From Terrimicrobiaceae bacterium (GTDB taxonomy: Bacteria; Verrucomicrobiota; Verrucomicrobiia; Chthoniobacterales; Terrimicrobiaceae), in contig JBIIPZ010000004.1 in the NCBI GenBank assembly GCA_044342325.1, positions 1 to 64,000 on the forward strand: a stretch of 64,000 nt of DNA, read 5' to 3'. The notes under the pieces were generated by a model, which was not told the DNA's origin, did not search any database, and saw only the letters and a program-made list of their open reading frames with translations. Below are positions 1 through 64,000 of this stretch, piece after piece. Within the stretch, counting starts at the first letter, position 1, and the number at the start of each line of letters is the position of its first letter. The position numbers and the translations under genes were made by a program.

Positions 1-195
1 GTGGTGGTTTTTGAGAAGTGACGGAGCGGGTCATGGACTGGCTTCATGGGGGTGAGTTTAGGAGAGTGGGCGGTCATGAACAACACAGATGGCTTAGCAC
101 AAAGCAACCAGAATGCAACACCTCAAATAATTGTAACCACGAGAGCGGGGCGTCGGCATCGTGATCCCCTTGATTACGAGCACCCCTATGACTAG

Positions 196-1077
196 ATGCG
201 GCGCTACGCGGAACTACTTGCCCTGAAGTATGATTGCGCGCGCACCCGGCACAGTTATTACCGCGCCATGCGGGTTCTGCACGAGCATTTCCAGGCCGAT
301 CCAGCCACGCTGGGGGAGGATCAGTTCCGCGACTACATTTTGCATGTGAAGACCCGCAAGCACTGGAAGCCCCAGACCATTCGCCAGACAGTGGCCTGCG
401 CCCGGATTTTCTTTACCGAGATGCTGGGCCATGCGGAATGGAAGGTATTTTCCCAGATTCGCACGAGGGATCATGAGGAACTGCCTGCTGTGCTTACGCG
501 CGAGCAGGTTCACAGGCTCCTGGGTGCCATTCGGTTGCGGCGTTATCGCATTCCGGTCAAATTGATTTACTGTGCTGGCCTGCGGCTCTCGGAATGCCTC
601 TCACTCACGATTCATGACATCCTCGGCGACGAGGGCAAGATCATGGTGCGGGATGGCAAAGGCGGTAAGGACCGCATGGTGCCGGTGGCTCCCGAGATGC
701 TGGAGGATTTGCGCCGCTACTGGAAGTTTCATCGTCACCCGCTGCTTCTTTTCCCCAATGCGGGGCGCGGTCCGTGCGATCCGGGGAAGCTGGCCACGCG
801 CATGAAGTTGGCAAGGTCGCCGATACCCTTGGGGTCGCTTCAGCGCTTGGTGGTTGTGGCTCGCAAGGGCCTTGGCATTCCCGATGCCACCGCGCACTCA
901 TTGCGTCATAGTTTTGCCACTCATCTCATTGAAGCGGGAGCCAGCCTGCATACGGTGCAGTCTTTGCTTGGGCACAAGCAGATCACGACCACCATGATCT
1001 ACCTCCATGTGACCCATCGCAGCGATCAGGATAGTCGCAAGCTCGTTGAAAAACTGACCGCCGGCCTGCCGAGGTAA
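196..1077 (+). CDS. Tyrosine recombinase (SAM-like N-domain plus Xer-type catalytic domain); possibly N-terminally truncated by an in-frame TAG at 193-195
   Basis: Motifs [29 protein letters not shown] and TMIY give the full R-K-H-R-H-Y set. An in-frame ATG at 76 has GGAGAG upstream. Confidence 0.93.
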
Positions 1078-1100
1078 CCCCGTTAACCTCACGCGACCCC

Positions 1101-2236
1101 ATGGCCTTTGCAGGCACTGTGATTGGGGCGCTGCGCCGTTTTTTACCCGATTTCCTGCGGGTGCATCCTGTGGGGGATCGGGCACGGCGGCGCGCCGTCT
1201 GGGCGCTCACCCATTGTCGCATGGCGACGATGGGCGGGCATGTCCATGCCTGCGAAAAATGCGGAACTACGCACTTTGCATTTCATTCCTGCAACCATCG
1301 CTCTTGTCCACAGTGCGGCGCACAGGACACCGCCGAGTGGGTCGAGCGCGAGCTCGCCAAGCGCATTGGCGCTCCCTACTTTATGGTTACCTTCACCTTG
1401 CCTCAGGAGCTTCGGCCTCTGTTTTTTACTCCATCGGCCAAGGCGATCCACGAGGTCTTTTTTGCGGCAGCCTCGGAGGCACTTTCCGCCACCCTTGCCA
1501 ATCCCCGCTGGCTGGGCGCCCGGCGCAGCGGGTTTACCATGATCCTGCACACATGGAACCAGCGCCTTCATTTCATCCTCACATTCATTGCATCGTTCCG
1601 GGAGCGGGGTTCGATCGCGAGGGCCACGTGGTGCGAGTCAAAAGCCCTGGGTTCCTTGTGCCGCAGCCCGTGCTCCGTGCGACATTCCGGCATCTCTTTG
1701 AGCAAAAGCTTTATGCTCTGCGCCAACGCCCGGAACAGGCCGCCCTTCCCGGCGTGGAACCCTCCGTCTGGAAAAAAGATTGGGGCGTGCATCTTCAACC
1801 CTTCGGCTACGGCCAACGCATCATCCAGTATTTGGGCAGGTATGTTTGCCGCACAGCCATCTCCGACGCCCGCATCCTGGCTGTCAGCGAAACGACGGTC
1901 ACCTTTTCGTGGAAAGACCGCGCCAATGGCAACGCCAAGCGAACCGAAACCATTTCGGGCGTCGAGTTTGTTTCCCGCTACCTGCGCCATGTCCTGCCCA
2001 TCGGCCTGCGCGCCATCCGCCGCTACGGCTACTGCCATCCCGCCGCCAAACTCCAACGCGAACGCCTCGCCTTCCACACCGGTATCCCGCTCAACCTTGA
2101 CGCGGAAGAACCACCCGCCCCCAAACCCGCCCCCGTTTGTCCCTGCTGCAAACAGGAAATGGCACCCCTCGAGCGAATCCTCGCCCGCTGGAAAATGGGA
2201 CGCGACCCGCCCCGGGACACCCCATGCGCGACATGA
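1101..2236 (+). pseudogene. IS91-family rolling-circle transposase, frameshifted near 1571-1573
   Basis: The frame starting at 1101 has the Zn-binding domain (CEKC...SCNHRSCPQC) and HTWNQRLHF. The HUH motif HPHIH, Y2 motif YLGRY and HVLP...IRRYG continue in the frame ending at 2236. One T appears to be missing in CATTTCATCCT. Confidence 0.9.
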
Positions 2237-2509
2237 CGCTCCACTTCAAGCGGTTCCAAAATAGACGGCTTATTTCAAAATCACGGATCAAGCCCCGCAG
2301 CTTCGTGGACAAAAACATTCAAAAGCTCAGCGGAGACAGGAAATGGCCAGCGCCGAACTGGCCTTGGAGGCTGAAAACACCTTGCCTTCGTCTTTCGAAA
2401 GCGACCGACGAGGCAACTTTCCAAGCCCAACCAGCTTGCCCTCCACTCCCCAGAGTCCCGTTTCAAACATAAACCGCATACGCCCCGCCCCCCCTTACAA
2501 ACCGGGCTT

Positions 2510-2573
2510 GTTCAACCATGGGTGCAGTCGGAGGGCTCGTGCCTCGCCTCCGCTACACCCTTAAACGTTCGGC
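2510..2573 (+). other. attC-like recombination site (folded ssDNA type)
   Basis: GTTCAAC (RYYYAAC) at 2510-2516; arm GGGTGCAG-T-CGGAGG at 2520-2534 pairs with CCTCCG-CTACACCC at 2547-2560 with one unpaired base; TTAAAC spacer; GTTCGGC at 2567-2573. The C/A mismatch becomes G-T on the bottom strand. Confidence 0.7.
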
Positions 2574-2576
2574 TCT

Positions 2577-2930
2577 TTAGAGATCACGGAATTCATACTT
2601 GAGCTTGAGTGAACCACCAGATGCGGTGCCAGCAAGATAGCGCACTTCTGCTTGGTCTGCATACCAATCCCCACCCCACTCAAAACTCACCGCTCCGCTG
2701 ACCATTTCCTTTTTGTAGACCGCACCATTCAAGATCAACTGGAGTTCTCCTTTTCCAGCTATCGAACCTCTGACTGCTATTGAGATGCCGACAATTCCCC
2801 TTTGGCCCGACTGCTTCTTCAAAATGATCGTCTCGTTTTTGGTAACGTCTTTCACGCTGACTTCGTGGCGTGCACAACCTGGAAGGCAGACGATTCCGAT
2901 CATGCCTAGTAAAACGAGGAGCCGCTTCAT
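2577..2930 (-). CDS. Hypothetical lipoprotein in an integron-style gene cassette
   Basis: Signal peptide with lipobox LPGC; more AT-rich than the flanks. On the - strand GTTCGGC lies 5 nt before the ATG and GCCGAAC 3 nt after the stop. Confidence 0.8.
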   Translation of the reverse strand: MKRLLVLLGMIGIVCLPGCARHEVSVKDVTKNETIILKKQSGQRGIVGISIAVRGSIAGKGELQLILNGAVYKKEMVSGAVSFEWGGDWYADQAEVRYLAGTASGGSLKLKYEFRDL

Positions 2931-2935
2931 TTTAT

Positions 2936-2965
2936 GCCGAACGTTGTTTGGTCACACAAATTTCT
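2936..2965 (-). other. Putative attI-like cassette insertion site
   Basis: The - strand reads ...AAATTTGTGTGACCAAACAAC-GTTCGGC-ATAAA-ATG. The core site has no attC hairpin upstream and sits between a promoter and the first cassette. Confidence 0.45.
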
Positions 2966-3028
2966 TGCTTATCAGTTAAGTCACGAAAAAAAGTGGAGCC
3001 TTAGCTTTTTGTTTATTTGTGTATCCTG

Positions 3029-3057
3029 ATAATATCAAGACCAATTGATATGCTCAA
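3029..3057 (-). promoter_or_regulatory. sigma70-type promoter directed at the cassette (Pc-like)
   Basis: The - strand reads TTGAGC-17 nt-TATTAT with an extended -10 TG (TGA-TATTAT) in an AT-rich intergenic region. Confidence 0.6.
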
Positions 3058-3086
3058 GCTTATGAATGCGTCTGGAGGGTGAGCGA

Positions 3087-3515
3087 TCAGGATCCGCAGC
3101 CGCCGTGGCCACAGCCGCAGGAGTGGCTGGAAGCGGCGGGGGCGGGTTCGAATTCCTCCGCTGAGTCGATGCGGATGGTTTCGATGGTGATTTGTTGGAG
3201 GGAGAGTTGGTCTTTGGCTTGGTTGAGGAACCCGAGAGTTAGGGGATCGGGTTGGTGGCGGGTGCGGAGTTGGACTTCGACAGGCTTGCCGACGAATTGG
3301 GGGAATGCCTCGGCCATTTCGCCGTCGAGGATGAAGGAGGCGTAGGCGTTGAGTTTTTCCTGAAGCTGGAGGATGTGCGCTTCGTCGCCGGTCCACGGAC
3401 GCGTCTCATACATCGCAAGCACGAGCGTGTCGCGGCGTTTGTCGTGGGCGAAGGCGTCGAGGACGGCGGGGTGCTCGAGGCCCATCGGACGGCGGGGCGT
3501 AGTGGTGGTGCTCAT
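3087..3515 (-). CDS. DUF6572-like hypothetical protein
   Basis: Motif LQEKLNAYASFILDGEM; Cys/Gly/His-rich C-terminal tail (SHSCGCGHGGCGS). Confidence 0.65.
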   Translation of the reverse strand: MSTTTTPRRPMGLEHPAVLDAFAHDKRRDTLVLAMYETRPWTGDEAHILQLQEKLNAYASFILDGEMAEAFPQFVGKPVEVQLRTRHQPDPLTLGFLNQAKDQLSLQQITIETIRIDSAEEFEPAPAASSHSCGCGHGGCGS

Positions 3516-3520
3516 TTTGG

Positions 3521-3614
3521 GAAGTTTTAAGAATTAAGAATCGTAGCGGAGCGGAGAAAGACTGCCGGAGGCAGCCCGAAGGGTGAAATGAAATTTCATC
3601 AATAAAGTTTTAAG
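3521..3614. repeat. Short structured intergenic element flanked by AAGTTTTAAG repeats
   Basis: AAGTTTTAAG at both ends with AAGAATT-type heptamers; internal hairpins CTGCC-GGA-GGCAG and TGAAAT-GAA-ATTTCA. Confidence 0.4.
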
Positions 3615-3647
3615 CAACCCACGGGCGCTGCATGCTTCGAGGGAAAA

Positions 3648-3778
3648 TAACCACGGAGGACACGGAGAGCACGGAGTAGAGAAGGAGTTTGCAGCAGATT
3701 GTGATCTGCGGAAAGCAGGAGAGAAACTTTGTTTCAGCTTCTAATAACCCTCCGTGCTCTCTGTGTCCTCTGTGGTTA
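3648..3778. repeat. 29-bp inverted repeat built from 9-nt CACGGAGnn units (REP/MITE-like)
   Basis: TAACCACGGAGGACACGGAGAGCACGGAG (3648-3676) versus CTCCGTGCTCTCTGTGTCCTCTGTGGTTA (3750-3778); 2 mismatches, both G-U compatible. Confidence 0.8.
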
Positions 3779-3820
3779 AATAAGATGCTTTTGGGTAACA
3801 TTATAAAAGCTGTTGGCGAA

Positions 3821-4255
3821 TCAAGCGGATTTGGGGAACCACTGGTAGAGCATGAAGTAAATGAGGACGCCGGTGACGGAGACGTAGAACCAGAGGGGGA
3901 ATGTCCAGCGGGCCCAGGCGCGGTGTTTTTCGAAGCGGCCTTTGATGGCGTGCGTCATGGTCACTAAAATGAGGGGGACGATGACGATGGCCAAAATGAT
4001 GTGGGAAATGAGCATTCCGTAGTAGAGGGGCTTCCAGAAGCCTTCGCCGCCGAAGGGGGTGTGGACACCTTGGACCAGAATCTTGTGCAGCACATAGGTG
4101 ATGAGGAAGACGCAGGAGACACAGAAAGCGCCGACCATGCAGTTCCGGTGGGCGATTTTGCGCTCGGTTTTGATGAAGAGGAACCCGGCGGCGAGGAGGA
4201 GGGTGGAAATGGTATTGAGGCCGGCATTGAGCGCCGGCAGGTCAGAAACGCTCAT
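3821..4255 (-). CDS. DUF420 family membrane protein (oxidase-associated)
   Basis: LPALNAGLN, HRNCM, HIILA, HRAWARWTFPLWFYVSVTG; last gene of the cox operon. Confidence 0.88.
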   Translation of the reverse strand: MSVSDLPALNAGLNTISTLLLAAGFLFIKTERKIAHRNCMVGAFCVSCVFLITYVLHKILVQGVHTPFGGEGFWKPLYYGMLISHIILAIVIVPLILVTMTHAIKGRFEKHRAWARWTFPLWFYVSVTGVLIYFMLYQWFPKSA

Positions 4256-4497
4256 GGGACCTTGTTGCTGCGGTCGAGCTTACGGCAAGTATCGGCGATG
4301 TAATAGGTGAGTCCAGCGACGATAAGGCCGACGATGGCGAGCATGCCGACGACTCCCCACGAGAGCGCGATGCCTGCGGTGACGGTTTGGGGTTCATCGG
4401 GGCCGCCAGCACCGGGTTGCCGGCAACCAACGCACGCGGCGGCTTCGGGCAGACGGGTGAGAAAAAAGAAAACGATCAGAGCGGTGAGGTTTTTCAT
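4252..4497 (-). CDS. Small membrane protein with CxxC (cox-cluster accessory)
   Basis: Signal-like N-terminus, ACVGC and one TM helix; 4-bp overlap with the DUF420 gene. Confidence 0.65.
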   Translation of the reverse strand: MKNLTALIVFFFLTRLPEAAACVGCRQPGAGGPDEPQTVTAGIALSWGVVGMLAIVGLIVAGLTYYIADTCRKLDRSNKVP

Positions 4498-4574
4498 TTT
4501 TTAAAAAAGATGTTCAGAATTTCTACGAGCCGGCGGTCAGGGAAGTTGGATTTTTTTGTCTCGGCAGTCTGAGT

Positions 4575-5234
4575 TCACTCGTTGCGGGTTTGCGTGGCCG
4601 AAGGTTTTTCGCGCAGGAGTTCTCCGATGTCCACCATGAGCTTTTGAACGGCTTCGGGATCGAGGCCGTCATGGTATCCGCGCAGCCAGCCTTTGCCATC
4701 GACAAGCACGATCCGACTGGAGTGGGCGGGCGTGCCATCGGGTTCCTTGGCGAGGGGTTGCAGGAGTCCTGTGACAACGATCTTTTGGATGGCGTCGGGT
4801 GTGCCGGTAAGGAATTTCCAAGAGGCGGGGTCCGCGCCCAGAGGCTCGCTGAAGGCTTTGAGGATTTCAGGCGTGTCGTATTCCGGATCGACGGTGAAGG
4901 TCACGAGTTCCACATTGCCGCGCACTTTTTTGAGCTTGGTATTGAGGTCCTGCATCCGGAGCACGGTGATCGGGCAGGGGCCTTTGCAGCGGGTGAAGAT
5001 GAAATTTGCGGCCCAGATTTTTCCCTTGAGATCCTCGAGCGTGATGGATTTTCCGGTTTGGTCGGTGAGTTGGAACGCCGGAACTTGAGAGATTTTCTCA
5101 AGGTTTGACGGGAGTGAAGGGGGGCGGGTGGATTTCAGGTTCACATAAGCGAGCCCAATAAGACCCGCCGCCACGAGAAATGCCACGACCCATCCGATGC
5201 GCGGTATGCCGGGCCGCGCGGGGATTTCAGACAT
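4575..5234 (-). CDS. SCO family copper chaperone
   Basis: FTRCKGPCP (CxxxC), TVDPEYDT and HS motif; N-terminal TM anchor; start taken at MSEIP. Confidence 0.92.
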   Translation of the reverse strand: MSEIPARPGIPRIGWVVAFLVAAGLIGLAYVNLKSTRPPSLPSNLEKISQVPAFQLTDQTGKSITLEDLKGKIWAANFIFTRCKGPCPITVLRMQDLNTKLKKVRGNVELVTFTVDPEYDTPEILKAFSEPLGADPASWKFLTGTPDAIQKIVVTGLLQPLAKEPDGTPAHSSRIVLVDGKGWLRGYHDGLDPEAVQKLMVDIGELLREKPSATQTRNE

Positions 5235-5850
5235 AATAAAGCAGTGCCAACACGAATAGCCACACGACATCCACAAAGTGCCAGTAGAGGGCGACATTGT
5301 TCAGAGCGATGTGGTGGGACGGGGTGAAGCAGCGGGTGAAGAGCTGGCGGAGGAAGCACCAGACGATGAGAAGAACGCCGATGATCACATGGAGACCGTG
5401 GAATCCTGTGATCACAAAAAAGCTGGAGCCATAGACGCCGCCGGTGTTGAACCACAGGCCTTCGTGGTGGAGATGCCACCATTCGTAGCACTGCACGCCG
5501 ACGAACAGGGAGCCGAGGGCGATCGTGACAAAGAGCCAACTCAGGCCGGATTTGCCTTTTTGAACGGCCACTTCCGCCATGTGGAATGTGCAACTGCTGG
5601 CGATGAGAAAGACGGTATTGATCGAGGTGAGCAGAACCGGAAGGTGGGCAATGTCCTTGCTCGGGGGCCAGGCGTGGCCTGCCTGCCAGGGGAAGCCGTT
5701 CTCTGCCCAGCGGAGGATGAAGTAGCCGCCGAGAAGCCCGGCGAAGAGCATGCCCTCGGATATCAGGAACATGATCATGCCGAATTTGGCTGTGGCTGGC
5801 GGTGCGCCGTGATGCTCGTGGGAATCGTGTGTAAGGGCTGCTGTGGACAT
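5227..5850 (-). CDS. ctaE: Cytochrome c oxidase subunit III
   Basis: FLISEGMLF, TGFHGLHV, YWHFVDVVW. Confidence 0.93.
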   Translation of the reverse strand: MSTAALTHDSHEHHGAPPATAKFGMIMFLISEGMLFAGLLGGYFILRWAENGFPWQAGHAWPPSKDIAHLPVLLTSINTVFLIASSCTFHMAEVAVQKGKSGLSWLFVTIALGSLFVGVQCYEWWHLHHEGLWFNTGGVYGSSFFVITGFHGLHVIIGVLLIVWCFLRQLFTRCFTPSHHIALNNVALYWHFVDVVWLFVLALLYYV

Positions 5851-5875
5851 GGTTGGTTGTTTTTTTAAAAAGGGA

Positions 5876-5995
5876 TCACGGACTTGTCAACGGACCGCGA
5901 ATGTTCATGAGTATCAGAACCAGTGCGCAGAGGGAAATAGCAAAAAGCCAAAGGAGGGCCATGACGATCGCGTTGCGAGAGGTTGGTTTTTTCAT
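5876..5995 (-). CDS. 39-aa single-TM protein (not in ORF track)
   Basis: MKKPTSRNAIVMALLWLFAISLCALVLILMNIRGPLTSP*; its ATG overlaps the ctaB stop (ATGA) and it fills the ctaB-ctaE gap. Confidence 0.6.
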   Translation of the reverse strand: MKKPTSRNAIVMALLWLFAISLCALVLILMNIRGPLTSP

Positions 5996-6882
5996 CTCTT
6001 TGTTGCAACGAGGAGGCCCAAGAGGAGCGGCAGGTAGATGATGGAGGCGAAGAAAAGATTCCGCGCCGCACTGCGGGTCCTCTGGGTGATGAAGCGCACC
6101 GCGAAGGCGGTGAAGGCAAGCCCGAGCGCCAGCGCGCCGAGGAAGTAGATCGTCGAATTGAAGCCGAGCATCGAGGGCAGCAAAGTCACAGGCACGAGAA
6201 AGAGGGTGTAAAGAAGAGCCTGGCGTGAGGTCAAGCGGCCCTCGGGGTCGTTAGCAGTGAGCATCACGAATCCGCCGTCGGCGTAGTCGTCCTTATACAT
6301 CCAGGCGATGGCCAGAAAGTGCGGCATCTGCCAGAACCAGAGCGTGGCGAAGAGGAGGCAGCCTTCGATATTGTAGTTTCCACGGGCGGCCACCCAGCCG
6401 ATGAGTGGCGGGAGGGCTCCGGGGATCGCGCCGACGAGCGTGTTCAGCGAGCTGATGCGCTTCATCGGCGTGTAAACGAAGATGTAGATCGCGATAGTGG
6501 CGAAGGCGAGGAAGGCGGCGCGATGGTTTGTGAAGAGTGCGAGGATGGCGATACCGCTCAGGGAAAAGAAAATGCCGAAGAGGAGGGCGTCCTGCGGTTG
6601 CATGCGGCGAGCGGGAAGCGGGCGTCCGCGTGTGCGCTTCATGCGGCTGTCGATGTCTCGTTCCCACCATTGGTTCAGAGCGGCGGCTCCACCCGCGCAG
6701 AGCGCCGTGCCGAGAAGCGTGGCTGTGAGGAGAACCCAGTCGAACGGCCCGCGCCAGCCGAGGAGGAAGCCTACGAGCGTGGTGATGAGGACGAGAAAGG
6801 AAAGGCGTGCCTTCACCAACTCAAGCACATCGTCGAGCAGGGCGTTTTTTCGTTCCTCTGGAAGGGCGGCAGCGCTCTTCAT
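5992..6882 (-). CDS. ctaB: Protoheme IX farnesyltransferase (heme O synthase)
   Basis: NQWWERDIDSRMKRTRGRPLP, YTPMKR, WQMPHF, YKDDY. Confidence 0.95.
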   Translation of the reverse strand: MKSAAALPEERKNALLDDVLELVKARLSFLVLITTLVGFLLGWRGPFDWVLLTATLLGTALCAGGAAALNQWWERDIDSRMKRTRGRPLPARRMQPQDALLFGIFFSLSGIAILALFTNHRAAFLAFATIAIYIFVYTPMKRISSLNTLVGAIPGALPPLIGWVAARGNYNIEGCLLFATLWFWQMPHFLAIAWMYKDDYADGGFVMLTANDPEGRLTSRQALLYTLFLVPVTLLPSMLGFNSTIYFLGALALGLAFTAFAVRFITQRTRSAARNLFFASIIYLPLLLGLLVATKR

Positions 6883-7931
6883 GCGGTGCGCGCGAATTCA
6901 GAAACAGGGGGGCGGTCAGGAACAATAAAACGGCCGGCCTCGGTGCCGCGCCAGAGACGGAAGGAAAACACAACGCCGACGATGAGTGAGAGGGCGCCGA
7001 GCGCCATGTGCGCGGTGGCGACATCCGCTGCTTTGTCCGACCAGATCGTCCAGGCTCCCAGCACGACCTGTGCAATGATCATGACGAGCCAGATTGTGGC
7101 CCACAGGCGGGCGGAGCGGGCAATAGGATTTGAAAACGCCCGCCACGCCACGGCGGTGACGGCGAAAAGAATAATGACGGCAACCGCCCGGTGCGCCATT
7201 TGAATCCAGATGTGCAGAGCGTTGGTGGGAACCTTGTCATCAGCCACGCGGGCTTCGTTGATCGAAGCAATCGCCGCCGCAGAGGTGTCAGGCAGGATTT
7301 TTCCGTAGGCGAGCGGAAAGTCGGGGATTGAGAGTCCGGCATGCTCATGGCGCATCGTGGCTCCGAGGCCGAGTTGGAGGAAAATGAGCGCGGTAGAGGC
7401 CACGGCCAGTTTCTTCAATGAGGTGTCCGGCAGGAAAAAGTCCCAGTTGCCACGCGCAAAACGCGGACTGGTTGCGATTGTGAGGACGCCCAAAAGGCAG
7501 AAGAACGACTGCGCCAACATGGCGTGGAAGATGCCGATCTCGTCTTTGAAGAGGGTCACGCGGAGTCCACCGAGCAGGCCTTGGATGCAGACGGCGAGGA
7601 AGGCGATGATACCGAGATTTTTCACCCAGCGACGCGGTTCCACAGAGAGTAGCGCGGCGGCAAGGATCATGGTCATTAAGCCCACCCACGAGGCGATGAG
7701 GCGATGCCCGTGCTCGTAGAAAATGCCTCCAACCCACCCAGAGAGGGGAAAAAGGAACATGTTGTAACCGTAGGTGGTTGGCCAATCGGGCACAGTCATT
7801 CCAGCTCCTTTGGATGTAACGATCCCCCCGCTGCAGAGCAGGATAAAGGTCGAAACCAAAGTGAGGACAGCCCAAATGTGGATTGCCACGCGACGGAAGC
7901 TTAAGGATGTGTTTGATCCATCCATAAACAT
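6879..7931 (-). CDS. ctaA: Heme A synthase (COX15/CtaA)
   Basis: GGIVTSKGAG..PDWP, EHGHR, QGLLGG, H, QMAHR; multi-TM. Start may be 7925. Confidence 0.9.
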   Translation of the reverse strand: MFMDGSNTSLSFRRVAIHIWAVLTLVSTFILLCSGGIVTSKGAGMTVPDWPTTYGYNMFLFPLSGWVGGIFYEHGHRLIASWVGLMTMILAAALLSVEPRRWVKNLGIIAFLAVCIQGLLGGLRVTLFKDEIGIFHAMLAQSFFCLLGVLTIATSPRFARGNWDFFLPDTSLKKLAVASTALIFLQLGLGATMRHEHAGLSIPDFPLAYGKILPDTSAAAIASINEARVADDKVPTNALHIWIQMAHRAVAVIILFAVTAVAWRAFSNPIARSARLWATIWLVMIIAQVVLGAWTIWSDKAADVATAHMALGALSLIVGVVFSFRLWRGTEAGRFIVPDRPPVSEFARTA

Positions 7932-7936
7932 GCCGG

Positions 7937-9715
7937 TTAGTGGGATTCCAAGCGGGCGTTTTCAGGCGCGCGCTCGGTCTGGGGGAGGTAATCCTTGTCC
8001 ATGCCAGGAACACTGTATTCGTAGGCACCGTGGTAAACGATGGGAGTTTTATCGAAGTTGCCATGCCCGGGAGGCGATGGAACAGTCCACTCAAGAGTGT
8101 TGGCATTCCAAGGATTGTTAGGAGCTTTTTTGCCATTGCGGAGGCTCATGACGACATTCCAGAGGAACACGAATGTTGTGAAGCCCAGACCGATAGCGCC
8201 AATTGTGCAGAGTTGGTTGAGAGGCTGGAGTTGACGCAGGTGCTCATAGACTGTGGGATCAGCGATACGGCGCATCATTCCGCCGAGGCCCAGGTTGTGC
8301 ATTGGGAAAAAGGCCAGATTGAAGAATACAAAGGTCAGGTAGAAATGCCACTTGCCGAGAGTCTCATTCAGCATGCGGCCGAACATTTTAGGAAAATAGA
8401 AGTAAATGGCTCCGAAGACCGCAAAGATACTTCCGCCGAAGAGCACATAGTGAAAGTGCGCGACAATGAAATAAGTGTGGTGCACGAAAAGATCCACCGG
8501 CGTGGAGGCCATGAAGATGCCACTGAGGCCGCCGATGACGAACATCGACACGAAAGCGAGGGCGAAACACATCGCCGTAGTGAACTCGATCGAACCACGC
8601 CAAATTGTGCCCATCCAGTTGAAGGTTTTGATAGCTGATGGAACAGCAATGACCATCGTGGAAACCGAGAAGGCGGCGCTGAGTGTCAGGTTCATGCCAC
8701 TGACGAACATGTGGTGGCCCCAAACGACGAATCCGAGGAATCCGATGGCGATCATGGCGTAGACCATTGCCTTGTAACCAAAGATCGGTTTGCGGGAGAA
8801 GACGGCCAGAATTTCCGAGGTGAGACCCATCGCGGGCAGAATCATGATGTAAACCTCGGGGTGGCCGAAGAACCAGAAGAGATGCTGCCAGAGGAGCGGT
8901 TGGCCACCGCCTTGGGGCGAGAAGAAGCTGGTGCCCATGTTGAGATCCGCGAAGAGCATGGCCGCGGCTGCTGAGAGCACGGGAACCGCCAATAAAAGGA
9001 GAATCGCGGTGATGAAGAGGGACCACACTGGCAATGGCATGCGGAACATTGTCATGCCGGGAGCGCGCATGTTGACCACAGTCGTGACGTAATTTGTGGC
9101 ACCGGCAATGGATGAGAGGCCGTTCACAAATAATGCTGCACACCAAAGACTCTGGCCTATCGGTGTTCCGTTATACGCAGCCACGGAACTGAGTGGCGCG
9201 TAAGCAGTCCAGCCGGTTCCCGGTGCACCTCCTGGCGCGAAGAAAGCCGCAAGTAGAATGACGCCAGAGAGGACATAGAGCCAGTAGCTCAACTCGTTCA
9301 ACAGCGGGAATGCCATATCACCAGCTCCGATCTGGAGTGGGATGAGGTAGTTGCCGAAGGCTCCGATGAGTAGCGGCATGACGACGAAGAATACCATGAC
9401 GGTCGCATGCATTGTGACAAGCATGTTGTAGCCACCGGGAATGATAGAGCCATCCACCGCTACGGTCGCTGGAAGGAGTCGGCCGATGATCGGGAATTCC
9501 GCGCCGGGGAAGCCAAGTTGCCAGCGGACACCAAGAGCGAGTGCACCGCCGAGGAAGAGGAAGGCGAGGGCGGTCCAGAGGTATTGGAGGCCGATCATCT
9601 TGTGATCGTAGGTCCAGATGTATTTATGGAAAAAGCCGACCTCGTGGTGGTCGGAGTGCGCGTGGGAGTTTGTCTCTTGGACGGGTGCGTCGATGGTGGA
9701 TGCTGACATTTTCAA
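7937..9715 (-). CDS. ctaD: Cytochrome c oxidase subunit I, type A1
   Basis: DHKMIG (D-channel), TMHA, WFFGHPEVY, VWGHHMF, AHFHY, MMRR. Confidence 0.97.
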   Translation of the reverse strand: MKMSASTIDAPVQETNSHAHSDHHEVGFFHKYIWTYDHKMIGLQYLWTALAFLFLGGALALGVRWQLGFPGAEFPIIGRLLPATVAVDGSIIPGGYNMLVTMHATVMVFFVVMPLLIGAFGNYLIPLQIGAGDMAFPLLNELSYWLYVLSGVILLAAFFAPGGAPGTGWTAYAPLSSVAAYNGTPIGQSLWCAALFVNGLSSIAGATNYVTTVVNMRAPGMTMFRMPLPVWSLFITAILLLLAVPVLSAAAAMLFADLNMGTSFFSPQGGGQPLLWQHLFWFFGHPEVYIMILPAMGLTSEILAVFSRKPIFGYKAMVYAMIAIGFLGFVVWGHHMFVSGMNLTLSAAFSVSTMVIAVPSAIKTFNWMGTIWRGSIEFTTAMCFALAFVSMFVIGGLSGIFMASTPVDLFVHHTYFIVAHFHYVLFGGSIFAVFGAIYFYFPKMFGRMLNETLGKWHFYLTFVFFNLAFFPMHNLGLGGMMRRIADPTVYEHLRQLQPLNQLCTIGAIGLGFTTFVFLWNVVMSLRNGKKAPNNPWNANTLEWTVPSPPGHGNFDKTPIVYHGAYEYSVPGMDKDYLPQTERAPENARLESH

Positions 9716-9862
9716 AAATGAGGTTTCAAAACTGCTGTGACACTAAAAATTAAAAATCGTCCTCTGAACATGAAAATTTTATTTCCGGGTTGTTCGTGAA
9801 ATTTCTTACGCTTCTCCTGCACGGGGCGTTGCCATTTTTAGTGAAAAAGTGGGCGTTGGTCT

Positions 9863-10870
9863 TCAGAGGTTGCTTGGGTTGAAGTTCGGCCTGATTTCGG
9901 TGTCGACCGGATCAGTGTGTCCGGCTGCCAGATGGTGCGCGGCGGCGAAGGCAATCATCAGCGCGTTGTCGGTGAGCAGGCCAGGCGGCGGGAAATGGAT
10001 TTCGAGTCCTTCGTCCGCAGCGCGCTGGATCGCGCGGGAGCGGAGTGAGGAGTTGGCGCTCACGCCGCCACTGAGGCTGAGTATGCGCCGCTTGTTTTGG
10101 CGGGCCGCCTTGAAGAGCTTGGAGAGCAGGACATCGGTGACGGCAGCTTGGAACGATGCGCAGATGTCGGGGAGATCAGCTGCGGTTGGAGCGCCATTTT
10201 TTTCAAGAAAGATGCGGACGGCAGTCTTGAGTCCGCTGAAACTGAAATCCAGATCGCCTGAGTCGATCATGCATCGTGGAAAATCAAAACGCGCGGGATT
10301 GCCACTGCGGGAGAGGCGGTCGATCTCGATACCGCCGGGGTAGCCCAGACCGAGGAGTTTTGCGACCTTGTCAAACGCCTCGCCGGCTGCGTCGTCGAGC
10401 GTGCGGCCGAGCAGTTGATAGCGTCCGAAGCCCTCCACATCCAGCAGCAGCGTGTGTCCACCGCTGACGACCATCGCCGTGTGTGGCGGGATTTTTTCAT
10501 AGCCAAAAAATGGCGAGAGCAGGTGGCCTTCGATGTGGTTGATTGCAAGAAACGGTTTTCCCGCTCCGATGCAGAGACCCTTCGCGGTTGCGGCGCCGAC
10601 GAGTAGGGCGGAGGCGAGGCCCGGCCCAGTGGTGGCTGCGATGGCGTCGAGATCGCGGATTTGCACGCCTGCTTTTTCTAGGGCGCGGTCGATGATGGCA
10701 GGGGCGGAGACAAGATGGTTTCTGGACGCCACTTCAGGAACGACCCCCCCGAACTCGGAGTGGATTTCCGCCTGGCTGAAAATCTCATGCGCGAGCACCT
10801 CGCCGAAGCCTTGCAGCACGGCGGCGGCGGTTTCATCACAGGAAGTCTCGATCGCGAGCAGCGTGGGCAT
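9863..10870 (-). CDS. tsaD: tRNA N6-threonylcarbamoyltransferase
   Basis: IETSCDET, GGVVPEVASRNH, HIEGH, VSGGHT, DDAAGEAFDK, TDNA. Confidence 0.97.
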   Translation of the reverse strand: MPTLLAIETSCDETAAAVLQGFGEVLAHEIFSQAEIHSEFGGVVPEVASRNHLVSAPAIIDRALEKAGVQIRDLDAIAATTGPGLASALLVGAATAKGLCIGAGKPFLAINHIEGHLLSPFFGYEKIPPHTAMVVSGGHTLLLDVEGFGRYQLLGRTLDDAAGEAFDKVAKLLGLGYPGGIEIDRLSRSGNPARFDFPRCMIDSGDLDFSFSGLKTAVRIFLEKNGAPTAADLPDICASFQAAVTDVLLSKLFKAARQNKRRILSLSGGVSANSSLRSRAIQRAADEGLEIHFPPPGLLTDNALMIAFAAAHHLAAGHTDPVDTEIRPNFNPSNL

Positions 10871-12127
10871 TTATTTTTTTTGGTTCTTGGCGTGTTGCAG
10901 GGAGCCTTGCATGGCATCCACGGCGCGCTCGAGCTGGAGATCCCAGATCGTGGCCTCGGCGGTGGAGGGATCCTCGCGTTTGCGGCGGGAGCGGAGGAGA
11001 TCAGCTTCCTCCTCGTGGGTGAGTGTGGCGCGGATGTGCGGACTCACGCCGTGCTCGTGGATGAGCTTGCGTCCGGGGGTGAAATATTTCGCCGTGGTGA
11101 GGCGGGCGGCAGAGCCGTCGGGCAGTGAGACGACGCTTTGAACCGAGCCTTTGCCGAAAGTGGTTTCGCCAACGACGAGCGCGCGGTCGAGGTCCTTGAG
11201 CGCGCCGGCGACGATCTCCGAGCCGCTGGCGCTCGCGTAGTTCGTGAGGACGACGACGGGATATTTGCGGTTCGGGCTGGCTGTCGCCGAGGTCCGGTAT
11301 TCGCGCGAGGGCGTTCGGCCTTCCGTATAAACAACGAGCGTGTTTGGTGGCAGGAACTGCCCGCACACATCGACCGCGCTGCCGAGGAGGCCGCCGGGAT
11401 TGTGCCGCAGGTCGAGGATGAAGGCATCCATCCCCTTCGCTTCCAATTTATCTAGTGCCGCGCCGAGTTCGGTGGCCGTGGGTTCGTTGAACTGGGTAAT
11501 CCTCGCGTAGCCGATGCGTGGTTGTCCGGGATTCCGTTGCGGGAGGATGCGTGCGTCCTTGATGCTGGCCACCTTGATGACTTCGCGGGTGAGTTCGTAA
11601 TCCTTCATCTCCCCGCTCGATGGGCGCCGGATCGTCAGGTTCACTTTTTCTCCGACATTGCCCCGGAGTTTTTCGACGGCCTCATTCAGGGGAATGTTGT
11701 CGGTGTTTTCGCCGTTGATTTTGAGAATCTGGTCGCCTGGGAGGATGCCCGCCTTGAAGCCTGGGGTGTCCTCCATGGGATTGATCACCGTGAGGACGCC
11801 GGATTTTTGGGTTACGACCACGCCGAGGCCGCCGAATTCGCTGCGGGTGTCCTCCTGCATGTTTTTGAAGCTTTTCGGCTCCATGAATTGGCTGTGTGGA
11901 TCAAGGTTGTCGAGCATGCCGCGGAGCGCGCTGTATGTTAGTTCCTTGTAGTCCACTTTTGACTCGTCCACATAATCCTGCCGGATGAGTTGCATGGCGC
12001 GCGCCAAGAGCTGGAGTTGCTCATAGGGGGAGTCTTCGGCTTTTGCCGGGGATGCCGGAGTCGCAGCCTCGCGGGCCTGGGCGTTCAGGCTGAGCGCGAG
12101 GATGGCTGAAAAAAAGAGTCGGCGCAT
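10871..12127 (-). CDS. ctpA: Carboxyl-terminal processing protease, S41A with PDZ
   Basis: LDPHS, FGGLG, DLRHNPGG, SASGSE (Ser), TFGKGSVQ (Lys); signal peptide from MRRLFF. Confidence 0.92.
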   Translation of the reverse strand: MRRLFFSAILALSLNAQAREAATPASPAKAEDSPYEQLQLLARAMQLIRQDYVDESKVDYKELTYSALRGMLDNLDPHSQFMEPKSFKNMQEDTRSEFGGLGVVVTQKSGVLTVINPMEDTPGFKAGILPGDQILKINGENTDNIPLNEAVEKLRGNVGEKVNLTIRRPSSGEMKDYELTREVIKVASIKDARILPQRNPGQPRIGYARITQFNEPTATELGAALDKLEAKGMDAFILDLRHNPGGLLGSAVDVCGQFLPPNTLVVYTEGRTPSREYRTSATASPNRKYPVVVLTNYASASGSEIVAGALKDLDRALVVGETTFGKGSVQSVVSLPDGSAARLTTAKYFTPGRKLIHEHGVSPHIRATLTHEEEADLLRSRRKREDPSTAEATIWDLQLERAVDAMQGSLQHAKNQKK

Positions 12128-12167
12128 GGAATTCAAATTAGCACGACAAGGGGCATTGCCAAACGCA

Positions 12168-13262
12168 TCAAAAAATCTCCCAGGCATGCTTCTGGGGAAG
12201 ATAGTCTGGGAGTTGGGAGCGGTTTTCCCAGAGCTTGTGGAAGACAGGTGTCGCCGAGCCGGACATTGGAGGAACGATCCAGCTCCAGTCGGCTGAAACC
12301 GCGCGTCCGGCTTTCATCTCGCGGGCGGCGAATTCCATGAATTCCGAGGAGGCGCGGTGATGGTCCACGATGCGCACACCGGCTTGCTCGTAGGAGAAAA
12401 TGACGGCCGCATTGAGCTCCACGAGCGCACGGTCTTTCCAGAGCGGGTCGTGCTCGCGGTTGATGCCCATTTTTTCAGCAATCGCGGGAAGCATGTCGTA
12501 GCGGCCCTCATCGCCGAGGTCGCGGGAGCCGATTTCCGTTCCCATATACCAGCCATTGAACGGTGCCGCCGGAAAATCGATGCCGCCAATCCGTAGTTTC
12601 ATGTCGGAGAGGATCGGAACGGCATACCACTTCAGGCCCAGATCGGAAAACCATGGCAGAGTCGGATGCGTGAGGGGAATTTCCAAGGCTTGGTCATGCG
12701 GTGGTGGAAAAAGCACGGGGGCGCATCCGCGTTTTTGAATGATGAGCGGCAGGAGGTCGAAGCGGGTGCCTGCGCCTTTCCAACCGAGTGCCTGCGCCTC
12801 ACGGGTGAGAGCCAGATTTTTCGGGTCGCCGAGGATCGATCCGTCCGCTTGCTCGTAAGCTGCGTAGCCGAGGAGTTGGTGGTTCCAGATTCTGACTGCC
12901 GGCCCATCGCTGGTCGCGGGGGTAAATACCGTGATCAGGGGCTGGATTTTTCCGCCGTTGGTCGCGGTTTCGAGGTGTTCAAGCAGGGCCTTGTGAACCT
13001 CGGCCGGGTCGGAAATGTGGCGAAGGTCGCGAACTTTGAGCGACGGCCAGAAGAGGCGGCCGATGCAGCGCGCATTGTTCCGCCACGCCATGCGGGCTCC
13101 ATGCTCGAGTTCCTCGAATGACGGCGTCCAAATGCCCGTCGAGGCGATTTCTTCTTCCACCTGCGCCGCACGGATCGCGTGGGTTGGGGAATCGATTTTT
13201 TTCTCAAGGGCAAAGGCCTCGAGAAAATCCAGCGCCTCGCGTGTGGAGTCGTCGGCTACCAC
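12168..13262 (-). CDS. nos: Nitric oxide synthase, oxygenase-only bacterial type
   Basis: AWRNNARCIGRLFW (heme Cys), IWNHQLLGYAAY, PFNGWYMGTEIG (substrate Glu), IVDHH, DWSWIVPP. The GTG start overlaps the fabH stop. Confidence 0.95.
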   Translation of the reverse strand: MVADDSTREALDFLEAFALEKKIDSPTHAIRAAQVEEEIASTGIWTPSFEELEHGARMAWRNNARCIGRLFWPSLKVRDLRHISDPAEVHKALLEHLETATNGGKIQPLITVFTPATSDGPAVRIWNHQLLGYAAYEQADGSILGDPKNLALTREAQALGWKGAGTRFDLLPLIIQKRGCAPVLFPPPHDQALEIPLTHPTLPWFSDLGLKWYAVPILSDMKLRIGGIDFPAAPFNGWYMGTEIGSRDLGDEGRYDMLPAIAEKMGINREHDPLWKDRALVELNAAVIFSYEQAGVRIVDHHRASSEFMEFAAREMKAGRAVSADWSWIVPPMSGSATPVFHKLWENRSQLPDYLPQKHAWEIF

Positions 13263-14272
13263 TCGATGACGGAGCTGGCGAATGTGAGTCCCCCGCCGAA
13301 AACCACGAGCAGGATGGGGTCGCCTTTCTGGAAGCGGCCAGTGCGCGCGGCTTCATCGAGGGCGATGGCGACGGCGGCGGCGGAAGTATTGCCGTATTTA
13401 TCGAGATTGATGTGGAAGCGGTCCATCGTGAGATCCATGCGGTCGGCCATGGCTTCGATGATCCGGATATTCGCCTGGTGGGGGATCACGCATTTGATGT
13501 CCTGCGCGGTGAGCCCGCAGCGGTCCAGCACGGTGTTCGCAGCGCGCATCATGGAGGTCACCGCTTGTTTGAAGGTCTCGCGCCCGTTCATCTGAAGAGT
13601 GTTGAGTTTTGCATCCACATTGTCGCGGGTGATTGGCAGGGCGCATCCACCGCCTGGCATGTGAAGAATATCTCCGTAGTTTCCATCACTGCCCATGTAG
13701 GTTGTCACGACGCCCTTTGATCCGGGGCGGTGGCGCAGGATGGCAGCGCCGGCGCCGTCGCCGAAAAGCACGCAGGTGTTGCGGTCCTCCCAATTCACGA
13801 TGCTGCTGAGCTTGTCCGCGCCGATGACGAGCACGGTCTCGCAGCCGTGGTTTGAGATGAACTGGGTTGCGATTTCCACGCAGTAGAGGAAGCCCGAGCA
13901 GGCGGCGTTCACATCCATGCAGGTTGCATTCTTTGCTCCGATATGGCGTTGAACTTGGCAAGCGGTGGATGGAAAAAACATGTCCGGCGTGATGGTGGCG
14001 ACGAGGATCATGTCGATCTCCTCGGGTGTGACGCCGGCATTTTCCATCGCGGCTTGGGCGGCTTTTGCAGCCATGTGGCTGGTGAATTCGTTTTCCGCCG
14101 CGATCCGTCTCTCGTAGATGCCGGTGCGTTCGACGATCCACTGGTGGTTGGTCTCCACCATGGCCTCGAGGTCGGAGTTGGTCATGACGCGCTCGGGCAC
14201 ATAGCTGCCTGTGCCGATGATCGAGGCGCTGCGGTTAGGCCGGGGTGGTATGTCGCGAAGAGAGTTTTTCAT
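13256..14272 (-). CDS. fabH: 3-oxoacyl-ACP synthase III
   Basis: AACSGF, LFGDGAGA, PHQANIRII, GNTSAA. Confidence 0.96.
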   Translation of the reverse strand: MKNSLRDIPPRPNRSASIIGTGSYVPERVMTNSDLEAMVETNHQWIVERTGIYERRIAAENEFTSHMAAKAAQAAMENAGVTPEEIDMILVATITPDMFFPSTACQVQRHIGAKNATCMDVNAACSGFLYCVEIATQFISNHGCETVLVIGADKLSSIVNWEDRNTCVLFGDGAGAAILRHRPGSKGVVTTYMGSDGNYGDILHMPGGGCALPITRDNVDAKLNTLQMNGRETFKQAVTSMMRAANTVLDRCGLTAQDIKCVIPHQANIRIIEAMADRMDLTMDRFHINLDKYGNTSAAAVAIALDEAARTGRFQKGDPILLVVFGGGLTFASSVIEW

Positions 14273-15269
14273 GGAGTGTTTTCATCGCCTCGACGATGCG
14301 GGAGTTGATTTGGAGTTCCACCGCGCGGCGGGCAGCTCGGATGGCGTTGCGCAGGGCGAGGGATGACGAGTTGCCGTGGGCTTTGATGCAGATGCCATTG
14401 ACGCCGAGCAAAGGAGTGCCGCCGTATTCGTCGGTGCTGGTGCGTTTTTTCACGGCTTGGAAGGCTCCCTTGGAGAGGAGAGCGCCGAGCATACGGATGG
14501 GGGTTTTGCTGATCTCGTCCTTGATCCAGGAGACCATGGATTTGGCGAGACCCTCGACGGTTTTTAAAAAAATGTTTCCAGTGAAGCCGTCGCAGACGAC
14601 GACCTCTACCGGTTTCTTGAAGATGCCGTGCCCTTCGACATTCCCGGCAAACTGGATCGGGGCCTCGGATAGCATCTTGTAGCATTCGAGGCAGAAATCC
14701 GTGCCCTTGCTGGGTTCGGTGCCGATGTTCAGGAGACCGACTCGAGCTTCGGGTGTGCCAACGATAGCTTTGTAATAAACGCTGCCCATCACGGCAAATC
14801 CCACGATGTGCTGAGGAGTGGGGTCGATATTCGCCCCGCCGTCGATCAGGAGAAAAACTCCACCATCGGCAGGTATGAGCACGCCAAGCGCGGCGCGATC
14901 GATGCCCGGCAGTGTGCGGAGCTTGATGGTCGACGCCGCTACGAGGGCGCCAGTGTGGCCGGCGGAGACGACTGCGTCGGCTTCACCGCTTTTCACGAGG
15001 TCCACCGCTCGGCTCACAGACGAATCTTTTTTCCTGCGAACGCTGTCGAGGCCACTATCGGTCATGTCCACGACCTGTGAGGCGTGGTGGAACGAGAAGC
15101 GGGATTGGATATCCGCCGTGGAATGTTTTGCGAGTTCCGCCCGGACTTTCTGCTCGTCGCCAACAAAGATGATCTCCACATCGGGAAAATCACGGAGCGC
15201 TTGAACAGCTCCCGCCACGGGATTTTGCGGGGCATGATCCCCTCCCATTGCGTCGAGGGCAATTTTCAT
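14235..15269 (-). CDS. plsX: Phosphate acyltransferase
   Basis: IALDAMGGDHAP, SAGHTGA, NIGTEPSKG, DGFTGN, KAHG. Confidence 0.96.
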   Translation of the reverse strand: MKIALDAMGGDHAPQNPVAGAVQALRDFPDVEIIFVGDEQKVRAELAKHSTADIQSRFSFHHASQVVDMTDSGLDSVRRKKDSSVSRAVDLVKSGEADAVVSAGHTGALVAASTIKLRTLPGIDRAALGVLIPADGGVFLLIDGGANIDPTPQHIVGFAVMGSVYYKAIVGTPEARVGLLNIGTEPSKGTDFCLECYKMLSEAPIQFAGNVEGHGIFKKPVEVVVCDGFTGNIFLKTVEGLAKSMVSWIKDEISKTPIRMLGALLSKGAFQAVKKRTSTDEYGGTPLLGVNGICIKAHGNSSSLALRNAIRAARRAVELQINSRIVEAMKTLHEKLSSRHTTPA

Positions 15270-15292
15270 CCGGGGAAATCCGACCCTCGGAA

Positions 15293-15475
15293 CTACTCTG
15301 CGCCGATGGTGAGAACCTGGCGTTTGTTATAATATCCGCAGGATGGGCAGGCCACATGGCCTGGGACGGATGCGCCGCATTGAGGGCACTTGGCCAGCTT
15401 CGGGGCTTGCCAGCGGTTTGCCGCCTTGCGTGTGCGAAGGCGCATTTTCGATGTTTTGCGTTTGGGAACTCCCAT
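15293..15475 (-). CDS. rpmF: 50S ribosomal protein L32
   Basis: [10 protein letters not shown]...CPQC...[10 protein letters not shown]; canonical yceD-rpmF-plsX-fabH order. Confidence 0.96.
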
Positions 15476-15479
15476 AATT

Positions 15480-15944
15480 TTACTTTAGTTTTGGTTTTAG
15501 CTTGTCCAGCGCGTCCCATGCCGGCACGGATTTTTCGACCGGCCGCCCGAAGGCAACCCGGGAGTCATCGCGACGCGCGGGGCATTGCTTTTCACCGCCG
15601 CTGTCGCACTTGGGGTGCGCGGGCAGGGCAAGGTGCATATCTTCCCTGACCTCGGGGGTCAAGTCAATCAACTCCGATTTCGGCAAATCAATTTGCATCG
15701 AAAAGGAATCGATGACTAGGTCCCAATCGAAATCTTCGAGACAGTTTACGCATTGCAATTTTCCCTGAACGGACAGACTGCCGGTGGCAAAGAGACCGCC
15801 GCCGCTCAAGCCCACATCGAGCGTGTAGCACAGAGGCGCGGTTGGCGTGAAGCCACCCTGTTCGAGTTCCAAGGCGGCGGGGTTTTCCTCGCCTTCGATG
15901 TGCAGCGTGTCCCCTTCCGGAATGTGGTGAAGGTGCACTTTCAT
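15480..15944 (-). CDS. yceD: YceD/DUF177 family protein
   Basis: [30 protein letters not shown]; immediately upstream of rpmF. Confidence 0.88.
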
Positions 15945-16018
15945 GAAAAAAAATTTACCACCGCCTGCAAAGGTGGTCAATGCAGGCGAGGTTGCCGCTT
16001 GATTGTCGCGTTGTTGAA

Positions 16019-16150
16019 TCAGGCTTTCAGTGAACGGAGCACCTGCGCGGAGGTTTTGAATCGCCGGGTCGGTAGTTCGCTTAAAGCGGTGGTGGTTTCC
16101 GCGTTGGGAGTGCGATCGGCATAACGCACTTCGATTTGGGCGAGGCTGGA
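16019..16150 (-). pseudogene. Possible remnant of a RelB/DinJ-type antitoxin C-terminus
   Basis: A start-less frame reads LAQIEVRYADRTPNAETTTALSELPTRRFKTSAQVLRSLKA*. PNAET..A and FKT resemble RelB/DinJ tails. Confidence 0.35.
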
Positions 16151-16162
16151 AGTCTTGAGGCT

Positions 16163-17584
16163 TCAGTTTTTATTGATCACCAAGCTGCGGGGTTCGGTCA
16201 TCTCCTCCATGGCGTAGCGGACGCCTTCGCGGCCCGAGCCGCTTTCCTTGATACCGCCGTAGGGCATGTTTTCCACGCGGAAGGTCGGGACTTGATTGAC
16301 CATCACGCCACCAACTTCGAGTTCCTCGAAAGCCCTGATCGCATTTTGAAGGTTGTTTGTAAAAACACCGGCCTGGAGGCCGAAGCGGGAGTCGTTGACC
16401 ATGGCGAGGGCTTCTTCGAATGTCCCGTAATGCTGGAGAACGGCCAGAGGAGCGAAGGCTTCTTCGCGCAGCACGGGCGAATCGGATGGCATATTTTCAA
16501 GGAGCAGCGGACCCAGAAGGGAACGGCCTGAAGTGTGCAGCGGCGTGAGGAGGGATGCGCCGGCATCGGTTGCCTCCTCAACCCAACGGACAATCTTCTC
16601 GCGGGCGGCAGCGTTGATCATCGGACCAACCAGCGTCTGGCGCTCAGAGGGGTCGCCGGTGTGGATTTTTTCCTGAATGAATGAGACGAGCGCTCCTCGG
16701 AATTGGCTGAAAAATTCGCGGTGCACGAGGATTCGTTGGACGCTGATGCACGACTGGCCAGCGAATCCGTAGGCGGCGGCGGCTATTTTCGGAACGGCGG
16801 CGTGCCAATCCGAGTCGGGTTCGACAATCACAGCGGCATTTCCGCCAAGTTCGAGGGCGCATTTCATTTTTGCGGCGTGGCCCTTGAGGTTCCAACCGAC
16901 ATCGACGCTGCCGGTGAAGCTGAGCATTTTCACTCTCGCGTCCGCAAGCAACGGAGGAATGAGCTCGTGTGCGAAGGGGATGATATTGACCTGGCCTGCC
17001 GGAACACCAGCCTCATGCAGAACCTCGGCGAGCAGAAGCGCCGTGAGGGGCGTCTTCATCGCAGGCTTGAGCAGCATCGTATTTCCGGTGGCGATGCAGG
17101 GAGCGACTTTGTGGGCGACAAGGTTCAGCGGAAAATTGAAGGGCGTAATTCCGAGAATCACGCCCAGCGGAAAGCGGCGGACGATTCCAAAGTGGCCGAG
17201 TCCTGGGGCACTCGCTTCCATATTGATGCCATGGCCGTCGTCACCGAGCGCGAGTGCCGCTGCAAATCGAAAGGTCAGGCAGGCCCGGTCCACCTCGGAC
17301 TCGGCAAAGGTCACAGGTTTTCCAGCCTCGGCTACGATCACATCGACAAACTCTTGACGCCGCTCGCGGAGAAGTTGGCTGATCCTCTCGAGTGTCGCCG
17401 CGCGGGCTTCGCTCGAAATTTTGCGCGTTTTTTGAAATGCTGAGTGCGCGCTGGCTATCGCAGATTCGACATCCTGCGCACCCGCGGTGCATATGTCGGC
17501 GAGTTTTTCACCGGACCAGGGATTGTGGACCGCCTCGGAGGTTTGCGTCTCCACCCAGCAGCCGTCGAGGTAGAAGGGTTTCAT
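16163..17584 (-). CDS. NAD(P)-dependent aldehyde dehydrogenase
   Basis: ITPFNFP, FTGS, LELGGN, GQSCIS, EEAFAP, PYGGIKESG. Confidence 0.93.
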   Translation of the reverse strand: MKPFYLDGCWVETQTSEAVHNPWSGEKLADICTAGAQDVESAIASAHSAFQKTRKISSEARAATLERISQLLRERRQEFVDVIVAEAGKPVTFAESEVDRACLTFRFAAALALGDDGHGINMEASAPGLGHFGIVRRFPLGVILGITPFNFPLNLVAHKVAPCIATGNTMLLKPAMKTPLTALLLAEVLHEAGVPAGQVNIIPFAHELIPPLLADARVKMLSFTGSVDVGWNLKGHAAKMKCALELGGNAAVIVEPDSDWHAAVPKIAAAAYGFAGQSCISVQRILVHREFFSQFRGALVSFIQEKIHTGDPSERQTLVGPMINAAAREKIVRWVEEATDAGASLLTPLHTSGRSLLGPLLLENMPSDSPVLREEAFAPLAVLQHYGTFEEALAMVNDSRFGLQAGVFTNNLQNAIRAFEELEVGGVMVNQVPTFRVENMPYGGIKESGSGREGVRYAMEEMTEPRSLVINKN

Positions 17585-17590
17585 GGTTTT

Positions 17591-18817
17591 TTAGATGCGT
17601 TCGACTTCGCGTTTCTCGACAAAGGTTGGCAGGCCCTCGCGGGAGAAGCAGTTCATGAGTTCCTCGGGGTCGAGAGCTTCGGGCATCATGACGCCGCGCT
17701 CGGTGATTTTTCCGGTGGCGAGAAGTCGGGCGGTGATGGCGGGCGGTATGCCGGTTTGCACAAGGGTGAGCGAGTATCCGTATTTCTCGTAGGTGTCGCG
17801 GTGGCTGTCCATCGAATACACGAAATACTCCACGCGTTTGCGGTCCTTCGTTCCCCGCACCTCGGTGCCGACACACGAGTAGCCTTCCACCGTCGCCCCG
17901 AGTTGGGCTGGCTTGGGCAGGTGGGCGCTGGCGACGCGCACGGGGGAAACCTCCACGCCATCGACGCGCACTTTTTTCCAGGTGTCGAGGTTCAGTAGTT
18001 GGAGGCTCTTCGAGATGTTCACCACCTTGTCGGGGATGCTGTATTTGAACACCGAGTAGCGGACGCCTTTTTCCACAAACGGGGGGTGGATGCCCAAACT
18101 CACGCCCTCCTCGTGAGCCACGGCGTAGGTTTTTTGAAGTCCGATCGGCTCGGGAAAACGCACCCACTCGACTTCGGTCTCCAGCGGCTTGCCGCTCACG
18201 ACGCGGCCGTCTTTCACATAATAGGGTGGCGCGCCGAGTTCCTCGAAAAATGTCTCCGGCGAGAAAAGCACCGCGAACCGGTATCCGCGCACCTCGGCGT
18301 TGTCGGCATCCAGCACGCGGATGCTTGAGGCGGTATCCAAGCGGTCCATCGCCCAGCGGGCGTAAACATTCACCGCGCCGGGATCCATCCCCATGCAGAG
18401 GATACCAGCGAGGCCGCGGTCGAGGAATGGTTGGTTGAATTTCTCGATTTCGGCCTCGAATGAATTCTTGCCAGGCTTCTTCACGCCTGGAGCCGAGTAG
18501 ATATCCGCCGCCATGTCGATGTAGTGCGATCCAGCCCGCAGGCATGCTTCGAGCACGGAGTAGTTCGTCTGGCATACGCAGGCGTTGCAGGTCACGGCGA
18601 CTTCGTGCTCGCGCATGAGTGCCGCCAGCGCATCGGTGTGCATGGCGTTCGCCTGAACCACCAGAAACCGGCTTTTCGGAGTTTTTGCCGCGAGTTGGTT
18701 CGCAAAAACAGGATCCATATCCGCAAGGATGATCCGCTCGAAACAATCGTATTCGTGAAGTTTTTGGCCGATGACCGAACCCACCCCGCCGATTCCAATG
18801 ACCATTGCGTTTGCCAT
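17591..18817 (-). CDS. Saccharopine dehydrogenase family oxidoreductase
   Basis: GIGGVG Rossmann motif, HYIDMA, GMDPG, HEE. Confidence 0.85.
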   Translation of the reverse strand: MANAMVIGIGGVGSVIGQKLHEYDCFERIILADMDPVFANQLAAKTPKSRFLVVQANAMHTDALAALMREHEVAVTCNACVCQTNYSVLEACLRAGSHYIDMAADIYSAPGVKKPGKNSFEAEIEKFNQPFLDRGLAGILCMGMDPGAVNVYARWAMDRLDTASSIRVLDADNAEVRGYRFAVLFSPETFFEELGAPPYYVKDGRVVSGKPLETEVEWVRFPEPIGLQKTYAVAHEEGVSLGIHPPFVEKGVRYSVFKYSIPDKVVNISKSLQLLNLDTWKKVRVDGVEVSPVRVASAHLPKPAQLGATVEGYSCVGTEVRGTKDRKRVEYFVYSMDSHRDTYEKYGYSLTLVQTGIPPAITARLLATGKITERGVMMPEALDPEELMNCFSREGLPTFVEKREVERI

Positions 18818-18998
18818 AAAAATAAATGTTTAGCGGCGCGTAACCCGCAAACGACAATTCTCCAGAACTGGTCATCGGCGGCACTCGCCGTCATAATGTG
18901 GGACATCGCAGGGTTATCCTGCGTTCAAAATCTTCCTCACAAGCCCAAGTCGCTTGTCGCCGATGCCCTCGTCGGCAGCAGAGCCCATAGGTTCGTTC

Positions 18999-19175
18999 TT
19001 ATAATTGCTTCCAGAGTGTATAAGCCACTCCAGCAATAATTAGTAAAATGAACAGCCCCCGCGCAATCCAAACAGCTTGGCGGTCGATTGGAGATTTTCC
19101 AACAATAGATCGGTCTTCGCGATGTGAGCCCCAGGGAATGAACAAATCAATGAGTAGGTCTAAAAGCCAGTTCAT
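18999..19175 (-). CDS. 58-aa membrane protein in an AT-rich insert (not in ORF track)
   Basis: MNWLLDLLIDLFIPWGSHREDRSIVGKSPIDRQAVWIARGLFILLIIAGVAYTLWKQL*, with a C-terminal TM helix. Confidence 0.55.
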   Translation of the reverse strand: MNWLLDLLIDLFIPWGSHREDRSIVGKSPIDRQAVWIARGLFILLIIAGVAYTLWKQL

Positions 19176-19328
19176 GATAGATTAGTCATCGGCTGCCAGG
19201 AAAAAGAGTCTTTGCCCTAAACACTTCTCTTGATTGGGATGCTCAGCAATCCTCCAAAAATACCCCTGCTAAGATGAACAATGACCGCTTCAAAACACAC
19301 ATTTCGAGGGCCCCAGATTTTCGCGGAA

Positions 19329-19898
19329 TTAATTCCCCAGAAGCGCAGCTTTTAAGTCCTGCTGAACCGGATTTGAGCCGAACCACACGCTCAGAAAGGC
19401 CTTTTGAAAATCGCGGCCCTGTATTGTGCCTTTCAATTTTCCATTATCATAGACTTGAGTCTCTGAGCCTACGAGTTGGATCATTTCCGTTCCGCCTTGG
19501 TTGATTGCGCCGAACATGCCGATAAAGGCTGTCCGATCTTTTTCAATGTCCGGATATGTGTAGGTCATGCTGGCCTGAATTTGGCTCTGCCAAGCATTTA
19601 CAGCCTGAGTCTGACTGACGGATTTCAGAAAAGTGAATGTGAATTGAAGCGGACCCGGCGAGGCCAGCACGGCCTCTTCAGATTTCAATGGGGAGGGGGT
19701 GTAGAAGGCGGCCACATAGGCTTTGATCGGTATGAATGCGATCGTCACGGTGCGAAGACCGGCACCATTCAGTGACAGGGACTGCCCGTTCACGCTGGAT
19801 TGCGGAGGAACTTTTACTCCTTCAATTTCTAGGGGGAAGGCGGATGGCAGAGTGGAAAAAAGAAGAAGGGCAAGGGCGGGGACAATTTTTTGATTCAT
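19329..19898 (-). CDS. Chalcone-isomerase-like fold exported protein
   Basis: Signal peptide; LNGAGLRT, KAYVAAFY, FLSVWFGSNPV..DLKAALLG. Confidence 0.85.
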   Translation of the reverse strand: MNQKIVPALALLLFSTLPSAFPLEIEGVKVPPQSSVNGQSLSLNGAGLRTVTIAFIPIKAYVAAFYTPSPLKSEEAVLASPGPLQFTFTFLKSVSQTQAVNAWQSQIQASMTYTYPDIEKDRTAFIGMFGAINQGGTEMIQLVGSETQVYDNGKLKGTIQGRDFQKAFLSVWFGSNPVQQDLKAALLGN

Positions 19899-19943
19899 AA
19901 ACAATGTGCTGCTAGTTTGGATTTCCAGCAGGGTCAATCACAC

Positions 19944-19986
19944 AAAAAACCGCGCTCTAGCAGCATTGAAGCTCAGAGCGCGGTTT
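19944..19986 (-). terminator. Intrinsic terminator after the porin gene
   Basis: AAACCGCGCTCT/AGAGCGCGGTTT stem followed by a T6 tract on the - strand. Confidence 0.65.
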
Positions 19987-20004
19987 GAATGGAATCGCGT
20001 GCTA

Positions 20005-21534
20005 TTAAAACACGATGCCGGTCAGGAATCCGAGGACTGTGGCATTCGCGGCTTCCTGGCTTCCGTTAGGGCGAGCGAAGTATTGGACGAAGGGCTGCAC
20101 ATAGGACCAGCCGTTGATTTGAAAGCGGTATCCCCCCTCAAGCACTGCGGTGTAGGACTTGGATGGCGAGTAGACATCGCCTTGATACGCGCCGTAGGCG
20201 AGCGAGACCATCGTGAGATCTTTGTCGCGGGATGGAATGAGCCCTGTGTAGACCAATCCGCTCTGGAAGTAGAATGGGAACTGGTTGGCTGTCGCGTAGC
20301 CAGGCGCCATCGAGATCAGGTTAAATGTGTGGAGCCCTTGCTTGGAGAGGGATGCCTTCTCGACAGGAGCGACTTCTTTGAAGCTTTTTCCATCCGAGGC
20401 GGCCTGCGACTTGGCGGGAGCGGGCTCGTTTGAAGGTTCACGGTAGAGCATCTGGTCGGCTTGGAAGTAAAATCCATAGCGTCCCGGAGCCTCGGTGCCG
20501 TTCCAGCTTTTGGTCTGGCCCTCGGGCGTTCCATAAAAGTAGCCGCCAAAAGCGTAGCGACCTTCGAGTTTTGATTCCCCGATCTTGGGGGTATATCCCG
20601 CTTCGCCCATGTAAAAGAGGCCGTTGAGAGCGGTGTTGGGGCCATAGCCTTGGTAGGCCAAGCCATGGTTGGTGGAGGCGGTCGCCTGCGGATAGGACAT
20701 GAACAATCCGTTTTTAACATAGACTGTGTCATGCAGCTTCACATTGAGCGTGCCGCCCCATGTTGAGAAACTGGAGCCGAAGGGAATGTTGCCGCCGATG
20801 CCTTTGGCGCTGTTCACGGCATTGTTCAGGAAGAGTTTTGATAGCGGTTGGTCCACAAACTCCTTCTGGGGTTGCAGCCAGCCGGCTCGCAGCACCACCA
20901 TGTCTTTGATCGCGAGAAGCTCGCTGGTTCCGGCCTCAAGACCGAAACTCATGACGCGAAATTGCGTGCCGGATTGCCAGTTCGTCGGGGCGAACATGGA
21001 ATTCGCCTCCACGAATTGGTTGGCGTTCGATTCGGGAAACGCATCGCGGTAGCGGAAGTTTCCGAATACGAGGAGGCCCTTGAGAGCATCGGCGTCGAGG
21101 AGTTTTCCAAAGTTCAGTTCGGAGCCAAAATTGATTTGTTCATCCCAGAATCCGCGCGAGCCATTCTGGCTATCCACGACCCCGAAGAACGCACCTTGGT
21201 AGCTTCCGCTGAAGGTCAGTCCGCGATCCGCGAGCGAGGAGCGGGCGTCGAAAACGGGATTCCCGCTGCCGGCGAGGAGGCCTTTTCCGTTCCACCATTT
21301 TTCCGTGGCGCTTTCGCCTTTGAACTCAGCGGGCGCGGAGCGGCGTCCCGACATGGTGCCGGTCGTTCCCGAGAGAACTTGTCCGGAGTTGACTTCAACC
21401 GGCCCTCTGGGCAGTGGGCGCGTGGGTTCGGATGCTTGGGCTTGGCTTGTGACGGGGAGGAATCCGGTCAACGAGGCAGCAACGACTAGTATGGAAGAAG
21501 CGGTAAAACGCCTCAAGGATTGGTGTTTTTTCAT
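20005..21534 (-). CDS. OprB-family carbohydrate-selective porin
   Basis: Signal peptide; RGLTFSGSY, ADQMLYRE, YTGLIPSRDKD, E..YRFQIN...QPFVQY..RPNG; terminal Phe. Confidence 0.85.
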   Translation of the reverse strand: MKKHQSLRRFTASSILVVAASLTGFLPVTSQAQASEPTRPLPRGPVEVNSGQVLSGTTGTMSGRRSAPAEFKGESATEKWWNGKGLLAGSGNPVFDARSSLADRGLTFSGSYQGAFFGVVDSQNGSRGFWDEQINFGSELNFGKLLDADALKGLLVFGNFRYRDAFPESNANQFVEANSMFAPTNWQSGTQFRVMSFGLEAGTSELLAIKDMVVLRAGWLQPQKEFVDQPLSKLFLNNAVNSAKGIGGNIPFGSSFSTWGGTLNVKLHDTVYVKNGLFMSYPQATASTNHGLAYQGYGPNTALNGLFYMGEAGYTPKIGESKLEGRYAFGGYFYGTPEGQTKSWNGTEAPGRYGFYFQADQMLYREPSNEPAPAKSQAASDGKSFKEVAPVEKASLSKQGLHTFNLISMAPGYATANQFPFYFQSGLVYTGLIPSRDKDLTMVSLAYGAYQGDVYSPSKSYTAVLEGGYRFQINGWSYVQPFVQYFARPNGSQEAANATVLGFLTGIVF

Positions 21535-21592
21535 TTTTTGGTGTGAGAGGGAATCATCGAACTAAACCGGCGATAAACAACGCAACAGGAGA

Positions 21593-21614
21593 AATGTTAC
21601 AATTTCGTAACATT
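21593..21614. promoter_or_regulatory. Palindromic operator upstream of the porin
   Basis: Perfect AATGTTAC-N6-GTAACATT about 60 bp upstream of the porin ATG. Confidence 0.55.
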
Positions 21615-21645
21615 CGCTCTCAATCTCTCGGATCAATGAAAAGAC

Positions 21646-22566
21646 CTACTTCTGAATGAAGACATCCATCTGCTGTCCGACATAGACGGGGAAGTCGGGG
21701 TTTTTGAAACGGAAAATGATCTGGAGCACCCGGGTATCCACGCGCTCGGTGCTTTCACCGGAGAGGGATTTTTTAGGAAGGATGTAGGGCTCGATGCGGA
21801 CGAATTCGAGCGGGACGGATTGTCCGCGCGAGCCTTTGAGGAAGGCGACGCCGGTGCAGCCTTCGCGGATGGCCGGCGCGTCGGATTCATCAACATCGAC
21901 GCGCAGTTGGAGCTGCGAGACATCGCCGAGCAGGATGGCTGGCTCGGCGGCGTTGACCATTATGTATTCGCCGGGACGGATATTGACTTGGAGCACGGTG
22001 CCGTCGCGCGGTGCGCGGATTGTGAGTAGGTCGAGGCGCACGCGGGCATCGGCGAGGCGGGCGCGGGCTAGGTCGAGGTCTGCAAGTGCGCTTTGCAACT
22101 GGCGATCGGCGGCCTGCCAGGCGAAGAGATTGCGCTTGGTCTCGTCTTCGCTGGAGACATTTTTTTCCCGCAGGCGAGTTGAGCGGTCGAGCTGATCCTT
22201 GCGGTCGGCGAGGATGGTTTTCGATGTGTCGACTTGGGCCTCGAGAACGGCGACCTGGGCTTCCTGGACCGTCACCGCCGAGCGGGCGTCCCGGTCATCC
22301 ATCGTAAAGAGGACAGCGCCTTGGGAAACCTTGGAGCCGACTTTCACGGCGACATTCTGGATCAGTCCCGAGGTGGCCGGCGCGATGCGGACATTTTCAT
22401 TCACGCTCTCGACGAGCCCGCGTCCGCCGATGGAATCGGAGTAGGGCGATTGAGGGGGAGGGATCAAGGGCTGGGACTCCGGGCCGCTCTGGCGAAGGCG
22501 CAGCACGAGGAGCGTCACGGCGATGATTCCGGCGAGGGCTATGTAGAAGGAAAGGCGCTTAGTCAT
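21646..22566 (-). CDS. HlyD-family periplasmic adaptor (DevB-like)
   Basis: N-terminal TM, lipoyl halves, coiled coil, IRAPRDGTVL, ERVDTRVLQ. Confidence 0.88.
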   Translation of the reverse strand: MTKRLSFYIALAGIIAVTLLVLRLRQSGPESQPLIPPPQSPYSDSIGGRGLVESVNENVRIAPATSGLIQNVAVKVGSKVSQGAVLFTMDDRDARSAVTVQEAQVAVLEAQVDTSKTILADRKDQLDRSTRLREKNVSSEDETKRNLFAWQAADRQLQSALADLDLARARLADARVRLDLLTIRAPRDGTVLQVNIRPGEYIMVNAAEPAILLGDVSQLQLRVDVDESDAPAIREGCTGVAFLKGSRGQSVPLEFVRIEPYILPKKSLSGESTERVDTRVLQIIFRFKNPDFPVYVGQQMDVFIQK

Positions 22567-23278
22567 GCTGGAGTTGGGTGTGGTCGTCGAAATGGCCGAT
22601 CACATGTCCATCGTCCATCTGAACTATGCGGTCGGCAAATGGATAAATGCGGCTGTCGTGTGTGACAATGATAACGCAACGGTCGGGTTTCAGTGCGCTG
22701 GCTTTGAGGAGTTCGAGCGTCTTGTGTCCACTCACGGAGTCGAGCGCGGCGGTGGGCTCGTCGCAGATGATCAAGCGCGGCTCGTGAACAAGCGCGCGGG
22801 AAATCGCGACGCGCTGCTGCTGTCCACCGGAGAGTTGGTTCGGATAGGATTTGAATTTGTCACCCAATCCGACCTGCTCGAGGACGGAGCGGGCTTTTTT
22901 CTCGGCCTCGGCAGTTGGCCTGCCCTGCAGGATGAGCGGAATCGAAACATTCTCCACCGCTGTGAGTGTGGGGATGAGATTGAACTGCTGGAAAATGAAG
23001 CCGATGTTCTCCCGGCGGAAGCTGGTTATTTCGCCGTTCCTCATTTTTCCAAGGTCTTTGTCGAAGACTGTGATCCGGCCCTCGTCGAATTTGAGGGTTC
23101 CACAGATCACGCTCAGGAGCGTGGTTTTCCCACAGCCCGAGGGGCCGACAATCATGAGAATCTCGCCGAAGCGTGCTTCGAGACTGGCTCCCTTCAAGGC
23201 AAAAACGCGCGAGTCGCCGCCACTGAAGGTTTTCACCACATTCTCGACCCGGACGGCGATTTTTGGTGTTTCGCTCAT
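22559..23278 (-). CDS. ABC transporter ATP-binding protein (LolD/DevA-like)
   Basis: GPSGCGKTT, LSGGQQQRVAI, CDEPT; start MSETPK overlaps the permease stop. Confidence 0.92.
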   Translation of the reverse strand: MSETPKIAVRVENVVKTFSGGDSRVFALKGASLEARFGEILMIVGPSGCGKTTLLSVICGTLKFDEGRITVFDKDLGKMRNGEITSFRRENIGFIFQQFNLIPTLTAVENVSIPLILQGRPTAEAEKKARSVLEQVGLGDKFKSYPNQLSGGQQQRVAISRALVHEPRLIICDEPTAALDSVSGHKTLELLKASALKPDRCVIIVTHDSRIYPFADRIVQMDDGHVIGHFDDHTQLQHD

Positions 23279-24408
23279 CGGAAGACGACTGCCGGTTCGA
23301 GACGCATCACTTTTGCGAGGCCGATGAGGGCAGAGAAGGAGCAGATGAAAAGAATCACGCACGCGACAAATGCCGGCACCTGCCAAGGCATGAAGAAGGG
23401 CGGGGCCTCTTTCGCGAGAACCGTGTTTCCAAACCACGCCGCCAGACCCACGCCGATTCCATAGCCGATGAATCCCACGGAAAAAGCCTGTGCCAGCACC
23501 ATGCCGGCGAGCGTTGTGTTGCGCGCGCCCATGGCTTTGAAGGCGGCCAGAAAGCGCAGATTGTCGTGGACGAAAAGGTAGAATGTCTGCCCTGCTATCG
23601 CTATGCCGACGATGAGGCCGAGGATCACCACCGTGCCAAAGGAAATGGGGATACCCGTGTTTTTGATATACCAGCGGATTGTCATCCAGAAGAGGTCGTC
23701 GCGTTCGATCGCCCGCACGCCATCGAGCTTGTCGATGCGAGCCGCGAGTTCCCGGTCGGTCACGCCTGGCATCGGCGCGGCCAGCACATAGCTGAGCTGT
23801 TTACGCGAGGGTTTCGCGTATTGCAGAGCCCTGTCATAAGTTGTGTAGATGTATGGTTGCCCAAGGAAACTCCGGCTTACTCGGCAAATGCCAACGACAC
23901 GGGCGGCTTTGTCATTAATCTCAAATGTCGTCCCAAGCTCGATCTTGATGCCCTTGCGGCGGAATTTTTCCACCGCGACCTGATCGACCACTACCGAGTC
24001 GGGCAACCTCAAATCCTCGATGCGGCCAGCCGTCATATTCATCGGCCTTCCGGTCAGCGTGCCTGTATCCAGGCCGACGACCTGCACATTTTGAAAAGAT
24101 CCATCGCCGAGACGCGCCTGCTCGATGCCGATGTAGAGAGGCACGGCCCACGCCACGCCTTTCACGCTCCGCACGCGATCGACCTCGATCTGCCGCATCG
24201 GAATGACCTCGTTCGCTTGCTCGACTGTTGCATCCACCACCCACACCGGCGCTCCGATGTTTCGCACCGTCGCCGTCGTCCACATCATCAGTCCGCAAAA
24301 AACTGAAGACTGTTGGCACATAAGCAGCGAGCAAAAGGCGAGGCCGCAAACGAGCATCGCGTATTTCGCCCGGTCGCGAAACAGCATCTTGAGCGCGATA
24401 TTCAGCAT
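23275..24408 (-). CDS. ABC transporter permease (MacB/FtsX type, DevC-like)
   Basis: IALKMLFRDRAKY, large periplasmic loop, FKAMGA, LEPAVVFR. Confidence 0.9.
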   Translation of the reverse strand: MLNIALKMLFRDRAKYAMLVCGLAFCSLLMCQQSSVFCGLMMWTTATVRNIGAPVWVVDATVEQANEVIPMRQIEVDRVRSVKGVAWAVPLYIGIEQARLGDGSFQNVQVVGLDTGTLTGRPMNMTAGRIEDLRLPDSVVVDQVAVEKFRRKGIKIELGTTFEINDKAARVVGICRVSRSFLGQPYIYTTYDRALQYAKPSRKQLSYVLAAPMPGVTDRELAARIDKLDGVRAIERDDLFWMTIRWYIKNTGIPISFGTVVILGLIVGIAIAGQTFYLFVHDNLRFLAAFKAMGARNTTLAGMVLAQAFSVGFIGYGIGVGLAAWFGNTVLAKEAPPFFMPWQVPAFVACVILFICSFSALIGLAKVMRLEPAVVFR

Positions 24409-24431
24409 CGCAGCAGAGGGGCACTACACAC

Positions 24432-25121
24432 TTAGCGGCGCGACCCCATGAAGAGACGCAGCACATACCAGAACATCATCGCCACAGCGGCGAAGAGCTG
24501 GATGGCAGCCGAGAGATCTGCATTCTCGGGGTAGTCTCGCATGATCGATGAGGTCGTGTAGAGGATCGATGCCCCGGCCAGCGCGACCATTCCCACCGAA
24601 AACCAAGTGCCGAGGTTGAATTGGAAAAACACAGCGCACACGATCGCCGCCAAGCCGAGTAATCCACCCCAGATGATGAATGTTCGCAGGAACGAAAAAT
24701 CTTTCCGGGTTGTAACCACGACCGCCGTCATAAGAAAAAAACCGCCCAGCGTGGCCTGCGCCGCGCTGGCAATGACTCCCGGTGCGGTCTGGTTGGCAAT
24801 ATCAAGAAGAGGCACCGTAATGACGGCCTGCAGAAAAACATAGAGCACCAGTCCGAGATATTGCAGCGGCCGTGAGATCGCGGGATTCGCCAGAAAAGTC
24901 GCCAACCAGGAAAGCACCATGAAACCGCCAAGCACAATCAGCCACGACACGCTATCGAAAGCCTGCACAATCGTATTTGCGATCCCAGTCTGGAAAAACC
25001 AGACCTCGATCCCCACAAAAAGGGCAATCGCCAAAGCCAGATGGCTGTATGTGCGAACAAGAAAAGCCCCGCGAGCCTCCGCCGGAAGTTCACTGACAGG
25101 CATTGTGGTGGGTGAGTTCAT
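24432..25121 (-). CDS. Bax inhibitor-1/YccA family membrane protein
   Basis: FLVRTYSHL, TRKDFSFLR, seven TM helices. Confidence 0.85.
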   Translation of the reverse strand: MNSPTTMPVSELPAEARGAFLVRTYSHLALAIALFVGIEVWFFQTGIANTIVQAFDSVSWLIVLGGFMVLSWLATFLANPAISRPLQYLGLVLYVFLQAVITVPLLDIANQTAPGVIASAAQATLGGFFLMTAVVVTTRKDFSFLRTFIIWGGLLGLAAIVCAVFFQFNLGTWFSVGMVALAGASILYTTSSIMRDYPENADLSAAIQLFAAVAMMFWYVLRLFMGSRR

Positions 25122-25182
25122 AAGCAATTTGGTTTGTTTGTCGTATAGCCCCCTTGTGCGGAAAAGCAACCCCGAGGCACAC

Positions 25183-26475
25183 CTATGCCCCGAAGACCAG
25201 GCGGCAGATAATGATAGAAGCGGCGACGCCGAAGAGGTCTGCGACGAGGCCAGCGGGGACGGCGTGGCGCGTGCGGCGGATGGCCACGGAGCCGAAGTAA
25301 ACGGCGAGGACATAGAATGTGGTCTCGCTGCTGCCGAGCACGGTGGCGCCCATGCGGGTGATGAGGCTGTCCGGGCCGTGGGCTTGGACAAGCTCGGCGA
25401 AAAGACCATTCGCTCCGCTGCCACTCAGGGGGCGTATGAGGACGAGCGGGAGGAGTTCGGTCGGGAACTGCACCGCATTCAAAGCAGGGCCGATGAATCG
25501 CGTGATGACATCGATACCGCCTGCTGCGCGGAACATGGCCACGGAGGAGATGATGGCCACGAGATAAGGAATGATGCGGATTGCGACCTGAAACCCTTCT
25601 TTGGCACCCTCCACGAATTCTTCATACACCTTCACGCCGCTGAGTGAGCCGTAGAGTGGAAAGAAGGCGAGTAGGAAGGGAATCGCGAGGTAGGAGACGG
25701 CATCCACAAGATTCACCAAAGGGCCGCGTGTCGCACCTTGGGCTTGGATGAATTGCCAGCCAAAAATCAGGAAGCATCCTGCAAATGCCAGAAGGATGAG
25801 AGTTCCCCACCATTTTGGTTTCTGGAATGACTCGGCATTTTCAATCGACTCCGATTCCGTCGCCGCCGTCGTGTCCTCGACTTTTGGCAGGGCATACATG
25901 GGCAGCCGCTCGAAAAATTTCACGGCAAGGATGGCGGCAATGGTCGAGCAGCAGGTGGCAAAGAATGTGGTTCCGATGATGGCTGTGGGGCTTACTGATC
26001 CAGCTGCAGCCAAGATCGCCACCGTGGTGGCTGGTATGAGTTGAATCGAACTCGTGTTGATCGCCAAAAATGTGCACATGGCATTCGTGGCTGTGCCGGG
26101 GCGGGGGTTCAGCCTTTCAAGGTCCTGCATGGCGCGCAGGCCGAGCGGGGTTGCCGCATTGCTGAGACCCAGCATGTTGGCGGCCATGTTCATGACCATG
26201 GATCCCATGGCAGGGTGGTTCGAAGGAACATCAGGAAAAATCCGGCACAGGATGGGGCGGAGAGCGCGGGCGAGGAGATTCACCAAGCCTGATTTCTCGG
26301 CGATTTTCATCAAGCCGAGCCAGAGGGCCATGACTCCGGCAAGTGGCAGGGCAAGAGTCATCACCGCCGTCTTGCAGGCTTCAAATGCGGCGGCTGTTAC
26401 CTCCTGCAGCTTCCCCTCAAAGCCCCCAAGCAGCATCGCCAGCAAAATCAAGCCCAGCCAGATGTAATTCAGCAT
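25183..26475 (-). CDS. SpmA/SpmB fusion (nucleoside-recognition gate domain) membrane protein
   Basis: MLNYIW, ANMLGLSNAATPLG, FVEGAKEG, RPLSGSG, GSSETTFYV. Confidence 0.9.
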   Translation of the reverse strand: MLNYIWLGLILLAMLLGGFEGKLQEVTAAAFEACKTAVMTLALPLAGVMALWLGLMKIAEKSGLVNLLARALRPILCRIFPDVPSNHPAMGSMVMNMAANMLGLSNAATPLGLRAMQDLERLNPRPGTATNAMCTFLAINTSSIQLIPATTVAILAAAGSVSPTAIIGTTFFATCCSTIAAILAVKFFERLPMYALPKVEDTTAATESESIENAESFQKPKWWGTLILLAFAGCFLIFGWQFIQAQGATRGPLVNLVDAVSYLAIPFLLAFFPLYGSLSGVKVYEEFVEGAKEGFQVAIRIIPYLVAIISSVAMFRAAGGIDVITRFIGPALNAVQFPTELLPLVLIRPLSGSGANGLFAELVQAHGPDSLITRMGATVLGSSETTFYVLAVYFGSVAIRRTRHAVPAGLVADLFGVAASIIICRLVFGA

Positions 26476-26618
26476 TTCCCGCAGGTTGCCTTAAACAGAG
26501 GCTCGCAGGAAAGGGGGAAAATTCTCCGCTTGGAATTGCCATCCAGATAGGCCCCCAGCAGGGAGCTCGCGAACCAAAAATTTGGACGATCGTCCAAATT
26601 TTTGGTTCGACCGGAAGA

Positions 26619-27152
26619 TCAAACCCATCCGAGCCAGCCGATGAAAGCGGCGCCGCCGACGATGAGGATGGGGTTGGTTTTTGTGGTGGCGCAGAGGACT
26701 GTGCAAGCGCCGGTGAGAAGCCAGGCGCGCCAGTCGTGATCGGCGGATTTGCTCATCACCCAACCGCTGGCGAGGACGAGTCCGACGGTGAGGGGCGCGA
26801 AGCCGCGCTCGATGGCGGAGCGGAGGGGGGAATCCGCTGAGCGGCTCCAGAGGCGGCTCACAAGATACACGAGGATGCCTGCCGGCAGGATCATGGCCAC
26901 GGTTGCCAGGACGGCTCCGGTGATGCCTGCCGCTTTGTAGCCGATGAGTGTGACGAGCAGAATGCTGGGACCAGGGGCGGCTTGCGAGATCGCGAAGAGG
27001 TCGGCGAATTGTTTTCCGTTCATCCAGGAATAGGCATCCACCGCCTTGCGGTGCATTTCCGGTATGACGGTATTGCCGCCGCCGATGGAAAGAAGCGACA
27101 GCGAGCTGAAGAGGATCAGCACATGGATGAGGTTCAGGCCTTCGTCTTTCAT
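26619..27152 (-). CDS. chrA: Short-chain chromate transporter (CHR) subunit
   Basis: SIGGG, SQAAPGP; start MKDEGL overlaps the upstream stop. Confidence 0.85.
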   Translation of the reverse strand: MKDEGLNLIHVLILFSSLSLLSIGGGNTVIPEMHRKAVDAYSWMNGKQFADLFAISQAAPGPSILLVTLIGYKAAGITGAVLATVAMILPAGILVYLVSRLWSRSADSPLRSAIERGFAPLTVGLVLASGWVMSKSADHDWRAWLLTGACTVLCATTKTNPILIVGGAAFIGWLGWV

Positions 27153-27700
27153 TTGACCTTGGGCCAGGCCCAGAGGAGGGCGAGCGGTGCGGTGAGTGCG
27201 AGGACGCCGAAGAGCGGCCAGCGCAGGATGCCGTTCAGGAAAAATGTGGCCGCGAAAAGAATCCAGGGAACGGCGCTGAGGAGGCACTTGCGTCCTGTTT
27301 TGAAGGCCATCGAGAGGGTGAGCGCGATCGCTCCGGCTGCCGCGCCTTTCAATGCGTTCTGGAGTGCTGGCTCATGGCTGTATTGGAAATAGGCGGCTCC
27401 GAGCAGGAGGATCAGAACGGCCGGCAAAAATGTGAGACCGAAGACAGCGGCGATGGCGCCTGGCATACCGAGGAATTTTGCTCCGACAAAAATGGCGACA
27501 TTAACCTGATTCGCCCCCGGCAGAATCCGGCACATCGTGAGGATGCTCAAAAACTCCTCTTCGCTCATCCATTTCTTCTCCACGACCACAACCTCTCGAG
27601 ACCAGGCCGAGAGCCCACCGCCGAAGGAGGCCAGCGAGATGTGGTTGAAAGTGAGCGCCAACTCCGTAAGCGAGGGGCGCGCCTTTGCAGCGTCACTCAT
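27149..27700 (-). CDS. chrA: Short-chain chromate transporter (CHR) subunit
   Basis: SFGGG, KKWMSEEEF, LPGAN. Confidence 0.85.
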   Translation of the reverse strand: MSDAAKARPSLTELALTFNHISLASFGGGLSAWSREVVVVEKKWMSEEEFLSILTMCRILPGANQVNVAIFVGAKFLGMPGAIAAVFGLTFLPAVLILLLGAAYFQYSHEPALQNALKGAAAGAIALTLSMAFKTGRKCLLSAVPWILFAATFFLNGILRWPLFGVLALTAPLALLWAWPKVK

Positions 27701-28667
27701 GATTCAGCTCGGGATCGTGTGGGAAGTCACCCTCGTGGTGTTGGGTGGGGTCCAGCGGATCCGGTGCGTCGTAGTGGTGCGACTCCTCCCAGTCATGGTG
27801 GAAAGTTTCGATCAGTTTGGAAACGATCTCGCGCTGGTTGAGGGTGATTCCCAGTTCGCGCCGGAGATCGAAGGCGGATCGGTCGAGGTTCATCGAGCCC
27901 AGGAAGGCGCGCTTGCCATCAGCCACAAGGAGCTTCGCGTGGACGCGGAGTTTTTTTTGTTTGTGAATCTTTGCCCCTGCCCGATGCATGATGCGCAGCG
28001 AGGCAAATGTATCGAGGATGTCGCATTCGCTGATGCCGTGGCGCCCCCCGCACAGCACGCGCACCTTCACTCCGCGCGAGGCGGCATCCACGATGCGGTC
28101 GAGCACGGCGGCATCGACGAATTTCGGGTGCTGCACGAGCAGTGATTCCTTGGCGGCGTCGATGAAGTGCGCCACGGCAATTCGGGAGCCACTGTTGCTC
28201 CAGACGAGGCCGGTATCCGTTGAAGGTGTCCAGGCGGTCCTATTCCAATCGGCATCGAAGCATTCTGCGATCTGCGCTGCCTGCGCCGTGTTTTCAAAAA
28301 CGAGCCCGTAGTCCCTAGTGCGGGTGAAATACTTTTCGCAAAGATTGTAGGTGGCGACCATGGCCCGCGATCCATCGGCAACCATGGACTTTTCGTGCGT
28401 GACATAGAAATCCGGATTCGACCAGTGCACAGGCACACCCGCTTTTTCCAAGGCGGCAAAGGTTTCATCATTCGCGCGATCACCCCCCGAGCGCTTGGCG
28501 TTCAACATCACGCGCACGGCAATGCCAGCTGCATGCGACTCCAGCAAGGCTTGCAGGATTTCGGGATGCGTGAAGGTGAATTGCTTGAGAATAAGACTCG
28601 TCCGCGCCGAGCGGATGAATTCGATGACGGGCGTGGCTCCCTCGTCTGGTTGAACGATCAGTTTCAT
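27693..28667 (-). CDS. Phospholipase D superfamily protein with two HKD motifs
   Basis: HEKSMVAD and HAKLLVAD..GSMN; no TM anchor seen. Confidence 0.88.
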   Translation of the reverse strand: MKLIVQPDEGATPVIEFIRSARTSLILKQFTFTHPEILQALLESHAAGIAVRVMLNAKRSGGDRANDETFAALEKAGVPVHWSNPDFYVTHEKSMVADGSRAMVATYNLCEKYFTRTRDYGLVFENTAQAAQIAECFDADWNRTAWTPSTDTGLVWSNSGSRIAVAHFIDAAKESLLVQHPKFVDAAVLDRIVDAASRGVKVRVLCGGRHGISECDILDTFASLRIMHRAGAKIHKQKKLRVHAKLLVADGKRAFLGSMNLDRSAFDLRRELGITLNQREIVSKLIETFHHDWEESHHYDAPDPLDPTQHHEGDFPHDPELNHE

Positions 28668-28807
28668 TTTTGAACTCCTGCTGAATCTAAGTTTGTGGTC
28701 GAATGATGGAGGTTTCCCTCTACCTCTTGAAGCAAAAGTTGCGGCGTCTGTAGGCATTCATTGGATTGTTTCTGGAATCCGGGATGTTGCCCTGCCAAGC
28801 TCGCGCC

Positions 28808-29236
28808 ATGAGCAAAAAATCCGCCAAAGCCAACAAGTCCCTTCGTCTTCTCGGAAGCGCTTCCGCAATGCCCCAGGAACCTTCTGTCGAGATTCTCGAA
28901 ACCTTTGCGAACAGCCATCCCAGCCGAGGCTATGTGGTGCGCGTAGACACAGCGGACTTCTCATCAGTGTGTCCCGTGACCGGCCAGCCGGATTACGCGG
29001 AGATCGTCATCGAGTATGTGCCCGCAGCCCGCTGCGTGGAGACAAAGTCGCTCAAATATTACCTCGCCGCGTTCCGGAACATGCCGTCCTTCAACGAGCA
29101 GATCGTGAACCGCATCCTCGACGACCTCGTCGCCGTATGTGCCCCGGAAAGCATGACGGTCACCGGCGCCTTCGCCGCACGGGGTGGCTTGGCTTTGACT
29201 GTTACCGCTTCGCACACGGCGAAAAAACGCCGCTGA
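28808..29236 (+). CDS. queF: 7-cyano-7-deazaguanine (preQ0) reductase
   Basis: FSSVCPVTGQPD, VETKSLKYYL, RGG. Confidence 0.92.
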   Translation: MSKKSAKANKSLRLLGSASAMPQEPSVEILETFANSHPSRGYVVRVDTADFSSVCPVTGQPDYAEIVIEYVPAARCVETKSLKYYLAAFRNMPSFNEQIVNRILDDLVAVCAPESMTVTGAFAARGGLALTVTASHTAKKRR

Positions 29237-29259
29237 GTTCATCAGGGCTTGTGCGCCAG

Positions 29260-29700
29260 TCAGTCAACAATCGATTCGAGCACTTTTAGTCCAGCGAGTT
29301 TGGCCAAGGCGCATTGCCGCTCGTCGAAGGAAATAAATGTGCCCGCCTGAATTTCACAGGCGCACGCCACATGCATCACATCCAAGGTGCGGGTGCCGAT
29401 TTTGATGCTGTGACGGGAGAGTTGGCGGAAGCGCTCCATGAGTGCCGCCCGATCGAGGTGAGGAAAGACATACTGGCCTCGCTCTTTGCGGGAACGGAAA
29501 TGAGCCAGCTGCCCATCAGCTTGTGCCGCTGTGATATCGCGCCAAAATACTTTCAACCGCAGAGCGTTTGTCAGTTCCGCCTCCTGCAGTTCCCAAATCG
29601 GTAGCGGGTCGCTCTGAGCCTCGACTTGCTCCTGCACCCACTCGGAACCCTGCTCGCGGAGGTAGAGTTTCAGGAGTGCGCTGGTATCCAGGTAGAGCAT
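29260..29700 (-). CDS. vapC: PIN-domain toxin (VapC family)
   Basis: YLDTSALLKLY..E.GS, RTLDVMHVA, SFDERQ. Confidence 0.9.
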   Translation of the reverse strand: MLYLDTSALLKLYLREQGSEWVQEQVEAQSDPLPIWELQEAELTNALRLKVFWRDITAAQADGQLAHFRSRKERGQYVFPHLDRAALMERFRQLSRHSIKIGTRTLDVMHVACACEIQAGTFISFDERQCALAKLAGLKVLESIVD

Positions 29701-29703
29701 ACC

Positions 29704-29934
29704 TTACCAGCGGCCTCCCCGGTCGCGATCAACCGTCTCCGTTGCGGAGGCCCCCTTGTTGGGAATCGCCGTGGCCAAATGATCGTCCCAAATCACACGC
29801 TGACGCCCGCCCGCCGGAACCAACCGAACCCTGGGCTTTCCCCGGTTCAGCACTTCTATGATCTCGCCATTGGCCACCAATTGTTCGACCTGCGACCAGT
29901 GAGCCTTCATTTCACGGACGGTCATTGTCTTCAT
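29704..29934 (-). CDS. Phd/YefM-family antitoxin
   Basis: MTVREMKAHWS...GE.IEV..RGKP; 3 bp upstream of the PIN toxin. Confidence 0.85.
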   Translation of the reverse strand: MKTMTVREMKAHWSQVEQLVANGEIIEVLNRGKPRVRLVPAGGRQRVIWDDHLATAIPNKGASATETVDRDRGGRW

Positions 29935-30026
29935 TGGGTGAAGTTCGCCTATGTTTTACAAAATGAAAAACAATAATTTCTCACCATGAAAAAGTGCTTT
30001 GATACCGCCCAAGCGCGGCAGGTGAC

Positions 30027-31076
30027 CTACTTCTTGTAGAAGGAAATCGCCGTCACGAGATCGACGGCGCGTTGCAGGACGGTGTCGCGGAGGGGTTCGC
30101 TGTCGTCGTCGGATTCCGCGGTGCTTGAGATTTCCGGGTTGGTGTTGGCGACCAATGCCGCTTCGTTCATGCGGGGGCGTTCGGTGTCGAAGACGAACTG
30201 GCTGACGCCTTTTTCCTTGGTGAGGTCGAAGATTTTTTTCTGCGTTTCGGCGGGCAGGCTGATTTCGATGTCGGGCTTCACTCCTGTTGGGAAAATCGGA
30301 CCTGAGCCTGGGAGCGAGACGCGGGAGATGGCGAGGCGGATTGTTTTGCCTCCTCCGATGGGAAATTCGGAAAATTCCACCGCGCCGCCTGCGGTCTTGG
30401 CGCCCACGATCATGCCGCTGGAATTTGCTCGCAGCGTGGCGGCAAGCGCCTCGGCGGCTCCCGAGGTTTCGGCATCGGTCAGCACGACAAGTATGCCTTG
30501 GAAAACGGACTCGCGGTCGGCGGTCAGGATTCGTTCCTGTTTGGCGTTGGGTTTTTCGATGGTGAAAAGGATTTTTCCCTTGGGACAAAAGCGCCGGGCG
30601 AAATCGGCGGCGATATCGAATTCCGTGCCGTCCGGTATGCCCCGGAGGTCGAGGATCACGGCGGGTATCGATTTATCGGCGAACTTGCCGAGGGCGGAGT
30701 CCGTCTGCTTGAGGGCGGCGGCGCTCATGGCTCCGGGACGAATGTAACCGATGCGGCCATCCAGAATTTCGGCGAGAAAGGGAAATGGCGTTGAAGTGGC
30801 ACTCCCTGCTTGATTCAAATCTGCTCCAGCACCGAGACGAAGGAGCAGGCCTTCCAGAAGTGCTCTCTGACGCGAAGCGTTGTCGAGCGCCTCGGGGGAG
30901 AGGTAGTTCGCCGCCAAGGCGTCGATGGCTTTTTGGATTTGTGACTCGTCCAAGGAATCCACCGATTCCCTCAAAGTAGGAGTTGGTGTCGGGGCTGGCT
31001 TTGCGGCGTTGGGTGCATCCTCTGCCATAGCGGTTACCGTGAGGCAGGCTGAGAGAACGAGGGGGAGAAATTTCAT
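30027..31076 (-). CDS. S41-peptidase-like exported protein, catalytic residues apparently absent
   Basis: IGYIR, ILDLRG, GVKPD and LQRAVD match the S41 fold. TSGAAE replaces SASASE and TAGGA replaces TFGKG. Confidence 0.75.
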   Translation of the reverse strand: MKFLPLVLSACLTVTAMAEDAPNAAKPAPTPTPTLRESVDSLDESQIQKAIDALAANYLSPEALDNASRQRALLEGLLLRLGAGADLNQAGSATSTPFPFLAEILDGRIGYIRPGAMSAAALKQTDSALGKFADKSIPAVILDLRGIPDGTEFDIAADFARRFCPKGKILFTIEKPNAKQERILTADRESVFQGILVVLTDAETSGAAEALAATLRANSSGMIVGAKTAGGAVEFSEFPIGGGKTIRLAISRVSLPGSGPIFPTGVKPDIEISLPAETQKKIFDLTKEKGVSQFVFDTERPRMNEAALVANTNPEISSTAESDDDSEPLRDTVLQRAVDLVTAISFYKK

Positions 31077-32350
31077 TAGTGGGTCGGCGTGGCGCCGATG
31101 TCGTTCCGGCGCTGGACACCTGCGAACGAAATTTTATCAGCCGCCTTGTATGCCAGGCTGCGTGCGGCTTCGAGGGTTTCCGCCTTTGCGGTGACGCCGA
31201 GCACACGGCCGCCGTTGGTCACGATTTCTCCATTTAAGGCCTTTGTTCCGGCATGGAAAACCTCCGTTTCATCGAGGCTGGCGGCATCGGCGAGGCCGCT
31301 GATGGCTTTACCTTTTTCGTAGGAGCCCGGATACCCGCCCGAGGCGAGAACCACGCAGACGGCGGCTTTTTCATCCCACGCAGGAGTTGCCCCACCGAGC
31401 GCGCCTGCGGCGGTGGATTCCAGAAGCGGCAGGAGATCTGACTCCAAGCGCCGCGCGAGAACTTGCGTTTCGGGGTCGCCCCAGCGGCAGTTGAATTCCA
31501 GAACCTTTGGGCCTGAGGCGGTCAGCATGAGGCCGGGGAAGAGCATGCCACGGAAATCGAGTTTGTCTTTTTGTATGCCGGCGATGAAGCGGTCGAGGAT
31601 TTCGGTGCGGATGCGGGCGCGCAGGGTGTCATCCACCGATCCACTCGGGCTAATCGTGCCCATGCCACCGGTATTGGGACCTTGGTCGCCGTCGTGGGCT
31701 TTTTTATGGTCGCGGCAATCGGGGAAAAAAAGATAGGTGGAGCCGTCCACCAGGGCGTGGATCGAGCATTCGACGCCTTCCAGGAATTCCTCGACTACGA
31801 CGCGGCTTCCGGCGTCACCAAAAGCGCGGTCTTCCATGCAGAGGCGCAGGGCGGCTTCGGCTTCGGAGAAATTCGCGGCAATGATCACGCCCTTGCCGAG
31901 GGCGAGTCCGTCGGCCTTCACCACAAGTGGGTATTTTGCGGTGCGGCAGTATTCCTTAGCTGCCGCGCTGTCGGTGAATTCGCGGTAGTCCGCCGTGGGG
32001 ATTCCGTGGCGGATCATGAAATCCTTCGCAAACACCTTCGATGATTCGAGGCGGGCGGCCGCCGCGCGCGGGCCAAAAATTTTCAAACCGGCATCCTCAA
32101 AGGCATCGACGACTCCCGCTGCCAGCGCGTCGTCCGGGCCGACGACTGTGAAGTCGATGGCGTTGGCTTTTGCAAAAGCGACAAGGCTCGAAACATCCTC
32201 GGGGGCGATGGGCACATTTTCGCCGATTGCTGCGGTGCCTGCATTGCCCGTGGCGATGAAGATTTTTTCCACGCCAGCGGATTTGCTGAGCTTCCACGCC
32301 AAGGCGTGTTCGCGGCCCCCGGAGCCAGTGATGAGAATTCTTTTGGTCAC
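31076..32350 (-). CDS. purD: Phosphoribosylamine--glycine ligase
   Basis: GSGGREHAL, KADGLALGKGV, GPNTGGMG, EFNCRWGDPE, TNGGRVL. Confidence 0.97.
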   Translation of the reverse strand: MTKRILITGSGGREHALAWKLSKSAGVEKIFIATGNAGTAAIGENVPIAPEDVSSLVAFAKANAIDFTVVGPDDALAAGVVDAFEDAGLKIFGPRAAAARLESSKVFAKDFMIRHGIPTADYREFTDSAAAKEYCRTAKYPLVVKADGLALGKGVIIAANFSEAEAALRLCMEDRAFGDAGSRVVVEEFLEGVECSIHALVDGSTYLFFPDCRDHKKAHDGDQGPNTGGMGTISPSGSVDDTLRARIRTEILDRFIAGIQKDKLDFRGMLFPGLMLTASGPKVLEFNCRWGDPETQVLARRLESDLLPLLESTAAGALGGATPAWDEKAAVCVVLASGGYPGSYEKGKAISGLADAASLDETEVFHAGTKALNGEIVTNGGRVLGVTAKAETLEAARSLAYKAADKISFAGVQRRNDIGATPTH

Positions 32351-33039
32351 GGATTAAAGAGCAGGGTTGTGGTTTGCTGCGGGAGCATTTCGCGTGTGAA
32401 GGAAAATTTCGGACCCTGCGAGGTGTGAACGCTGCCGGTTTTCCAATCACGCGAGCCAATCGGAATAACCAACTTCGGGCGAAGTTGGGCAAAGATCTGG
32501 CTGCGGGCCTCTGGCGACAGCATTTCTGGATTGAAGAGCAGGACATCCACCGCGCCGATCTGGGAAATTTGCTCGGCATCCAGCGGGCGGGTCGGGACTC
32601 CCGCGAAGCAGAAGCGCATGCCATCCATCGTCCAAGTGAAAAAGAGGCTCATTCCATCGGATGTCGGCATTTCCGGGTTTCTGTAACTCGGAACGCCAAG
32701 GATTCGGATGCCGGTGACATTGTTGACTCCGATTCCCACTCCTCCGCGAAGAACGGACGGTTGACCGTCGACAGCGTTGATGTTGTTGAAATCCGAGCGC
32801 TCGGAAGTGATCAAGACGACATCGCTCTTGAGTGGCGAGGGGAGGGTGCGACCTCCGGTTTTTGCGGCGTAGGGATTTGCCAGAATGGTGGTGCCGATGG
32901 ACGAGGTGAAGCGGTAGCACTGGTTGCCCAGCCACTCGACTTGTGTCTCACGCAGCGTGGATGATTGTGTCTGCGTTTCCGGTGTTCCGCATCCGGCGAG
33001 ACCCAGTGCGGCCGCTGCCAGGAGAGCAAGGCGGCGCAT
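32347..33039 (-). CDS. Metallo-beta-lactamase-fold lipoprotein lacking the HxHxDH motif
   Basis: Lipobox LAGC; WLG...TILANPY, DVVLITSERSDFN, GAVDVL, LRPKLVIP. Confidence 0.7.
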   Translation of the reverse strand: MRRLALLAAAALGLAGCGTPETQTQSSTLRETQVEWLGNQCYRFTSSIGTTILANPYAAKTGGRTLPSPLKSDVVLITSERSDFNNINAVDGQPSVLRGGVGIGVNNVTGIRILGVPSYRNPEMPTSDGMSLFFTWTMDGMRFCFAGVPTRPLDAEQISQIGAVDVLLFNPEMLSPEARSQIFAQLRPKLVIPIGSRDWKTGSVHTSQGPKFSFTREMLPQQTTTLLFNP

Positions 33040-33041
33040 TC

Positions 33042-34676
33042 TCAGGAGTTGAGCGCGAGTTGCGTGCCGAGGTCTCCGATGCGGCTGAGGGTCAGGCCCT
33101 GAAGGGCAGGAACCTCGGATGCCATCATCTTGAAGACCTCCTCGATCGTGTAAACTCCGTTCGAGCCGCCCGTGGCCTGCACGAGGTCGCGCAGGACTTC
33201 CCAATCGTCGCGGGCTTGGCCCGGAGGCTGGATGGCTTGGTTGAGGCGTTGGAGACGGCCTTTGATATTGATCATGCTACCGCGCTTCTCGGCCCAGCCA
33301 CTAGTCGGGAGAACGACGGTCGCGCGGCGCGTGGTGGGGTTGGCGAGAATGCCAGTCACCACGAGCGTTTCGAGATTTTTGAGGTGCTCTTCAGAAATGC
33401 CGCAGTCCACTGCATTTTCTCCCAGCACGATGAGGCCGGTGATTTGGCCAGAGGCCACGCCTGCCGCAATGGCGGGGAGTTTTCCTGTGGCCAAGCCGAG
33501 GAGCTTCGCCCCAGTAGTGTTTGGATTTCCATCATCCGAGATGAGGAATCCGTCGCCCTTCTGAGGACGGGGCATGACATCGAAATTCTCGATTTTCAGG
33601 CCGGCAGCGAGACGGCGGGCGAGGAAGAGTTCCTCGTTCGTCATGCGCGCGGAGGCGATGAGTGCGGTCTTCGAGGGATCGCGACCTTTTAGTTGCTCAG
33701 CGGCGGCGGCGAGGGCGCGGGTCCAATGCGCCGGCGCTTCCTCGCCCTTCACGACGGGATCGGTGAGGCGGGATTCGCTGTTAAGATAGTGGAAATTCAA
33801 GCGGTGGCTGTCCGGCATCCAGCAGGAGTTCACAAAATCGTTCTCGCGAGGCGTGATGCGGTGAACGGTGTTCTCGCGGCTGGAGATCAGGATATTCGAG
33901 CCCATGCCGCAATTCACATCGATGCTCTTGGTTTCCTTCAAAAACCAGACGCGCATCTTGAAGCGGAAGTCCTTGCTTGTGAGAGCGCCCACGGGGCAGA
34001 TATCCACCGTGTTCAGCGAGTAGTTATTGTCGAGTTTCTTGCCCGGATAGACCGAGAGGGTCGTGTGGCTGCCGCGATTCAGGAAGCCCAGCACATCGTC
34101 GTGGGCGATTTCCTTCATGAACCGGATGCAGCGCGAGCACATGATGCAGCGTTCGTCGTCGAGCACGATGCGCTCGCCGAGGTCCACGCGCTTGGGCTTT
34201 TTCACCTTCTCTTCGATGAAGCGCGATTCGCCCTTGCCGAACTCGACAGAAAATTCCTGCAACCGGCACTCGCCCGCTTGATCGCAAATCGGACAGTCGA
34301 GCGGGTGGTTGATGAGCAAAAATTCCATCACGCCTTTGCGGCATTCTTCGACGAGTGGCGAGGAGGTGCGGACACCCATGCCCTCGGCGACTTCCATCGC
34401 GCAGCAAATCTCAGGCTTCGGTCCCCAGCCGATCTCGGGCTTGCCATTGGCATCCAACACGGGCTGGCGGTCGGGAGTCATCTTCGGACGGCCAGTCTCC
34501 ACGAGACACATGCGGCAATTGCCCGGCGAGCTGAGTTTGGGGTGGTAGCAGTAGTGCGGAATGAATTTACCGCTCTGCATGCAGGCCTCGATCACGCGCG
34601 TGCCTTTGGGAAATTGTTTCCACTCCCCGTCGATCTGCACATTGACCATCGTCACTGGTGTTGCCGTTTCGCTCAT
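33042..34676 (-). CDS. nuoG: NADH-quinone oxidoreductase subunit G-like protein
   Basis: YCYH..LS..GNCRMCLVE, NHPLDCPICDQAGEC, RCIMCSRC, CPVGALT; C-terminal molybdopterin-like domain. Confidence 0.88.
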   Translation of the reverse strand: MSETATPVTMVNVQIDGEWKQFPKGTRVIEACMQSGKFIPHYCYHPKLSSPGNCRMCLVETGRPKMTPDRQPVLDANGKPEIGWGPKPEICCAMEVAEGMGVRTSSPLVEECRKGVMEFLLINHPLDCPICDQAGECRLQEFSVEFGKGESRFIEEKVKKPKRVDLGERIVLDDERCIMCSRCIRFMKEIAHDDVLGFLNRGSHTTLSVYPGKKLDNNYSLNTVDICPVGALTSKDFRFKMRVWFLKETKSIDVNCGMGSNILISSRENTVHRITPRENDFVNSCWMPDSHRLNFHYLNSESRLTDPVVKGEEAPAHWTRALAAAAEQLKGRDPSKTALIASARMTNEELFLARRLAAGLKIENFDVMPRPQKGDGFLISDDGNPNTTGAKLLGLATGKLPAIAAGVASGQITGLIVLGENAVDCGISEEHLKNLETLVVTGILANPTTRRATVVLPTSGWAEKRGSMINIKGRLQRLNQAIQPPGQARDDWEVLRDLVQATGGSNGVYTIEEVFKMMASEVPALQGLTLSRIGDLGTQLALNS

Positions 34677-34809
34677 GTTTGAAAAATTCTCTGGAAAAAT
34701 CCCCGTTACGGGGCGTTTATAAGGCGTCAAGTTATCGGAGGATGCCCCTCCTGAAGCAAGCAAAAGAAGGGAGATGACATGGAGTGCCATGAAGGACTTT
34801 AATCCCCCC

Positions 34810-35631
34810 ATGGCAATGTATCGATGGACCCGCTTGAGCACGCAACGGATGGAGGAGGATTGGTATGCACGGCTTTCTCATATCGACCCCGAGCATCTGG
34901 TCATGCTTACGCAACCGGAATCCAGTGCGCTGAAGATCCAAGTTTTTGGCGACAAGAAAATGGTCGAGCAGTTGGTCCGCGACTTTGGAGGAAAAATGGC
35001 GCAGCTCAGTCCAGAGGCATGGACTGGCGGAAAAGCCCGCGCGCCGATGTCGATCCGGGGGCGTTTGCGGGTGCACTCGGATGACGCCACCTTCCGCGCT
35101 TCGGAAAACACCGGGCACGACATTTTCATTCCTGCCGGCATGGCTTTTGGGACTGGCGACCATGCAACGACGGCGACCTGTCTGCGCCTCCTGTGCGATA
35201 TCGTTCCCAATCTCCCCGCTGGTTGGCGGGCGCTCGATGTTGGCACCGGCACTGGCATTCTTGCCATCGCAGCGGAAAAACTCGGCGCCTCCGCTGTGGA
35301 AGCCTTCGACTTCGATCCCGTCTGCATTCGGGTTTCTAAAGAAAATGCGAAGGCCAACCGCTGCCGAAAAATCGCCTTCTCCGTCGCGGATTCCCGCCGC
35401 GTCGGCGCGTTTCAGAAAGCCGATGTCATCCTTGCCAATCTCTACAGCGAACTCCTCATCGCCTCCGCTCCTGGCCTCGCCAAAAAACTCAAGCCCGGTG
35501 GGCATTTCATCTTCTCCGGCGTCCTCGTGAGCCAAGCCGCCGAAGTCAGCGCCGCCCTTGAAAAATGCGGCCTCGGCACCCCGCGCCTCATCAAGCGCGG
35601 TAAATGGTGCGCGGGGATTTGCAAAGCTTGA
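34810..35631 (+). CDS. prmA: Ribosomal protein L11 methyltransferase
   Basis: GMAFGTGDHATT, LDVGTGTGILAI, ANL, FSG. Confidence 0.9.
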   Translation: MAMYRWTRLSTQRMEEDWYARLSHIDPEHLVMLTQPESSALKIQVFGDKKMVEQLVRDFGGKMAQLSPEAWTGGKARAPMSIRGRLRVHSDDATFRASENTGHDIFIPAGMAFGTGDHATTATCLRLLCDIVPNLPAGWRALDVGTGTGILAIAAEKLGASAVEAFDFDPVCIRVSKENAKANRCRKIAFSVADSRRVGAFQKADVILANLYSELLIASAPGLAKKLKPGGHFIFSGVLVSQAAEVSAALEKCGLGTPRLIKRGKWCAGICKA

Positions 35632-35632
35632 G

Positions 35633-35950
35633 TCAATTCGACCTGCTCTGCTTTTCTCGCGCTCGCATTCTTTTCGGCTGGGCAAATTCCTTCAAGGTCT
35701 CGGCCTGGAATTCCGGCACCACGCCGGCCGCATCTACAGGATGCCCGAGATAGGTCATCAATCGTGCAAGATTCAGCACGGAAATATTCCCGCCCGCCTC
35801 GAAACGACGGATTGTTGCGATTCCGACGCCGGACCGTTTCGCCAAATCCGCCTGCCGCACATTCGCAGCCAATCGCAATTCTTTGAAGCGGATTGCAATG
35901 GCTTGAAGCTGTTCGAAAGGAGTCTCAAGCAGTAGTTCATTGGGAATCAC
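35633..35950 (-). CDS. XRE-family HTH protein (HipB-like, no toxin adjacent)
   Basis: KELRLAANVRQADLAKRSGVGIATIRRFEAG; GTG start. Confidence 0.8.
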   Translation of the reverse strand: MIPNELLLETPFEQLQAIAIRFKELRLAANVRQADLAKRSGVGIATIRRFEAGGNISVLNLARLMTYLGHPVDAAGVVPEFQAETLKEFAQPKRMRAREKQSRSN

Positions 35951-36069
35951 ATTTGATCTTTTAAACCTAAAAAAACGATTTTACAAATCATTTGTGATCT
36001 CTTGAATTGTGGAAAGCTGGTAGCTTGGCGCGTATCTAAGCTGGTCAAATTTTGTTTGCACCCCGTTCC

Positions 36070-37002
36070 TCAATCCTCTCCAAAAACCCCCCAGCAGGCC
36101 CGCGCCGTGTTCAAGTGAACGCGGACGACCTTTTCGATTTCGGGGCAGTATCCACCGGCAAGCACCCACGCAATGGGGATGTTTTCGGCCTTTGCAAATT
36201 CGAAGACCATTCGGTCGCGTGCTTTCAAGTCTTCGTGCGTGAGTTGAAGCGGAGAGTAGGGATCGTCGCGCAGCGGGTCGGCGCCGGCTTGGTAGAGCAG
36301 GATGTCTGGCTTGCCATCCTGGATCAGCCAAGGCAGATGGCGCTTCACCGCATCGAGGAGAACCTCGCGGTCGCTGTTTCCAGAAGGAATCAAAGGAACG
36401 GAAAAATGGTTGGAGCCATCCATGTGATGGCACTCGTGCACATCGCGGAAGGGTTGGTTATTCCAATAATCGTTACCGTAAATCGAGAGCGCACGAAGCC
36501 AAGGGCGGGATGCCGCGAGGGATGCCGTGCCATTTCCATAGTGCAAGTCCATGTCGAGAATGGCTGCCGTGCGGATTTTGCCTTCCGCGCGCAGCGCCTC
36601 CAGCGCCACCACAAGGCCGTTGAAAGTGCAGAAGCCCTCGCCGTGATCTGAGCAGGCGTGATGGAATCCGCTGGCCAAGGCCGCCGATGCACCGCTCTCC
36701 AACGCACTCCGCGCCGCCGCCAGAACCCCGCCGCCGGTCAGGCAGACGCTTGGAAAAAGCAAGTCGCTCCAAGGGAATTTTTGCGACTCTGCGAGGTCTC
36801 GAGGATCGCCGGTTCTCACCGCATTGACATACTCGGCCGTGTGGACCCTCAACAAATCTTCCTGGGTCAACGGCTCGTTTTTTTCAATAATCACCTGCGG
36901 CAGCCACGCTCTCACCTCGCCGGCCACGAGCGCAAACTTCCGCATCGGCATGATATGCTCGCCAATTGGCGCCGCAAATCCGGGGTCATAGAAAAATTTC
37001 AT
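36070..37002 (-). CDS. Histone deacetylase-family Zn-dependent deacylase
   Basis: SGFHHA, GFC, DMDLHYGNGT, GAD...DP, GGY. Confidence 0.92.
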   Translation of the reverse strand: MKFFYDPGFAAPIGEHIMPMRKFALVAGEVRAWLPQVIIEKNEPLTQEDLLRVHTAEYVNAVRTGDPRDLAESQKFPWSDLLFPSVCLTGGGVLAAARSALESGASAALASGFHHACSDHGEGFCTFNGLVVALEALRAEGKIRTAAILDMDLHYGNGTASLAASRPWLRALSIYGNDYWNNQPFRDVHECHHMDGSNHFSVPLIPSGNSDREVLLDAVKRHLPWLIQDGKPDILLYQAGADPLRDDPYSPLQLTHEDLKARDRMVFEFAKAENIPIAWVLAGGYCPEIEKVVRVHLNTARACWGVFGED

Positions 37003-37051
37003 GGGAGTGAGTGGAACCTCTGCTGTAGGACTTTTTCCGATCTGATAGCGC

Positions 37052-37296
37052 CTATAGGTCAAGTTTCTCGAGCAACTCTTCAACAGTCAAAGTGTGGTGA
37101 ACAGCAACAAGTTTGAGTATGCTTTTGAAGGCGTGCCGAGCCGTGGCAGTGCGTGGTTGGGCACAGTGATGTGAAACTCGCCGTCAAGCTGGGTGGTCAG
37201 GCGAATATGGGAGCCGACCTGTCGGCTGCTTTCATAGACCAAGACCTGCAGCGATTTGATCAAATCCGAGCCAGAGACATTGCGAGGCGTCCTCAC
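37052..37296 (-). pseudogene. hicA: HicA-family toxin, frameshifted
   Basis: RQVGSHIRL and HITVPNH are present. The expected tail KSILKLVAVHHTLTVEELLEKLDL* lies in another frame after a shift at about 37127-37131. Confidence 0.8.
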
Positions 37297-37511
37297 GCTG
37301 CCAGAACTTCATCACGAACAAAGTGAAGTTGAATCACTCTAAGCTTATGACCGAGAGCGTGATCACTAAAGTGGCAATGCGCCGATTCTTTAACCATCTC
37401 ACGCAATTCCTCGAGAGTGCAGCCTTCAGTGACGATGCCGTATCCCAAGGCCGTGGCGACATAGCCGCCATCTACATCGTCTTCCTGAACCTCGAAGATG
37501 ATTTCGCTCAT
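37293..37511 (-). CDS. HicB-like antitoxin (short form)
   Basis: EIIFEVQED..DGGYVA.ALG..IVTEG.TLEELREMVKE; 4-bp overlap with hicA. Confidence 0.8.
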   Translation of the reverse strand: MSEIIFEVQEDDVDGGYVATALGYGIVTEGCTLEELREMVKESAHCHFSDHALGHKLRVIQLHFVRDEVLAA

Positions 37512-37556
37512 AACTGCAAACTAAGGGGATTGCTGCACACCCGCAAGTCGCGCTTG

Positions 37557-37727
37557 CTTGGGATGATTCTTCACTGCCCGCGTCGGGGGCACAAGAGGGA
37601 TGCGCGCATCCGGCGAGGGCTAGCAGCAAAGGGTCTCGAGAACGGCTCGCATATCGCATTTGCGAAAGCCTCGACCATACATTTTGTAGAGGGCGTTGAC
37701 GGACTGGCGCACCTCGGCGCCGCTTAC
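37557..37727 (-). pseudogene. Degenerate duplicate of the 3' end of gene 38857-39714
   Basis: Reads VSGAEVRQSVNALYKMYGRGFRKCDMRAVLETLCC*PSPDARIPLVPPT versus VSGAEVCQVVNALYKMYGRSFRKQDMQAVFETLKNYPPPHTRIPLVPPT. 26/27 nt identical at 37675 and 38975. Confidence 0.88.
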
Positions 37728-37839
37728 GGGAGTTTTCCGTAATGCGACAGCCCGCACGAAGCATCCGATTGAAGTTGCAGCACGAAGGGTAGCCAAGAAG
37801 AAGATTGGCTGTCGGGGATGCTCGCGCAGATGGTCCCAG

Positions 37840-38766
37840 CTACCCGAGAAGCTTGGCGCGGGCGTCTTTCTCGCTCAGACCACCAGCGACAAGCATCGAA
37901 ATGGCTTTCTCGATCACCGCGTCTTTTTCTGTGAGAGCAGCGTCTTTCTCGGCAAGGGCAGCGTCTTTCTCCGCAAGAGCGGCGCTTTTTTCTGCGAGGG
38001 CTGCATTTGTTTCCGCGACTAGGCGTTCCATGTCCTCGAGGTCTTCGAGGTAGTCGTCCTCGACCTCCATCGTTTCGCGCACATCGGGTTCGCTGATGGC
38101 TTTGATCAGGCGGCGGATGACTCCGTGGAATTTCTCTGGGTAATCTTCCTCTCGAATGCTGAGCGTGTGGGCGTCGGCGGGATCTTTCTGGCTTTGGTCG
38201 AAGATTCCGAGCAGGGATTCCAGATCATTTTGGCGGCGCTGCTTGAGGTGGGGAATTTGCACGATGATGCTGTCGTGGGTGAGGCTCTCGATGAAGTCCT
38301 CTTGGTGTGCAATTTGTTCTCGGCCGGTGGCGTCAAGATACTGACGGACGACTCGGATCACCGGTGATTCGGTATGCTCGAGCGAATGCCCGAGCAGGTA
38401 GATGCTCAGGATCGGCATGGCGCGCAGTTCGCCATCGACCATGTAGGAATTCTCCTTCGAGAGGTATTGCCGACCGAGATATTTGCGAAAGCGCATGATG
38501 TCGGACGCAAATTTCGCCTTCTGGATTTCAATGATGACGAGCTTTTCTCCGCCGTTGGGCAGTGCGATACGGGCCGAGAAATCGATCCGGAACACCGTGA
38601 CATTGCGTTGCTCGACATCGGTGCGGTGCTCGGTCGGACGAAACGTCAACTCCACAATCTCCTCACCGATCATCGTCGAGAGAAAAAGCCGAGCGACCCG
38701 GTTGTCGTCCAGTAGGTATTTGAACGCTCCGTCGTAAATTGGATTGGCGATGCGCGTTAAGCCCAT
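37840..38766 (-). CDS. Rpn/PD-(D/E)XK nuclease-family protein with C-terminal heptad repeats
   Basis: ANPIYDGAFKYLL, RIDF...IIEIQK, RFRKYLG; AALAEKD repeats. Confidence 0.8.
   Translation of the reverse strand: MGLTRIANPIYDGAFKYLLDDNRVARLFLSTMIGEEIVELTFRPTEHRTDVEQRNVTVFRIDFSARIALPNGGEKLVIIEIQKAKFASDIMRFRKYLGRQYLSKENSYMVDGELRAMPILSIYLLGHSLEHTESPVIRVVRQYLDATGREQIAHQEDFIESLTHDSIIVQIPHLKQRRQNDLESLLGIFDQSQKDPADAHTLSIREEDYPEKFHGVIRRLIKAISEPDVRETMEVEDDYLEDLEDMERLVAETNAALAEKSAALAEKDAALAEKDAALTEKDAVIEKAISMLVAGGLSEKDARAKLLG
37905..38020 (-). repeat. Imperfect 21-bp coding tandem repeat (about 5 copies)
   Basis: Encodes AETNAAL-AEKSAAL-AEKDAAL-AEKDAAL-TEKDAVI-EK. Confidence 0.8.
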
Positions 38767-38856
38767 AGAGCCAACCTCGCCCTCAAGACACGGGCAGGTC
38801 AAGTCAAAGGACTATCCAAAGAAAGAGGCGAGAGGTCTCCCGCAGACAAGCAGACC

Positions 38857-39714
38857 TTATTTGGGATTCTTCAGCTCGCTTGTGGGCGGCACGAGTGGGA
38901 TGCGGGTATGCGGCGGTGGGTAGTTTTTGAGGGTTTCGAAGACGGCTTGCATGTCCTGTTTCCGGAAGCTGCGGCCATACATTTTATAGAGGGCGTTGAC
39001 GACCTGGCACACCTCCGCGCCGCTGACAAATTCCTCCTGCTCCCTGCCGATGCGGCGCAGCATGAGGCAGAGGGGGATGGGTTTCGGGCCGTTATCCTGG
39101 TCGATGACTTGCGGGTCGCGGAAATCCGGTTGCCAGTAGTCCACAAGCTCGGGGTCTACCATTTTGTATCCGGCCTTCTCATAAGCGGTGAGACGGATTT
39201 CTGTTGCGGCGTGGCTGGGGTTGAAATGCTCCATCTCGCCGACCAGCGTCACAGGGGCATCAATCGGACGGCCTGCCGCCGCGAGGGCCTCAAGCGCGGT
39301 CGAGACTGGTAGGGCACGGAGCCAGCCGGCGATGCCGCTGCGCCTCCATGCGGGGGCGACCAGATTATGGGCCAAGTGGACGATGGCACCGGGCTCCTCT
39401 GCGAGGAGGATGGCTGTTTGGTCCCTCACCGCAACAAACTCGCCGTTGTGGGTGATGACTTGCATGGCATAAAGTAGAGCGGCTTCGTCGTGAATTTGCG
39501 AGGGATGCCATTTCATTCGCTCGGCAATAACTTCCTCCTGCTCCATTTCGCCTGCTGCACCGAATTCCTTCCAGAGCGCTCCGAAGGCGGTTTCGAAAAA
39601 CAGATCGTCCGTGGAGCGGATCGTGTGCAATTCCAGTCCGCTCCAATCGCCTTGCAGGCTTTTGGTATCGCCCGGAGCGAGGTGCTCCGGTCGCATCCAT
39701 GGCTGGAGGTTCAT
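38857..39714 (-). CDS. Hypothetical protein, possibly GNAT-like
   Basis: LVAPAWRRSGIA resembles the acetyl-CoA motif A; YEKAGY; 1-bp overlap with the upstream ABC gene. Confidence 0.6.
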   Translation of the reverse strand: MNLQPWMRPEHLAPGDTKSLQGDWSGLELHTIRSTDDLFFETAFGALWKEFGAAGEMEQEEVIAERMKWHPSQIHDEAALLYAMQVITHNGEFVAVRDQTAILLAEEPGAIVHLAHNLVAPAWRRSGIAGWLRALPVSTALEALAAAGRPIDAPVTLVGEMEHFNPSHAATEIRLTAYEKAGYKMVDPELVDYWQPDFRDPQVIDQDNGPKPIPLCLMLRRIGREQEEFVSGAEVCQVVNALYKMYGRSFRKQDMQAVFETLKNYPPPHTRIPLVPPTSELKNPK

Positions 39715-41546
39715 TACACAGTCACCGAGGGGGCAGGGCCCTCGCTGTGGTGGAATTGGAGTTCATAGAGGCTGCGGTAGAGGTCGGATTTCACGAGGAG
39801 TTCCTCATGGCGGCCGGTGGCTGCGATACGGCCGTGGTCCATGACGACGATGCAGTCGGATTTGAGAATGGTCGAGAGGCGGTGGGCGATGGCGACCACG
39901 GTGCGGCCCTCGGAGAGGCGTTCCAGCGCGGCCTGGACCATGCGCTCGCTTTCGGAGTCGAGTGCGGATGTGGCCTCGTCGAGGAGCAGGACGGGTGCGT
40001 TCTTGAGCAGGGCGCGGGCGATGGCCAGGCGTTGCTGCTGTCCACCGCTGAGCATGCAGCCCTTGTCGCCGACGATGGTTTCGTAGCCGTCTGGTTGGGC
40101 CATGATGAAGTCGTGCGCGAAGGCGGATTTGGCGGCGGCGATGACCTCGTCCTTGGTCGCATCGAGCCGTCCGTAGCGGATGTTCTCAAAAATCGTGTCG
40201 TGGAACAAAAAGGTCTCCTGCGTGACCATGCCAACTTGCTCGCGGAGCGAGTGCTGGGCGAGGTCGCGGAGATCGGTGCCATCGAGACGCACCACGCCGT
40301 GTTGGGGATCGTAGAACCGCATGATGAGCGAGAGAATCGTGCTCTTGCCCGCTCCGCTTGCTCCTACCAGTGCGTATTTTTTCCCCTGCTCGATATGGAG
40401 GGTTACATTTTGAACGGCGGCTTTATCCGTGCCGTAATCGAAGCTTACATTTTCCAAATCGATGCGACCTTCGCAATGCGTGAGAACGTTGGCGCCAGGC
40501 TTGTCCGTGATGCTTGGCGTCATGCTCATGAGAGAAAAAACATTCTCTGCCGAGACCATCGACTTTTGCATAAGCATCGGAATGCGGCTGAGATTTTTCA
40601 CGGGGTTGTAGAGCATGAAAATTCCCCCGCAGAGGGCGGCGAATTTGATGAAACTGATGTCGTAATAGTAGACATAGATCATGGCCAAAACGACCCCGAA
40701 GGCTGCGACGGATTCGATGAGGGGCTGGACGATGTCGGAACTTCTGCGCACTCGAAGGCTGTTGCGGCATTGGGTGTCGCTGGATTTCGCAAATTGCGCG
40801 GTCTGGTAGTCCTCGCGGGCAAAGCTTTTGATGACTCTGACGCCTGCAAAAGTTTCTTGGAGGATGATCGACATTTGCGCCGCTTCTTTTTCCTCCGCCT
40901 TGCCCGCCGAACGCACTTTGCGTCCAAAAACAACGACTGGAATAATGCAGAGTGGGAAAAGAACCAGCGTGGTGAGGCTGAATTTCCAATCAATCGCAAC
41001 CAGCACGCCGACTTGCGTGAGAATAGCAATCGGATCCTTGATAATATCTCCAGAGATCGAGGTGAGTGCGTTTTGCGTGACGCGGGTGTCACTCATGACC
41101 CGCGACATGAGCTTGCCGGCCTTTTCGCGATTGAAAAAATCGAGCGACTGCGACATCAGACGAGAGAAAAGCTGGGTACGGATGTCGCGCAGAACACGCA
41201 GGCTGACCCACGCAAGATAATAGACATTCAGGTAGGAAAAAAGCCCGCGCAGAACCATAACCAGAGGGATGAGCAGGCTTATCCAGATCACCCCCTCGAT
41301 ACCAGGGCCGTCGTTCGAGATCGCCCCCGGCACAAGGGCTGATTTGTCGACTTTGACGCCGATGGATTCCCCGGCCTTCAGGATGACCAGTGTCAACGAT
41401 CCACTCACGATGCCAGCGAGCACGCCAAAGAGAATGCCAAGAAAAAACCGCCTCCTATAGGGCTTCATGTATCCGAGCAAGCGCAGATACGGACTCCAAA
41501 AGGCCCGCAGCAGTTGCGGGAAGGGAAGCTTGGCAGGTTTAGACAT
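39714..41546 (-). CDS. MsbA-like ABC exporter (TMD plus NBD)
   Basis: GKLMSRVMSD, GASGAGKST, LSGGQQQR, LDEATSALD, AHRLST. Confidence 0.9.
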   Translation of the reverse strand: MSKPAKLPFPQLLRAFWSPYLRLLGYMKPYRRRFFLGILFGVLAGIVSGSLTLVILKAGESIGVKVDKSALVPGAISNDGPGIEGVIWISLLIPLVMVLRGLFSYLNVYYLAWVSLRVLRDIRTQLFSRLMSQSLDFFNREKAGKLMSRVMSDTRVTQNALTSISGDIIKDPIAILTQVGVLVAIDWKFSLTTLVLFPLCIIPVVVFGRKVRSAGKAEEKEAAQMSIILQETFAGVRVIKSFAREDYQTAQFAKSSDTQCRNSLRVRRSSDIVQPLIESVAAFGVVLAMIYVYYYDISFIKFAALCGGIFMLYNPVKNLSRIPMLMQKSMVSAENVFSLMSMTPSITDKPGANVLTHCEGRIDLENVSFDYGTDKAAVQNVTLHIEQGKKYALVGASGAGKSTILSLIMRFYDPQHGVVRLDGTDLRDLAQHSLREQVGMVTQETFLFHDTIFENIRYGRLDATKDEVIAAAKSAFAHDFIMAQPDGYETIVGDKGCMLSGGQQQRLAIARALLKNAPVLLLDEATSALDSESERMVQAALERLSEGRTVVAIAHRLSTILKSDCIVVMDHGRIAATGRHEELLVKSDLYRSLYELQFHHSEGPAPSVTV

Positions 41547-41607
41547 GGGATTTGTGCAAAACTAACGCAACCGCGTGCAGGTGCGCCACACTGATCATCG
41601 GGATGCG

Positions 41608-41639
41608 AAAAAGGCAGGGCATCGCTGCCCTGCCTTTTT
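41608..41639 (-). terminator. Intrinsic (bidirectional-type) terminator after rhaEW
   Basis: AAAAAGGCAGGGCA-TCGC-TGCCCTGCCTTTTT. Confidence 0.8.
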
Positions 41640-41660
41640 GAGTTGGGATTTTTCCTTGGG

Positions 41661-43889
41661 TTAACGCAGGAACGCCTCGTGCAGGCCGCCATCCACCGTC
41701 ACGATCTGTCCGGTTGTTTTGGACAGCCTATCGGCGATGAGGAGGAAGTAGGCTTCCGCCTGATCGGCCGGGGTGATGGGCGAGCGCGTGAGTGTGCGGT
41801 CGGCGTAGAACTGCGCGAGCTTGGTCGTAAGCGAATCGGTGGCTTCGTCGTCGGTGTAAGGAATGCCGTATTTTGCGAGCGAGCCGATGACGCGGTCGCG
41901 AGGGAACATGGCGCTGCCTTGAACGACTGTGGCCGGGGCGACGCCGTTGACACGCACGAGCGGGGCGAGTTCCATCGCGAGTTCGCGCACGAGGTGGTTC
42001 GCGGCAGCCTTTGAGGTGTCGTAGGCAACGCTGCCTTTCTTGGCGACGGCGGCGTTTGCGCTCGTGGTGAGAACCATCGATCCGCGCAGGCCTTGGGCTT
42101 TAAAGTCCTTCGAGGCTTCGTCGGCGACGAGGTAGCTGCCGGTGACATTGATATTGAAGGTAAGCGCCCACTTGTCGTCGGGGATGTGCCCAGTCGTGTC
42201 GCTTGGCACAAAAATGCCGGCTGTGACGGCTATGGAATCGAATCCGCCGTAGGCAAGGATGACTTGGTTGAGCATGGCGCGGATGCTTTCGCGCTTGGTG
42301 ACATCCGCCTGCAGGCCGATGGCCGATCCGCAGCCTGAGATGCCGGTTCCGGCGACACCGATTCCGAGGCCGGTTTTGGCGAGGATTTCATCCGCCGTGG
42401 CTTGTGCCGCTGCTTGGTTGAGATCTACGCAAACGATGTGCGCGCCCTCGCGAACGAGGCGCAGGGCGGTTTCGCGGCCGATACCACTGCCGGCACCGAT
42501 CACTATGACAACACGGCCGGCAAGTTCTTTGTCCGCTGGCATGCGGCGGAGTTTGGCCTCTTCAAGGGCCCAGTATTCGATATCGAATGCCTCTTGGGCT
42601 GGAAGCGAGATATAGCCACCGAGAGCCTCGGCGCCGCGCATGACTTCGACCGCGCAGTTGTAGAATTCGGCCGTGACGCGGGATTCCGATTTGTCTTTTC
42701 CAAATGCCACCATCCCGAGGCCGGCGATGAGAATGACGGTTGGGTTCGGGTCGCGCATGGCGGGAGAATCGGCCCGCTTGCAGGCATTGTAATAGTCGGC
42801 GTAGTCGGCGCGGTATTTCTCGAGACCCGCGGCGAGTTGGGTTTTCAGCGAGGCGACGATCTCGTCCACTGGCGTGTCCGCCTTGGGAGCGGTGCCGATG
42901 TAGAGGGGCTTGATCTTGGTGCGCAGGAAGTGGTCGGGGCAGCTGGTGCCAAGCTCGGCAAGGCGCGGGGCGTCCTTCGAGTTCACAAAGCGCAGGATTT
43001 TTTCGTTATCTTGGATTGTCGCGATGAAGCGTTTCTTTTGGCTCACCTGGCCGCGAAGCCATGGCAGCAGGGCGGCGAAGACCTCGCGGCGTTTTTCCTC
43101 GGGCAGGGCGGCTTGGACGGCTCCGCCGAAAATAGAGGCCTCGCCGCCGCGTTCAGCCTGCTTTTTCTCAATATGCTCGGCAGCTTTTTCGATCAGTTCC
43201 AGAGTGAGTTCGTAGCACTCGCGGCCGGTTTTTCCCCAGTTGATGAGGCCGTGCTGGCCCATGATGAAGCCTTTGGCTTGCGGATGATTTTTGCAGGCTT
43301 CCTGCATGGCGAGTCCGAGTTCGAAGCCTGGGCGCATCCAAGGAATATGCACGACATCGTCGCCGTAGATTTCCTTCGTCACCTCGACGCTCTTCGCGCA
43401 GGCGGCCACGGAAATGGCGGCGTTCGGGTGTGTGTGGTCCACATGGGCGTGCGGGATGAAGCTGTGGAGCGGCGTGTCGATCGAGGAGGGGCGGGGATTC
43501 AGGTTGAAGGTGCAATGCGAGAACATGCCGACCATTTCGTCTTCGGCGGGCGATTTCAGGCCTTTCTCGGTGCGGGCGGCATAGACGCGCTGGAGATCGA
43601 GGAGTTTGGATTGGTAGAGGGAGGAGAAGTTTTCTTTCTTCGATGTCCGCAAGTCGCCGCCGGAGCCCTTCACCCACATCACTTCGACCATCTCGCCGGT
43701 CAGCGGGTCTTTTTCGGAAATCTTGGACGAGGTGTTGCCTCCGCCGGTGTTGGTGATCCGCTGGTCGGTGCCGAGGCAATTCGAGCGGTGAATGAGTTCT
43801 TCCACGGAATCCGGCGCGACGGGGTCTGCGGGATTCCAGTGCATGGTGACATGTTTCATGTTGGATGGGGTGGGGCTTGTTGTTGGCAT
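41661..43889 (-). CDS. rhaEW: Bifunctional rhamnulose-1-phosphate aldolase / lactaldehyde dehydrogenase (class II aldolase plus SDR)
   Basis: GGGNTSSK, KGSGGDL, SIDTPLH, HTHP, CPDHFLRTK, EYWALEEAKL, GAGSGIG, YDTSK. Confidence 0.92.
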   Translation of the reverse strand: MPTTSPTPSNMKHVTMHWNPADPVAPDSVEELIHRSNCLGTDQRITNTGGGNTSSKISEKDPLTGEMVEVMWVKGSGGDLRTSKKENFSSLYQSKLLDLQRVYAARTEKGLKSPAEDEMVGMFSHCTFNLNPRPSSIDTPLHSFIPHAHVDHTHPNAAISVAACAKSVEVTKEIYGDDVVHIPWMRPGFELGLAMQEACKNHPQAKGFIMGQHGLINWGKTGRECYELTLELIEKAAEHIEKKQAERGGEASIFGGAVQAALPEEKRREVFAALLPWLRGQVSQKKRFIATIQDNEKILRFVNSKDAPRLAELGTSCPDHFLRTKIKPLYIGTAPKADTPVDEIVASLKTQLAAGLEKYRADYADYYNACKRADSPAMRDPNPTVILIAGLGMVAFGKDKSESRVTAEFYNCAVEVMRGAEALGGYISLPAQEAFDIEYWALEEAKLRRMPADKELAGRVVIVIGAGSGIGRETALRLVREGAHIVCVDLNQAAAQATADEILAKTGLGIGVAGTGISGCGSAIGLQADVTKRESIRAMLNQVILAYGGFDSIAVTAGIFVPSDTTGHIPDDKWALTFNINVTGSYLVADEASKDFKAQGLRGSMVLTTSANAAVAKKGSVAYDTSKAAANHLVRELAMELAPLVRVNGVAPATVVQGSAMFPRDRVIGSLAKYGIPYTDDEATDSLTTKLAQFYADRTLTRSPITPADQAEAYFLLIADRLSKTTGQIVTVDGGLHEAFLR

Positions 43890-43956
43890 TGGTTTTGTTT
43901 ATGTTGTTTTTTTATTGTTTGTCGAATAAAAAAGGATTTAAACAAAGAAAAAACCA
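43890..43956. promoter_or_regulatory. Divergent promoter region with AAACAA direct repeats (putative DeoR operator)
   Basis: Very AT-rich 67-bp gap; the - strand reads AAACAATAAAAAACAACATAAACAAAACCA-ATG. Confidence 0.45.
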
Positions 43957-44718
43957 ATGCTCGCTCTGGAACGCCATCGCAAATTAATCGAATGTCTGAA
44001 CGCCCGAGGCAGCGTGCGAACCGCTGAGGTCGCCACCGAACTCGGCGTGACAGAAGAAACCGTGCGCCGTGATTTCGAGCGCCTAGAAACGGATGGTCAA
44101 CTCGTGCGCACGCATGGCGGGGCTTTGCGATTGGATGTGAGTCGGCGGGAGTTCCCCATGCGCGAGCGCATGGCGCAGAATGCCTCCGCTAAGGCGCGCA
44201 TCGCCCGTGCCGCACTGGCCCGCGTGGCCGAGGGAAGCACGGTTTTTTTCGATGCCAGCACCACAGTTCTCCAACTGGCAGCAATTCTTCCCGACAAGCC
44301 GCTCACGGTGATCACGAACTCGCTCCAAGTCGCCCTTTCCCTGGCAGAAAAAAATCACATTTCCGTTTGTCTTCTCGGCGGTCGCTTGGCGCAGTCTTCG
44401 CTTTCCTGCACTGGTTGGGCTGCTATGCAGGGTCTTGAAATGAACCGCATCGACTCCGCTTTTATCTCATGCCGTGGACTCGACCCCGCGCTCGGGCTCA
44501 GCGACGCCACTGAGGAGCAGGCCCAACTCAAAAGGCAGGTTGTTCTGAGAGCCTCTGAGGTCGTTCTTTTGGCCGATCAGACGAAAGCCGGCTTGTCCTC
44601 GAGTTTTTTCTTCGCCAAAAATTCCGATGTGGATTTTTGGATCACTGATTTCCCCCCGCAGGATGATGTGCGCGATGCTGTCGTTTCACAGGGAGTGCGC
44701 TTGGAGGTGGCAGAATGA
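43957..44718 (+). CDS. DeoR/GlpR-family regulator
   Basis: VTEETVRRD, RTHGGA, FFDASTT, VITNS. Confidence 0.93.
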   Translation: MLALERHRKLIECLNARGSVRTAEVATELGVTEETVRRDFERLETDGQLVRTHGGALRLDVSRREFPMRERMAQNASAKARIARAALARVAEGSTVFFDASTTVLQLAAILPDKPLTVITNSLQVALSLAEKNHISVCLLGGRLAQSSLSCTGWAAMQGLEMNRIDSAFISCRGLDPALGLSDATEEQAQLKRQVVLRASEVVLLADQTKAGLSSSFFFAKNSDVDFWITDFPPQDDVRDAVVSQGVRLEVAE

Positions 44719-46199
44719 GTGCCGCCAGTAAAACCTTTCTGGCTGTCGATCTGGGCGCTTCAGGTGGCCGCGTGATGGCTGGACATTTCGATGGATCCCG
44801 ACTCGAAATCGAAGAGGGCGCGCGATTTCCGAACAGTGGCATGCAAACAGCCGACGGGTGGCATTGGGATGCGGAGGGTCTTTTTAAGGAAATCACACAG
44901 GGCCTCGCTGCCGCCGGCGCGCGTTTCGGGGGTAATATCGTCTCCGTGGCGGTTGATACTTGGGGAGTGGATTACGCATTGATCGGGCCGGAGGGCACGG
45001 CTCTTAACGAACCTTGGATGTATCGGGATTCGCGCACGGATGGCATGATTTCCGAAGCTGCCCGCCTCGTCGGCGAAGAAAAAATCTGGAACCGCACGGG
45101 GATTCAGCCGCTGTTCTTTAATACGATCTACCAGCTCATGGCTGAGTCCAGGCTGACGCCGCAGGTATTAAAACAAGCGCAGAGCCTGCTTTTCATGCCA
45201 GATTACCTGAATTACCGGCTTTGTGGCGTGAGGGCCATCGAGCGGACCATCGCGAGCACATCTGGCCTCCTCCGTGCGGGCACGGCGGAATGGGATGCCG
45301 AACTGGCCGAAACACTCGGAATCCCCGCTCACATTTTGGGCAAAGTCACCGAACCGGGCGTCATTCTTGGTGAACTCACCGAATCCCTCGCCGCTGCTGC
45401 CGGCCTGCGAGGCGTGAAAGTATCCACCTGCGGAAGCCACGACACCGCGTCGGCCGTGGCTGGCGTGCCATCGCGCTCCAATCCGCTCTTTTTGAGCTCC
45501 GGCACCTGGTCGCTTTTAGGAATCGAGTTAGCAGCCCCAGTCCTCAGCCAAGAAGCCTTTGACGCGAAATTCTCCAACGAGCAAGGCCTCGAGGGCACCA
45601 CGCGCTTCTTGACCAATATCGCAGGCATGTGGCTCCTCCAGGAATGCCGCCGCGTCTGGGCTGAGCAGGGGCATGCGATGGAGTATGGCGAAATGGTCGA
45701 AATGGCTCGAAATGCCAGCGCCGTAGCATTGATTGATCCCGATGCAGCAGAGTTTGGCAAACCCTGCGATATGCCACAGGCCATTTTGGACTGGATCAAA
45801 AAAACGAACCAACCCACCCCGGCATCCAAGGCCGAAATCATCCGCGTCATCCTGGAGAGCCTCGCCGTTAAATACAGCCTGATGATTCAGAGGTTGAAAA
45901 ACATGATCCCGGACCTGCCGGACACCCTTCAAATCGTCGGCGGAGGCTGCCGCAATGCATTGCTCAATCAAATGACCGCTGACGCCACCGGTCTCCGCGT
46001 GGAAGCAGGCCCCGTCGAGGCAACGGCTTCAGGCAACATCATCGCACAGCTCATCGCCACCGGAGAAATCAAATCCCTCGCCGAGGGACGCGAAATTTTG
46101 CGCAATTCCTGCAATCCTCAAATCCACGAGCCTGTTCGCAGCGTAACATGGTCTGAGAAGGTTCAGCGTTTCCTCCACATCCAATCAACACTTTCATGA
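44715..46199 (+). CDS. rhaB: Rhamnulokinase (FGGY family)
   Basis: DLGASGGR, DTWGVDY, YRDSRT, HDTASAV, SSGTWSL, GPVEAT. Confidence 0.9.
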   Translation: MSAASKTFLAVDLGASGGRVMAGHFDGSRLEIEEGARFPNSGMQTADGWHWDAEGLFKEITQGLAAAGARFGGNIVSVAVDTWGVDYALIGPEGTALNEPWMYRDSRTDGMISEAARLVGEEKIWNRTGIQPLFFNTIYQLMAESRLTPQVLKQAQSLLFMPDYLNYRLCGVRAIERTIASTSGLLRAGTAEWDAELAETLGIPAHILGKVTEPGVILGELTESLAAAAGLRGVKVSTCGSHDTASAVAGVPSRSNPLFLSSGTWSLLGIELAAPVLSQEAFDAKFSNEQGLEGTTRFLTNIAGMWLLQECRRVWAEQGHAMEYGEMVEMARNASAVALIDPDAAEFGKPCDMPQAILDWIKKTNQPTPASKAEIIRVILESLAVKYSLMIQRLKNMIPDLPDTLQIVGGGCRNALLNQMTADATGLRVEAGPVEATASGNIIAQLIATGEIKSLAEGREILRNSCNPQIHEPVRSVTWSEKVQRFLHIQSTLS

Positions 46200-46954
46200 C
46201 ACAAAGCCCCGCCCGCACCACTGGACGCACTGTTCAGCTCATGGCCACTTGCCTCTGCGATGCTTTTTTCGACGATGTAGCAAAAGCGACCGTCGAAGTG
46301 CTCGAACACGCCGGCTGCGAAGTCGAGTTCCCGGAGAACCAGACCTGCTGCGGCCAACCGGCCTTCAATTGTGGCGACTGGCCGGCCTCGCGCGAGGTCA
46401 TGCGCCACACCACGCGCGTGTTCGAGGGCGACAAGCCGGTCATCGTGCCATCCGGTTCCTGCGCCGCGATGCTCTTCCACGGCGCCCCGCTCGAGTTCGA
46501 AAAGGAAAAAGACCTCCCGACCGTGCAAAAACTCGCCAACCGCACTTGGGAGCTTGCCGATTTTCTCGTGAATGGCCTCGGCATCGAAAAATGGCCCGGT
46601 CGATTTCCGGCCCGCATCGCCTTTCACCGAGCCTGCCACACGCGCGGCACCGGCAGCGGCGAGGCGGCTTTGAAGCTCCTCCAGTCCATCAATGGACTCG
46701 AGGTCATTCCATTCGGCGAGGCCGAGCAGTGCTGCGGCTTTGGCGGCACATTCTCGGTAAGCTTCCCGCATGTTTCATCGTCTATGGGATGTCTTAAACT
46801 TGAGCACATGACAGCGGCCAATCCCGACTTTATAGTCTCCGGAGACATGAGTTGCCTCATGCACCTCGGCGGCTTGGCCGATCGCGGTGGGCAGCCGGTC
46901 AAAACACTCCACTTCGTGCAAATCCTCCAAAGCGCCCTCCACCGTCATGCCTGA
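46196..46954 (+). CDS. lutA: Lactate utilisation protein A (CCG domains)
   Basis: TCLCD, QTCCGQP, SGSC, CCGFGGTF. Confidence 0.88.
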   Translation: MTQSPARTTGRTVQLMATCLCDAFFDDVAKATVEVLEHAGCEVEFPENQTCCGQPAFNCGDWPASREVMRHTTRVFEGDKPVIVPSGSCAAMLFHGAPLEFEKEKDLPTVQKLANRTWELADFLVNGLGIEKWPGRFPARIAFHRACHTRGTGSGEAALKLLQSINGLEVIPFGEAEQCCGFGGTFSVSFPHVSSSMGCLKLEHMTAANPDFIVSGDMSCLMHLGGLADRGGQPVKTLHFVQILQSALHRHA

Positions 46955-48335
46955 ACAAAAAATCGAACTCTTCGCACGCCGCCTCGATCGGGGCGTTCAG
47001 CAAGCCGTCCACAACAACAGTGCGGCCGGCACCGAGAAGCGTTACAGCGTCCTCGGCACAGACTACTCCGCTCCCGACGATCTCCGCCGCCTCGCCGGAC
47101 AGATCCGCCAGCATTCGATCGAGCACCTCGATACCTATCTCGAGCAGGCCGAGCAAAGCCTCAAACGCCAAGGCGCTCAGGTTCACTACGCTGTCACGGC
47201 CGAGGACGCCTGCCGCGCGGTATCGGATATTCTTCAGAAAGCCGGCGCCAAAAAGGTCGTGAAGTCGAAGAGTATGATCTCCGAGGAGATTCATCTGAAC
47301 GACCACCTCGGATCCGTCGGCATCGAGTCCGTCGAAACCGACCTCGGCGAATACATCATCCAGATCGATGGCGACCACCCCAGCCACATCGTCAAACCGA
47401 TCATCCACAAAAACCGCCGCGATATCGCGAAGAGCTTCGAGCGCGAGGGCCTAGGCGACTACAACGACGACCCGGAAACAATCACCCGCCGCGCCCGTGT
47501 TTTCATGCGGGACAAATACCTGCAAGCGGATGCTGGCATCACCGGCGCGAACTTCGTTTCCGCCGAGAGCGGTCGCCTCGTGTTGGTGACCAACGAAGGT
47601 AACTCCCGCTTCTGCCTCGCCGCTCCGAAGATTCACATCGCCCTCGTGGGAATCGAGAAAGTCATCCCCTCGGATGCCGAACTCGCCGTTCTTCTGAACC
47701 TTCTTGGCCGCTCCGCTACCGGCCAGCAGCTCACTGTTTACACCGAGTTCATCAACGGCCCCGCCCGCACGGACCGGCCCTCCGGCCCACAAGAAATGCA
47801 TGTCATTTTCGTGGACAACCAACGCTCGGAAATTCTCGCTTCCGACTGCCGCGAAATCCTGCGCTGCATCCGCTGCGGAGCCTGTTTGAATGTCTGTCCC
47901 GTTTATCGCCAAGCCTCCGGCCACGCCTACCGTAGTGTTTACCCTGGCCCTGTTGGCGCGGTTCTTTCACCTCTCCTCGCCGGCAAGAACTTCAAACAAC
48001 TCGCCGATCTTCCCAAAGCCTCCAGCCTCTGCGGCGCCTGCAATGAGGTGTGCCCGGTGGATATCCCGATTCCTGACCTGCTCCTCAAGCTCCGCAACCG
48101 TGGGCATGAGGAACACGCTCCTTCGCCCGGCACGCCGCCAATGGGCGCCTTTGCCAAGCTGGCCTCCAGCCCGATGCTCTGGCGCTTCGCCATGAAGAGC
48201 AACAAGGTCATGAACCTCGTGCCTCTGGAAAAACTTCCGCTTCCCTACCTGCAACCCTGGCTGAAAACCCGCACGCTCCCCGAGTGGCGCGGCGGTGAGT
48301 TCCGCTCTTGGATGAAAGACCGCCGCAAAAAATGA
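46947..48335 (+). CDS. lutB: Lactate utilisation protein B (Fe-S)
   Basis: KSKSM, ETDLGE, NEGN, CIRCGACLNVCP, SLCGAC.EVCP. Confidence 0.9.
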   Translation: MPEQKIELFARRLDRGVQQAVHNNSAAGTEKRYSVLGTDYSAPDDLRRLAGQIRQHSIEHLDTYLEQAEQSLKRQGAQVHYAVTAEDACRAVSDILQKAGAKKVVKSKSMISEEIHLNDHLGSVGIESVETDLGEYIIQIDGDHPSHIVKPIIHKNRRDIAKSFEREGLGDYNDDPETITRRARVFMRDKYLQADAGITGANFVSAESGRLVLVTNEGNSRFCLAAPKIHIALVGIEKVIPSDAELAVLLNLLGRSATGQQLTVYTEFINGPARTDRPSGPQEMHVIFVDNQRSEILASDCREILRCIRCGACLNVCPVYRQASGHAYRSVYPGPVGAVLSPLLAGKNFKQLADLPKASSLCGACNEVCPVDIPIPDLLLKLRNRGHEEHAPSPGTPPMGAFAKLASSPMLWRFAMKSNKVMNLVPLEKLPLPYLQPWLKTRTLPEWRGGEFRSWMKDRRKK

Positions 48336-48940
48336 GCACCGCCCGCGAACAAATCTTCTCCAGCCTCCGTGCCGCCCTCGCCCCATTGCCTGAACGCACA
48401 GCTCGCCCTGTTTTCTCAAAAGATGTCGCCGAGCCGCACTGGCTCGCCGCCGCGGCGGATTCCCTCGCCCTCTTCCAGAAACGGGCTGAGGCCACCGGCA
48501 CAAAATGTTTTACTGATCTGGAGTCCTGCGCCGCCTGGCTTCGCGGCCAAGGCGTCCGCACCGTTTACATTCCAGCCCCGCTGACTCGCCTCGCTGCGCT
48601 CTGTTCGGAATTCTGTGAAGTCACTTCCGAATACAACCGCGCCCGGGTCAATGAGATCGACGCCGCTTTCACGCCCGCCGCCGGAGCCATTGCAGAATCC
48701 GGCTCCATCATTCTAAGCGACGAATCCACCCCCGACCGCCTCGCAGCCCTTGCCCCATGGCATCACATCGCCTTGGTAAGCCGCGCCGAGATACACCGCA
48801 CCATCGCCGATGCTCTCGCGGCCATGCCGGACGATCCCAACCTCATCTGGGTGACGGGTCCCTCGAAGACAGCCGATGTCGAAGGCATCCTCATCCAAGG
48901 CGTCCACGGCCCCGGCGCCCAAGCGTGTTTGATTCTTTAA
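48332..48940 (+). CDS. lutC: Lactate utilisation protein C (LUD domain)
   Basis: AESGS, GPSKTADVE, GVHGP. Confidence 0.88.
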   Translation: MSTAREQIFSSLRAALAPLPERTARPVFSKDVAEPHWLAAAADSLALFQKRAEATGTKCFTDLESCAAWLRGQGVRTVYIPAPLTRLAALCSEFCEVTSEYNRARVNEIDAAFTPAAGAIAESGSIILSDESTPDRLAALAPWHHIALVSRAEIHRTIADALAAMPDDPNLIWVTGPSKTADVEGILIQGVHGPGAQACLIL

Positions 48941-50853
48941 AAATTCCGACCCGCCGAGTCAGTCAGGCTCTCTGTCTGGCGGCTTTTTCTGCTCTTTTTG
49001 CGATCCCTTCAGCCTGCGCGTTCGATCCCGCAGTGGCGCCCTCGGCGGAGGATCGCCGGAAAGTGCTCGAGCAGGGATTCGCTGCATCGCTCCAAGAGAT
49101 CGAGAGGGCTTTGACTCTTGCCTACAGCCCTGAAAAAAACGCCTCCTCCGCAAAGAATGCCGCTTTTGTCCAGTGGATGGACCTCTGGCGTTGGTGTGAT
49201 CTGCTTTCGAGGGATGTCGCATCTGAGGAACGCGGGCTTGTGCAGCGCCACTTCCTCCGCCGAAGCGGATCGGGTGAAATCATTCTCTGTCCACCGGGAG
49301 TCGTGCCGCCACCGGATGCCGCACCGCTGCGCTCGGACGAGGTCGCTTCATTGACTGCTGCGTCCAATGTGCGCCAGGCCGTTGCTGCGCAGCTTCTGCC
49401 TCCAGGTGCCCCCGCCACGGCCGGCCAGCTCGCCGATATTGCCGGGACACCGCTTGCCTCAGCAATCATGTCCGATCCCGATATCCTGCGGTCCTTCCTT
49501 TCCACATGGGACTCCCGGGATTTCGCTCCGCTCGTCTTAAAAAACCTCAGCTCCATTCACGAGGCGCATCCCTCCAAATGGCGCGAGTATGCCGACCTAG
49601 CCATCGCCATCGCCGTGGTGAACGACTCCGCGCTGCCCCCCCACTGGCCCCACCAGCAGGTCCGTCCCGACCTCGTGCCAAGGGATATTCCATCCCCCGC
49701 AGAGCAATTCCGCCGCTGGGTCGATGCCAACGAGCGTGGCCGCCTCCTCCTCGACCTGCGCCGCTTCACCGCCGACCAGCTCACCTTCGTGGTCGATGCC
49801 TTCCTTCCCCCCTCGGAGACCGCTTGGGCCCAACAAAACATTTCGCTGCATGTCGGAGTTTTCGCCCGAGCCTTCCGATCGATCCGCTATCGAGAAGACC
49901 GCATCAAACAAGGGCGCTTCTTTTGGACCCAGAGTCCCTACACCTTCGCCGCCATCCGAAAAAACGGCGGCATCTGCATCGACCAGGCGTATTTCGCTGC
50001 CTACACCGGCAAGGCACTCGGGCTCCCCACTGTTCTCTTCAATGGCCAAGGCAGCAACGGCGGCCACGCCTGGTTCGGCTACATGGGCGCTCCAAACAAA
50101 TGGGAACTCGATTGCGGCCGCGACCCCGTGCAGAACCTCGTCACCGGCATTGCCTTCGATCCCCGCACATGGGAACCGGTGAGCGACCACGAACTCCGCC
50201 AACTCGTCGCCCGCTTCCGCAGCACCCCGGCATTCCTTGCCTCGACGAACGACCTCGCCATGGCGCGCATCTTTTTGAAATCCGGCGACACTGCCCGCGC
50301 CGCCGCCGCGCTCGAAAATGCCACCCGCACCTGCCCGCAAAATCCCGAGGTCTGGCTGCGATGGACCGAGTTTCTGGAGACATCCGGCGCCCCCCTCGAG
50401 CGCCGCATTCGCATTCACGAGCAGGCCGCAAAAGCCCTCTCCCGCGACCCCGACTCCAAAGTCGTCCATCAAAAAGCCGTCGCCACCCTGCTGCGCCAGA
50501 GCGGAAATTCCGCCCAGGCCACAGCCGCCGAGCAGCGCATTCTCTCGCAAAACCTCGGCAAGCGAGCCGATCTGAGCTGCGAAGCCGCCGCCTCCCGCGT
50601 CCGCGAGGCCCTCGCCACCGAAGGCATCGACCAAGCCGCCACCGTCTTCCACGCCCAACTCCGCACCATCGGAAAAACAGGCGGTGGTAATTTCGTGAAG
50701 GAAGTCGGCCTCCCCTTCGTCAGCGCCCTCATCGAAAAAGGCCAAAAATCCCGAGCCCTGCGCACTGTGGACATCATGCGCCAACAATTCGCCCCCCAAA
50801 CCGGCAGCCCCCTCGATCTCGTCCTCAAAGAAATGACCCGCGAGTGCAAGTGA
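48925..50853 (+). CDS. Exported protein with a transglutaminase-like Cys-His-Asp core and TPR-like C-terminus (start uncertain)
   Basis: Signal-like N-terminus; GGICIDQA, GHAWFGY, WELD. Confidence 0.6.
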   Translation: MFDSLKIPTRRVSQALCLAAFSALFAIPSACAFDPAVAPSAEDRRKVLEQGFAASLQEIERALTLAYSPEKNASSAKNAAFVQWMDLWRWCDLLSRDVASEERGLVQRHFLRRSGSGEIILCPPGVVPPPDAAPLRSDEVASLTAASNVRQAVAAQLLPPGAPATAGQLADIAGTPLASAIMSDPDILRSFLSTWDSRDFAPLVLKNLSSIHEAHPSKWREYADLAIAIAVVNDSALPPHWPHQQVRPDLVPRDIPSPAEQFRRWVDANERGRLLLDLRRFTADQLTFVVDAFLPPSETAWAQQNISLHVGVFARAFRSIRYREDRIKQGRFFWTQSPYTFAAIRKNGGICIDQAYFAAYTGKALGLPTVLFNGQGSNGGHAWFGYMGAPNKWELDCGRDPVQNLVTGIAFDPRTWEPVSDHELRQLVARFRSTPAFLASTNDLAMARIFLKSGDTARAAAALENATRTCPQNPEVWLRWTEFLETSGAPLERRIRIHEQAAKALSRDPDSKVVHQKAVATLLRQSGNSAQATAAEQRILSQNLGKRADLSCEAAASRVREALATEGIDQAATVFHAQLRTIGKTGGGNFVKEVGLPFVSALIEKGQKSRALRTVDIMRQQFAPQTGSPLDLVLKEMTRECK

Positions 50854-50871
50854 GTTTTTACAGAAGAAGGG

Positions 50872-50975
50872 GGCACGGGCGTCCCGTCCGTGAAGCGTGC
50901 CTGCGGAAATGTCCTGCCGCAGCCGAGCAGAGCTTCTTCTTCTCCTGAAAACTGAACCTCTGAAAACTGAAAACT
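50872..50975. repeat. REP-like hairpin plus CTGAAAA heptamer tandem
   Basis: CACGGGCG-TCC-CGTCCGTG at 50874-50892; CTGAAAA x3 plus one variant at 50945-50975. Confidence 0.55.
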
Positions 50976-51039
50976 CATGCGGCTCCGCATGCGCGCGAAT
51001 TTTTTTCCCAACGCATGCTGCTTTGCTACGCTCCTCTCG

Positions 51040-51909
51040 ATGCCCAAGCCTTCCACTGTTTCCAACCCTGCTGAGTTACTGGCTTATTGTTTCGAGGCTT
51101 GGCCGGATCTGAAGAAGAAGCAGATTCGCACTTGGCTGAAATTTCAGGCGATCACGGTGAATGGGCGTCCGATCTCGCAGTTCAACCATCCGCTCGAGCC
51201 TGGAGATGTTGTCGCGGTGCGGAATGATCGCTATGCCGCGCCGCGATCCTTGGTCGGCTCGGGCATTCGCGTGTTTTTTGAGGATGCGGATATCATCGTC
51301 ATCGACAAGCCGCCGAACCTGCTCAGCATTGCCAGCGAGGCGGAACAGGAGCGGACGGCATACCATCAGCTCACCGACCATGTGCGCAGCGGCAACCCGA
51401 TGGCCCGTGCGAGAGTTTGGATCGTGCACCGTCTGGACAAGGAGACCTCGGGCCTCATGGTTTTTGCCAAGACTCCCGAGGCGAAGGAAATCCTGCAATC
51501 CCGCTGGGACGATGCTGAGAAACGCTACGAAGCCGTTGTGGAAGGCCGCCTGCGGCAGAGTTCGGGCATTTTTGAGTCCGACCTGGATGAGACAAATCCC
51601 TACAAAGTTTTCAGTGTCGCCCGCAGCGAACACACCCGCCATGCGGTGACCCATTTTCGTGTGTTGGCATCGATTCCAAACCGCTCACTGGTCGAGCTGA
51701 CCTTGGAAACCGGCCGCCGCCACCAGATTCGCGTGCAGCTTGCTGAAGCTGGCTGCCCGATCATCGGGGACAATAAATACGGAGCGAAGAGCAATCCCGC
51801 GAAGCGCCTAGGCCTGCACTCAAGCGCGCTACGGTTTCCGCATCCTGTGACTGGCAAGGACATGGTATTCACCTGTCCGCTGCCCAAGGACTTGGCTCGG
51901 CTGGTGTAG
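51040..51909 (+). CDS. RluA-family pseudouridine synthase
   Basis: DKP, HRLDKETSG, LETGRRHQIR, GDNKYG, LHS. Confidence 0.93.
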   Translation: MPKPSTVSNPAELLAYCFEAWPDLKKKQIRTWLKFQAITVNGRPISQFNHPLEPGDVVAVRNDRYAAPRSLVGSGIRVFFEDADIIVIDKPPNLLSIASEAEQERTAYHQLTDHVRSGNPMARARVWIVHRLDKETSGLMVFAKTPEAKEILQSRWDDAEKRYEAVVEGRLRQSSGIFESDLDETNPYKVFSVARSEHTRHAVTHFRVLASIPNRSLVELTLETGRRHQIRVQLAEAGCPIIGDNKYGAKSNPAKRLGLHSSALRFPHPVTGKDMVFTCPLPKDLARLV

Positions 51910-51936
51910 AGGGTTTTCTGCAGTGTGAATGATCAG

Positions 51937-54312
51937 CTATTCGCCGTCCCAGAGGAAATGTTCGAGGCGGAGTTGTTTGATGCGGTTTTTGGCTTCGAGG
52001 GAACGGGGACCATCGGTTGCGGCGAGGGTTTCGTAAACGCGGATGGCCTCGGGCCATTTTTGGGTGGACTCGAGGATGCGTGCGGCGGCGAAGCCAGCTT
52101 TGTAGAACCAGAAGAACTCAGTGGAGGCTTGCGCCGTGGGTTTGAAGACATCGTAGTAGGTGGCAACGGCGGTATTGAGGTCGCCGGTTTTTTCGAGGGC
52201 GGTGCCGATGCGGGTCAGAGCCTCGTTGCGCCAAGCGGGGTCGGTGGGGTGCTCTGCTGCGATTTGTTTCCAGACTTCGATGGCAGCGCGGTAGTTGGCA
52301 GGGTCGTTGTCGCCGAGGGAGTAAAGGTTTTTGCCTTTTTCGATAAGTGCGGTGGCTCTGGTGTCGGAAGGGGGATTTGAGGAGAGGATTTTGTCGAGGA
52401 CGAGATTTGCCTCGAGGGGCTTGCCTTGGGCGGCGATGAGGGAGGCTTGTTCGAGACGGGCTTGAGCTGCGAGGGCGCCGTTAGCGCTGGCGACTTCCTC
52501 GAAGAGTAAAATGGCCTCGTCAGGCGCGGTGGCGGAAGGTATGCGCGATACAGATTGGGCCGCTAGGAAGAGGGCGGGTTCGTCGTAGTCCGAGTCGGGG
52601 AATTTCCGGGCGAGGGTTTCGAGTTCGACACGGGCCGTAGCGAAGTCCCCCTGACGGTAGAGAAGTTCGCCGAGCTTCATTCTTACGGATGCTTCAGATT
52701 CGGTATTCTGGTAGGCGCCAAGAAAAGTGCGAGCCGTGGCGATGGCTTTTTCGGTGCTGGCGGGATTGCCATCATCGGTGAGGAAAACTTTGAGCGCAGC
52801 TTCCCGAGCGGGTTCCGCCTGAGTGGAAATGCGGCGGAGTTCGGCATCCGCCCCTGGGTAGTCGAGTTGCTGGTATTTCCACTCGGCGAGGGCGAGGCTT
52901 GCGCGGGATGCGATGCCTGGAGCGGGCGATCTTGCCAGGGCCTGGAGGGTGGACTCAGTGCGGGGATCGCCTTGGCGGGCGAGGTGGAAGGCCTCCTGCA
53001 TGCGGAAGGCTGGAATGCGGGGACTGGACGGGAAATTTTTTGCCAGTTCTGCAAGTGCAGTATTTGGTGTGATCCCGGCGAAAAGTTGGCAGAGGGCGGC
53101 ATTAAAAAGGGCGGACTCGGTGAGGTCGGAACTCGTGGCGGCGGAGGTGAAGGCGGTCGAAGCGGCAGCGTGGTCGCCTTTGCGCGAGAGGGCGAGCCCA
53201 CGCAGGAAATCCGTGTGGGGCGATGAGCCTGCAGGCGGGAGGAGCGAGAGAGCCTCGTCGTTCCGGTTTAAACGAATGCGGAGGGCGGCAAGTTCGAAAA
53301 GCGTTTCCTCTGCAAGAGGGTTCGACGCCGGATCGGATGCTAGGCGTTCCAGAAGGGCAAGGGCGTTTTCCGGCGTCTTCTGGCGGGCTTCGAAACGGGC
53401 GAGGTAGTAGGTGGCGAGCCTCTGGCGTAGGCTCGGCTCCGGATCGCTGGACCAGCGTTTGAGTTCGCTCGAGGACGGGCTTGTCGCGCCAGAGTAGATT
53501 TCATCGAGTGACGCAAAGACATCTTTCAGGCCTGGCATGGAGGGGTGGGCGGCGATGAATTCCTCGAGAAGCGTCTCGGCTTCGGCGTTTCTCGAGAGGC
53601 GCTGGAGGGCTGTGGCTTGGAGGGTGATGGCTGAGACGGCCATGTCTGCATTGACTGGGGCCATTGATGCCAGAAGGCTAAGAACAAGGTCGTCATTCTC
53701 CTCCTGTGCGGCGGCTTTTGCGAGGAGGATGGTTTTGCGGGAGTTTTGGGAGGTGCTCTCGCTTGGAACTCTCTCGAGGTAGGCGCGGGCGTCAGTCAGC
53801 TTTTTTTGATCAAGCTGGATTTCCGCTAAATCCAGAAGCGCGGAGGATTTGATTGTGCCAGTTGGCCAGTTGGCGGTAGGTGCCAATGCGGAAGCTGCCT
53901 CCTCGAGTTTCCCCAGATTTTTCAGCATCCGGGCGTTGCCGATGGCGGCCTCCTTTTGAAATTCAAAATCCGAAACGCGCGCCGCGCTGGCGTAGGCTTG
54001 GGCGGCATTGAGCCAATCTCCGTTGGCGGCGAGTGCTTGGCCGAGCCAGAAATCGCGGGCGGGACCAGAAGGAATCCCAGACGAAGTGATCAGGGCCACG
54101 GCGGCCTCTGATTGGCGGGCTTCGATCAAGGCGCGGGCATAGAGAAGGTTTGCCTGGGCATCCGCCGTAGGGCTTCCGATTGATGGAATTTGCTGCTCAA
54201 GTTTTACCAGTGCAACCTGCGGGAATCCGTTCTCGAGGGCTTCACGGGCTTCGTCGAGAGGTGAGGCGCAGGCGAGGATGGGAGTGAGAAGAAGCGGCCA
54301 GAGGCGTTTCAT
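51937..54312 (-). CDS. Exported tetratricopeptide-repeat protein
   Basis: Signal peptide MKRLWPLLL; many Ala/Leu-rich TPR helices (for example KLGELLYRQGDF); overlaps the uvrA stop. Confidence 0.8.
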   Translation of the reverse strand: MKRLWPLLLTPILACASPLDEAREALENGFPQVALVKLEQQIPSIGSPTADAQANLLYARALIEARQSEAAVALITSSGIPSGPARDFWLGQALAANGDWLNAAQAYASAARVSDFEFQKEAAIGNARMLKNLGKLEEAASALAPTANWPTGTIKSSALLDLAEIQLDQKKLTDARAYLERVPSESTSQNSRKTILLAKAAAQEENDDLVLSLLASMAPVNADMAVSAITLQATALQRLSRNAEAETLLEEFIAAHPSMPGLKDVFASLDEIYSGATSPSSSELKRWSSDPEPSLRQRLATYYLARFEARQKTPENALALLERLASDPASNPLAEETLFELAALRIRLNRNDEALSLLPPAGSSPHTDFLRGLALSRKGDHAAASTAFTSAATSSDLTESALFNAALCQLFAGITPNTALAELAKNFPSSPRIPAFRMQEAFHLARQGDPRTESTLQALARSPAPGIASRASLALAEWKYQQLDYPGADAELRRISTQAEPAREAALKVFLTDDGNPASTEKAIATARTFLGAYQNTESEASVRMKLGELLYRQGDFATARVELETLARKFPDSDYDEPALFLAAQSVSRIPSATAPDEAILLFEEVASANGALAAQARLEQASLIAAQGKPLEANLVLDKILSSNPPSDTRATALIEKGKNLYSLGDNDPANYRAAIEVWKQIAAEHPTDPAWRNEALTRIGTALEKTGDLNTAVATYYDVFKPTAQASTEFFWFYKAGFAAARILESTQKWPEAIRVYETLAATDGPRSLEAKNRIKQLRLEHFLWDGE

Positions 54313-57200
54313 GATTTGAGATATTTTGCGAGGTAGCGGGCGGTTTCGCTTTCTTTGACACGGGCGACTTGCTCGGGCGGGCCTTCCGCAACGATGCGGC
54401 CACCGCCGGAACCTCCATTGGGGCCGAGGTCGATGATCCAGTCCGCGCATTTGATGACTTCGAGGTTGTGTTCGATGACGATGAGTGTGTTCCTGGCGTT
54501 GCGAAGTTTCATAAGAACCTCGAGGAGTTTGTGAATGTCGGCAAAATGCAGGCCGGTCGTTGGCTCATCCAGAAGGTAGATCGTGCGACCAGTGGCACGC
54601 TTGGAGAGTTCGGCGGAAAGTTTGAGGCGCTGGGCCTCGCCACCGGAAAGCGTGGTGGCGGATTGGCCGAGGCGCAAATACCCGAGGCCCACATCTTGCA
54701 TGGTTTCCAGCTTCGCACACAGCGCGGGGACATGGCGGAAGAAGCGCGAGGCGTCATCCACTGTCATCTCCAGCACATCGGCGATATTTTTCCCCTTGTA
54801 GGTCACCTCCAGGGTCTCGCGGTTGTAGCGGCGACCGTGGCAGACTTCGCACTCCACATAGACATCGGCGAGAAAGTGCATTTCGATCCGGATGAATCCA
54901 TCGCCTTGGCAGTGTTCGCAGCGGCCTCCTTTGTTATTAAATGAGAAACGCCCCGAGTCGTAGCCGCGCACTCGGGATGCTGGGAGTTCGCTAAAGAGGT
55001 CGCGGATGGGACCGAGTGCGCCGGTGTAGGTTGCCGGGTTCGAGCGGGGCGTGCGTCCGACGGGGCTTTGGTCGATGACCACGACCTTGTCGAATTGCTC
55101 GATGCCGGTGATCGATCGGTGTGCTCCAGGCCTTGCTTTTGCGCGGTGGAGGTCCCGCTCGAGGGCAATGCGGAGGATGTCATTGACGAGGGTGGATTTT
55201 CCGCTGCCAGAGACGCCGGTGACGCAAGTGAGGCAGCCCACGGGGAATGCGGCATTGATATTTTTGAGATTGTTTTCCGTCGCGCCTTGAACGCGGAGCC
55301 AGCCATCGCCGATCTCACCTTCGGCTGCTCCGGTCTTGCGTGGAGCGGTGCGCAGTTTTGGGATGGGAATGCGCACTGTGCCTTTGAGGTATTGGGCGGT
55401 GAGGGATTGTTCGCTTTGGAGGATGTCGTCGAGGGTGCCTTGGGCAACGAGTTGACCTCCTCGTGGGCCTGCTCCAGGGCCGATGTCGAGGATGTGGTCG
55501 GCCGCGCGGATCGTGTCTTCGTCATGTTCCACCACGATGACGGAATTCCCGAGGTCGCGAAGGTTGCGGAGGGTTTGGATAAGGCGGTCATTGTCGCGCT
55601 GGTGGAGTCCGATGCTTGGCTCGTCGAGGACATAGAGGACGCCGGAAAGCCCGGATCCAATTTGCGTGGCGAGACGGATGCGCTGGGCCTCGCCGCCGGA
55701 AAGCGAGCCGCTCTCGCGGTTGAGTTGCAGGTAATCGAGGCCGACTTCGTTGAGAAAATGCAGCCTCTGCCGGACCTCGCGAAGAACATCCTTCACGATG
55801 CCCGCATCAGTCTCCGAGAGTTGGAGGTCAGCCATGACATCCGCCGCCTCGCGAATCGTGAGCCCGCAAACCGCTTGAATGCCGAACTCCGCGCCTGACT
55901 TTGTTGCCACGGTCACAGCGAGGATTTCCGGGCGGAGGCGGGCGCCCGCGCAGACGCGGCACACGCGCTTCCCCTGAAGCATCCGCAGGCGCTTGCGGGA
56001 GAACTCGCTTTTGGTGGTTTCGTAGAGATTTTCGAGCTGGGCGAGGACGCCCTCGAACGGCTTGGTCGAAGTGCGGTTGGCGCCAATCGCGATCGAGATG
56101 TTTCGTTTTGCCGAGCCGTGGAGGACTAGGTTGCGGAAATTTTCTGGCAAATCTCGCCACGCTTTTTCCACGGGAGCGGGCGTGTCGGCAAGGAGGCCAT
56201 TGAGGAGAGATGCGTAGTAGGCCTTCATGCGCTTGTTGGCTTGCTTCCAAGGCCGAACCGCTCCCTGTGCGATCGTCTTCTCGGCATCAATCACAAGATC
56301 GGGATCGAAAAAACTCTCTGTGCCGATGCCTTGGCATGCGGGGCAGGCGCCGAGGTGGCTGTTGAAGGAAAAATGCTTCGGCGTGAGTCGAGGCATGGTG
56401 AAGCCCGTCGATGGATTGCAAAAATCGGTGGAGAATTTTTCTTCGATCCACTGTGCCGCTCCAGGCTCTTGGCGGCTTGTGGAGAGGTGTCCACCGCCCA
56501 ATCGCAAGGAAGTCTCCACCGAGTCAGCGAGACGCTGGCCGAGGTCGGGACGCACGCTCAGGCGGTCCACTACGGCCTCGATAAAGTGAGCTTTTGCTTT
56601 ATCGAGACGGATGTTTTTTGTGTCCGCAAGTTCGATGACTTCGCCATCGACGCGAAGCCGGACAAAGCCCTCGCGGCGGGCTTTTTCAATGACATCGCGA
56701 AACTCGCCGGTCTGGCCAGTGACCAGTGGCGCGAGGACGAGAAACTTTGAGCCCTCGGGCCAGCGCAGGATGGCATCCGCGATTTCCTGCGGCGTCTGGC
56801 GGGCGACGCGCTGGCCGGTTTTCGGATCGTGGGGAATGCCGACTGCCGCGTAGAGAAGGCGGAGGTAGTCATAAATTTCGGTTGTCGTCGCGATGGTCGA
56901 GCGGGGATTGGCCGCCGAGATGCGCTGCTCAATCGCGATGGCCGGGGAGAGGCCTTCGATGTAGTCCACATCAGGCTTTTGCATCTGATCCAGAAACTGT
57001 CGCGCGTAGGCCGAGAGACTTTCGACATACTTGCGCTGCCCTTCCGCGAACAGGGTGTCGAAGGCAAGCGAGGATTTGCCCGAGCCGCTCATGCCGGTCA
57101 CCACCACGAGCTGGTGGCGTGGAATTTCGACATCAAGGTTCCGCAGGTTGTGCTGGCGGGCGCCTTTGATGCGAATCACGGAATGTTTCTCGTTGGCCAT
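54309..57200 (-). CDS. uvrA: Excinuclease ABC subunit A
   Basis: GARQHNL, two Gx[14 protein letters not shown] x2, zinc fingers. Confidence 0.97.
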
Positions 57201-57306
57201 AGGGCGTTCGGTAGTTTGGAACAGACTGCGCGTGAATCCAAACGCAAATCCCTCGCCTCTTTGAAAATGCCTTGCGAACCGGAGCGGGAGTCTTAGCTTT
57301 TCGGAC

Positions 57307-58050
57307 ATGTCCCCCGCATTGGCAGAATTCATTGGAACCACCTTGTTGATTGTCCTCGGAAACGGCGTTGTGGCCACCGTCGTTCTCAACAACAGCAAGG
57401 GTCAGGGCGGTGGATGGATCGTTATAACAGCTGGTTGGGCGATGGCCGTTTTTGTAGCTGTCTTTGCTGTTGGCCGGGTGAGCGGCGGACACTTGAATCC
57501 CGCTGTGTCCGTGGCCATGGCGCTTTCGAATCATTTCCCTTGGGAGAGTGTGCCCTCCTACATTCTGGCGCAGATGCTCGGTGCGATGACTGGTGCGGCT
57601 ATAGTATGGGTCGCATTTTTTCCGCACTGGAAAATCACGGATGACGCCGAGGCAAAGCGGGCGGCCTTTTGCACGGCCCCAGCGATTCGCTCCATTCCAT
57701 CGAATCTGGCTTGTGAGATTATCGGAACTTTCGTCCTGATCTTCGGTGTCTTTTGCATGAAGGGTGCGAGCGGCGAGCCGCCGGGTATCGGTGTTTTTCC
57801 GATCGATCTGGGAGCGCTTGGAGCTTTGCCTGTCGGGCTTCTGGTATGGTCCATCGGCCTCTCGTTGGGTGGGCCCACTGGATATGCCATCAATCCCGCG
57901 CGGGATCTCGGGCCTCGCCTCATGCATGCCATTTTGCCGATTTCCGGAAAAACGGGAAGCGATTGGTCGTATTCTTGGATTCCGGTGGCAGGCCCCTTGA
58001 TCGGAGCTGTTCTTGCAGTATTGCTTCACAAGGCGCTCGGGCCCTTTTGA
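57307..58050 (+). CDS. glpF: Glycerol uptake facilitator (aquaglyceroporin)
   Basis: HLNPAVS and INPARD; directly upstream of glpK. Confidence 0.93.
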
Positions 58051-58054
58051 TTTT

Positions 58055-59551
58055 ATGAAATACATTCTCGCCCTCGACCAGGGAACCACGAGTTCGCGGT
58101 CAATCGTCTACGACGAGTTCCTGCAACCGGTCGCGTCCGCCCAGCGTGAGTTCACCCAGTATTTTCCCCAGCCCGGTTGGGTGGAGCATGATGCCTCGGA
58201 GATTTGGGACTCTATTGTTTCGACCGCCCGGGAAGCCGTGGTAAAGGCGGGAATCAAGCCGCAGGATATCGTTGCTGCAGGCATCACAAATCAGCGCGAG
58301 ACTGTGGTGGTCTGGGACCGCGCGACTGGCGAACCGGTGCATCCGGCCATAGTGTGGCAAGATCGGCGAACGGGGGAGTTCATGGATGAATTGCGCAGGG
58401 AGGGCAAGGAGGCACCCGTCCAGCAGCGCACGGGGCTTCTCCTCGATCCCTATTTTTCGGCGAGTAAAATCCAATGGATTCTGAGCAAGATTCCAAACGG
58501 TCACACACGCGCTCTTCTCGGCGAGTTGGCTGTCGGAACCATCGATAGCTGGCTCATCTATAAGCTCAGTGGTGGCAAATCCCATATCACGGATGTGAGC
58601 AACGCCTCGCGCACGATGCTCATGAACATTCGCCTCGGTTGTTGGGATTCCGAGCTATTGGCCCTTTTTGGAATTCCCGAAGCGGTTCTGCCCAAAATTG
58701 TCTCCAGTAGCGGCAGGTTGGCTGAGATCGATGCCTCGTTTTTGGGGCATTCGGTGCCGATTTGCAGCGCGATTGGCGACCAGCAGAGCGCGCTCTTCGG
58801 GCAACTTTGCACCAAACCAGGAATGGTGAAGTGCACCTATGGCACGGGATGCTTTTTATTGGTTTTTACTGGAACGGAGGCCATCGCGAGTTCGAATCGC
58901 CTTCTCACAACGGTGGCGTGGAGGATTGGTGATGGTCGCATGGAATACGCACTTGAGGGCAGCGTGTTCATGGGCGGAGCCTCGATCCAATGGCTTCGCG
59001 ATGGACTGGGAATCATCCGCTCCGCCCCCGAGGTCAATGAACTTGCCTCGCGCGTGCCGGACAGCGGCGGTGTCGTGCTTGTTCCCGCTTTCACTGGACT
59101 TGGAGCGCCGTATTGGGATTCTTCGGCGAGGGGCGCACTGCTTGGCATGACGCGTGGAACGACTGCCGCGCACATAGCCCGCGCTACGCTCGACGGCATC
59201 GCCTTTCAGGTGGCTGACCTCGTAGCCGCCATGGGAAAAGACTCCGCAAAAAAAATCACAACCCTCCGGGTGGATGGCGGCGCCTGTGCCAGCGACCTGC
59301 TCATGCAAACGCAGGCTGATATTCTTGGAGTCGCAGTCGAGCGTCCATCGAACATCGAAAGCACGGCCCTCGGTGCCGCGATGCTGGCGGGCCTCGGCGC
59401 TGGCATTTGGCCTGATATCGACGCCCTCTCTGCAATCCGAAATACGGAGCGCCTTTTCGAGGCTCAAACCCGGCCTCGTGACCGCAAAGCCAAACTGAAA
59501 ACCTGGAAGCGTGCTGTGAAGCGCGCTCAAAAATGGGAGACAAAGTCATGA
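58055..59551 (+). CDS. glpK: Glycerol kinase
   Basis: [35 protein letters not shown]. Confidence 0.96.
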
Positions 59552-61122
59552 ACCGAAAAAAACTACTGCAGCAAGTCGAACAAGCTCCCGAGTGGGATGT
59601 GGCCATTATTGGCGGTGGGGCTACTGGCCTGGGAGTGGCGGTGGATGCCGCCACGCGCGGCTTCCGCACAATCCTTCTCGAGGCCTCTGATTTTGCGAAA
59701 GGCACATCCAGCCGCAGCACCAAGCTCGTGCATGGCGGGGTTCGTTATCTCGAGCAGGGTGACATCCCGCTCGTCCTGGAGGCCCTGCGCGAACGCGGAC
59801 TCATGCACCGCAACGCGCCGCATCTCGTGCACCATCTCTCTTTCATCGTGCCGCGCTACCAGTGGTGGGAGGGACCATTTTTCGGCATCGGACTCAAAGT
59901 TTATGATGCCCTAGCTGGCAAGCTGAACCTTGCGCCGTCGCATTTGCTCTCGCGCGAGGAAACGATGGCACGGATTCCAAATATCGAGGCGGAGCACTTG
60001 CTTGGAGGCGTGGAGTATTTTGACGGGCAGTTCGACGATGCCCGACTAGCGATCACTCTGGCGCAAACGGCAGTTCATCACGGGGCCTGTGCGCTCAATC
60101 ACGCGCGTGTAACCGGCCTCGTAAAAACAGACGGCCTCGTGAGCGGTGTTCATTTCACGGATGTCGAAACTGGCCGCGACTATCAGGTCAAGGCCCGTGT
60201 GGTGGTGAATGCCACTGGCATTTTCAGCGACGAGATTCGTCTCATGGACGACGCCAAGGCTCAACGCGCCGTGCAGCCCAGCCAAGGTGTGCATTTGGTT
60301 TTTGACCGCTCTTTTTTACAGGGTGATTCAGCAGTCATGGTTCCCCACACGGACGATGGACGTGTTCTCTTTGTGATCCCGTGGCATGGCAAGGTGCTGG
60401 TTGGAACCACCGATACGCCGATGGATCATGCCGATCTGGAGCCACGTGCCTTGAAGGAGGAGATTGGTTTTATTCTGCGCAATGCCGCGCGGTATTTGGC
60501 CCGCGATCCAGAGGAAAAAGACATTCTTGCTGTGTTTGCAGGTCAGCGTCCGCTAGTTCGCCCACCTGGCAAGGATGGCACGGCGACGAAAGCGATTTCG
60601 AGGAATCACGAGGTTCTTGTTTCGAATGGCGGTTTGGTCACGATTGTCGGAGGAAAGTGGACGACTTACCGGCAAATGGCGGAGGACACGCTCGATAAAG
60701 CCATCACTCTCGCGGGTCTTGAAGATCGTCCATGCGTCACTGAAAATCTGCAACTGCACGGTTGGCGTAGTCCCAATGCGGAAGCTCTGCCGGATTGGCT
60801 TGCCGTTTATGGCAGTGAAGCAGTCGATGTGCTCACGCTTGTGCAGGAGGATGCCTCATTGGGAGAACTTCTGCACCCCCGCCTGCCTTACCAGATGGCG
60901 TCTGTCGTCCAAGCCGCCCGGCAAGAGCAGGCGCGCACGGTGGAGGATGTGCTTTCCCGCCGCACACGGGCGCTTCTTTTGGATGCCCGCGCTGCCATCG
61001 AGTCAGCTCCGAAGGTCGCCGTCTTGCTGGCCAAAGAACTTGGCCGCGACAAGGCTTGGGCGGAGGCTCAAGTGGCCGATTTCACCGAATTGGCCCAAGG
61101 CTACTTGCAGCCGGAATCTTGA
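59548..61122 (+). CDS. glpD: FAD-dependent glycerol-3-phosphate dehydrogenase
   Basis: [31 protein letters not shown]. Confidence 0.94.
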
Positions 61123-61127
61123 GGGTC

Positions 61128-61721
61128 TCAGTCGCTGAAGCCAGCGCGCACCTCGTTCACGCCATCCAGCGACAGCATTTTTGCAATCAAGACCGATGCT
61201 GTGCCGGAGTTGATCTTGGGGGGGAAACTCACGGTTGCCGTTCCGTTGTGAAATGTGACGGTTTGGTTGGCTGGGGCGGCGGCTAATTTTAAAAACGAAC
61301 GAAGCTTGCCGAGAACGATGGCTTCTTCGAAGAGCGAAGGTGCGGCGGTTTCGGCTGTGGATTTGCGAACCCGGATGCTTTTGCCATCAATGTCTGTGAC
61401 TGCAAAGGATGAGCGCAAACGCTCACTGACCTGCAACGAAAGTGGCTTGGACTGCGTTGGCGGAACGGGACCTGGTTGTTTCCGATCCTGCCGAGAAGGC
61501 AAAACCTTCGGCTTGGGTGCGGGCGCAACCGTCGAGCGCAATAGTGAGTCCTGAGCTTCGACTCTTGTGACCGTAACCCCAGACGGCGTCTGAGATCCCT
61601 TTTTCGTTTGGCAGGCACTCAAAAGCCCAAAGCAAACCAGAGTCCGGGCTGCTAAAGGCCCGGCTTTTCTCAACCATTGAAACGCAGGTGATGGTGACCG
61701 CTTGAAACGGTAGGCTCTCAT
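61128..61721 (-). CDS. Hypothetical (lipo)protein with a possible BON-like C-terminus
   Basis: LSAC lipobox-like; C-terminal ...NGTATV...SLDGVNEV. Confidence 0.5.
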   Translation of the reverse strand: MRAYRFKRSPSPAFQWLRKAGPLAARTLVCFGLLSACQTKKGSQTPSGVTVTRVEAQDSLLRSTVAPAPKPKVLPSRQDRKQPGPVPPTQSKPLSLQVSERLRSSFAVTDIDGKSIRVRKSTAETAAPSLFEEAIVLGKLRSFLKLAAAPANQTVTFHNGTATVSFPPKINSGTASVLIAKMLSLDGVNEVRAGFSD

Positions 61722-61803
61722 GCGAACAGGAGGCGGGATTTTTGTAAACCCGCAGGCAACTCGTGGGAATGGAAGGTCCGCCGCGCGAGGCGGCGGAGCC
61801 ATT

Positions 61804-61908
61804 CTACGACTTGTAGCGTAAACGCTTTTTGTGGCGGTTTTCTTTCATCCGCTTGCGGCGTTTGTGTTTTGCGATTTTTGACTTTCTCTTCTTTTTAATG
61901 GAACCCAT
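61804..61908 (-). CDS. 34-aa basic protein of the bS22/AURKAIP1-COX24 (mS38) type (not in ORF track)
   Basis: MGSIKKKRKSKIAKHKRRKRMKENRHKKRLRYKS*. Confidence 0.85.
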   Translation of the reverse strand: MGSIKKKRKSKIAKHKRRKRMKENRHKKRLRYKS

Positions 61909-61943
61909 GGGATTTCGGGACTGCGTTGTAAACTAATCTTGAA

Positions 61944-62822
61944 CTAATATACGACTTTGTTGAGTGGATACTCGATGATCCCTTCAGCGCCGAGATTTTT
62001 CAGGCTGGGAATGATCTCGCGCACGATTTTCTCTTCGATCACCGTTTCGATGGCGACCCATCCGGGTTGGGCCAAAGGCGAAACGGTAGGATTCCGTAAT
62101 GCGGGCAATGCCTCAAGCAATTTTTTCAAGCCGGACTCGGGAAGGTTCATTTTCAAGCCCACAAGATCTCTCGCGGCAAGGGCGCCTTTGAGGAGAAGCG
62201 CGAGGTGGCGAATCTTTTCCTGCTTCCATTCATTCGTCCATGCAGAGCTGTTCGCAAAGAGCGCGGGATAGGATTCCATGAGAGTGTCCACGATGCGGAG
62301 TTTGTTCGCGCGGAGCGAAGATCCGGTCTCTGTGATGTCCACAATGGCATCGACGAGATCGGGCACTTTAACTTCAGTGGCACCCCACGAAAATTCGACT
62401 TCAGCCTTCACTCCGGCGCGTTCGAAGAAGCGGCGGGTTATACCGACTGCTTCGGTCGCGACGCGCTTTCCATCAAGGTCGCGTGTTGTTTTGATCGGTG
62501 AATCCTCGGGCACGACGAGCACCCAGCGGGTCGGATTTGCGGTGGCCTTGCTGTAGGGAAGTTTGACGACCTCTTCGACCTCCGAGCCATTTTCTTCGAC
62601 CCAGTCATGTCCCGTGATGCCGCAGTCCAGATACCCGTGCTCGATGTAGCGGCTGATTTCCTGAGCGCGGAGAAGGCGGATGCGAAGCTCTGGGTCATCT
62701 ACCGAAGGACGGTAGGAGCGGCTGGAACCGGAAATCGCGTAGCCTGCTTTTGCAAAGAGCGCGATCGTCGGTTCCATGAGGCTGCCTGAGGGGAGGCCGA
62801 CTGTGAGAATTTTTTGTTCCAT
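61944..62822 (-). CDS. hisG: ATP phosphoribosyltransferase (long form)
   Basis: GLPSGSL, RAQEI, GATEVK, DITETGSSLRAN; C-terminal regulatory domain. Confidence 0.95.
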   Translation of the reverse strand: MEQKILTVGLPSGSLMEPTIALFAKAGYAISGSSRSYRPSVDDPELRIRLLRAQEISRYIEHGYLDCGITGHDWVEENGSEVEEVVKLPYSKATANPTRWVLVVPEDSPIKTTRDLDGKRVATEAVGITRRFFERAGVKAEVEFSWGATEVKVPDLVDAIVDITETGSSLRANKLRIVDTLMESYPALFANSSAWTNEWKQEKIRHLALLLKGALAARDLVGLKMNLPESGLKKLLEALPALRNPTVSPLAQPGWVAIETVIEEKIVREIIPSLKNLGAEGIIEYPLNKVVY

Positions 62823-62882
62823 GAGAAATAATGAGTCTAAAGTTTGCGACGGAATGCTGAAAAGCTCGGTTTTGCCAGCTGG

Positions 62883-63695
62883 TCAGATCGTTTGGGAGAG
62901 GAAGCCGCCATCGATGCGGATGTCCGTTCCGGTAATGAACGAACTGGCATTTGGGCTCGCGAGGAAAATAACGGCGCCGGAGAGTTCCTCGGCTTCGCCA
63001 AATCGAGCCATGGGCGTGTGGCCGAGAATCGCTGCGGCTCGCGGAGTCGTCGAGCCATCGGGATTGAAGAGGAGGCGGAGATTTTGTTCAGCTGGAAAGA
63101 ATCCGGGAGTAATGGAATTCACGCGCACGCCTGCGGTCGCCCACTCGCGAGCGAGGAAATTCGTGAGATTCAGAACGGCGGCCTTGGCTGCCGAGTAGGC
63201 CACCACGCGGGAGAGAGGAATGTGTGCGGAGGCGCTGGCGACATTGATGATGCTGCCTCGGCCGGCATCGACCATGGCTTGGCCGATCACTTGGCATGGA
63301 AGCAACGCGCCGCCGACGAGATTGAGATCGAAGCTCGAAGTCCAATCCTCAGCGGCGATCTGCGAGAATGGATTTTCAGGGGTCACAGTGACACGGGGGT
63401 CATTTCCACCGGCGGCATTGACCAGAACGGATGGAACTCCGAAGCGCTCTGTTGTTGCCTTGAGAAGCTCCTCAAGGCTCTCGCGGTCGGTAGCATCGCA
63501 TTCTATGAATGCCGCACGCCCGCCGGTTTTTTGGATTTCGGCTGAACGCTGGGCACCGCGCTCCGCATTGCGTCCGGCCACCACTACGGTGGCTCCGGCG
63601 GAGGCGAGGGCGATTGCCATGCTGCCGCCAAGGACGCCTGTTGCGCCGATGACCACAGCGACTTCTTCGGAGAGATCAAAAAGGTTTGTTGCCAT
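62883..63695 (-). CDS. SDR oxidoreductase (sugar-acid dehydrogenase-like)
   Basis: GATGVLG, NAAGGN, YSAAK, PGFFPAEQN. Confidence 0.88.
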   Translation of the reverse strand: MATNLFDLSEEVAVVIGATGVLGGSMAIALASAGATVVVAGRNAERGAQRSAEIQKTGGRAAFIECDATDRESLEELLKATTERFGVPSVLVNAAGGNDPRVTVTPENPFSQIAAEDWTSSFDLNLVGGALLPCQVIGQAMVDAGRGSIINVASASAHIPLSRVVAYSAAKAAVLNLTNFLAREWATAGVRVNSITPGFFPAEQNLRLLFNPDGSTTPRAAAILGHTPMARFGEAEELSGAVIFLASPNASSFITGTDIRIDGGFLSQTI

Positions 63696-63784
63696 ATATC
63701 TGGCCACTAAAAACAAAGCCGCCTGCGCCCGCACGGTTTTTTTTGACTTGGAGTCGCGGATGCAGCGGTAAAAATACGCTGCTC

Positions 63785-64000
63785 ATGTTGAAAGATACGC
63801 AAAACGAACGGGACGAGCGGCGCATGCCGATCGATCGTGTGGGAGTGAAGTCTCTGCGCTACCCGCTGCAGGTGCGCGACAAGGAGCACTCTGTTCAAAG
63901 CACGGTCGCTACCATTCAGCTCACGGTCGACCTGCCGCATCATTTCAAAGGCACCCACATGAGTCGATTCATCGAGGTTCTCTCGGAACATGGTCCCGTG
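63785..64000 (+). CDS. folE2: GTP cyclohydrolase FolE2 (partial, runs off the window)
   Basis: MLKDTQ...IDRVGVKSLRYP...VDLPHHFKGTHMSRFIEVL. Confidence 0.9.
   Translation, partial: MLKDTQNERDERRMPIDRVGVKSLRYPLQVRDKEHSVQSTVATIQLTVDLPHHFKGTHMSRFIEVLSEHGPV

Follow-up and report, generated by a model that had tools for sequence, protein, structure and literature searches.

A decayed IS91-type element with an attC-like terminal hairpin, from a recombinase-bearing subgroup that appears to insert at the inverse core site of integron attCs

Bacteria capture genes chiefly by way of integrons, and to our knowledge only two kinds of mobile element had been known to home to attC; we know of no report of an attC-like hairpin belonging to IS1111-attC elements or group IIC-attC introns themselves. 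In a canonical attC, two or three bases are usually extrahelical. IS608 and the IS200-IS605 elements and CTX phage work with folded single-stranded DNA and with short sequences, guide or target, that adjoin hairpins; they differ from the system described here in enzymes and targets and are like it by analogy only. In some IS91-family entries of ISfinder, among them ISShvi3, ISSod25 and ISWz1, the transposase gene is preceded by a 'phage integrase' gene. According to PMC13181058, the oriIS of an IS91-family element combines a subterminal palindrome with a GTTN target tetranucleotide beside it, a palindrome at terIS abuts a GTTG cleavage site, and both single-stranded and double-stranded circles occur. 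PMC3001079 places IS1111-attC elements and group IIC-attC introns near the attC 5' end, antisense to cassette transcription. A literature search (ISfinder and TnPedia entries aside) returned only a remark on ISShvi3; it yielded no account of systematic attC targeting by IS91-type elements, and no R'' insertion point, antisense rule or covarying attC-like end described for those that bear a recombinase.

Positions 1–2569 (+ strand) of the window, the whole 64,000-nt stretch of DNA that was analysed, were identified from sequence comparison as a decayed, defective insertion sequence of the IS91 family, of the subgroup with a tyrosine recombinase gene between terIS and the HUH/Y2 transposase gene. 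DNA identity to three related loci (L001, L002 and L003) was 92–94% and broke off at 2572–2579. The left end was cut off by the window start, with about 31–33 nt gone relative to L003, which keeps the left terminus, and full-length elements at other loci measured 2518–2904 bp. Taken as one structural statement, the identity of the element, the ownership of its terminal hairpin and the insertion site of its family are held with high confidence; this grading covers structure (element, hairpin owner, family insertion point), with the assignment of enzymes excluded. Homologues were often found on 2–3 kb contigs. The window starts inside the element, and the remainder of the split attC for this copy lies beyond the window.

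A tyrosine recombinase gene and an IS91-type HUH/Y2 gene had been called in the original prediction, and both were borne out by Pfam (PF00589, PF13495, PF14319 and PF04986), each in a broken state. The transposase gene (1101..2236, + strand) carried a frameshift at about 1571–1573, and both domains expected of the IS91 family were found in it, the N-terminal zinc-binding domain Zn_Tnp_IS91 (PF14319) at 1101–1571 (E 1.8e-24) and Y2_Tnp (PF04986) at 1565–2233 in a different frame (E 3.6e-36). Compared with L001, L002 and L003, the frameshift was a 1-nt deletion (T4 to T3) within the codons of the HUH motif, which was disrupted in the window copy and intact in 378-aa homologues of up to 96% identity; YLGRY was readable in the second frame. 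The gene of the IntI/Xer-like tyrosine recombinase (76..1077, + strand) started in full at ATG 76 and was interrupted by an in-frame TAG at 193–195, corresponding to TCG in L003, leaving an ORF at 196–1077 (293 aa, + strand) that matched Phage_integrase (PF00589, 1.3e-31) and Phage_int_SAM_4 (PF13495, 4.4e-08) in Pfam. Because both genes are broken, the window copy cannot show activity; it is either a pseudogene or the bearer of a homopolymer error in the transposase gene.

The best NCBIfam model for the recombinase was that of the integron integrase (TIGR02249), at 165.4 bits and under its cut-off of 265, with XerA at 165 bits; true IntI genes near related elements scored 344.7–397.9 bits on TIGR02249. 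The closest solved structure was VchIntIA (2A3V, 8.3e-33), and TIGR02249 and 2A3V each matched the recombinase in two stretches. Aligned to the L052 IntI, the recombinase showed 28% identity, with gaps across the tryptophan-rich IntI-specific segment. According to bioRxiv 10.1101/542381, this segment is absent from IS91 recombinases, which are classified there as an 'integron-like' subgroup. The encoded recombinase is judged from these comparisons to be IntI-like and not an IntI, and its earlier description as non-IntI stood, on the score below the TIGR02249 cut-off and the missing IntI segment, with IntI-likeness added. The gene lay upstream of the transposase gene at all loci with upstream sequence except L005, L036 and L068.

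The organization was like that of IS91, IS801 and IS1294 in the transposase domains, in a left terIS with a small palindrome by GTTG, in an oriIS at the right, 3' of the transposase gene, where an imperfect palindrome stands subterminally beside GTTN, and in showing no evident target duplication; the gene pair and its order were those of ISShvi3, ISSod25 and ISWz1. The hairpin and GTTN were present at the right end of the window copy, and the left palindrome was seen in relatives, where the left terminus reads GTTGAAC-TAA-GCCGC..GCGGC. Unlike in IS91, the orf121 slot here holds the tyrosine recombinase. Unlike in the canonical family, the target is the R''-L'' junction of attC hairpins in a fixed antisense orientation, which goes beyond a tetranucleotide, and the left terminus has its complement in 7-nt boxes around the hairpin.

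At the right end a conserved block, CCGGGCTTGTTCAAC (2502..2516, + strand), repeated the left terminus in inverted form and included an R''-like GTTCAAC (2510–2516) that fits RYYYAAC; its GTTGAAC columns were invariant in 34 distinct bottom-strand copies, and the left-end pattern also matched 2502–2516 on the opposite strand. It was followed, in the oriIS position, by an imperfect hairpin of attC-like layout (2520..2560, − strand) with arms at 2520–2534 and 2547–2560 and one bulged base, then by the spacer TTAAAC and GTT at 2567–2569, so that the bottom strand reads xxxxAAC, spacer, bulged stem, spacer and GTTGAAC. In the circularised form the boxes would be GTTCAAC and GTTGAAC, fully complementary and both invariant; in the integrated state R' was GTTCGGC, with C at the first R position. 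Single-sequence DNA folding gave −12.1 kcal/mol on the + strand (z −1.69, 12 of 200 shuffles equally good) and −13.9 kcal/mol on the − strand (z −2.92, 3 of 200), values that only modestly beat shuffles, the strength of the case coming from homologues. In the homologue alignment 93.1% of cells were paired, which was reached by none of 500 shuffles and compared with at most 46% in slid controls, and 9 of 17 stem pairs were altered on both sides by compensatory changes. The bulge was constant at alignment column 52, mismatches were frequent at columns 16/54, and G-T pairs favoured the bottom strand, which was the more stable in 37 of 40 copies. This pattern points to selection on the hairpin structure, and the functional strand is probably the bottom one. 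An imperfect hairpin of attC type, with an extrahelical base and a strand bias, was found.

A fixed-pattern search gave 41 copies of the hairpin. With a covariance model (R1), 62 matches at E ≤ 1 were obtained in 80 sources, 57 of them at E < 1e-4, and these included clades with transposases about 38% identical; the window hairpin scored 74.4 bits on R1, a model of which the window sequence was itself a part. The terminal block was kept where transposase DNA was only about 65% identical, and in L042 identity over 2503–2572 was 97% despite a distant element. Against the host attCs of L001–L079, R1 gave no match at E ≤ 1, and in L080, a Salinivibrio array, one weak match outside the element (13.2 bits, E 0.52) was taken as a host attC. 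Because R1 misses host attCs, the element hairpin is considered to resemble attC in layout and not in sequence; the hairpin site measured 62–70 nt in elements, compared with 89–129 nt for host attCs. An Rfam scan of 1–4000 at E ≤ 10 returned nine weak, irrelevant matches, and no attC family is among those of Rfam; the MIR408 matches in that scan corresponded to a long inverted repeat. A 'solo' hairpin at L044 was the 3' remnant of a truncated element and is uninformative on hairpins left behind.

At the junction GTTCGGC (2567..2573, strand not assigned), GTT is common to the element end and the target. Conserved sequence stopped at GTT across loci, and the base that followed varied (C 18, A 10, G 4, T 1; n = 33). 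On the complementary strand GTTCGGC reads GCCGAAC (2573–2567), which is R'', the inverse core site, for the neighbouring cassette; an exact inverse GCCGAAC occurred at 2936–2942, 367 nt from GTTCGGC, the two bracketing a minus-strand ORF at 2577–2930, and the 10-mer pair taken alone was at chance (5 matches with at most one mismatch vs 6.3 expected). From this bracket, from a GC content of 0.49 vs 0.56–0.62 in the surroundings and from the slot shared with L001 and L002, where a similar bracket encloses a single, different gene, the segment 2568..2941 (− strand) is interpreted as an integron-type gene cassette. Its ORF encodes 117 aa with a lipobox-like N-terminus and no family match. The TTxxxx start complementary to its own R'' and the single ORF are as expected of a cassette; no complete attC of its own was found, and no IntI anywhere in the 64 kb, features that were both present at the related loci L025, L051 and L052 (complete attC and integron integrase). 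The element is read as having split the attC of this small lipoprotein cassette, the rest of which would lie to the left of the window start.

At related loci the element stood antisense in integron arrays beside integron integrases, inserted between xxxxAAC and AAG of attC. The host attCs were same-oriented hairpin repeats of 89–129 nt reading R''-AAG...CGTT-R', with R' of one cassette complementary to R'' of the next, and the ORFs flanking the element were on the opposite strand at 7 of 7 loci examined. The integron integrases of L025, L051 and L052 were above the TIGR02249 cut-off and divergent from the arrays. An exact inverse 7-mer was found 326–1288 nt downstream in 25 of 33 distinct right flanks, against 8% expected, and an AAC...GTT hairpin closed at the junction in 23 of 32 distinct left flanks of the L008–L056 clade; the attC or cassette features were lacking in 9 of 32 left and 8 of 33 right flanks. 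In the L061–L067 clade, 6 of 7 copies had no attC-like target though the recombinase was present. Unoccupied paralogous sites carried a single CTTGTTx, and insertion was without visible target duplication; GTT stands at both junctions, and either copy may be the element's. The same layout was found on a Salinivibrio plasmid. From these flanks the family is deduced to insert after the AAC of the attC inverse core site (R''), antisense to the cassettes. This position and orientation are those of IS1111-attC elements and group IIC-attC introns, from which the present elements differ in having an HUH/Y2 transposase and a tyrosine recombinase and not a DEDD transposase or a retro-element ribozyme. 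Comparison of left-flank free energies (120 nt, against 500 control windows) separated poorly, with 8 of 49 flanks within the lowest 5%, and was replaced by the test of AAC...GTT hairpin geometry. A scanner for AAC[AG]AG...GTT hairpins was dropped as noisy (48 matches, mostly in coding DNA, three of them in the window). No host-attC model was made: the eight unoccupied host attCs fell into two length classes and aligned inconsistently.

The claims made earlier for the right end fared well on these data. The attC-like anatomy at 2510–2573, with better pairing on the bottom strand, was recovered in its boxes, arms, bulge and the 37 of 40 copies favouring that strand; the hairpin was found, in the proposed alignment of 3' flanks, to travel with the element, identity stopping at 2572–2579 and the terminal block being kept in distant relatives; and docking at the inverse core site of a cassette that points the other way turned out to be a habit of the family in true integrons (25 of 33 right flanks vs 8%). 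The alternative offered at that time, in which the hairpin belongs to the cassette as its attC and the element inserted at the far GTT of that attC, was ruled out by the comparison of homologues and is now given hardly any weight. Its appeal is that the minus-strand series of lipoprotein gene, GCCGAAC, hairpin and GTTGAAC could pass for a complete cassette; the same hairpin with its flanking blocks, however, follows the transposase gene beside unrelated neighbours and in tandem copies (at L049 the hairpin lies between two element bodies), different cassettes abut it in L001 and L002, and host attCs are of a different, longer family (89–129 nt). The hairpin at 2510–2569 is accordingly assigned, from the alignments, to the element as its own conserved end and not to the neighbour. 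Less probable still is that it does no more than terminate transcription, or that the inverted repeat arose by chance: its position downstream of the last gene and the modest single-sequence z-scores would allow this, but no T run follows the hairpin, the flanking boxes are invariant, the stem covaries and the bulge keeps its position over deep divergence, and the hairpin marks the exact end of homology.

For the mode of insertion, the transposase, working by rolling circle, would nick behind AAC on the bottom strand at both oriIS and terIS and so free a bottom-strand circle, the junction of which may fold into a complete attC-like site, GTTCAAC...GTTGAAC. The target would be that strand of attC whose polarity matches and which offers AAC, spacer and hairpin like oriIS; attC would thus be taken for the end of the element itself, which it mimics. 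On balance we favour strand transfer by the transposase and a role for the recombinase at the junction, folded or duplex, in resolution or re-integration. The transposase alone could do the targeting because attC shows AAC and a hairpin as oriIS does, and the element ends match the canonical IS91 oriIS and terIS plus target tetranucleotide. A tentative alternative, to which appreciable weight is given, is that the HUH transposase makes only single-stranded circles and that the IntI-like recombinase joins the folded attC-like junction to the folded cassette attC strand, as IntI does with bottom strands. The likenesses to integron cassettes and IntI lie in this direction: crossover at the canonical AAC/GTT, RYYYAAC and GTTRRRY boxes that would be complementary once circular (here perfectly so, as the invariant 7-nt GTTCAAC and GTTGAAC), a bulged hairpin folding better on one strand, with the bottom strand the one selected to fold, VchIntIA as the nearest solved relative and an integron integrase as the best NCBIfam model. 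The recombinase gene also precedes the transposase gene at nearly all loci (L005, L036 and L068 excepted), and IS91 recombinases are classed as 'integron-like' in 10.1101/542381. Joining by the recombinase is made less probable by its score of 165 bits vs the 265 cut-off and the missing tryptophan-rich segment, which set it apart from IntI, and by L061–L066, which carry the recombinase yet are mostly without attC-like targets; canonical IS91-family elements, moreover, transpose with the transposase alone and with similar ends, according to PMC13181058. Movement as an ordinary cassette by the host integron integrase, with the hairpin as attC and the element's own genes unneeded, is improbable. 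The layout is indeed cassette-like, with a TTGAAC start, a hairpin site of 62–70 nt at the end and an R'' of GTTCAAC, integron integrases lie near several loci, and the tandem copies at L049 resemble neighbouring cassettes. Unlike cassettes inserted by IntI, however, the element is always antisense to those of the array, enters R'' and not R', and so uses the opposite end of attC and its opposite strand, and it brings its own transposase; no integrase was found in the window or in the L001 and L002 DNA examined, and copies of L061–L066 lie outside arrays.

The recombinase-bearing IS91 elements are read as a third class of attC-targeting element. The element and its relatives are a previously little-noticed parasite of integron arrays, ranging from Verrucomicrobiota MAGs to a Salinivibrio plasmid with the same attC spot and antisense orientation. 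A single-strand nuclease, the closest known relatives of integron integrases and an attC-like hairpin are combined in one element, which offers a concrete system for how non-IntI proteins recognise folded attC strands and for the origin of integron integrases and attC sites. It is conceivable, though doubtful, that these elements form a self-contained single-strand recombination system, sister to the integron, in which the rolling-circle product folds into an attC-like form and is recombined with the 'wrong' host attC strand by an IntI-like recombinase without the IntI insertion, and that they point to the lineage that gave rise to integron integrases and attC. If so, the gene upstream would acquire a new hairpin site with each insertion, the element body would come to stand before the host hairpin, and the element could make or re-pair cassettes. 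For annotation, the consequences of the insertions are attC sites that are split, assemblies that break and arrays that may pass for integrase-less cassette clusters.

Beyond the cassette, the segment 2943..2991 (− strand) was shared with L001 and L002 and may represent an attI-like site or the boundary of a first cassette. No integrase was found next to it, IntI being absent from the window, and by eye it was unlike the integrase-proximal junctions of L025, L051 and L052. Folding of 2925–3074 for a second attC gave no significant hairpin (z −1.6 and −1.8). Over 55 nt, the junction segment was 87% identical to L001 and 93% to L002, though the cassettes beside it differ.

The terminal hairpin (2510–2569) of the IS91-family element with upstream tyrosine recombinase (1–2569, +) was assigned by the homology-end comparison proposed in the original prediction, which took it for the element's own attC-like end and named the neighbouring cassette's attC as the alternative. 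Related loci (n = 79) were fetched, nearly all from Verrucomicrobiota MAGs. DNA identity to the window stopped at 2572, 2576 and 2579 in the three closest loci, and the final 70–110 nt of the element (2464/2502–2573) were kept even at ~65% transposase DNA identity (97% in L042). Homology thus ends past the hairpin, which is the element's site; the cassette's own attC was ruled out by the same comparison, since the hairpin accompanies the element across loci. These include L049 (202–5359), where it lies between the bodies of a head-to-tail pair of complete elements (unit 2577 bp) with one GTT common to both at the joint, a tandem that could be explained by rolling-circle read-through, or by the element's own end having served as insertion site.

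The end block was found in 41 places by fixed-pattern search. A covariance model of the hairpin (R1), built from 34 distinct copies including that of the window, gave 62 matches at E ≤ 1, 57 of them at E < 1e-4, across 80 sources, the distant group L059 and L061–L068 among them, and exactly one match in the window, the copy that is part of the model. In the stem, 93.1% of cells were paired, with both sides changed in 9 of 17 pairs; pairing as high was reached in 0 of 500 shuffles, slid registers gave at most 46%, and RNAalifold agreed. Because of G-T pairs, the bottom strand folded more stably than the top strand in 37 of the 40 copies (window hairpin, −13.9 versus −12.1 kcal/mol). L052 has, immediately to the left of an element, an oppositely oriented, symmetric form of the hairpin (2498–2559), in which both spacers pair (AATAAA, TTTATT) and which model R1 scores on the other strand at 59.6 bits.

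Conservation of the element stopped at GTT; across 33 distinct right flanks the base after it was C (18), A (10), G (4) or T (1), and CTTG terminated 26 of 49 distinct left flanks. The left flanks grouped into families that recurred nearby as same-oriented repeats a few hundred bases apart. When read antisense to the element, the repeats are, by their sequence, textbook attC sites of 89–129 nt, laid out as xxxxAAC-AAG, a long imperfect stem-loop and CGTT-xxxx, with R′ of one attC complementing R″, the inverse core site, of the next cassette's attC (in L056, GTTCTCC at 6852–6940, then GGAGAAC at 6345–6440). Flanking ORFs ran antisense to the element in 7/7 loci examined, and integron integrases adjoined the arrays, divergent from them; those of L025, L051 and L052 scored above the curated TIGR02249 cut-off (344.7, 389.8 and 397.9), that of L046 was partial, and fragments were present in L006, L044, L056 and L050. 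Together, the repeats, the opposite-strand ORFs and the adjoining integrases indicate that the element lies antisense in integron arrays, inserted at xxxxAAC/AAG, the junction of inverse core site and stem.

Two counts speak for this placement: the exact inverse 7-mer was present 326–1288 nt downstream in 25 of the 33 distinct right flanks, where other 4-mers plus AAC gave an expectation of 8%, and an AAC...GTT hairpin closed at the junction in 23 of 32 distinct left flanks (L008–L056 clade); 8 right and 9 left flanks failed these respective tests. An attC-like target was absent at the left flank in 6 of 7 copies of the distant L061–L067 clade, so attC homing may be confined to one clade. These seven copies, from one Verrucomicrobiales MAG, have 38% transposase identity, a recombinase and a terminal hairpin of 41.8 bits. 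In several loci (L006 5461–6657; right flanks of L046 and L051) the element is in the first cassette's attC, with the integrase gene or fragments of it no more than a few hundred bases away. Integrases look degraded in L006, L044 and L046, and there may be a link between the element and decaying integrons.

In the IS91 canon (PMC13181058), the left end (terIS) adjoins the upstream gene and has a palindrome where a GTTC-type sequence is cleaved, whereas the right end (oriIS) follows the transposase and combines imperfect palindromes in subterminal position with a neighbouring CTTG or GTTC that is essential; duplication is absent, and circles form in both single- and double-stranded versions. 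The ends of the present element match this canon. On the bottom strand, ori, target and ter all read AAC/. At ori a spacer comes next and then the hairpin of the element, at the target AAG and then the stem of attC; at ter, AAC closes GTTCAAC. In the IS91 model, ori-to-ter rolling-circle transfer moves the bottom strand, a polarity that fits the folding bias of the hairpin. Mimicry of oriIS by attC would explain targeting by the transposase alone, and we lean towards this enzyme as the one that integrates the element. The tyrosine recombinase is a more tentative candidate for the same role. At a circle junction, GTTCAAC and GTTGAAC would pair perfectly as the boxes of a complete attC-like site, and the recombinase is upstream of the transposase in all loci holding upstream sequence except L005, L036 and L068. 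It is IntI-like (best PDB match VchIntIA, 8.3e-33) and recombinases of IS91 elements are classed as 'integron-like' in 10.1101/542381, but its TIGR02249 score of 165 bits is below the IntI cut-off and the IntI-specific segment is missing. Both assignments were therefore kept.

Some IS91 elements named in ISfinder are already known to carry an integrase gene upstream. ISShvi3 is remarked to adjoin an attC (PMC9229058), insertion near the attC 5′ end and antisense to cassettes is described for IS1111-attC elements and group IIC-attC introns (PMC3001079), and integrons are known in Verrucomicrobia (PMC4889954). No account of systematic attC targeting by IS91-type elements was found in the literature searches, nor a description for them of the insertion point in attC or of the covarying attC-like end.

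In the window, a candidate cassette ORF (117 aa, 2577–2930, −; no family match) is bracketed by GTTCGGC (2567–2573) and GCCGAAC (2936–2942), and GC is 0.49 in its region versus 0.56–0.62 around. Both the element end and a 55-nt segment beyond it (window 2937–2991) recur in L001 and L002, where they enclose different single genes (DUF4145 protein; FAD monooxygenase), each bracketed by its own inverse pair. The enclosed region looks like a cassette slot, and the bracket and the exchanged genes bear out the earlier claim that the cassette has GCCGAAC as its inverse core site. The rest of the split attC would fall outside the window, to its left; a second hairpin was not found at 2925–3074, nor an integron integrase within the 64-kb window. 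Housekeeping genes follow from 3.8 kb onward, with a cytochrome oxidase cluster (3821–9715, −; DUF420, SCO1/SenC, COX3, UbiA-type haem O synthase, CtaA and COX1) starting ~900 nt from the cassette, which places element and cassette at the edge of core genes. Past the 55-nt segment, L001 DNA bears no relation to that of the window; the element may thus travel with cassette and junction block inside something larger.

About 1.7 kb past its cassette, L001 carries a resolvase-type serine recombinase (3898–4575, −; PF00239, 8e-41). Directly past the junction segment in the window, where an integron integrase would be expected, is a DUF6572 protein gene with a C-terminal Cys/His-rich tail (3087–3515, −), kept in L002 (93% DNA identity) and absent from L001. 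The gap between the DUF6572 and DUF420 genes holds a 29-nt inverted repeat (arms 3648–3676 and 3750–3778, 93% complementary, 73 nt between, unique in the window), which accounted for spurious MIR408 matches on both strands; only one arm is matched in L002, inverted.

The recombinase ORF (196–1077, +) matched Pfam Phage_integrase (1.3e-31) and a SAM-like N-domain (4.4e-08), and the transposase was split between an N-terminal part (1101–1571, +; Zn_Tnp_IS91) and a second part in a different frame (1565–2233, +; Y2_Tnp). Judged against its closest relatives, this copy is damaged: a T4 run in the HUH-motif codons is short by one T, and codon 193–195 of the recombinase reads TAG instead of the TCG of L003, which puts the start of the full gene at ATG 76. 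Intact transposases of 378 aa were common among homologues (36 of the 120 matches listed were aligned), with up to 96% identity, many on contigs just 2–3 kb long, as with repeated elements. The window starts ~33 nt inside the element; the missing left terminus is visible in L003, where it starts with (G)TTGAAC-TAA and continues into a small GC palindrome.

The same gene pair, with the same end blocks and antisense position, occurs in a Salinivibrio kushneri plasmid (NZ_CP114591, 5995–7919; genes overlapping by 4 nt) within a run of small minus-strand genes, and a second copy, in a Photobacterium plasmid, is outside any array. The long small-gene run of the Salinivibrio host region is typical of a Vibrionaceae cassette array.
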